Source of the DNA: a virus
Taxonomy: Duplodnaviria; Caudoviricetes
Direction: 5' to 3' (one strand)
Virus record (IMG/VR): IMGVR_UViG_3300009442_000023
Span: 1 to 30,592 of that record
Length of the DNA stretch: 30,592 bases
A model generated the notes under the pieces. That model had not been told where the DNA came from. It did no database searches and was given only the letters and a program-made list of their open reading frames with translations. Shown in pieces: positions 1-30,592 of the stretch (the stretch's first letter is position 1; each line of letters opens with the position of its first letter). The translations under genes and the position numbers were made by a program.

Positions 1-83
1 TCCCTGCTCTTTGGTATAACCGATGTAACCTTTGCGGGGTTACGTAGCGTAAGTAATAACGCCTTATCATCTACTATCTTCAT
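1..83 (-). CDS. N-terminus of probable SNF2/DEAD-like helicase (runs off window)
   Basis: ATG at 83 overlaps the upstream stop (ATGA 80-83) and reads MKIVDDKALLLTLRNPAKVTSVIPKSR. It resembles helicase N-termini recalled from similar phages; no helicase motif lies inside the window. Confidence 0.5.
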   Translation of the reverse strand, partial: MKIVDDKALLLTLRNPAKVTSVIPKSR

Positions 84-493
84 ATCTGTACGAACTCCGT
101 CATTGGTATATACATACATGTTTCAGTGTCGTGGCTATCGTTTCTATCGTGCCTACCTCCTAGGCGTTTCTCGTACCTATCTTCCAGAACTACCGTAAAC
201 ACTCCATCAGTAAACCGCACAATTAATAAGGGTATTACTTTATCCTCTTTGCTCATACGTAATATGCTATCAACCTTCATAGCACTTATCATATAAGTGA
301 GGTACTTATCGCTCGCATTAGTTCGGGTTTTGATTTCTACATTGCCTACATGCTTACCATCTTGGAATAGTAAGCCGTCTATAGAGGAGAATGGTTCGGA
401 CTTCTCATATGTAAACTTACCTTTAGATTCTATATACTTCTTTATGTAACCCTCGTTACTACGGTCAAACTCACTTTCATACACGGGACGCAT
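80..493 (-). CDS. PD-(D/E)XK-family nuclease-like protein
   Basis: Motif E...SIDG...VEIKTR. Start moved to ATG 493 (MRPVYE), which has a GGAGA RBS. Confidence 0.65.
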   Translation of the reverse strand: MRPVYESEFDRSNEGYIKKYIESKGKFTYEKSEPFSSIDGLLFQDGKHVGNVEIKTRTNASDKYLTYMISAMKVDSILRMSKEDKVIPLLIVRFTDGVFTVVLEDRYEKRLGGRHDRNDSHDTETCMYIPMTEFVQI

Positions 494-499
494 TTGTTT

Positions 500-900
500 C
501 TCCGATGCAAAATAGCGTGAAGTGGGTGTCCACGTCACACTGAAATATAATTACTTGTTAACACGTTAAGGTGATAACACCTACACACTCTGTTAATGGG
601 TAGACTGAAAACTGGATAACCGTACAGCCCAGTCAGGTCGTGGCTTTGCTACCTAGGTAACAAAAATGTCTCCGCCATACTAAACGACTTAATAAATCGT
701 TTACCTAATTATTATACCGTTTTAGTAGCCCTGCTTCGTCCACAGATAGGGCTAGGTCTGCATTATGTAGGGACTAGCGATGAATATAGCACTAGCCCGT
801 TAGACTACTCGATTTTATGCCGCTGATTCTTAATGCCATAAGGAGAGGCACGACATCATTTAAAGACGCATCAAGCACGCGTCAACCCATACCAATAGGG
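500..900 (-). ncRNA. Candidate large structured RNA (unassigned family)
   Basis: Intergenic interval with more than 10 stems found by eye; many pairs are G-U only on the minus strand. See findings. Confidence 0.6.
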
Positions 901-906
901 AGTTCT

Positions 907-1179
907 TTACTTAGGCTTTCTACTGCCTTTCTTTTTATAGTTACGGCTACGGTTTTTTGAGCGGTCTTCTACTGTAACACCGTCTTTGTTAGTGCCGCCT
1001 TTGCTCAGTGCCTTCTTGTGACTAACGTCTTTACCTTCACGCTTGTCAGCCTTGCCGTTACCGTTGGCGTCTTTACCTTCTCTATCCATCTTGCGTCTGG
1101 CGCGTTGCCGCTCCATCCTACGTTCAAACGTGTCACTGCCGACAGGGGCGTTGACCTGCTTCTTTCTTTTCTTACGCAT
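907..1179 (-). CDS. Small basic HNH-like endonuclease
   Basis: DVSHKKALSKGGTN...NRSRN resembles an HNH core. Probable start is ATG 1179, coupled to the upstream stop (TAATG). Confidence 0.6.
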   Translation of the reverse strand: MRKKRKKQVNAPVGSDTFERRMERQRARRKMDREGKDANGNGKADKREGKDVSHKKALSKGGTNKDGVTVEDRSKNRSRNYKKKGSRKPK

Positions 1180-1850
1180 TAGTTTCTCCCATTGTGTACG
1201 CACTCGGTAACAATACAGTGCCTACGACATAATCCACTTTGGTGTGCATTCCACACATCGTTCTCAAAGGCTTGTTCCATGCGGTTGTAGTCTGATAACC
1301 ACTTCTCCCATAGCCTAGGCTCATCCGGCTTGGAGTAGTCTTCCTTTATTAACTCACCACACACTACAAATAGTAGGCCACCCTTCACTTTCTCTAGCTT
1401 GGGGTACATCTTGAACATGCTCATAGCCATCAGTTCTAACTGGCCTTTGTCCGCGTACCTAGTATTTTTACTTGTCTTATAGTCTACCACATAAGCTGTT
1501 TTGGTGCGTTTGTTTAGGATGACTAAGTCGGCAATACCACGCCACCACACGTTGTCATCTCGGAACCCGCACGGCTCTAGGTTCTCAGTGAGTCCCATCT
1601 CCAACTCGCACAGCTTCTCGCCTTCTATGTTATTCAGGACATCAAGTACATCTTTGCAGTAGTTGTACTTTTCGGGTAGCGGTTTGCCATCCCTAATGTA
1701 TTCTTCCGCTGCCAAGTGTACGGCAGTACCATATAGCATGGCCTCTGTCTCAGGTTCCTTATAGTCCTTCGCCACCTTGAGATGGTAGAACTTCTTAGGG
1801 CATTGCTCGAATGACTTAATCTTTGAGAACGACCACGGTGCAATACTCAT
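1179..1850 (-). CDS. PD-(D/E)XK exonuclease, Cas4/RecB-like
   Basis: WSFSKIKSFEQCP, GTAVH, GIADL...VVDYKT, and C-terminal CRRHCIVTEC (1+3 Cys pattern). Confidence 0.85.
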   Translation of the reverse strand: MSIAPWSFSKIKSFEQCPKKFYHLKVAKDYKEPETEAMLYGTAVHLAAEEYIRDGKPLPEKYNYCKDVLDVLNNIEGEKLCELEMGLTENLEPCGFRDDNVWWRGIADLVILNKRTKTAYVVDYKTSKNTRYADKGQLELMAMSMFKMYPKLEKVKGGLLFVVCGELIKEDYSKPDEPRLWEKWLSDYNRMEQAFENDVWNAHQSGLCRRHCIVTECVHNGRN

Positions 1851-2107
1851 TCCAGTTCCTTACCCTTTATAACGCCAGCAGCTACTATTAGTTCACTAAT
1901 TAATATGTGCAGCATTTCTTCGTCTATAATGATAGTGTCTTTGTGTTTGGTGTTTCCCACAACTTCGCACTGCTCTATGAGTATTATGTCCTCCTCGTCT
2001 ATAGTTTCTCCAACCACTATAGTGAGGTACCCTCCTTCTGTTTCCGGTTCAGAGGTTTCATTATCTTTATTGCGCCTAAACTTATTAATGTCGGTTACTT
2101 TACCCAA
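1847..2107 (-). CDS. Hypothetical acidic protein
   Basis: 86-aa ORF overlapping both neighbours in the operon. Confidence 0.7.
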   Translation of the reverse strand: MGKVTDINKFRRNKDNETSEPETEGGYLTIVVGETIDEEDIILIEQCEVVGNTKHKDTIIIDEEMLHILISELIVAAGVIKGKELE

Positions 2108-2291
2108 GCCATGCTCCTAGTATCAAAGACAGAACCACCACAAATACGGCATACGCCCGAGTGGTAACGAAAGGCTGCCCCATACACTCTGTTATGTTAT
2201 CGCGTAGGGTTTGTAGTTTGTTGTCCGAACGCGTTAGTGCCTTATCTGCAAACTTATGCGCTTCCTTCATAGCTTTCTCTATGTCAGTCAT
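2100..2291 (-). CDS. Small protein with C-terminal transmembrane segment
   Basis: AYAVFVVVLSLILGAWLG; ATGA coupling to the polymerase stop. Confidence 0.65.
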   Translation of the reverse strand: MTDIEKAMKEAHKFADKALTRSDNKLQTLRDNITECMGQPFVTTRAYAVFVVVLSLILGAWLG

Positions 2292-4123
2292 CCTGCCGCC
2301 TCCCCGTAAGATTTACCGTTATCTGATTCGCACGTGATGGGTAAGCCTTCTGCCCACGGTGCGGTACTACTCATACACTCTTCGATATAGCGTGTAGCTT
2401 CTTCAAGTTCATCCTCTGGTACACAACATACCACGGAATCGTGTACAGTCAAAGCCACCTTATACCTTTTAGCAATCGCCAACATCTGATCCCCGATGAT
2501 ACATCTAGCTACCGCTTGGCATACATTCTCTGTGACCTTACCGCCATATATCCTAGTGTACCCGCGTCGAGTCTTGTACTTAAACTCTGGCCCACGCTCA
2601 CCTTGTTCGTACTGTAAGTCGTCATACCGCATCTTGAGTCCAGACGGTAGTAGTATCCAACCATTACGCCCGTCAGCCCCGTACTTTACTACCCCGTTGG
2701 GGCCGAGACTACCGGAGTTACCACGCGACATCTCAACCAGCATGTTCTGACAATCACGCCATAACGTGTTTATCTTCCAGTTAGCATCTCGGTAGATTCG
2801 GATTACCCTTCGAGCTTCCTCTACATCCATGTGAGTACCGAACGACTGTAGCTGGTCTGAAAAGCGTACCGCACCCATACCATATCCTGCACCTAATATA
2901 GTAGTCTTACCTACAAAGCGTTGGTCTTTCGTGACCGCTTCTTCTGGTATGTTGTATATCTTAGACGCCATCTTTATATACACGTCTTCCTTGTCGGTAA
3001 ACGCTTGAACTAAATCGTCCTGCCCTGCAAGCCACGCCAGTACACGCGCTTCAATCTGTGATGAGTCACAGTCAACCATCATGTACCCTTCGGGGGCAAG
3101 CATACTGTTCTTTAACTTCTTACCATTCACGCCACGGCTAGGTAGATTCTGAATATTGATCTTGTCATCGCCTCCCCACCTACCAGTGTGTGCCGCGTAG
3201 TATCTTACAGGTACTGGGAGAAGTCCGCGTTTAGCTATACCTATAAACCTCTCAGTACGTGATTCCTCAAGCGTGCTCTTGGTGCCTAGCCTAGCAGTTA
3301 CGAGTGCCTGCACCCTAGAGTCGGAGTGGTTCTCCAACGCCTTGAACTGCTCATCGTTCTTAGCGAATGCGAATGTTTCCTTGCCAGTGGTCAGGCTTGT
3401 CTTTGTAGGGGGTATCACACCTAACCCCTCAAGCAATTCGGCAAACTTAGGGTTGCTCATAAGTTCTTTCTTAGTAACACCAGAAGACGTTATTAGGTCT
3501 TCTTTTATCTGCTTGGTGTCTTCCAAGTGTTGCTCAAGTAGCCCTAAGTCCAGCTCCAGTACAGGCTCTACGAACATGCGTAGCGTACAGTCTATCAACC
3601 GTAGCTCGTTCTTTGGGAACCCTCTGCCCATGACATTAAACAACTTATAGGTTAGCTCCACGTCATTGATGCAGTAGTCGCCATACTTATCTAACTCTGC
3701 GTCACTGAAGTCCAGCCTACGCTTACCTATCGCGTCTAGTACTTCCGTCCCTTTAGTGCCGAGGCCGTACCTCTGCGTAAGCGCATGGAGAGAGCCGCCA
3801 ACTTCGACACCATGTAAAGCACGAGCAATACAAAGAGTGTCAGCGAGGACGCGAGGATGAACATCAAATAACCAACTGAGAATAGCGCCATCAAACAAAG
3901 TGTTGTGGCATAGAAGTACAGACGTACCCCAATCGAAAGTATGTAAATACTCCTTGAGTTCTTCGTGTGTGCCGCTTGCCCATTCTGTAGCATCGTTATT
4001 CACCTTTACACCTACACCCACTACCTCAAAACGAGGGTCACGGATGTAGGCTTCTGTTGTCATCTTACGGAGAGAGAAGTCCTTGTCGTAGTACGTTTCA
4101 AAGTCAACCGTTATCAAGTCCAT
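2288..4123 (-). CDS. polA: Family A DNA polymerase with 3'-5' exonuclease
   Basis: Exo motifs DFET, HNTLFD, YCINDV; polymerase motifs DSSQIEAR, RFVGKTTILGAGYG, VHDS. ATG 4123 has the properly spaced GGAGG. Confidence 0.95.
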   Translation of the reverse strand: MDLITVDFETYYDKDFSLRKMTTEAYIRDPRFEVVGVGVKVNNDATEWASGTHEELKEYLHTFDWGTSVLLCHNTLFDGAILSWLFDVHPRVLADTLCIARALHGVEVGGSLHALTQRYGLGTKGTEVLDAIGKRRLDFSDAELDKYGDYCINDVELTYKLFNVMGRGFPKNELRLIDCTLRMFVEPVLELDLGLLEQHLEDTKQIKEDLITSSGVTKKELMSNPKFAELLEGLGVIPPTKTSLTTGKETFAFAKNDEQFKALENHSDSRVQALVTARLGTKSTLEESRTERFIGIAKRGLLPVPVRYYAAHTGRWGGDDKINIQNLPSRGVNGKKLKNSMLAPEGYMMVDCDSSQIEARVLAWLAGQDDLVQAFTDKEDVYIKMASKIYNIPEEAVTKDQRFVGKTTILGAGYGMGAVRFSDQLQSFGTHMDVEEARRVIRIYRDANWKINTLWRDCQNMLVEMSRGNSGSLGPNGVVKYGADGRNGWILLPSGLKMRYDDLQYEQGERGPEFKYKTRRGYTRIYGGKVTENVCQAVARCIIGDQMLAIAKRYKVALTVHDSVVCCVPEDELEEATRYIEECMSSTAPWAEGLPITCESDNGKSYGEAAG

Positions 4124-4271
4124 CTTCATCCTCCTCTATGTCTACTACTTCCATGTCTGCCTTGTGTTCGGACTCGGTGATATGCTTGGGGGCTTCCTTA
4201 TCCCCAAACACATTATGCCAGTTCTCCCAAAACGTCTCGGCTGTTGGACGCTGACGGCTACCCTTACTCAT
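4104..4271 (-). CDS. Small hypothetical protein (MSKGSRQRP...)
   Basis: Internal ATG 4271 overlaps the stop of the upstream small ORF; acidic tail. Confidence 0.65.
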   Translation of the reverse strand: MSKGSRQRPTAETFWENWHNVFGDKEAPKHITESEHKADMEVVDIEEDEDGLDNG

Positions 4272-4437
4272 CCAAGATACGCTCATCTTTGTATAGTTCG
4301 CTACCTGTATCCAATATCCATCTGCTACCTGTAAGTCCATAATATATGCGAAATACTCGCCCATATTGAGACAGCCCAACTACCTTATCGTCACTTGGAT
4401 CAAAAATAATCTGTATTATCCGTTCGTCAATCTTCAT
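4264..4437 (-). CDS. 57-aa hypothetical protein (not in ORF track)
   Basis: Reads MKIDERIIQIIFDPSDDKVVGLSQYGRVF...ILDE*; GAGGGAG RBS; fills the operon gap. Confidence 0.6.
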   Translation of the reverse strand: MKIDERIIQIIFDPSDDKVVGLSQYGRVFRIYYGLTGSRWILDTGSELYKDERILDE

Positions 4438-4759
4438 TTTCAACTCCCTCTATTAACTTGTTTAGGTACCACTGCGCTTTCTTCAAGTCCTCTAGCGGCT
4501 TACCCTTTCGCTCATACCTCCAAAGGTATTTCAGACATGCGCCTTTGCAGTAACCTTGGAATGCTTCGGCAGTCATGCTCGCTTCTATACCCTCAATACA
4601 TTCGATGTTGCCATAGGTATAGTGGTTGGGGTGGTTGACCATATCGTCGGGCGGGTTGTCCATGGCCGTACCCCAATGCTCTAGCCCAGTTTTCTCTATC
4701 GCGGGGGCAAGGGCACGTAACCTATCCCAATCGGCTGGTGTTGCGTCATCAATACTCAT
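4427..4759 (-). CDS. DUF3310 (T7 gp1.7/SaV-like putative nucleotide kinase) protein
   Basis: DMVNHPNHY...IECIE...KYLWRYERKG..EDLKKAQWYL; ATG 4759 with GGAGG RBS. Confidence 0.85.
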   Translation of the reverse strand: MSIDDATPADWDRLRALAPAIEKTGLEHWGTAMDNPPDDMVNHPNHYTYGNIECIEGIEASMTAEAFQGYCKGACLKYLWRYERKGKPLEDLKKAQWYLNKLIEGVENED

Positions 4760-4760
4760 A

Positions 4761-5048
4761 CTATCCTCCGAGGATTTGTTTAATATCATTCATATTGTCT
4801 TCGTTAACTACGTACGCAATTCCGTACGCCTCGCTTATCTCTCTGAGATTCTTTTCCTGTAAAGCTGTTGGCGTGTTCTTGCCTGCCTTACATTCGATCC
4901 CAAAGAACTTCCCGTTGTAGCAACCTACTATGTCAGGCACTCCGCTCTTACCGTATCCCCCAGTAGCAGGGAAAAAGTAATAACACCCTAACGCTTTCAA
5001 CTGCTCAACTATCTTCTTCTTAACCTTCCCTTCTGGCGTCATCGCCAT
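4761..5048 (-). CDS. VRR-NUC domain nuclease (resolvase-like)
   Basis: TPEGKVK...SGVPDIVGC..G.FFGIECKAGKNTPTALQ. Confidence 0.85.
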   Translation of the reverse strand: MAMTPEGKVKKKIVEQLKALGCYYFFPATGGYGKSGVPDIVGCYNGKFFGIECKAGKNTPTALQEKNLREISEAYGIAYVVNEDNMNDIKQILGG

Positions 5049-5069
5049 AACCCTCTCCTTTTAGCCGAG

Positions 5070-5079
5070 AACTGGTATC
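5070..5079 (-). promoter_or_regulatory. GATACCAGTT motif upstream of the replication genes
   Basis: Identical to the core of three repeats at 11992, 12085 and 12129; lies about 20 nt upstream of ATG 5048. Confidence 0.5.
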
Positions 5080-5089
5080 AGTCCCTCTA

Positions 5090-5368
5090 TTATTTAAATA
5101 CCCAGAATGTGTGTTCGTCGATGCGCCTACCAATACCCTCTACAGGTTCGGTGGGCGGTGTAGGGTCACACATCATCAGCACCGAGAGCCTTTCTTCAAG
5201 CCACTCCGGTACATCTTCATCCAGATCATATAACCCCTCACACTCCGAGTCAACACAATTCATACCCAAACACGTTACCTCAATACTATTGGTGTACCCC
5301 AGCGTAGTAACGCGGTAAGCGTTGGGCATTTCTGTCGGATCGTTCCATATCGTATCATTGTGTGACAT
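5090..5368 (-). CDS. Hypothetical protein, paralogous to the C-terminus of the upstream gene
   Basis: Probable start ATG 5368 (MSHNDT); contains VPEWLEERLSVLMM...VEGIGRR...FWV. Confidence 0.7.
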   Translation of the reverse strand: MSHNDTIWNDPTEMPNAYRVTTLGYTNSIEVTCLGMNCVDSECEGLYDLDEDVPEWLEERLSVLMMCDPTPPTEPVEGIGRRIDEHTFWVFK

Positions 5369-6290
5369 AGAACAGAGCCTCACTGTGACGGTACCCAACC
5401 TGCGGCACGTAGTCCCCCACCCCACATATAGACAGTGTGGACAGTTTACCCAACACGCCATCGGGTAAATCATCATAGTAAGTAGTAGCTCGAGGCGGCG
5501 TATTCCTCTCCATATTGTGCATATCCCCCACCGTACATACATCGAACGCTTGCTTACCTAACCTCTCGTACACTCGAATAGCATACATAGGCATCTCTGC
5601 GTCATATTTGGATTGATCTTTCGCCCCTTTGGCCACGCGTAAAGACGTTAGGTTATCTGGTACAGTCTTATCTAAAAACTCATACCCAGAGTCCAGTAGC
5701 ATGTACATCTCATTGAGTATTGGGGCGGTCACTTGTTCGCGTGTCTCGTTCCATTCCCCACCGAGCAATCGGCTCCACGCAGTGCAATGCTTAGTTTGAG
5801 TATCATCTACCGCACGCATTAACGCACTCCTACACTTAGTCCTACTGGCAAGCACTACCTCACTGTGCGTACATCTGCGCAAGTACTTCTTTGCATTCCG
5901 CATGGCCTGTACTGGTAAGGCAGTGACCTTTGTACGGAACTCCGAAGCGTAGTTGCTGTGCTTGTTATTGACTATGTCTCTACTGTACACACTGTACACT
6001 ATCTTCTCTTTGGTATGGCAGAACCCTACTTCTATCCAACCCATAGTGTATTCGTCCTCGGGGTAGTAAACGTGATACACCGTGTCTCGATGACTGCTAT
6101 CGTGGTCAGGGCGTACCTCACAACCTCTGAAGGCTTGCTTTATCTCATTGATAAACCAATTCAACTCGTAGCGGTTTGTCGCGTTACCTACGGGTGAAGG
6201 CAGGGCAATCTTCTGTGCGTCAGCAACTGTACATAGCCAGTACTTCCCCTCCTCGTTGTACGCATGTACGTACTTCCGATGTTCAGCCAT
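5355..6290 (-). CDS. Hypothetical early protein
   Basis: 311-aa ORF with GAGGTG RBS. Confidence 0.8.
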   Translation of the reverse strand: MAEHRKYVHAYNEEGKYWLCTVADAQKIALPSPVGNATNRYELNWFINEIKQAFRGCEVRPDHDSSHRDTVYHVYYPEDEYTMGWIEVGFCHTKEKIVYSVYSRDIVNNKHSNYASEFRTKVTALPVQAMRNAKKYLRRCTHSEVVLASRTKCRSALMRAVDDTQTKHCTAWSRLLGGEWNETREQVTAPILNEMYMLLDSGYEFLDKTVPDNLTSLRVAKGAKDQSKYDAEMPMYAIRVYERLGKQAFDVCTVGDMHNMERNTPPRATTYYDDLPDGVLGKLSTLSICGVGDYVPQVGYRHSEALFYVTQ

Positions 6291-6291
6291 G

Positions 6292-7149
6292 TTATTTCAC
6301 CTCTCTGTATTCTTCATGTGACGTAGTGAACGCGCCCATGTAGTTAACCCACGTATTGAACTTGGCGCGGAACTTCTTAGGGTCACTTGTTAGGCTGACG
6401 TTAGTAGTTGGGTTTGTGTCTCTCCAGTACCTGTTACCCATGCTAGCTGATAACTCACACAGGAACGCGTGTACCATAGTGGTACGTTGCTCGTGTTGAT
6501 CGTCCATCAGCATGTCTCTAAACGTGTCACCCCTGACTGTATTAGCGCCCCACGTTGCATCGCGGTTTGAATCCCAGCCCATAGTGCCCTCAAGTATCGG
6601 GGTCATAGTCCACGCCCAGTGCAAGTACTCGTCGATAGCTTTCTTGTACGGCGCCTTGGCTTCTTTGTTAACACGTACTCGTGTGATAGGTACAGGGTGC
6701 GGGTCGCTCGTCAATGTCCATGCCCCAGTCTGTTTACTGGTGGTAAACACCACCGGCTTGGCAACATCCTTGGGTAAGTAGTAGCGGCTGCCGTCATAAC
6801 GTATGTACTGCTTGCCGCTATCCACAATGAAGTCCATGCCCAGAGGCATACACCGCTCAAGGAACGAGTACCTGCCATTGTGTGCATAGTCACCCGTCTC
6901 GTTACGAAACCATACTGTGTCAGTGCCATCGGCATTGCGAGTCCAGACCACTGCGGCAGTTCCGGCATAGCGTTGATGCTCCCCGTAATCTGATAACACG
7001 TACTGGTGTGGGGACACCTTGATGATACATTCCCACTTACGTCTGCGGTCACCCATAGGCACTATGTTAGTACCCCTGATTGGTTTGGTGTTGTTGTACA
7101 AATGTTCCACGTGCGTGAAACTGTCTAGCCCATAATTATACATAGCCAT
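6292..7149 (-). CDS. Hypothetical early protein
   Basis: 285-aa ORF preceded by a GGAG RBS within the repeated cassette. Confidence 0.8.
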   Translation of the reverse strand: MAMYNYGLDSFTHVEHLYNNTKPIRGTNIVPMGDRRRKWECIIKVSPHQYVLSDYGEHQRYAGTAAVVWTRNADGTDTVWFRNETGDYAHNGRYSFLERCMPLGMDFIVDSGKQYIRYDGSRYYLPKDVAKPVVFTTSKQTGAWTLTSDPHPVPITRVRVNKEAKAPYKKAIDEYLHWAWTMTPILEGTMGWDSNRDATWGANTVRGDTFRDMLMDDQHEQRTTMVHAFLCELSASMGNRYWRDTNPTTNVSLTSDPKKFRAKFNTWVNYMGAFTTSHEEYREVK

Positions 7150-7150
7150 A

Positions 7151-7197
7151 ATATTGCTCCGAGTTGTTTTGTTATAACACGTGTTATAACTTTTAGT
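7151..7197 (-). promoter_or_regulatory. Palindrome+RBS cassette, variant copy (GTTATAACACGTGTTATAAC, 7171-7190)
   Basis: Perfect 20-bp palindrome with flanks similar to the copies at 10299 and 11451. Confidence 0.65.
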
Positions 7198-7200
7198 TAG

Positions 7201-7320
7201 TTAGCATATCCCCCGCATAAAGCAGTCGGTGTACGCCATTTCGTTTACTGTCATGTACATCAGCAGTACTACTACTCCTGCCAGTATGTATATGATGTCC
7301 CCTTTCTTATTGTTATCCAT
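7201..7320 (-). CDS. 39-aa single-TM membrane peptide (not in ORF track)
   Basis: MDNNKKGDIIYILAGVVVLLMYMTVNEMAYTDCFMRGIC*; fills the gap exactly. Confidence 0.6.
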   Translation of the reverse strand: MDNNKKGDIIYILAGVVVLLMYMTVNEMAYTDCFMRGIC

Positions 7321-7323
7321 ACG

Positions 7324-7545
7324 TTACCCCTGTTGTATGCGTTGCCACGCACGTTGCACTGTACCCACGTCATTGCGATCATAGTCACTGTCCACTGGCG
7401 TATCTCTAACGTGTTCATAGTAGAACTCCAACGCTTCTTCGACAGTGTTGATCGCCTCTTGCCACTCCATACGCAGTTCATCTGCGGTTGATAGATGCGC
7501 CCTACCTACTTCATGCACCCTTCCGTACTTATTATCTTCACTCAT
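7324..7545 (-). CDS. Hypothetical protein
   Basis: Probable start ATG 7545, overlapping the upstream stop (ATGA). Confidence 0.65.
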   Translation of the reverse strand: MSEDNKYGRVHEVGRAHLSTADELRMEWQEAINTVEEALEFYYEHVRDTPVDSDYDRNDVGTVQRAWQRIQQG

Positions 7546-7826
7546 ACCAATCTCCTGTTTAGCCATTCGCCTGATAACTTCTCAGTGGGCGTACTGAAAG
7601 AACTTTTTTGTCTAGGGGTAGTGTTGCTCCTAGGTCTGCTACCAAACCTACTATCACCATACATAGGGCGCAGATGTGAGTCATGCACCTCCAATGCTTT
7701 GTGTAGTCTGGTAGCCATTGCGTTATGCGGCACGCCCGATACACTCGCGTACTCTCTCGCCGTATACATGTGTCCTGTTACTAAGTCAGGGTGTGAACCC
7801 ATAAACTTTATAAGTCGTGCCGCCAT
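7542..7826 (-). CDS. Putative helix-turn-helix DNA-binding protein
   Basis: YTAREYASVSGVPHNAMATRLHK is HTH-like; TAATG coupling. Confidence 0.5.
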   Translation of the reverse strand: MAARLIKFMGSHPDLVTGHMYTAREYASVSGVPHNAMATRLHKALEVHDSHLRPMYGDSRFGSRPRSNTTPRQKSSFSTPTEKLSGEWLNRRLV

Positions 7827-9040
7827 TATATATCCCTCGATTTGATGTGTACTGCCTTACCCTCATCGGGTACTGCGCCCTTGTTATCCAGTATCGCCCA
7901 GAGTATAGGGCAAGTCCAGTCACCCCAGCCAGAGTACAAGTAGCCATCAGTAAGGACGATACACGCTTGGGGCTTGATACCCTCGTCGGCCATGTACTGC
8001 GTGACACAGTTGACATCGGTACCACCACCACCCATAGGCTTGGTAGACTTGACCAGATTGTCTAGGTCGTGCATGTCGTATACCTCGTCACCCACAACAC
8101 TGCTACCCCAGTACAGTAGACGTAGCTTGTCAGGTTTGACTGTGTCGCATACACCCTTGACCTCAGACAGGAACGCTGTCAACTCTCGTTGTCTGACAGA
8201 GCCTGACGTGTCAATGGCAATGACCAACTCACCCACCTGCTCACTGATACCGCTAGGCATGATGATACCCTGACTCATCAACCTGCGATTGGGTCGAGCG
8301 TATGTAGAGTAGTCGCTACCTGCACACGTATTCTGGATGAACTCACGTAGCACCTCGCGCCAGTCAACCTGTGGCTGTAGTAACTCGTCGAGATCGCGGT
8401 TGCCTGTACCCCCCATCTTACCTGCGGCCATGGCACCCTGACGTATAGCCTCGTCAATGTCACGCGCCAACTCACGCTTGTCCTCGTCGGATAGAGACTG
8501 CGCACCCTCCCAGTCATGCTCGTCAAGTCCTGCGGTGCCGTCTTCACTCTGTCCACCATCACCCTGTGAGTCTTGCGACTGCTCGTCTTGCTCCTTGCGT
8601 AGGATGTTGAACACCTGTGCGCTGTCCATACCACGGAACCGTTCATCGACTAGCCCACCCTCGGGCAGTGTGGCGAACCCATCTTGCCTGTTGTCATCGA
8701 CGATCTTGATGTTGATAACGTAGTCACACGCGCAGTTAGCTAGGTGTGGGTCAATGTCATACATCCACTTCCATATCTCAAGGTGACGGTGTAGCTTGTG
8801 TCCCTCATCCTCGTGCAGTACTAGCCCACGCAATTCGGCATCGGTCAGTCCGTCAACGAATGCACGTCCGTACTTCACATCACGCCCGTTGGTACACGCT
8901 GTCGGTACATCGTCCTCGATAGTTTTCTCACCGATCATCAACACACCTGCTAGTGCTGTATATCTCGGGTGTCCCATGATGGCAACGACTGCTTTGGACA
9001 GTCGCTCCTCTGCTGTAAGTTGTTTACCTATAGTTAACAT
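7826..9040 (-). CDS. Metallopeptidase-like + VWA domain protein (DUF2201-like)
   Basis: PTACTNG, LHEDEGH, NCACDYVIN; acidic linker; VWA MIDAS motifs DTSGS, GGGGT, LTDG. Confidence 0.85.
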   Translation of the reverse strand: MLTIGKQLTAEERLSKAVVAIMGHPRYTALAGVLMIGEKTIEDDVPTACTNGRDVKYGRAFVDGLTDAELRGLVLHEDEGHKLHRHLEIWKWMYDIDPHLANCACDYVINIKIVDDNRQDGFATLPEGGLVDERFRGMDSAQVFNILRKEQDEQSQDSQGDGGQSEDGTAGLDEHDWEGAQSLSDEDKRELARDIDEAIRQGAMAAGKMGGTGNRDLDELLQPQVDWREVLREFIQNTCAGSDYSTYARPNRRLMSQGIIMPSGISEQVGELVIAIDTSGSVRQRELTAFLSEVKGVCDTVKPDKLRLLYWGSSVVGDEVYDMHDLDNLVKSTKPMGGGGTDVNCVTQYMADEGIKPQACIVLTDGYLYSGWGDWTCPILWAILDNKGAVPDEGKAVHIKSRDI

Positions 9041-9227
9041 GATTTACTCCCGTAAATACTCGGACTCTACGTCCACACATACTACACCTTGATACCCAGT
9101 CACCGGCTGGCTTGGTACACCGACAATACCTATTGCGAGTATCCTCCGCGAACTCGTACCTACCACACGTCTTAAACTTGGTAGGGTGTAGTCTTAGTTG
9201 TAACAATTCGCTACGCGTTATCTTCAT
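9024..9227 (-). CDS. Small Cys-rich putative zinc-binding protein
   Basis: CRC...CSMC; ATGA overlap with the ATPase stop. Confidence 0.55.
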   Translation of the reverse strand: MKITRSELLQLRLHPTKFKTCGRYEFAEDTRNRYCRCTKPAGDWVSRCSMCGRRVRVFTGVNHVNYR

Positions 9228-10294
9228 ACCTTGTCACTTGCGAACATGTAGTTGTTCTGCATAGCCCACGTGGTGAACTCCTTACTCTGCATCACAACAT
9301 CGCGGTGCGCATACGAGTTAGCACGTATGCCATTGGCGAACAGACCTTGCGCCTCCTTGTCGAGACGTTGCATGTACGTCACCCACGCATCAACCCAGTC
9401 ACGTTGCATCGCACCCATAGCACGGAACACTGTCATACATACTGCTGATGCTGACTCGGGTACTTTGGCATTGAGCGGATCGTCCTTGATAGACTGTAGG
9501 CTCGGTAGTTGGTCGGCCAGCTTCACAAACGCCATCATGTCCATAGCGCCACGATCACCGATAGTACCCATAAGTAAAGCTGTTAGGGTGTGATCGTCAT
9601 ACTGATCGCGTAACTTGAGCACGTCACTCGCGGCCTCCAATGATCTTGGGGTGATAAACGCGGCACGCGACTGCTTGGGGTGGAAGATGTACGGGTTGTC
9701 ATCGGGGTTCTTCACGTCCTCGAAGCCTTGCAACACCTGTGGAAACTCGCGCACGAACCCGAGCACACTGTGATCGACACCGTTACTGATACCCCAGTCG
9801 ATAAACTCGTCACTGGTAGACTTGCGTGCTGTGACCACTGTGATGCGATTGCGTGCGTGTGGTGGTAGCAGATCGCCCACACCCTCTGCGCCTAGGTTGG
9901 TCGTGGCGAATATGATACTGCCCTCGGGGAATCGGTTGCGTTCCAACATATCACGTAGTAACGCGTTCTTGACTGATGCATTAGCCTTACCGTACTCGTC
10001 GATCATTAGTATCACCGGCTTGTCGAGGTGCAACCCCAACTCCTCATTGGGTAGGTATGTCACGTACCCCTGCTCGGTGTTGAGTGATGGTATGCTCAGA
10101 TCACCCAAGTCCTTGGTCGTACAGTCGAAGTAGCATGGCGTGTGGGTAGGGAATCTATCTGCTAACGTCTTTAACAGTGATGACTTACCGTTACCCATGT
10201 GACCCTGTATGAGTATGGTGCGTTGGTGGCCAACAGTAGCGATAGCGTTGGCGATCTGGTCTAGCGATAATGCGTACATATTTTGAGTGTTCAT
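9224..10294 (-). CDS. AAA+ ATPase (MoxR/CobS-like)
   Basis: Walker A GHMGNGKS, Walker B LMIDE, sensor ATTN, NR arginine finger, TPRS. Confidence 0.9.
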   Translation of the reverse strand: MNTQNMYALSLDQIANAIATVGHQRTILIQGHMGNGKSSLLKTLADRFPTHTPCYFDCTTKDLGDLSIPSLNTEQGYVTYLPNEELGLHLDKPVILMIDEYGKANASVKNALLRDMLERNRFPEGSIIFATTNLGAEGVGDLLPPHARNRITVVTARKSTSDEFIDWGISNGVDHSVLGFVREFPQVLQGFEDVKNPDDNPYIFHPKQSRAAFITPRSLEAASDVLKLRDQYDDHTLTALLMGTIGDRGAMDMMAFVKLADQLPSLQSIKDDPLNAKVPESASAVCMTVFRAMGAMQRDWVDAWVTYMQRLDKEAQGLFANGIRANSYAHRDVVMQSKEFTTWAMQNNYMFASDKV

Positions 10295-10298
10295 AATG

Positions 10299-10342
10299 GT
10301 ATTGCTCCAATTGTTTTGTATACATATGTATACATTTAGTTT
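10299..10342 (-). repeat. 44-bp palindrome+RBS cassette, copy A
   Basis: 42/44 identical to 11451-11494; contains TGTATACATATGTATACA (10317-10334). Confidence 0.9.
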
Positions 10343-10344
10343 AG

Positions 10345-10533
10345 TTACAGCGTTTCAACAATGCGGCCATCAACGGCCACGATCTTGTAATACGACACGC
10401 GGTGCGTACGTAGCGTGCGTAGGTTCTTGTAGTGCTTGGTGCGCTTGTAGTTGCGCACTCGTAACACCGTTTGACCGTCAAGGTTTCCCAGTATCTGACG
10501 GTCGTTTGAGTCATAGGCTTCAACGTAATACAT
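10345..10533 (-). CDS. 62-aa basic hypothetical protein
   Basis: Probable start ATG 10533 (MYYVEAY), just after the upstream stop, with GGAG RBS. Confidence 0.6.
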   Translation of the reverse strand: MYYVEAYDSNDRQILGNLDGQTVLRVRNYKRTKHYKNLRTLRTHRVSYYKIVAVDGRIVETL

Positions 10534-10534
10534 A

Positions 10535-11446
10535 TCACAACTCCAATGATGGTAGTGACTTGATGACATCGTCCACTGCCTGTTTGGTTTCGGCACGGAA
10601 AGACTCGTTATTGCGTAGCCCATCGGGAGTGACCCCGCGTAGCGTATCGTCTAGCTTACGCGCCATCTCGGACATCTGGCTGTCACCTGCTACGTTACAC
10701 ACGTTAAGCAGTTCTACCATGTCGAGCACGTTGTCAACTAATGAATCGCGAAACACTTTCTTCTTGTCATCGCCACCATAGTCTAGCCGGTCGGACATAT
10801 TAGACAGTGCTTTGTACGTACGTTGCCACACGTCACTCATCGCGGAATCCAACTGCTTGCGGTAGTACTCGTTATAGTGCGACTCCAACACGTCACGCTG
10901 CTCGTTGCCCACGTCAACACGAAAGTCACCGGCCTCGGGTAGCGGAATATATGAGATGTTGAACGCGAACTTGCTACGTATCGACGCCTCGGTCGGGTAG
11001 TCATCGGCCCGAAACAAACTACCGATCCGTGCCTGTGCCCTGCTCACCTCCCACGTATAGTTGTTACAGAACGTATCGACCATGTTCTCGAACTCGTTTT
11101 GCAGCTCGGTCATCTGCTGGTGGTACTTGAAGTATTGCGCGGTCGGTAGCAGTCGCATACCCAGATCGCTCCATGGCATTGTCATGCTGTAGTGGATGTT
11201 GCGTGCGCTTGCCACAAATTTCTGTATGGCGGTCAACTCGTCGCAGTTACCCAGTAACTTCTTATTGACTGATGCCGTACCGTTATCGGCATAGTTCTGG
11301 CTAGTCACTGATGCGGATGCTGACTTGTCTTTCTTGCGCCCCGTCCAGCAACTGATCTTCAACTCGCCCAACATGGCACTCGACCCGATTGATGGTGCGC
11401 TTGCCTGTGGTGCTGTTGTTACTACCATTTGATTTAGATTGTTCAT
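10535..11446 (-). CDS. DUF3150-like protein, first gene of early operon
   Basis: L.IS.WTGRKKD, TMPWSDLGMRLLP, DYP...IRSKF; typical neighbour of AAA/VWA pairs. Confidence 0.65.
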   Translation of the reverse strand: MNNLNQMVVTTAPQASAPSIGSSAMLGELKISCWTGRKKDKSASASVTSQNYADNGTASVNKKLLGNCDELTAIQKFVASARNIHYSMTMPWSDLGMRLLPTAQYFKYHQQMTELQNEFENMVDTFCNNYTWEVSRAQARIGSLFRADDYPTEASIRSKFAFNISYIPLPEAGDFRVDVGNEQRDVLESHYNEYYRKQLDSAMSDVWQRTYKALSNMSDRLDYGGDDKKKVFRDSLVDNVLDMVELLNVCNVAGDSQMSEMARKLDDTLRGVTPDGLRNNESFRAETKQAVDDVIKSLPSLEL

Positions 11447-11450
11447 AACT

Positions 11451-11494
11451 GTATTGCTCCGATTGATTTGTATACATATGTATACATTTAGTTT
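11451..11494 (-). repeat. 44-bp palindrome+RBS cassette, copy B
   Basis: Contains TGTATACATATGTATACA (11469-11486) and the GGAG RBS of the 11446 gene. Confidence 0.9.
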
Positions 11495-11550
11495 GTGCTG
11501 ACACGTTTAGCTGTGTCGCCCCGTAGGCCATAACTCGACCTACTAAAACC

Positions 11551-11578
11551 ATTATACAGGAATGGCGGCTTATGTCAA
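11551..11578 (-). promoter_or_regulatory. Consensus sigma70 early promoter
   Basis: TTGACA (11578-11573), 16-nt spacer, TATAAT (11556-11551). Confidence 0.85.
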
Positions 11579-11656
11579 ATGGTACACAAACGTGTTGTTT
11601 AGTGGGTAGCGGTGTAGTGTACTACGTTGTACTAGTGTGTACCTACGTGTGGTCTG

Positions 11657-11968
11657 TAAGTTATTGATTTTAAAACAATGTTACTTTGTTACCTTTTTCG
11701 TGGAAATATGAGGGTATTATTTTAAGGTGAAAGGGGAGGTAACAAAGGCAGGATTTTTTGAACTCCGGATACTATTTTTGTAAAAGGTAACATTATAAAT
11801 TATTTATTAAAAAGAGTATAAAAAAGGCCATTTTCCGCATATGCCTGATCATGCATTGTCACGAAACAGCACGTTTAGATACTTTTTGTATTGTTACTTT
11901 TTGGCCTAAAAAAAGGTAACATTGCGGTAACATTACAAGAAAAAAAGTAACATTGTAAAAGTAACAAT
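11657..11968. other. Putative replication origin
   Basis: ORF-free AT-rich stretch; IHF consensus WATCAAN4TTR at 11657-11669 (minus strand); nine GTAACA/TGTTAC copies. Confidence 0.55.
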
Positions 11969-12141
11969 GCGACCCGCCACGCGAGAGCTATAACTGGTAT
12001 CTATAAAATGTATACATATGTATACAAGCCACACTGTCCACGCGCTAACGTGCCATGGTGTGCGACCCGCAGCGCGGCAGCTATAACTGGTATCAGCAAC
12101 GTCACGCGAGGCGCAACGCGGAGGCTGGAACTGGTATCAGC
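11968..12141. repeat. Three imperfect ~34-bp direct repeats ending AACTGGTATC
   Basis: 11968-12001 and 12061-12094 are 30/34 identical; third copy at 12112-12138. Confidence 0.85.
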
Positions 12142-12158
12142 CGACTTTTCTCGGGGCG

Positions 12159-12184
12159 AAAAAAAAGCCCCGCCGGAGCGGGGC
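12159..12184 (-). terminator. Rho-independent terminator
   Basis: GCCCCGC-TCCG-GCGGGGC followed by T8 on the minus strand. Confidence 0.9.
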
Positions 12185-12190
12185 CAGTTG

Positions 12191-12301
12191 TTATCCTTGT
12201 ATCAGTAACCAAACCATAGTGAGTAGGACAGCACCAGCAGGGATTAGAAAAATCAGAGCCAGCGCCCCTAGAATTGTTTTAGTGATTTCATTTTTTGTCA
12301 T
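12191..12301 (-). CDS. 36-aa single-TM peptide (not in ORF track)
   Basis: MTKNEITKTILGALALIFLIPAGAVLLTMVWLLIQG*; GGAG RBS; ends just before the terminator. Confidence 0.65.
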   Translation of the reverse strand: MTKNEITKTILGALALIFLIPAGAVLLTMVWLLIQG

Positions 12302-12342
12302 AACTTACTCCAGTGAGAATGGCCATCCTTGGCCGGTGGTGA

Positions 12343-12936
12343 TTAGTGGTTGACTACGATCTGCTGGGCCTTAGCTAGCAGGTCAATCAGTTTTACTACA
12401 TCGAACTCCGGCTCCTCAATTGCCTGCGCTCGCTTGGCCGCCTGTTGTAGTGACTCCAGTACCTTGGCCGCCGATCCCGCCGCCTTGGCTGGGCCGGTGG
12501 ATTGTTGGGGTGCTCTACCGCGCTTGCCCGTGGCTGTGGACTTACTGGCTTTATGCTCAGGGTCTTGGCGTAATCGCATGGCCTCTTTATCGGCCGAGAC
12601 TTTCCTGTTTACGTCCGTCCTTAACTTATTTTTCTTGGCTATATCCTCTTTGCTAAGTGCTGTGTTGGGCGTCTCGTATAGCTTCTGTGCCCATGCTCCG
12701 AATCCTTTCCGCCGTGCCGCAAATAGCGCCTCCCTTAATTCTGGCGTGGCCGTCGATCCCTCAGCCTTAACTGGCAAGAAATCAGTCCAAAGCATGCCGT
12801 CGCTAATCATTTGATCATATGCCGCCTGCGCTTTCTTGCGGGCGCTTTCCTCACTGCCAGTGACTTTGCTTAATAAATCAGCCGCCTTCGAAGTGAACCG
12901 CTCAGGGATTGCTTTTGCTTCATTTGTATTTGACAT
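12343..12936 (-). CDS. Hypothetical Ala/Lys-rich early protein
   Basis: 197-aa ORF with AAGG RBS. Confidence 0.8.
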   Translation of the reverse strand: MSNTNEAKAIPERFTSKAADLLSKVTGSEESARKKAQAAYDQMISDGMLWTDFLPVKAEGSTATPELREALFAARRKGFGAWAQKLYETPNTALSKEDIAKKNKLRTDVNRKVSADKEAMRLRQDPEHKASKSTATGKRGRAPQQSTGPAKAAGSAAKVLESLQQAAKRAQAIEEPEFDVVKLIDLLAKAQQIVVNH

Positions 12937-13016
12937 AACTTAATACCTTGTAAAATGCGCGGGCTTGTAATGGTGCCGCGTTAACCAACCAAACCAGTGT
13001 TGGCTTGATGGTTCAC

Positions 13017-13044
13017 ATATTAACAGGTTTAGGCGTGATCGCAA
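13017..13044 (-). promoter_or_regulatory. Possible sigma70 promoter for the 12936 gene
   Basis: TTGCGA, 16-nt spacer, TAATAT with TGn extension; the 18-bp palindrome lies just upstream (13061-13078). Confidence 0.4.
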
Positions 13045-13332
13045 TAGATAGGTTACAAATTGTATACATATGTATACATTACTGGCGATCTGGTAGGTTT
13101 AATCACAGATGGCCAGAATCCGATACCTACCCCGCCCCCATGACCCGCTATGTCAGGACGGAGTCCCGGCGCTCTATATATTACTAATTTCCACGAATAA
13201 ATCGTTATTTTTTGAGTTCGGCACCCCTACCCCCTCTATATAGGAACACCCCCCACCTCTTTTTCCGACCCCTTGTAAAAAATTTTTTATACTGTACGGT
13301 GTACGTTCTAGTAGGTATTACGTGGATAGCGA

Positions 13333-13767
13333 GTGAAGAGAGTAAAAGACAGGCTAGACAACACGGCACATATAGGGAGAGTAGGTGAGTTTTTTGCTAT
13401 GTATGTTTTAGAGCGTCACGGGGTAGAGTGCTACCATGTAGACCGTTCCGGCGTAGACCTATGGGGACAGTCGTACTACGAAGACATGTTCACGTTGCAG
13501 ATAAAAGCAGCAAACCTAGCTACCCTGAAGAGGAAGGATTCCAAAGACCAATACAAGTATTGTTTTAATATACGCAAAGAGCGTATAGCAGACTTCCATA
13601 TGTTTATAGCTTTAGACATACAGCGAGTGATGGTAAAAAGAACAAAAGACTTGAAAGCGGCTTGCAGTTTACAGCTATCCGCAGATGCATTTACAGAAGA
13701 AGTAGAGGAGGAAGGGCTAGACCTCCTCCGTAATTTTAGAAGGGAAGGCCGTCCTCTAGGGCTATGA
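13333..13767 (+). CDS. Free-standing PD-(D/E)XK endonuclease
   Basis: GRVGE...GVDL...LQIKA motif (E, D, QxK). Confidence 0.7.
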   Translation: MKRVKDRLDNTAHIGRVGEFFAMYVLERHGVECYHVDRSGVDLWGQSYYEDMFTLQIKAANLATLKRKDSKDQYKYCFNIRKERIADFHMFIALDIQRVMVKRTKDLKAACSLQLSADAFTEEVEEEGLDLLRNFRREGRPLGL

Positions 13768-13828
13768 CAAATAGTCCTGCCACCACAAGTACACACGCCG
13801 AAACAATAAACACAGTAAAACCAAACAC
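13736..13828 (-). CDS. 30-aa hydrophobic peptide antisense to the late arm (not in ORF track)
   Basis: GTG start with GAGG RBS; MFGFTVFIVSACVLVVAGLFVIALEDGLPF*; upstream TTCCGA-N17-TACAAT. Confidence 0.5.
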   Translation of the reverse strand: MFGFTVFIVSACVLVVAGLFVIALEDGLPF

Positions 13829-14006
13829 AAAGGAACCTCAGAACAGTAGGGGGTTGAAAGAGGCGCTATTGTACAAGTGATCGAGTATGATCGGAAATGT
13901 ATAATAATCATGTAAGACATATCATTTATGGTATGTAACTGTTTCTTGTCTTGTGTAAACAAGTATGGTACAAAGGCACTCCGGTTTAACAACCTGCGAT
14001 TACAAT

Positions 14007-14591
14007 ATGACGATTAAACTCGAACCCGAGACAGGGGTTCCGCTATTTGATGACGACCCCGCCGTGGACTTGAGTGTCCGTGCGCGAGCAGCGAAGACGA
14101 CAGCCTTAGAGCTAGCAGAACATGGGTTAGAACTTAAACCCAGCAAAGAAGATGAAGACGTGGCAGCTAAACTTGCCATAGCGTATGCCGATGATCCTGA
14201 AAAGACATCGAAAAAAGCAACAAACAAACGTATGGCTAACCTGACCCCAGCCTCGCTGGTGCTAACTAGCAACATACTCACGGAATTTGGCGCCTCTGTA
14301 GTGGAGTCAGCCGTTTCTGTGCGCCACTTAGTAACGAATAAGCTAATATTAGAGACCGAGAACCCCGACCCACGTGTCCGTATTCGAGCGTTGGAGTTAC
14401 TGGGTAAGATTTCGGACGTAGGGTTGTTTGCAGAGAAGTCAGAAGTAACCGTTACGCATCAGTCAACAGATGATTTGAAGGCAAAACTGCGTAGGAAGCT
14501 AGAAAAGCTGGTAAATCCTGCGGATGAAGTGACACTGGACGGTGAAGTTGTAGACGTAGACGCAGAATTGGGGGTAAGTACGGATGGCTAA
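14007..14591 (+). CDS. Probable terminase small subunit
   Basis: Lies upstream of terL; RIRALELLGK...GLF.EKSEVTV motif. Start is either 14007 or 13965. Confidence 0.6.
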   Translation: MTIKLEPETGVPLFDDDPAVDLSVRARAAKTTALELAEHGLELKPSKEDEDVAAKLAIAYADDPEKTSKKATNKRMANLTPASLVLTSNILTEFGASVVESAVSVRHLVTNKLILETENPDPRVRIRALELLGKISDVGLFAEKSEVTVTHQSTDDLKAKLRRKLEKLVNPADEVTLDGEVVDVDAELGVSTDG

Positions 14592-14820
14592 GACGTATAT
14601 CCACGTAAACCAACACAAAATCCGTGCCAACTTAAAGAATGGGACGAACGAACCCGTAATTACCGTAAAACAAGGCAAGAAAAACACGTACTGTAGCTCT
14701 GTAACTATAAATGGGCCGTCTGAAGTGCTGCAAAGTACCACAGATAAACCGATTTTAAGCTGTGGGGCGCGAGTAGTCATGGTAACTACCGCTGATGTGA
14801 CTATAAATGACTGCGCCTAG
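14584..14820 (+). CDS. Conserved phage hypothetical protein
   Basis: IHVNQHKIRAN...EPVITVK...LSCGARV; overlaps both neighbours. Confidence 0.7.
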   Translation: MAKTYIHVNQHKIRANLKNGTNEPVITVKQGKKNTYCSSVTINGPSEVLQSTTDKPILSCGARVVMVTTADVTINDCA

Positions 14821-16366
14821 CACCTCTGTAGACTTTACTCAAGAAGAAATCCAGCATATGTTGGATAATATTGACATGTTTAGCGTTGATGAGGCGGTAG
14901 AGATAGAGAAACTTGTCGATGAACTAGACAAACGGCGTACAGTTAAAGCCGCACATGACGATTTAATCGAATTTTGTAAACTTATGCAGCCTGACTACCT
15001 AGTTGGGAAGCACCACCGCATGTTGGCCGACCTCCTAATGGCCATCGAGCGAGGAGATAAGGATAGGGCGTGCGTAAACATACCACCCCGTCACGGCAAG
15101 TCTCAGCTTGTATCTATTTTTTATCCGGCGTGGTACCTAGGGCGTAACCCGGATAAAAAGGTTATGATGGTGTCACATACTACCGATCTGGCTGTGGACT
15201 TCGGACGTAAGGTGCGGAATATTATCGCCAGTGAAGCCTACGCAGACATATTTCCTACAGTAAAGCTCGCCAGTGACTCTAAATCAGCCGGTCGCTGGAG
15301 TACTAGTGTGGGCGGGGAGTACTACGCGTGTGGTGTTGGATCAGCTCTAGCGGGCCGTGGTGCGCATTTACTGCTTGTAGACGACCCACACTCTGAGCAA
15401 GACGTGATTAACGGCAACTTTATTGTCTTTGAGAAGGCATATGAGTGGTTCACATTCGGTGCTCGTACCCGTCTGATGCCGGGGGGTAGTGTGGCTATTA
15501 TCCAGACACGATGGCATATGGACGACCTAACAGGGCGTGTTGTGAAGGATATGGCTCAGAACGAGCGTGCGGATCAGTATGAGGTCATTGAGTTCCCTGC
15601 AATACTAGATATAGACGACAAAGAGACAGGGAAGCCGGTACAGAAGCCCCTGTGGCCCGAGTTCTTTGACCTCGAGGCGCTACTACGTACCAAGGCATCA
15701 ATGCCTACGTTCCAGTGGAATGCTCAGTATCAGCAACAACCCACCGCCGAAGAGGCCGCGCTAGTAAAAAGAGAGTGGTGGAATGAGTGGGATGCCGAGC
15801 GACCCCCGCCCTGCGAATATATAATTATGTCTTTGGACTCCGCAGCCGAAAAACACAACCGTGCCGACTATACGGCGTTGACTACGTGGGGAGTGTTCCT
15901 TAATGAGGAGACTTCGGCGTATAATATAATCTTGCTTAACAGCATAAAAGAGCGTATGGAGTTCCACGAGCTAAAAGAGTTGGCTATGGATCAGTACACG
16001 GAGTGGGAACCAGATGCTTTTATAGTAGAGAAAAAGAGTTCCGGTGTAGCGTTGTACCAAGAAATGCGACGTATGGGCTTACTTGTACAAGAATATACCC
16101 CCCATAGAGGTTCTGGTGATAAACTAGCACGTCTAAACTCTGTATCCGACATCGTGCAATCTGGGTTAGTATGGGTTCCACAAACTAGATGGGCAGAGGA
16201 AGTAGTAGAAGAGATCGCAGGGTTTCCCTTTATGAGCCATGACGATCTGGTGGATTCCACAGTTATGGCACTTATGCGGTTCAGACAAGGCGGATTTATA
16301 CGACTACCTACTGATGAGCCAGAAGAAATTAAATATTTTAAACGACGCGGAAGCGGGTTTTATTAA
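14807..16366 (+). CDS. terL: Terminase large subunit
   Basis: Walker A PPRHGKS, Walker B LLVDDP, QTRW, nuclease motifs LDSA...DYTA...HDDLVDS. Confidence 0.95.
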   Translation: MTAPSTSVDFTQEEIQHMLDNIDMFSVDEAVEIEKLVDELDKRRTVKAAHDDLIEFCKLMQPDYLVGKHHRMLADLLMAIERGDKDRACVNIPPRHGKSQLVSIFYPAWYLGRNPDKKVMMVSHTTDLAVDFGRKVRNIIASEAYADIFPTVKLASDSKSAGRWSTSVGGEYYACGVGSALAGRGAHLLLVDDPHSEQDVINGNFIVFEKAYEWFTFGARTRLMPGGSVAIIQTRWHMDDLTGRVVKDMAQNERADQYEVIEFPAILDIDDKETGKPVQKPLWPEFFDLEALLRTKASMPTFQWNAQYQQQPTAEEAALVKREWWNEWDAERPPPCEYIIMSLDSAAEKHNRADYTALTTWGVFLNEETSAYNIILLNSIKERMEFHELKELAMDQYTEWEPDAFIVEKKSSGVALYQEMRRMGLLVQEYTPHRGSGDKLARLNSVSDIVQSGLVWVPQTRWAEEVVEEIAGFPFMSHDDLVDSTVMALMRFRQGGFIRLPTDEPEEIKYFKRRGSGFY

Positions 16367-16377
16367 GAGGTTAGATC

Positions 16378-18846
16378 ATGGCAATTGAGAAAGGTATCTA
16401 CGCCGCACCAGAAAGCATAGAAGACGTAGAAGTAGAAGAAGCGGACATGGAAGCGGACTTGTCTATCGAGATAGTTGATCCTGAAATGGTAACTTTATCC
16501 GACGGTAGTATGGAGATCACCCTGATCCCTGACGCTAACGAGACTGACCTAATGGCGTTTGATGCTAACTTGGTGGACGCACTTGACGAAGGACTTTTAA
16601 ACGAGTTATCAGGTGAGTTAATAGGTATGGTTGACGCAGACGTGGACAGCCGTAAAGACTGGGCTGAAACATACGTTAAAGGGCTAGACATCCTAGGGTT
16701 TAAGTACGAAGAGCGTACGACTCCTTGGCAGGGCGCATGTGGCGTGAACTCTACAGTTCTAGCCGAGGCAGCTATCCGGTTCCAAGCAGAGACCATGAGT
16801 GAGACTTTCCCTGCGCAAGGGCCAGTAAAGGTAAAGGTTTTAGGTAAAGAGACTAAAGAGAAGCTAGAAGCAGCAGAACGTGTAAAAGCGGACATGAACT
16901 ATGAGCTTACAGAGAACATGGTGGAGTACCGTCCAGAACACGAGAGAATGCTATATAGCCTAGGACTTGCAGGATCGGCGTTTAAGAAGGTTTACTTCGA
17001 CCCCAATATAGGTAGACAAGCCGCTATCTATATCCCAGCAGAAGACGTTATCGTGCCTTACGGCGCATCTAACATCGAATCCGCCGAGCGCGTTACCCAT
17101 GTAATGCGTAAAACCAAGAACGAAATAATGAAGCTGCAAGTGAGCGGCTTCTATGCAGGAGTAGAGCTAGGAGAACCTCGCCCGTTCCACACCGACATCG
17201 AAGAAAAGAAAGCCGAGGAAGGTGGGTACGACATCACTGATGATGATCGATACACGATATACGAGATTCATGCCGATATAATCATTGAAGGCGTAGATGA
17301 TGAGGACGGTATAGCTAAACCTTACATCGTCACGATAGAGCGTGGTACAGAAGAAATACTTGCCATTCGTCGTAATTGGGACGAGGAAGACATACTCACC
17401 ATGAAGCGCCAGCACTTCGTACACTACGTATACGTGCCCGGATTTGGCTTCTACGGCCTCGGACTCATACATATAGTAGGGGGGTACGCTAAAGCAGGAA
17501 CGTCGATTATACGACAACTGGTGGACGCTGGTACCCTATCTAACCTTCCCGGCGGTTTGAAGTCTCGTGGATTGCGTATTAAAGGCGATGACTCCCCAAT
17601 CGAACCGGGCGAGTTTAAAGATGTAGATGTGCCGTCAGGCAGCATCCGTGAAAACATAATGCCCCTACCTTATAAGGAGCCTAGCCAAACTCTGCTAGCG
17701 TTACTTAACCAGATTACCACTGAAGGCCGTCGTTTAGGCGCTATCAGTGATATGAACATATCTGATATGTCTGCGAATGCACCTGTAGGAACTACGTTAG
17801 CCCTATTAGAGCGTACGTTGAAGCCGATGGCTGCGGTACAGGCACGTGTTCACTATGCTATGAAGCTAGAGTTTAAGATGCTCAAAGCTATCATGGCCGA
17901 AGAAGCGCCGGAAGAGTACGACTACATGCCTAATAGAGGCGAAGTAGCAGCACGTCAGTCTGACTACGCTATGGTCGATGTAATCCCTGTAAGCGACCCT
18001 AACAGCTCTACAATGGCCCAGCGAGTAGTACAGTACCAAGCCGTGTTGCAGATGTCGCAACAAGCCCCCCAGATATACAACCTACCTCAATTACATCGCC
18101 AGATGATTGAAGTGCTCGGCGTCAAGAACGCTGACAAGCTAGTACCTACGGAAGATGACGTGAAACCTACTGATCCCGTAAGCGAAAACATGAACGCGCT
18201 AACAGGTACCCCCATAAAAGCGTTCCTAACTCAAGACCATGAAGCTCACATAGCGGCGCATCAGTCGTTTATGCAAGACCCCATGATTGCTCAAACCATC
18301 GGCCAAAACCCTCAAGCACAGCAGATAATGGCTGCACTGCAAGCGCACATAGCAGAGCACCTAGGGTTTAGATACCGCAAACAGATGGAAGAGAAGCTCG
18401 GTGTGGCACTACCTCCACCGAACGAAGAGTTACCTGAAGAGATCGAAGTTCAGTTGTCACGCCTCATATCAGAAGGCGGCAAGCAGCTTACTCAACAGCA
18501 TCAGCAGGAAGCAGCACAGAAAGCGGCGCAGCAGAAACAGCAAGACCCCGTTATTCAGTTACAACAAGCAGAGTTGCAGGTCAAACAGCAAGACGTACAG
18601 CGTAAGGCTCAGAAAGACCAGATGGACGCGCAACTCAAGCAAGCTGAACTACAGCGTAAGATGCAAAAAGACCAAGCTGATGTAGCAGTAGATCAGCAGC
18701 AACTCGAAATCGAAAGACAAGAGTTGGAAATAGATGCTCAGAAAGCTGGAGCTAAACTAGCTGCCGACAGACGGACAGCTAACACCAAACTCGACCTTGA
18801 CTTAATGAAAGCAACTAGCGAGGTCGAACGCAAACGTAGGGAATAA
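16378..18846 (+). CDS. Portal protein with long Gln-rich C-terminal coiled coil
   Basis: 822 aa directly after terL; GSAFKKVYFD, FYGLGL; P22-like C-terminal barrel composition. Confidence 0.88.
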   Translation: MAIEKGIYAAPESIEDVEVEEADMEADLSIEIVDPEMVTLSDGSMEITLIPDANETDLMAFDANLVDALDEGLLNELSGELIGMVDADVDSRKDWAETYVKGLDILGFKYEERTTPWQGACGVNSTVLAEAAIRFQAETMSETFPAQGPVKVKVLGKETKEKLEAAERVKADMNYELTENMVEYRPEHERMLYSLGLAGSAFKKVYFDPNIGRQAAIYIPAEDVIVPYGASNIESAERVTHVMRKTKNEIMKLQVSGFYAGVELGEPRPFHTDIEEKKAEEGGYDITDDDRYTIYEIHADIIIEGVDDEDGIAKPYIVTIERGTEEILAIRRNWDEEDILTMKRQHFVHYVYVPGFGFYGLGLIHIVGGYAKAGTSIIRQLVDAGTLSNLPGGLKSRGLRIKGDDSPIEPGEFKDVDVPSGSIRENIMPLPYKEPSQTLLALLNQITTEGRRLGAISDMNISDMSANAPVGTTLALLERTLKPMAAVQARVHYAMKLEFKMLKAIMAEEAPEEYDYMPNRGEVAARQSDYAMVDVIPVSDPNSSTMAQRVVQYQAVLQMSQQAPQIYNLPQLHRQMIEVLGVKNADKLVPTEDDVKPTDPVSENMNALTGTPIKAFLTQDHEAHIAAHQSFMQDPMIAQTIGQNPQAQQIMAALQAHIAEHLGFRYRKQMEEKLGVALPPPNEELPEEIEVQLSRLISEGGKQLTQQHQQEAAQKAAQQKQQDPVIQLQQAELQVKQQDVQRKAQKDQMDAQLKQAELQRKMQKDQADVAVDQQQLEIERQELEIDAQKAGAKLAADRRTANTKLDLDLMKATSEVERKRRE

Positions 18847-18849
18847 ACC

Positions 18850-19047
18850 ATGGCTAAAACCGTCTTTGACGTGCTCAAAAATAAAATCGAGGATGACATG
18901 TCCTCTGCAACAGAATTTCTAGGTAATGGTGGGGCTAAAGACTTCGCTCAGTACAAAGAAATAACAGGAATGCTACGAGGTCTCACTTCCTGTCTGAATC
19001 ATGTAAACGACCTCTCGCGTAATTATTTGGAAGAAGATGATGACTGA
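18850..19047 (+). CDS. Small hypothetical protein
   Basis: 65-aa ORF between portal and GroES-like gene; YKEITGMLRGL. Confidence 0.7.
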   Translation: MAKTVFDVLKNKIEDDMSSATEFLGNGGAKDFAQYKEITGMLRGLTSCLNHVNDLSRNYLEEDDD

Positions 19048-19426
19048 GTTAACGATAGTACCTAAAGAAGCAGAAAACGATGAAGAGCTTGACCTTCAAA
19101 TCCCCACACCCGTGGGATACCGTGTCTTAGTAGCTATGCCGGAAGTAGAAGATACATACGGCGAAAGCGGCATTATTAAGTCTAATAAAGAAATACACAA
19201 CGAATACATTATGTCTACCATCGGGGTTGTACTCGATATGGGAGCACAAGCGTATTCTGATAAAGAGCGTTTTACTACTGGCCCTTGGTGTAAGACAGGA
19301 GACTATGTAATGTTCCGTGCCAATACTGGTACACGTTTTAAAGTAGGTGGTGTTGAGTATCGTCTAATGAACGATGACTCAATTGAGGCAGTAGTAAGCG
19401 ATCCTCGTGGCGTTACACGAGTGTGA
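19037..19426 (+). CDS. groES: GroES/Cpn10-like co-chaperonin
   Basis: PVGYRVLV...SGII...GVVLDMG...KTGDYVMF...YRLMNDDSIEAVV. Confidence 0.85.
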   Translation: MMTELTIVPKEAENDEELDLQIPTPVGYRVLVAMPEVEDTYGESGIIKSNKEIHNEYIMSTIGVVLDMGAQAYSDKERFTTGPWCKTGDYVMFRANTGTRFKVGGVEYRLMNDDSIEAVVSDPRGVTRV

Positions 19427-19436
19427 GGAGTAGATA

Positions 19437-20444
19437 ATGGGATTTCAAAAAGTAGAATACACCTTTCCTGATGAAGAGAAAGAGGAAGTAATAGAAGTGG
19501 AAAATTCTAGCGCAGTGGAGATCGACATATCTGGTGAAGCAGAAGATGATGTCGAGAAAGAAAAGCCTGCCAAACAGGAGAAAAAATCTGAGGTTGAGGT
19601 AGAAGTAGTAGATGATACGCCGAAAGCCGATAGAGGACGTAAAGCCTCTAAACCTCCTGAAGACCTTACCGACGAAGAGTTAGAGGACTACTCGGACAAG
19701 GTACGCAAACGAATTCAGCACTTTAGTAAAGGGTACCATGACGAAAGACGTGCCAAAGAAGCGGCACATCGTGAACGAGTAGAGTTTGAAAACTACGCAA
19801 AATCGCTTGTTGAGGAGAATAACAAGTTAAAAAGCGATGTAGAGAAGAACCAAGCAGCTTTACTAGAGCAAGCTAAAAAGAACTCAGCAATAGAAGTACT
19901 TTCCGCTAAACGCGCATATAAGATGGCGTATGAGGCGGGGGATGCAGATAAGCTAATTGAGGCGCAAGAAAAGATAACTAACGCCAAGATAAAGGCCGAT
20001 AAGTTATCTGATTTTGTCCCAGAGCCTTTACAACAGGCTGAGATTCCTGTACAAATACCGCAAGAAGCTCCGATTCAGCCAGATACCAAAGCGTCCGAAT
20101 GGGCAAACGAAAATTCTTGGTTTGGTTCAGATGACGAGATGACAGCTTATGCTATGGGTGTACACAGTAAGCTGGTTAAGCAAGGTGTGGACACCACTAG
20201 TGATGATTACTACGAGACTATTAATGCTCGTATGCGAAATACCTTCCCTGAAGAATTTGGGGAAATTGAAGAATCAGAGGAGAAATCAAGTAAGCGACAG
20301 TCTAATGTGGTTGCACCCGCTACGCGGAGCACAGCACCTAAAAAGGTGCGCCTAACGCAAACACAAGTGGCTATTGCTAAGAAACTTGGAGTCCCCCTAG
20401 ATTTATACGCCAAAAAGGTTGCAGAAGAGATGAGGAAAGTATAA
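19437..20444 (+). CDS. Probable capsid scaffolding protein
   Basis: Acidic coiled-coil protein upstream of the capsid genes; C-terminal AKKLGVPLDLYAK. Confidence 0.65.
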   Translation: MGFQKVEYTFPDEEKEEVIEVENSSAVEIDISGEAEDDVEKEKPAKQEKKSEVEVEVVDDTPKADRGRKASKPPEDLTDEELEDYSDKVRKRIQHFSKGYHDERRAKEAAHRERVEFENYAKSLVEENNKLKSDVEKNQAALLEQAKKNSAIEVLSAKRAYKMAYEAGDADKLIEAQEKITNAKIKADKLSDFVPEPLQQAEIPVQIPQEAPIQPDTKASEWANENSWFGSDDEMTAYAMGVHSKLVKQGVDTTSDDYYETINARMRNTFPEEFGEIEESEEKSSKRQSNVVAPATRSTAPKKVRLTQTQVAIAKKLGVPLDLYAKKVAEEMRKV

Positions 20445-20893
20445 TGGCTGAGAACAGAATTAAACGTGAAGAAGTTACCCGTGAAAAAACGGCCCGCAAA
20501 GCGGCTTGGACTAGACCAGAAGTACTACCTTCTCCTAATCCCGAGCCGGGCTACGTATTTCGCTGGATTCGTGTAAGCACGCAAGGTAACGTAGATGCCA
20601 CTAACGTATCCTCAAAACTACGCGAAGGTTGGGAGCCAGTAAAAGCGTCAGATCACCCAGAGATTACTCTTGTGTCCATTGAGAACGAAAAGTTCAAAGA
20701 CAACTTGATAATCGGCGGTCTAATGCTATGTAAAGCTCCTATCGAAATGGTTGACGAGCGCAATACTTACTATAAAGATCAGAGTAGCGCGCAGATGCAG
20801 TCAGTAGATAACAGCCTAATGCGAGAAAACGACCCCCGAATGCCGTTGTTTAACGACCGCAGGTCAAAAGTTACCTTCGGTAACGGGTCATAA
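20444..20893 (+). CDS. Conserved head-module hypothetical protein
   Basis: PGYVFRWIR...REGWEPV...GGLMLCK; TAATG coupling. Confidence 0.75.
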   Translation: MAENRIKREEVTREKTARKAAWTRPEVLPSPNPEPGYVFRWIRVSTQGNVDATNVSSKLREGWEPVKASDHPEITLVSIENEKFKDNLIIGGLMLCKAPIEMVDERNTYYKDQSSAQMQSVDNSLMRENDPRMPLFNDRRSKVTFGNGS

Positions 20894-20918
20894 CTAAATC
20901 ATTTTATAGGTGAAATAA

Positions 20919-21533
20919 ATGGCAACTACAGCCTCTCCATACGGGTTTGTTCCCGTACGTAAAGCTGACGGTACACCCTACGCTGGTGCCCGTGACGCTT
21001 TTCTTATTACCCCTGCTGGCGTAGCTCAGAACATCGGCTATGGTTCTATTGTTGAACTAAACGCAGGATATGTCCAACTTGCTTCTGGCACTGGTGCAGA
21101 CGCAACTACTAACAACCTTGGCGGCAACGGTATCGGTGCTCTGGGTGTGTTCGTTGGTTGTGAATACATCAACGCTGAAGGTCAGTTGATTTTTGCTCAG
21201 TACTACCCTTCAGGCACTGCTAACGCTACTGCTTATGTAGTAACTGATCCGGGCGTAACTTTCCAAGTACAAGCTGATGGCGCGATTGCTCAGACTGCTC
21301 TTGGCCATAATGCCCCTCTGACTGGTGCGCAGAATGCTACAACTTCTGTAAACACCACCACTGGTAAGTCTAACATTGCAATCGATGCTACTACTGCGAC
21401 TGCAACTAAGGCGTTTAAAGTAATCGGTTTTGTAACTAAAACTGGTTCTGCCATTGGCGACGCTAAGACTGATGTCTTGGTTAAATTTAACCTACCGTAC
21501 CACCAGTTTGGTACAGGCATCGTAGGAGAATAA
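20919..21533 (+). CDS. Probable capsid decoration/minor head protein
   Basis: Gly/Ala/Thr-rich, PYGFVP, GVFVGCEY; directly upstream of the major capsid gene. Confidence 0.6.
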   Translation: MATTASPYGFVPVRKADGTPYAGARDAFLITPAGVAQNIGYGSIVELNAGYVQLASGTGADATTNNLGGNGIGALGVFVGCEYINAEGQLIFAQYYPSGTANATAYVVTDPGVTFQVQADGAIAQTALGHNAPLTGAQNATTSVNTTTGKSNIAIDATTATATKAFKVIGFVTKTGSAIGDAKTDVLVKFNLPYHQFGTGIVGE

Positions 21534-21537
21534 CTAG

Positions 21538-22443
21538 ATGGCTATTTCAAGAAGTCAATTACTTAAAGAGCTACTCCCCGGACTAAACGCACTATTCGGT
21601 CTGGAGTACGCGAAATATGGTGAAGAGCACAAAGAGATTTTCGAGACTGAAACCTCTGACCGTTCTTTTGAAGAAGAAACTAAACTGTCTGGTTTTGGCT
21701 CTGCCCCAACTAAGTCAGAAGGTTCTGCAATTGAGTATGATAATGCTCAGGAAGCATGGACTGCACGTTACACGCACGAAACTGTTGCAATGGGTTTCTC
21801 AATCACTGAAGAAGCGATTGAAGATAACTTGTATGACTCTCTGTCATCTCGTTACACCAAAGCACTGGCTCGCGCTATGGCGTACACCAAGCAGGTTAAA
21901 GCGGCGGACATTCTGAACAACGCTTTTGCTGGTACTACCTACGGTGATGGGCAGGTTCTATGCTCTACTTCTCACCCTCTGGTTAGCGGTGGAACTAACT
22001 CCAACCGTCCTGCTGTTGCGGCTGACCTTAACGAAACTTCTCTGGAAGCAGCTATCATTCAGATCGCTGGCTATACCGATGAGCGTGGTCTTCTGATCGC
22101 GGCCAAGCCTAAGAAGCTAGTTATCCCGCCTTCCCTACAGTTTGTTGCAACTCGTTTGCTTGAGACTGAAGGTCGCGTAGGAACTGCTGACAACGACATC
22201 AACGCCATTATGAACAACGGCGCTGTACCACAAGGTTATGCAGTAAACCATTACCTGACCGATACTGATGGCTGGTTCCTGATGACTGACGTACCTAACG
22301 GTTTGAAGCACTTCGTTCGTAGCCCAATGGCTACTTCTATGGACGCTGACTTTGATACCGGCAACAGCCGTTACAAGGCTCGTGAGCGCTACTCGTTTGG
22401 CGTTTCCGATCCACTGGGTATCTACGGATCACCCGGCGCGTAA
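21538..22443 (+). CDS. Major capsid protein (Mu gpT-like, HK97 fold)
   Basis: MAISRSQLLKELLPGLNALFGLEY, FSITEEAIEDNLY, RYKARERYSFG; followed by a terminator. Confidence 0.9.
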   Translation: MAISRSQLLKELLPGLNALFGLEYAKYGEEHKEIFETETSDRSFEEETKLSGFGSAPTKSEGSAIEYDNAQEAWTARYTHETVAMGFSITEEAIEDNLYDSLSSRYTKALARAMAYTKQVKAADILNNAFAGTTYGDGQVLCSTSHPLVSGGTNSNRPAVAADLNETSLEAAIIQIAGYTDERGLLIAAKPKKLVIPPSLQFVATRLLETEGRVGTADNDINAIMNNGAVPQGYAVNHYLTDTDGWFLMTDVPNGLKHFVRSPMATSMDADFDTGNSRYKARERYSFGVSDPLGIYGSPGA

Positions 22444-22465
22444 TAGCGTAGTAACATGCTGTACT

Positions 22466-22489
22466 AAGGGGGCTTCGGCCCCCTTTTTT
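22466..22489 (+). terminator. Rho-independent terminator
   Basis: GGGGGC-TTCG-GCCCCC followed by T6. Confidence 0.9.
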
Positions 22490-22493
22490 ATGT

Positions 22494-22522
22494 TTGCGTA
22501 AAGCTACACACTGTGGTATGTT
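22494..22522 (+). promoter_or_regulatory. Possible sigma70 promoter
   Basis: TTGCGT-N17-TATGTT with TGn extension, right after the terminator. Confidence 0.45.
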
Positions 22523-22530
22523 CTCATATA

Positions 22531-22605
22531 TCGGGAAACAATCCGGTGAATCTGACAGACCCGACTGACGACATGTAGACAGATTTGCCTTAACTCACAT
22601 GTGAG
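22531..22605 (+). ncRNA. Pseudoknotted RNA element downstream of major capsid gene (possibly Mu-gpT-DE motif)
   Basis: Three interleaved pairings: 22531-35/22560-64, 22545-54/22580-89, 22571-76/22597-602. Confidence 0.6.
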
Positions 22606-22614
22606 AACTTTATA

Positions 22615-22824
22615 ATGGCTAAAACTACTTTTTCAGGCCCAGTCCGTTCGGACAACGGCTTTCAAATCCCTGTTGTAACTACTGCTAACCTCCCAGCTTT
22701 TGGTGATGTAGCTGTAGGTACTGCTTATATGGTCAGCGATAACGGCGCAGGTAACGACGAATACTGCATCGTAATCAACACGGGCGCTGCTTGGGTAACT
22801 GCTATTGGCGCGGCTCTTAGCTAA
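22615..22824 (+). CDS. Small putative virion protein
   Basis: MAKTTFSGPVRSDNGF N-terminus. Confidence 0.7.
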   Translation: MAKTTFSGPVRSDNGFQIPVVTTANLPAFGDVAVGTAYMVSDNGAGNDEYCIVINTGAAWVTAIGAALS

Positions 22825-22836
22825 TAGGAGGCATTT

Positions 22837-23115
22837 ATGTCTAGTTCTGATGTTTCCGCAAAGCGGATTGCTGGCGTAGGTTCGGTAGGTGTAGGCCCAG
22901 CGCGAGTAAGGCAATTACAAGTACTGACTAATAACTCTGGCGCGGGGCGGCTCACCATAACCGATGGTAGCGGTGGAGCTACCCTACTAGATATTGATTT
23001 TGAAGCTAATGACTCTCACTCTGTTAATATTCCCGATTACGGGGTACGTTTTCAGGATGATGTTTTCATTACCGCTTTTACCAATATCGACGCTATTACA
23101 GTGTTCTATAGTTAA
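22837..23115 (+). CDS. Putative virion protein
   Basis: 92-aa beta-rich ORF with GGAGG RBS. Confidence 0.7.
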   Translation: MSSSDVSAKRIAGVGSVGVGPARVRQLQVLTNNSGAGRLTITDGSGGATLLDIDFEANDSHSVNIPDYGVRFQDDVFITAFTNIDAITVFYS

Positions 23116-23408
23116 TGCGTAGGTATTACAAGTCCGGCGGTAAAGTCGATAAAAAGGCTATGGCGTGCAACAAGCCACGTCGGACTCCCTCGCACGCTAA
23201 GAAATCTCACATAGTTAAAGCATGTGAGAACGGCAAAGAGAAAATAATACGCTACGGTGAGCAAGGCGCATCTACAGCGGGCAAGCCTAAAAAGGGTGAG
23301 TCCGCCAAGATGAAAGCCAAACGTAAATCTTTTAAAGCCCGTCACGGTAAAAATATCGCTAAAGGCAAGATGTCTGCGGCATATTGGGCAAATAAATCAA
23401 AGTGGTGA
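23115..23408 (+). CDS. Small Lys-rich protein (MRRYYKSGG leader)
   Basis: KIIRYG...RKSFKARH...SAAYWANKSKW. Confidence 0.8.
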   Translation: MRRYYKSGGKVDKKAMACNKPRRTPSHAKKSHIVKACENGKEKIIRYGEQGASTAGKPKKGESAKMKAKRKSFKARHGKNIAKGKMSAAYWANKSKW

Positions 23409-23413
23409 GTGAA

Positions 23414-23821
23414 ATGAACAGAAGTTCTATGTCAAAACAAATGATGAGTAAAGGCGGAAAGCTAAACATGGTCAAGGGGAAAGACGGTAAGATGGTTCCC
23501 GACTATGCGGCTGACGGCAAGGGCAAGATGAAAGCTGGTGGAATGGCTAAGGCGTACAAGGACGGTGGTGAAGTTATGGAAGACGCCGCAATGGATATGC
23601 CTGCGAAGCCCCCACGCCGTGCTATCGAAGCCCCTATGTCTGACGAACGGGCTAAAGAGGCTATAGCCGCATTAAAAATGAGTAAGAAGTCAAAGGCTGA
23701 TAAAAAGTCAAAGAACAAACCCGCTAAGAAAATGATGGCTGGTGGTATGACTAAGAAGCCAAAGGCTAAAATTCGCGGCTACGGTATGGCTCGTGGCGGC
23801 AAAGTTTGTAAGATGCGCTAA
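23414..23821 (+). CDS. Lys/Met-rich protein with five [MY]xxGG motifs
   Basis: Probable start ATG 23414; ends IRGYGMARGGKVCKMR. Confidence 0.75.
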   Translation: MNRSSMSKQMMSKGGKLNMVKGKDGKMVPDYAADGKGKMKAGGMAKAYKDGGEVMEDAAMDMPAKPPRRAIEAPMSDERAKEAIAALKMSKKSKADKKSKNKPAKKMMAGGMTKKPKAKIRGYGMARGGKVCKMR

Positions 23822-23985
23822 TGCGTAATTATTACCGCAAAAAGCCTAGCGCGTGTGGGTACAAGGAAGGCGGTACTGTAAAAGACGCGTGCTATAAGAA
23901 GGTAAAGAAGCAGTATAAAGTGTTCCCGTCTGCTTACGCGTCGGGAGCCATCGCTAAGTGCCGGAAGAAAAAGGCTGGTAAGTAA
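23821..23985 (+). CDS. 54-aa Lys-rich protein (not in ORF track)
   Basis: MRNYYRKKPSACGYKEGGTVKDACYKKVKKQYKVFPSAYASGAIAKCRKKKAGK*; TAATG coupling at both ends. Confidence 0.8.
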   Translation: MRNYYRKKPSACGYKEGGTVKDACYKKVKKQYKVFPSAYASGAIAKCRKKKAGK

Positions 23986-24287
23986 TGCGGGCGTACTATA
24001 AGTCTGGTGGTAAGATACGCAAGACAGAAAAAGGTGCTTCGTTAAAGCGTTGGTTCAAAGAGGACTGGAAAGACGTACGCACTGGCAAGGCTTGTGGTCG
24101 GAAGAAAGGAGACGGTCGCGGTACTCCATACTGCCGTCCCAGCAAACGGGTATCTGAGAAGACTCCTAAGACCTCTGGTGAGATGTCTAGCGCCGAGAAG
24201 AAAAAGAAGGTAGCTGAGAAGAAAAGACTAGGGCAGCCAGCAGGTAAGCCTAGACGAGTATCAGCTACCAAGCGGAGAAAGAAATAA
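23985..24287 (+). CDS. Lys-rich protein, DUF5872-like (MRAYYKSGG leader)
   Basis: LKRWFKEDWKDV...YCRPSKRVSEKTPKT. Confidence 0.7.
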   Translation: MRAYYKSGGKIRKTEKGASLKRWFKEDWKDVRTGKACGRKKGDGRGTPYCRPSKRVSEKTPKTSGEMSSAEKKKKVAEKKRLGQPAGKPRRVSATKRRKK

Positions 24288-24469
24288 TGGGTATGGGCGT
24301 TAAGCATTACTTCAAAGACGGCAAAGAACATAAGGGCGGTATGCATAAGCACTCTGACGGAACCCTTATGACTGGTAAAACTATGTCAAATACGTCTAAA
24401 AAACTGTATCACTATGGCGACTTATCTAGTAAGGCTAAGGTCAAAGCTAAGACAGGGTGGGGTAAATAA
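24287..24469 (+). CDS. Small basic His/Lys-rich protein
   Basis: 60 aa; TAATG coupling at both ends. Confidence 0.75.
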   Translation: MGMGVKHYFKDGKEHKGGMHKHSDGTLMTGKTMSNTSKKLYHYGDLSSKAKVKAKTGWGK

Positions 24470-25155
24470 TGGCTACATCAGGAACTACAGCGTTTAACAT
24501 GGACTTCACTGAGATCGCTGAAGAAGCGTTTGAACGTGCAGGACGTGAGATGCGCTCTGGGTATGACCTCCGTACCGCCCGCCGATCTATGAACTTGCTG
24601 ACTATTGAGTGGCAGAACCGTGGCATTAACATGTGGACTATAGATAGTGGCACTATTAACTTAGTTAAAGGGCAGACCCAGTATGACTTGCCCGCAGACA
24701 CTATAGACCTATTAGAACAGCAGATACGCACAGGTAGTGGCAACGCGGCAACACAGTCTGATCTTACCCTAAGTCGTATTAGTGTAAGTACCTACGCGTC
24801 TATCCCTAACAAGTTAACACAAGGTAGGCCCATACAGATGTACATTGAGCGTTTACGCGACGCTCCTAAAGTTAATATGTGGCCTATACCTGACAACAAC
24901 GATTATGTTTTATACTATTGGCGTATGCGTAGGATTGAAGACGCGGGTAGTGGTATACAGACCTCAGATATGAACTTTAGGTTTTTCCCGTGTTTAGTAG
25001 CGGGGTTAGCTTACTATATAGCCATGAAGCTACCTGAAATGACTGAGCGAGTGCCTATGTTAAAAGCTGTGTATGACGAGCAGTTTGAGATGGCCGCAGG
25101 AGAAGATAGGGAGAAGACCTCGGCTAGGTTTACTCCTCGTATAGGGTACGTGTAG
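24469..25155 (+). CDS. Probable head-tail adaptor protein
   Basis: MATSGTTAFNMD...EEAFERAG...WQNRGINMWT...WPIPD...LVAGLAYY. Confidence 0.65.
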   Translation: MATSGTTAFNMDFTEIAEEAFERAGREMRSGYDLRTARRSMNLLTIEWQNRGINMWTIDSGTINLVKGQTQYDLPADTIDLLEQQIRTGSGNAATQSDLTLSRISVSTYASIPNKLTQGRPIQMYIERLRDAPKVNMWPIPDNNDYVLYYWRMRRIEDAGSGIQTSDMNFRFFPCLVAGLAYYIAMKLPEMTERVPMLKAVYDEQFEMAAGEDREKTSARFTPRIGYV

Positions 25156-25157
25156 AC

Positions 25158-25523
25158 ATGGCTAACCAGTTTGCTTCCAGTAATAAAGCCATTGCTTATT
25201 GCGATGTATGTGGATTTCAATACAAACTAAAGGAATTAAAGAGCTTAGTCGTAAAGAATATAGACACTAATATTAAAGCATGTCCTGAGTGTTGGAACGA
25301 AGACCAGCCTCAAAACATGTTGGGTGAGTTTCCAGTACACGACCCACAAGCGTTACGCGATCCTAGACCAGACCAGAGCCTAGGGTATGCAGGAGCCACT
25401 AGTAGCAGAGATATACAGTGGGGTTGGAACCCTGTAGGTGGAGGAGTTGACCCATTTGGATTAACTCCCAATGTATTGTTAATAAATGGTAGTATAGGGC
25501 AAGTCACTGTAACTACCTCATAG
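25158..25523 (+). CDS. Zinc-ribbon (CxxC...CxxC) virion-module protein
   Basis: CDVCG...CPEC...DPQALRDPRPD. Confidence 0.7.
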   Translation: MANQFASSNKAIAYCDVCGFQYKLKELKSLVVKNIDTNIKACPECWNEDQPQNMLGEFPVHDPQALRDPRPDQSLGYAGATSSRDIQWGWNPVGGGVDPFGLTPNVLLINGSIGQVTVTTS

Positions 25524-25533
25524 GAGCATTAAG

Positions 25534-25713
25534 ATGCCAAAAGTAGGAAATAAAGAGTTTGCGTATACAGATGCAGGCAAAGCAGCCGCTAAGAAAGAAG
25601 CCAAGAAGACAGGTAAAAAGATGACTAATGCCTATAAAGAAGGCGGTAAAGTGAAAGTTCGTGGTACTGGAGCTGCGACTAAAGGCTTGTACGCACGCGG
25701 CCCCATGGCATAA
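25534..25713 (+). CDS. 59-aa Lys-rich protein (not in ORF track)
   Basis: MPKVGNKEFAYTDAGKAAAKK...AYKEGGKVKVRGTGAATKGLYARGPMA*; AGGAG RBS. Confidence 0.8.
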   Translation: MPKVGNKEFAYTDAGKAAAKKEAKKTGKKMTNAYKEGGKVKVRGTGAATKGLYARGPMA

Positions 25714-25716
25714 GCT

Positions 25717-26346
25717 ATGAATTACACTGAACTGAAAGTTAATATCCAAGACATTTGTGAAAACACGTTCACAGATGACCAACTCGCTATGTTTACGCAG
25801 CAGGCAGAGCAGAAGATATATAACTCAGTTCAAATACCTGCGCTACGAAAGAATGTTACTGGTACGCTAACCAACGGTAACAAGTACCTAAGTACGCCTT
25901 CTGACTTTTTATGGGCTTACTCTCTATCAGTTATAGACGCTAACGGAGTGTACACTTTCCTGCTTAACAAAGACGTTAATTTTATGCGGGAAGCGTACCC
26001 AAACCCCGCAAGTACGGGGGCACCCAAACACTACGCGTATTTTGATGACAACTCTTTTATTTTAGGGCCAACTCCAAACTCCGCGTACAGCATGGAGTTA
26101 CACTACGGGTATTACCCAGAGTCTATAGTTACAGCGGGCACTACATGGCTAGGAGAAGAGTTTGACTCTGCGCTATTAAACGGCGCGTTAGTAGAAGCAA
26201 TACGCTTTATGAAGGGCGAGCAAGACCTAGTGGCTAACTATACTAATATGTATTTGTTAGCTATGAAACAGTTAGAAAATCTTGGCGATGGTAAACTACG
26301 TGAAGATGCATATCGTTCTGGGCAATTCAGAACTTCAGTTACTTGA
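25717..26346 (+). CDS. Probable head-tail adaptor/tail tubular protein
   Basis: MNYTEL...AEQKIY...G.PKHYA...LGPTP...LLNGALVEA. Confidence 0.65.
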   Translation: MNYTELKVNIQDICENTFTDDQLAMFTQQAEQKIYNSVQIPALRKNVTGTLTNGNKYLSTPSDFLWAYSLSVIDANGVYTFLLNKDVNFMREAYPNPASTGAPKHYAYFDDNSFILGPTPNSAYSMELHYGYYPESIVTAGTTWLGEEFDSALLNGALVEAIRFMKGEQDLVANYTNMYLLAMKQLENLGDGKLREDAYRSGQFRTSVT

Positions 26347-26357
26347 GGAATTAAAAA

Positions 26358-26798
26358 ATGGCTATATCGCAGGCAATGTGTACTTCTTTTAAAATCGCTC
26401 TATTAGACGGAGAGATGGACTTTAGTAGTAACACAGGACAAACTTTTAAGATCGCACTATATACGAGCAGTGCTACGTTAGGCGCAGACACTACCGCTTA
26501 CTCTACAACTAACGAGATAGCTAACGGTAATGGGTACACTACTGGCGGTTACTCTTTGACCATAAGCACAAACCCTACAAATGGAGGTAGTGGTACTACC
26601 GCTTTCCTAGATTTTGGTGACGCTGTATGGTCTAACGCTACTATCACTGCTCGTGGCGCACTTATTTACAAATCAGGCGGTGGTAATCCCGCTGTCGCGG
26701 TACTAGATTTTGGAGCGGACAAAACGTCTACTTCGGGCGACTTTACGGTGCAGTTCCCCGCTGGCGACGCTACCAATGCTATTGTACGTATAGCATAA
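26358..26798 (+). CDS. Tail-module structural protein
   Basis: MCTSFK, FKIALYTS, GYTTGG, ITARGALIY, VLDFGADK. Confidence 0.7.
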   Translation: MAISQAMCTSFKIALLDGEMDFSSNTGQTFKIALYTSSATLGADTTAYSTTNEIANGNGYTTGGYSLTISTNPTNGGSGTTAFLDFGDAVWSNATITARGALIYKSGGGNPAVAVLDFGADKTSTSGDFTVQFPAGDATNAIVRIA

Positions 26799-26809
26799 GG
26801 CGTTAGAGG

Positions 26810-27589
26810 ATGCCGTCTTCTGTTACATACTCTGGATGGGGTAATGGCGCATGGGGGCAAACCTCTTGGGGTACTGATCTAACCGCAGTAATACCTGATG
26901 GAGTAGCGGGAACCACAGCGGTAGGCTCAGTCACTATACTATCGGGTATTACGGTATCCGTTACTGGAGTAGCAGGTACAGCGACTCTAGGCACTGTTAC
27001 AACCGACGCTGACTCTGTAGTTATAGAGACAGGACTTACAGGGATTACCGCCGTAGGCAGTGTAACAGTAGTAGGAAAAGCAGAATTTGCGGTTACTGGA
27101 GTATCGGGAACGGCCTCACTAAGCTCAGTAATAGTAAGAATACCTAAAATAGTACCTGTTACAGGGTTGGCGGGAACGGCCTCAACAGGTACGGCGGCAG
27201 TACAAGCTAAGGCAGTAGCGGGAGCTACGGGGGTATCGGGAACGGCCTCATTAGGTACGGTGGTAGCTAGACTGCCTAAAGTAGTACCTGTTACAGGATT
27301 GGCGGGAACGGCCTCACTAGGAACTGTATTTGTAGCCTTTGGGCAGACAGTATCAGTGACAGGAGTTGAGGGTACTGTAACCCTAGGCACTGTAGATGTT
27401 AGAATACCTAAGACAGTATCAGTAACGGGTGTTTCTGCTGTAGGATATACAAGTACTGTAAACATGTGGGGGCTAGTTAGTACCACACAGAACCCAAGCT
27501 GGGGAAATGTAAACGATGCACAGAACCCAAGCTGGGGAAATGTAAATGACGCACAGAACCCTAACTGGACAAACATAATAGCCGCATGA
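26810..27589 (+). CDS. Repetitive fibre-like protein (22-aa VTGVxGT repeats)
   Basis: GWGxGxWG N-terminus; 66-bp and 33-bp periodicities in the DNA. Confidence 0.75.
   Translation: MPSSVTYSGWGNGAWGQTSWGTDLTAVIPDGVAGTTAVGSVTILSGITVSVTGVAGTATLGTVTTDADSVVIETGLTGITAVGSVTVVGKAEFAVTGVSGTASLSSVIVRIPKIVPVTGLAGTASTGTAAVQAKAVAGATGVSGTASLGTVVARLPKVVPVTGLAGTASLGTVFVAFGQTVSVTGVEGTVTLGTVDVRIPKTVSVTGVSAVGYTSTVNMWGLVSTTQNPSWGNVNDAQNPSWGNVNDAQNPNWTNIIAA
27488..27568 (+). repeat. 33-bp tandem repeat x2.5 (QNPSWGNVNDA)
   Basis: Units start at 27488, 27521 and 27554. Confidence 0.9.
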
Positions 27590-27599
27590 GGCCAATTAA

Positions 27600-29438
27600 A
27601 TGACAACGCAATATACTTCAATACTTAAACTTGCACTACCAGTTCAAGGCGAGCTTAGTGGTTCTTGGGGTGATGTAGTAAACAATAATATTACCTCTAT
27701 GGTGGAGCAGGCTGTCGCAGGCCGCGCGGTAATCAATACGTGGTCTGGGAACTCCCATACGCTAACTAGCGCAAACGGGACTACTTCCGAATCAAGATGT
27801 GCGATGCTAGAGTTTACCGACACAAACACTCAGCTAACTGGCGCAGGAACCGTAGTATGTCCCACAGCCACTAAAATATATATCGCAAAGAATGCCGCTG
27901 GGCAGAACGTAACGCTTAAAACATCCGGGGGTTCTGGCACCCTTATCCCTAACGGGCGCACTATGTTCTTGTTCTGTGACGGGACTAACGTAGTAGAAGC
28001 GGTAACTAGCACTACTTCTTTGCAGTTAGGTACTAGCACTGTAGTAACAGCGGTACTAGACGAAGACAACATGGCTTCAAACAGCGCCGTGTCTCTAGCT
28101 ACTCAACAATCCATTAAAGCGTACGTAGATTCTCAGGTAGGTTCCGCAGATACCTTGTCAGAAGTTCTTGCTCTTGGTAACACTACAGGTGGTACGAACA
28201 TTGTAGTATCTACTAACGATGAGCTTGAGCTACCTGATGGCGCGGAGGGCGCACCCTCCCTCACAAATACTGGCGACACGAACACAGGTATTTACTTTGG
28301 CGCTGCTGATACGGTAAGTGTTACTACTGGTGGTACTAAACGACTGGATGTAAACAGCGCAGGTATTTCTGTAGTAGGTACAGCTTCCGGTACTGCCCTA
28401 GCCGCTACAGGTACTTCCGCAGTCCAAGTGTCGGTGGGTACTACAGCTCAACGACCAGCAAACGGCGCAGGTCAGTTTCGATACAACTCTACGCTAGGTA
28501 AGTTTGAGGGTTACACGACAGAATGGGGCGAAATCGGCGGCGGTGCTGCTGAGTTACTCCTTAATCAGTTTACAGGTAATGGCTCTACAACTGCCTTTAC
28601 TATGTCTTCTTCACCAGTAGAAGCTAACACGCTTGTATATATTGACGGTGTTTACCAGAACAAAACGGCATACTCCGTTGCTAACGACGTTATAACGTTC
28701 TCAGCCGCTCCAGCAAACAATGCGGCTATCGAAGTTACCGCGGCTACAGTAGCCCCCGCAGAGGCTCCAACTACGTTCTCCCTTAGTCAGTTTACAGGTA
28801 ATGGCTCTACAACAGCGTTTACTCTGTCATCTCAATCAGTAGAGAACAACACTGACGCTTACTTTGACGGTGTGTATCAGTCTAAAAGCAACTACACAGT
28901 ATCTGGAACTACTATTACTTTTAGTACGGCTCCCGCAAACGGTGTAGCTGTCGAGGTAATGGCTTCTCAGGGGGTTAGCGTAAGCATAGGCACTCCTGAC
29001 AACAATACTGTTACAACGGCTAAGATCGTAGATAGCGCGGTTACAACGGCTAAGATAGCAGATGATGCAGTTACTGCCGCCAAGATCGCTGACGACGCAG
29101 TAGTTGCAGCCGCTATCGCAGATGATGCCGTTGGAGCTGCCGCGATTGCTTCTGATCCGATAGCTGTGGGCATAACCTCAGTAGTTACAAGCAGCAACAT
29201 AACTGCTACAGTAAACACGCATGTATACGTAGATACGGCTAGCCGAACTATCACCTTACCTGCTTCTCCTTCTATAGGTCAACGGGTGCTTATCACTGTG
29301 GGCAACTTCACTGACACGGTGGTAGGGCGAAATGGGTCAAACATTATGAGTAGCGCATCTAACATGACATTAGATAAAGCATACCTCTCAATTCAATTTA
29401 TATATACAAACTCTACAGTAGGGTGGGCAATGGCATGA
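27600..29438 (+). CDS. Tail fibre protein
   Basis: Mosaic of fibre modules: GTTAQRP/FRYN/FEGY, two FTGNGSTTAFT domains, KIADDAVT repeats, TITLPASP. Confidence 0.8.
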   Translation: MTTQYTSILKLALPVQGELSGSWGDVVNNNITSMVEQAVAGRAVINTWSGNSHTLTSANGTTSESRCAMLEFTDTNTQLTGAGTVVCPTATKIYIAKNAAGQNVTLKTSGGSGTLIPNGRTMFLFCDGTNVVEAVTSTTSLQLGTSTVVTAVLDEDNMASNSAVSLATQQSIKAYVDSQVGSADTLSEVLALGNTTGGTNIVVSTNDELELPDGAEGAPSLTNTGDTNTGIYFGAADTVSVTTGGTKRLDVNSAGISVVGTASGTALAATGTSAVQVSVGTTAQRPANGAGQFRYNSTLGKFEGYTTEWGEIGGGAAELLLNQFTGNGSTTAFTMSSSPVEANTLVYIDGVYQNKTAYSVANDVITFSAAPANNAAIEVTAATVAPAEAPTTFSLSQFTGNGSTTAFTLSSQSVENNTDAYFDGVYQSKSNYTVSGTTITFSTAPANGVAVEVMASQGVSVSIGTPDNNTVTTAKIVDSAVTTAKIADDAVTAAKIADDAVVAAAIADDAVGAAAIASDPIAVGITSVVTSSNITATVNTHVYVDTASRTITLPASPSIGQRVLITVGNFTDTVVGRNGSNIMSSASNMTLDKAYLSIQFIYTNSTVGWAMA

Positions 29439-30232
29439 GTAATTTTTCAGATTTTATAGGTGGTGGCTCTGCGTCATTCCCCACAATATTTTTAAGTAAG
29501 TCCCAGACTTGGGTTCCTCCGCAAGACGGCAACATCTGCATACACGTTATTGGGGCTGGTGGAGGAGGGGCTGGAACTTCTTTAGTTGGCAGGTCTGGGG
29601 CTGCTGGAGGGTACTGCAAGAAAAACACTTTAGCAGTTACTACATCTGGTTCTTTTACTGTTGTTGTAGGTGCTGGCGGTGAGGGTACTAGCAACACTGA
29701 CGCCACTAATGGAGGTAATTCAACGGTAGCAGGTACGGGACTTTCTGCAACCTTAACTGCTAACGGGGGCGAAGGTGGGTTGCTAAACTCAGGAACTCCC
29801 GCAGGTGGCACGGCCTCTAACGGGGATGTAAATAATACAGGTGGTGCTGGACTGTTTTATGGAGGCGGTGGAGCAGTTGGTTTAACAGGAACTGGTCAGC
29901 AAGGCGGTACTACCGCCAGTGTCTATTTTGCGGGAGAATGTGACGTTATTGGAGATTTTTGGTCTTCAACTATGGGGCAGTTAGCTGGTGGAAAAGCAGG
30001 TCAAGCCTCATACCAAAATGGAGACAGTGCGTCAGGTGTAATATTATCTCAAGCTGGCCCTCTTTCTGGAGGTTCTTACAACTTTAAGGGAGGAACTATA
30101 TACGGACAGGTTAACGGGGGGAATGGAGGAATTGGTGCTGGAGGAGGTAGTGCTAAAAACGCAAACAACGCTTCAATGGCGTTAGGTGGTGATGGTGGCG
30201 AAGGTATCGTTGTTATTCAGTACATACCGTAA
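29435..30232 (+). CDS. Glycine-rich tail fibre/receptor-binding protein
   Basis: Start ATG 29435 (ATGA overlap); IGAGGGG...VVVGAGG...GGDGGEGIVVIQY. Confidence 0.7.
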   Translation: MSNFSDFIGGGSASFPTIFLSKSQTWVPPQDGNICIHVIGAGGGGAGTSLVGRSGAAGGYCKKNTLAVTTSGSFTVVVGAGGEGTSNTDATNGGNSTVAGTGLSATLTANGGEGGLLNSGTPAGGTASNGDVNNTGGAGLFYGGGGAVGLTGTGQQGGTTASVYFAGECDVIGDFWSSTMGQLAGGKAGQASYQNGDSASGVILSQAGPLSGGSYNFKGGTIYGQVNGGNGGIGAGGGSAKNANNASMALGGDGGEGIVVIQYIP

Positions 30233-30243
30233 GGAGATATGAA

Positions 30244-30540
30244 ATGAAATACAATATTAAAGATGCTGACGGTAACATCACAAATACCATCACTGCTGAC
30301 GCTGAGTTTGTTGAAGCTAACTTTGAACACTATGAACTGTATGTAGCACCTGCGCCAGCAGAGCCTACAGCAGCAGAAGCTGGCCGCATGTGGCGTGACA
30401 TGGAACTATCGTCTTCAGACTTCATAGTCCCTCTATCAGACCACCCTCAACGTGCAGCTTACATGACCTACCGTACAGCTTTGCGGGATTGGCCCAGCAC
30501 TGATGACTTTCCAGCAACTAAGCCTACTTTAGGAGAATAA
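30244..30540 (+). CDS. Tail fibre assembly chaperone-like protein
   Basis: R.WRD.EL..SD....YRTALRDWP...FP motif. Confidence 0.7.
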   Translation: MKYNIKDADGNITNTITADAEFVEANFEHYELYVAPAPAEPTAAEAGRMWRDMELSSSDFIVPLSDHPQRAAYMTYRTALRDWPSTDDFPATKPTLGE

Positions 30541-30541
30541 T

Positions 30542-30592
30542 ATGTCAGTAACTAAAGTAAGTAGTACGCTGCTTGCAGATAACTCTGTTACA
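30542..30592 (+). CDS. Start of next fibre-like protein (truncated)
   Basis: AGGAG RBS; MSVTKVSSTLLADNSVT. Confidence 0.6.
   Translation, partial: MSVTKVSSTLLADNSVT

Follow-up and report, generated by a model that had tools for sequence, protein, structure and literature searches.

A modular RNA with two pseudoknots in the replication operon of uncultured aquatic phages

An RNA of 157 nt with two pseudoknots, module A, was delimited at positions 727..883, minus strand, of a 30,592-nt stretch of phage DNA (the window; IMG/VR record IMGVR_UViG_3300009442_000023, positions 1 to 30,592). Matched base changes preserve its fold in many uncultured phages of aquatic origin. The spacer that contains it, 494-906, is a stack of separable parts, A, B and C, and not one unit. 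Functionally, module A may be a cis-acting, nuclease-stalling boundary that divides the replication-operon mRNA, an assignment put forward tentatively by analogy and weighed below against its rivals.

Results

Gene setting

The window is a partial record of an uncultured phage; coordinates are window positions and the sense strand is the minus strand. The minus-strand replication arm carries genes for DNA polymerase A and a PD-(D/E)XK exonuclease, an HNH-like gene, the spacer 494-906, a second PD-(D/E)XK gene and an SNF2 helicase gene. Directly upstream of the spacer, the small basic HNH-like gene (907..1179, minus) was assigned to PHROG 4590 (E 1.5e-7) and gave no Pfam match; the member of this family in the complete genome G013 matches HNH PHROGs, and PF01844 only below cut-off. 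An optional PD-(D/E)XK gene (PF24579, E 4.6e-27; 80..493, minus), with its likely start placed at 493 by alignment, is inserted ahead of the helicase. Of the SNF2-family helicase gene only the beginning is present (1..83, minus), with the same N-terminus as in full-length relatives, which match PF00176 and PF00271.

Elsewhere in the window, a DUF3150, ATPase and VWA/metallopeptidase gene trio lies in the early arm (7826-11446), a GroES-like gene follows the portal gene (19037-19426), and the stretches 11550-12340 and 12940-13960 between the two arms are long and ORF-poor. Other passengers were seen in the slot between HNH-like gene and helicase (L407, L088, L094): ahead of module A, a gene resembling staphylococcal nuclease (PF00565) and, in phages that lack the RNA, unrelated ORFs.

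Composition of the spacer

As originally predicted, no gene was found in 494-906, where the longest sense-strand stop-free stretch encodes 37 amino acids. The original prediction further described one RNA of about 400 nt, folding end to end. All ten of the listed stems pair fully, and five use G-U pairs on the minus strand; as a set they are not separate, as 701-707 overlaps both 695-702 and 706-712. Stem 726-732/748-754 does pair, not as a simple hairpin but as one arm of a pseudoknot. Stem 865-871/877-883 pairs as well, and its two innermost base pairs compete with a pseudoknot that the prediction had not contained. The long-range stem 547-553/706-712 is possible only where module B is present. 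Compared with shuffles, the folding energy of the 413-nt spacer is only slightly better (z = -1.60, with 6/100 shuffles equally stable; plus strand, z = -0.79), and relatives keep, lose and swap its parts separately. The end-to-end fold was therefore abandoned, and the conserved unit is the 157-nt module A.

Relatives were fetched through flanking proteins. Their spacers fell into size classes of about 14-34 nt (no RNA), roughly 190-290 nt and up to 413 nt. The intermediate class consists of the first 186 and last 45 nt only, to which the 413-nt form adds a middle insert. BLAST of the spacer against cultured phages gave only chance matches of 27-33 nt, a promoter scan gave a single site, at chance level, and no terminator was found after module A.

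Fold of module A

Module A (model match 113 bits) was defined by covariation and comprises two domains. In the 5' domain (806..883, minus), the loop 870-877 of helix P1 (879-883/865-869) pairs with 806-813, forming PK1 (95.9% paired, with both-side changes in 6/8 pairs). Between P1 and the PK1 partner stands a variable hairpin, P2 (stem 850-856/817-823), whose apical hairpin (834..850) has an anti-Shine-Dalgarno-like loop (about 838-846), recognized by the enrichment described below. In the 3' domain (727..805, minus), P3 (802-805/738-741) closes the variable hairpin P4 (790-798/771-779) and P5 (757-761/742-746), and PK2 forms between the P5 loop (748-753) and the tail (727-732), which follows a purine-rich linker (733-737). 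This domain is a three-way junction, and the partner of its third loop is the stretch of strand that immediately follows the closing helix.

Along the strand the order is P1, loop, P1', P2, A-rich linker, PK1 partner, one A, P3, P4, P5, loop, P5', P3', purine-rich linker and PK2 partner. P5 runs directly into P3, with no bases between their 3' strands. The linker after P3' reads GAAG in 49 of 51 distinct cores and GAAA in the other 2. A806 and the G805-C738 pair are invariant in the set collected without a pattern. Invariant unpaired bases are few and lie mostly in A-rich linkers, which would fit an architectural rather than a ligand-binding element. The folding energy of module A alone (z = -0.58) is uninformative, as the folding program ignores pseudoknots. 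A GU-rich run immediately before P1 was seen in L102, L141, L600 and L614; in some members this run is expanded into long dinucleotide repeats.

Covariation

For the main alignment, made with MAFFT, 40 sequences were selected out of the window and 51 distinct cores; many of them were pattern-found. In this alignment 93.4% of 1,318 cells are paired (P1, 100%) and 20/34 pairs change on both sides, counts that are inflated by relatedness. None of 500 shuffles reached the observed values, and slid controls were 33-44% paired. Because many of the 40 sequences were pattern-found, the test was repeated on 19 held-out members, found via the helicase only and aligned to a model without pseudoknot pairs. 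Here the 10 counted pseudoknot pairs were 97.4% paired, 5 of them with both-side change, against 17-56% in slid controls. A pattern imposing no complementarity gave 120 viral matches, and P3, P5 and PK2 were satisfied in all 120. G-U cells are far commoner than A-C cells in the conserved helices (47 to 1 and 29 to 2), which fixes the minus strand as the sense strand and argues for RNA. RNA-level selection on the minus strand, proposed from the G-U pairs for the whole spacer, is thus well supported for module A, and conservation and covariation in related phages are present for this part.

Distribution and genomic context

From a pattern scan, module A was estimated to occur in about 250 IMG/VR stretches. 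In GTDB, one pattern gave no match and a looser one gave 4, all of which fail the pairing tests; the helicase-neighbour regions of Xp15, Rollin, RHph_TM3_14A and Effie gave no match to the module A model. A loose 5'-domain pattern returned mostly chance matches, 3 of the 80 searched loci being members. One copy is present in the window's record and one in each of 15/15 larger records. Among loci with both HNH gene and helicase, module A is present in 92/165 and missing in 73/165. On a quick tree of 53 helicases its presence is clustered, with 4 changes needed and 1 forced by well-supported branches, so that module A is inherited by lineage and optional.

Module A sits directly behind a same-strand stop codon. 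The gene after it is the helicase or the PD-(D/E)XK gene in 77/78 pattern-selected loci, and the HNH gene lies upstream in 66/68. Co-occurrence with a nuclease gene is not obligate, as seen from the PD-(D/E)XK relatives (module A upstream in 28/80), the HNH-helicase loci counted above and the relatives of the G013 protein (1/80). The suggestion that the RNA might be a partner of the PD-(D/E)XK nuclease is not supported by these numbers: 52/80 relatives of the gene are without the RNA, and the gene occurs in only 35/192 RNA loci. It is a passenger, and module A needs neither it nor an adjacent helicase start. The distance from module A to the next start codon ranges from 12 to 339 nt and exceeds 50 nt in 36/59 members, whereas PK2 ends at most 20 nt before the start codon in 20/59.

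The replication arm of the complete genome G013, representing one lineage, ends with the primase gene; module A stands at the end of this gene and faces, tail to tail, a convergent PHROG 4590 gene whose stop codon it abuts. The G013 helicase, 5.8 kb upstream of module A, is without a copy, and no same-strand gene lies behind the RNA. Two complete tandem copies of 96-98 nt each, both without P2, were found at L714:935-1139, and L635 keeps the 3' domain while P1 and P2 are missing. P2 is dispensable, and module A shrinks to about 97 nt.

At L546:830-1100, three tandem elements shaped like the 3' domain, in a spacer of otherwise different appearance, occupy the same HNH-helicase slot and are not scored by the model. 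Tandem look-alikes of the 3' domain, likewise unscored, were also found by eye and descriptor in L545, L547 and L548. The tandem-element spacers of L545-L547 gave no Rfam match.

Modules B and C

Module B (541..720, minus; 7 distinct variants) is an optional insert present in a minority of carriers, most of which have A alone or A + C. Its variants show candidate crossing helices (713-719/673-679 and 701-707/654-660), a hairpin (694-702/682-690) and a second candidate knot (651-654/635-638 with 641-645/626-630), all on the minus strand. Across the 7 variants none of the crossing helices or the second knot has more than one compensatory change (one each in two helices), several mismatches occur, and the structure is weakly supported. 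A c-di-GMP-I riboswitch was considered for module B and rejected, since neither the window nor the L010 spacer gave an Rfam match at E up to 10. Expanding 8-9-nt tandem repeats take the place of module B in 32 fetched loci, some of which are redundant. Where the module is deleted, 3-11 tandem copies of the 8-9-nt unit separate module A from the helicase (L012, L052, L054, L138, L562 and others), and the window has one copy; the array could reflect slippage or could be a set of iterons or a decoy array.

Module C (515..540, minus; z = -5.5) is a hairpin in the leader of the next gene, whose Shine-Dalgarno sequence (500-503) lies about 12 nt further downstream. In 16 variants 8/9 pairs are kept in all rows, and the outer stem shows compensatory changes. 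Module C travels with the beginning of the next gene, and a look-alike occurs without module A in L653 and L658; it may be a translational operator. In L636 (upstream of 1201) the PD-(D/E)XK gene and module C sit after a duplicated helicase start, which suggests that module C and the nuclease gene move together as a cassette.

Contigs from RNA libraries

The RNA libraries containing most of the window are labelled aquatic or freshwater metagenome; runs with a small share were left out. Contigs from 5/8 RNA-library runs bridge the whole or most of module A unbroken, including 805/806, and cover it together with flanking genes. One contig, X6, spans only 474-886, a single-study hint. As these contigs carry no information on strand, ends, level or depth and DNA carry-over is possible, they show only that the uncut sequence exists in RNA libraries.

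Complementarity of the P2 loop

Anti-Shine-Dalgarno words were found in 43/59 P2 regions, against 16.9 +/- 3.3 in shuffled sequences and 13/59 for P4; inside hairpin loops they were found in 34/54 for P2 against 8/45 for P4. The enrichment in P2 is real, and a target match is seen only in some lineages. The match of P2 to its own downstream ribosome-binding site (RBS) is better than swapped ones in 28/59 cases, which amounts to no preference. In 15 records, own P2 was compared with RBS windows at a minimum of at least 7 bp, giving 25/249 early-strand and 11/209 late-strand windows, with about 13 matches expected for swapped P2s (sum of means). Three of the 15 records rank in the top 5% (G007, G008 and G014, of which G008 and G014 represent one P2), and 4/15 are without an early match. 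The leaders of 3-4 early genes in G008/G014 carry a repeated tag, with which P2 pairs at 12/13 bases; in G007 P2 pairs 9 bases with the tag of the ATPase gene. In the window's clade, 7 bases of the P2 loop are complementary to the RBS of a small gene, the second one beyond the helicase. Overall this match is made in 7/16 pairs (permutation p 0.036) and fails in 9/16, the rows being close kin. In the minimal members L714, L424, G009 and L635, P2 is missing or lacks the anti-Shine-Dalgarno motif.

An extended RBS tag, GGAGCAAUA, is common to three early genes of the window (6292-7149, 9224-10294 and 10535-11446, all minus). No antisense copy of this tag was found on the minus (RNA) strand of this record. 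The P2 of one relative is its exact complement.

Discussion

From the fold, strand, modularity and context described above, we infer a function for module A by analogy with known elements. Module A would be transcribed in sense as part of the replication operon, and exoribonucleases of the host would stall at it. Messages on either side could then be processed and decay separately. What remained would be a stable RNA that, in most members, would display the anti-Shine-Dalgarno loop, and this loop might damp translation of other phage genes. The distances of 12 to 339 nt from the next start, the position at an operon end and the tandem copies indicate a role that is not tied to one ribosome-binding site. 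Nuclease stalling is favoured because module A looks position-independent, has in its 3' domain the helix graph of exonuclease-resistant RNAs (xrRNAs) and has few invariant unpaired bases; the unbroken contigs from 5/8 RNA libraries also speak for it. It is weakened because 73/165 related loci do without module A and because the 5'-end pairing of xrRNAs cannot form in it. The 5' pseudoknot and the anti-Shine-Dalgarno loop are not required under this model. We regard it as possible and as the best of the readings considered, while short of probable.

Less likely, the anti-Shine-Dalgarno words enriched in P2 loops could mark an antisense regulator in which the knots provide the stable scaffold for a P2 loop that pairs with the RBSs of early or replication genes, like C4-type RNAs. 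The long pairings in G008/G014 and G007, the excess of early-strand over late-strand windows and over the expected number, and the small-gene pairing in the window's clade are consistent with such a role. It is made doubtful by the indifference of P2 to its own downstream RBS, by the 3/15 genomes reaching the top 5% and the 4/15 without an early match, by the closely related rows and the 9/16 failures of the small-gene test, by the window's repeated early tag having no antisense copy on the RNA strand and by the minimal members lacking P2 or its motif.

Ranked after this, and unlikely, is a new class of self-cleaving ribozyme that would process the replication message, most plausibly by a cut at the base of P3 that separates A806 from G805. 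The core of about 97 nt would then form a self-cleaving (or ligand-gated) class with a glmS-like helix order, acting on the replication message of aquatic phages, and P2 would be an optional slot for an antisense loop. A compact double pseudoknot with variable peripheral hairpins would suit a ribozyme, A-G is invariant at the putative cut site, and the order P3, P4, P5, P6 seems to parallel P2.2, P1, P2.1, P2 of glmS. A precedent is the phage hammerhead 13 nt before the HF1/HF2 helicase gene (PMC3088659). On the other side, contigs of 5 RNA libraries bridge 805/806, a weak point given possible DNA carry-over; hammerhead block C and the second glmS core word are found in 0/59 members and the twister word is absent. 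Moreover, there is no P5-P3 loop where glmS has residues 47-50, and invariant unpaired bases are few.

Lower again stands control of the gene that follows, be it the helicase or the inserted nuclease, by module A as a riboswitch or as a translational operator in the style of the T4 gene 32 leader pseudoknot. The helicase or PD-(D/E)XK gene downstream in 77/78 pattern-selected loci and the 20/59 members with PK2 ending within 20 nt of the start codon argue for it. Regulation of the helicase in cis, one of the roles first suggested, is weakened by the 36/59 members lying more than 50 nt away, behind modules B and C, and by the complete genome G013, where the helicase is without a copy and the RNA, located away from it, has no same-strand gene behind. 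The lack of a terminator after module A also counts against a riboswitch or operator, which we consider rather improbable.

A role as RNA partner of the small HNH-like protein, also raised at the outset, is weaker and quite improbable: the HNH gene is upstream in 66/68 pattern-selected loci and the G013 RNA abuts the stop codon of a same-family gene on the opposite strand, both away from the helicase, but the gene occurs without the RNA in 73/165 loci and in 79/80 relatives of the G013 protein, the motif surrounding the conserved His looks no different whether or not the RNA is present, and no guide-like segment was found. Least probable is the whole 400-nt spacer as one large non-coding RNA, for which the extent of the X6 contig and some compensatory changes in module B could be cited, since the three modules assort independently of one another, carriers mostly have A by itself or A + C, and the whole-spacer z is -1.6.

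Module A is uncatalogued in Rfam. With the Rfam 15 covariance models, 0 matches at the gathering threshold were obtained in the window and 20 related loci, and only sub-threshold, unrelated matches at E up to 10, none of them inside 494-906; group I intron and RNase P words were not found either, in line with the original prediction. Literature searches returned no description of this RNA, and an exact-motif search gave unrelated papers only, among the matches listed. The accessible part of a 224-motif survey does not mention such a context (PMC5737381). IMG/VR spacers have been mined for 8,495 anonymous candidates (PMC10690425); the four text supplements of that study contain no match to the motif, and part of module A may be listed unnamed among its candidates.

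The well-defined fold, the natural minimal form of about 97 nt and the dozens of covarying variants make module A a convenient subject, and a few days of in vitro work would suffice to test each of the three readings, nuclease block, self-cleavage and antisense loop. If module A stalls nucleases, the principle of the xrRNAs of eukaryotic RNA viruses would reach DNA phages; if it cleaves itself, ribozymes would gain a class. In both cases there would be an explanation for the division of long phage replication messages in the absence of promoters and terminators.

Comparison with known systems

The C4-type antisense RNAs of phages P1 and P7 have an exposed loop complementary to ribosome-binding sites, as does P2. 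Module A differs in its pseudoknot core, in the optional nature of the loop, in the lineage-limited target match and in giving no Rfam C4 match. The pseudoknot in the T4 gene 32 leader is a translational operator, and module A is likewise a pseudoknot ahead of a phage replication gene; it is, however, a larger two-domain fold at a variable distance, in one case without a downstream gene.

In glmS, the helices follow each other along the strand as P2.2, P1, P2.1 and P2. The 3' domain of module A appears to share this four-helix order and has an A-G step at the beginning of the first helix. In contrast to glmS, it has no P2.1-P2.2 loop (residues 47-50), no glmS gene and no Rfam match, and the core words occur in 1 and 0 of 59 members. 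The names of the glmS core elements P2.2, P1, P2.1 and P2 are those of PMC7125110.

In hammerheads, block C (CUGAnGA) lies between stems I and II, and there are six block orders, non-circular permutations included (PMC10085705). All six orders were tried and rejected for module A, block C being found in 0/59 members and nowhere in the spacer, and the linker being GAAG, not block G (GAAA), in 49/51 cores. The A-G...C-G-A-A around P3 recalls stem II with block G, and the phage helicase-leader position is shared, but the bases at the place of block C covary in module A as a pseudoknot arm.

Flaviviral xrRNAs are three-way junctions in which the third loop pairs with downstream sequence; tandem arrangements occur, and both Xrn1 and the bacterial RNase J1 are blocked by them (PMC5760640). 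The pairing of the 5' end with the junction, typical of the mosquito-borne class, cannot form in module A, which is without junction bases between P5 and P3. Module A further differs in residing in a DNA phage, in its extra upstream pseudoknot, in having no Rfam match and in that its nuclease resistance is only proposed. Its 3' domain nevertheless has the same helix graph, a junction with a loop-to-downstream pseudoknot, and module A, too, occurs in tandem and in a viral untranslated region.
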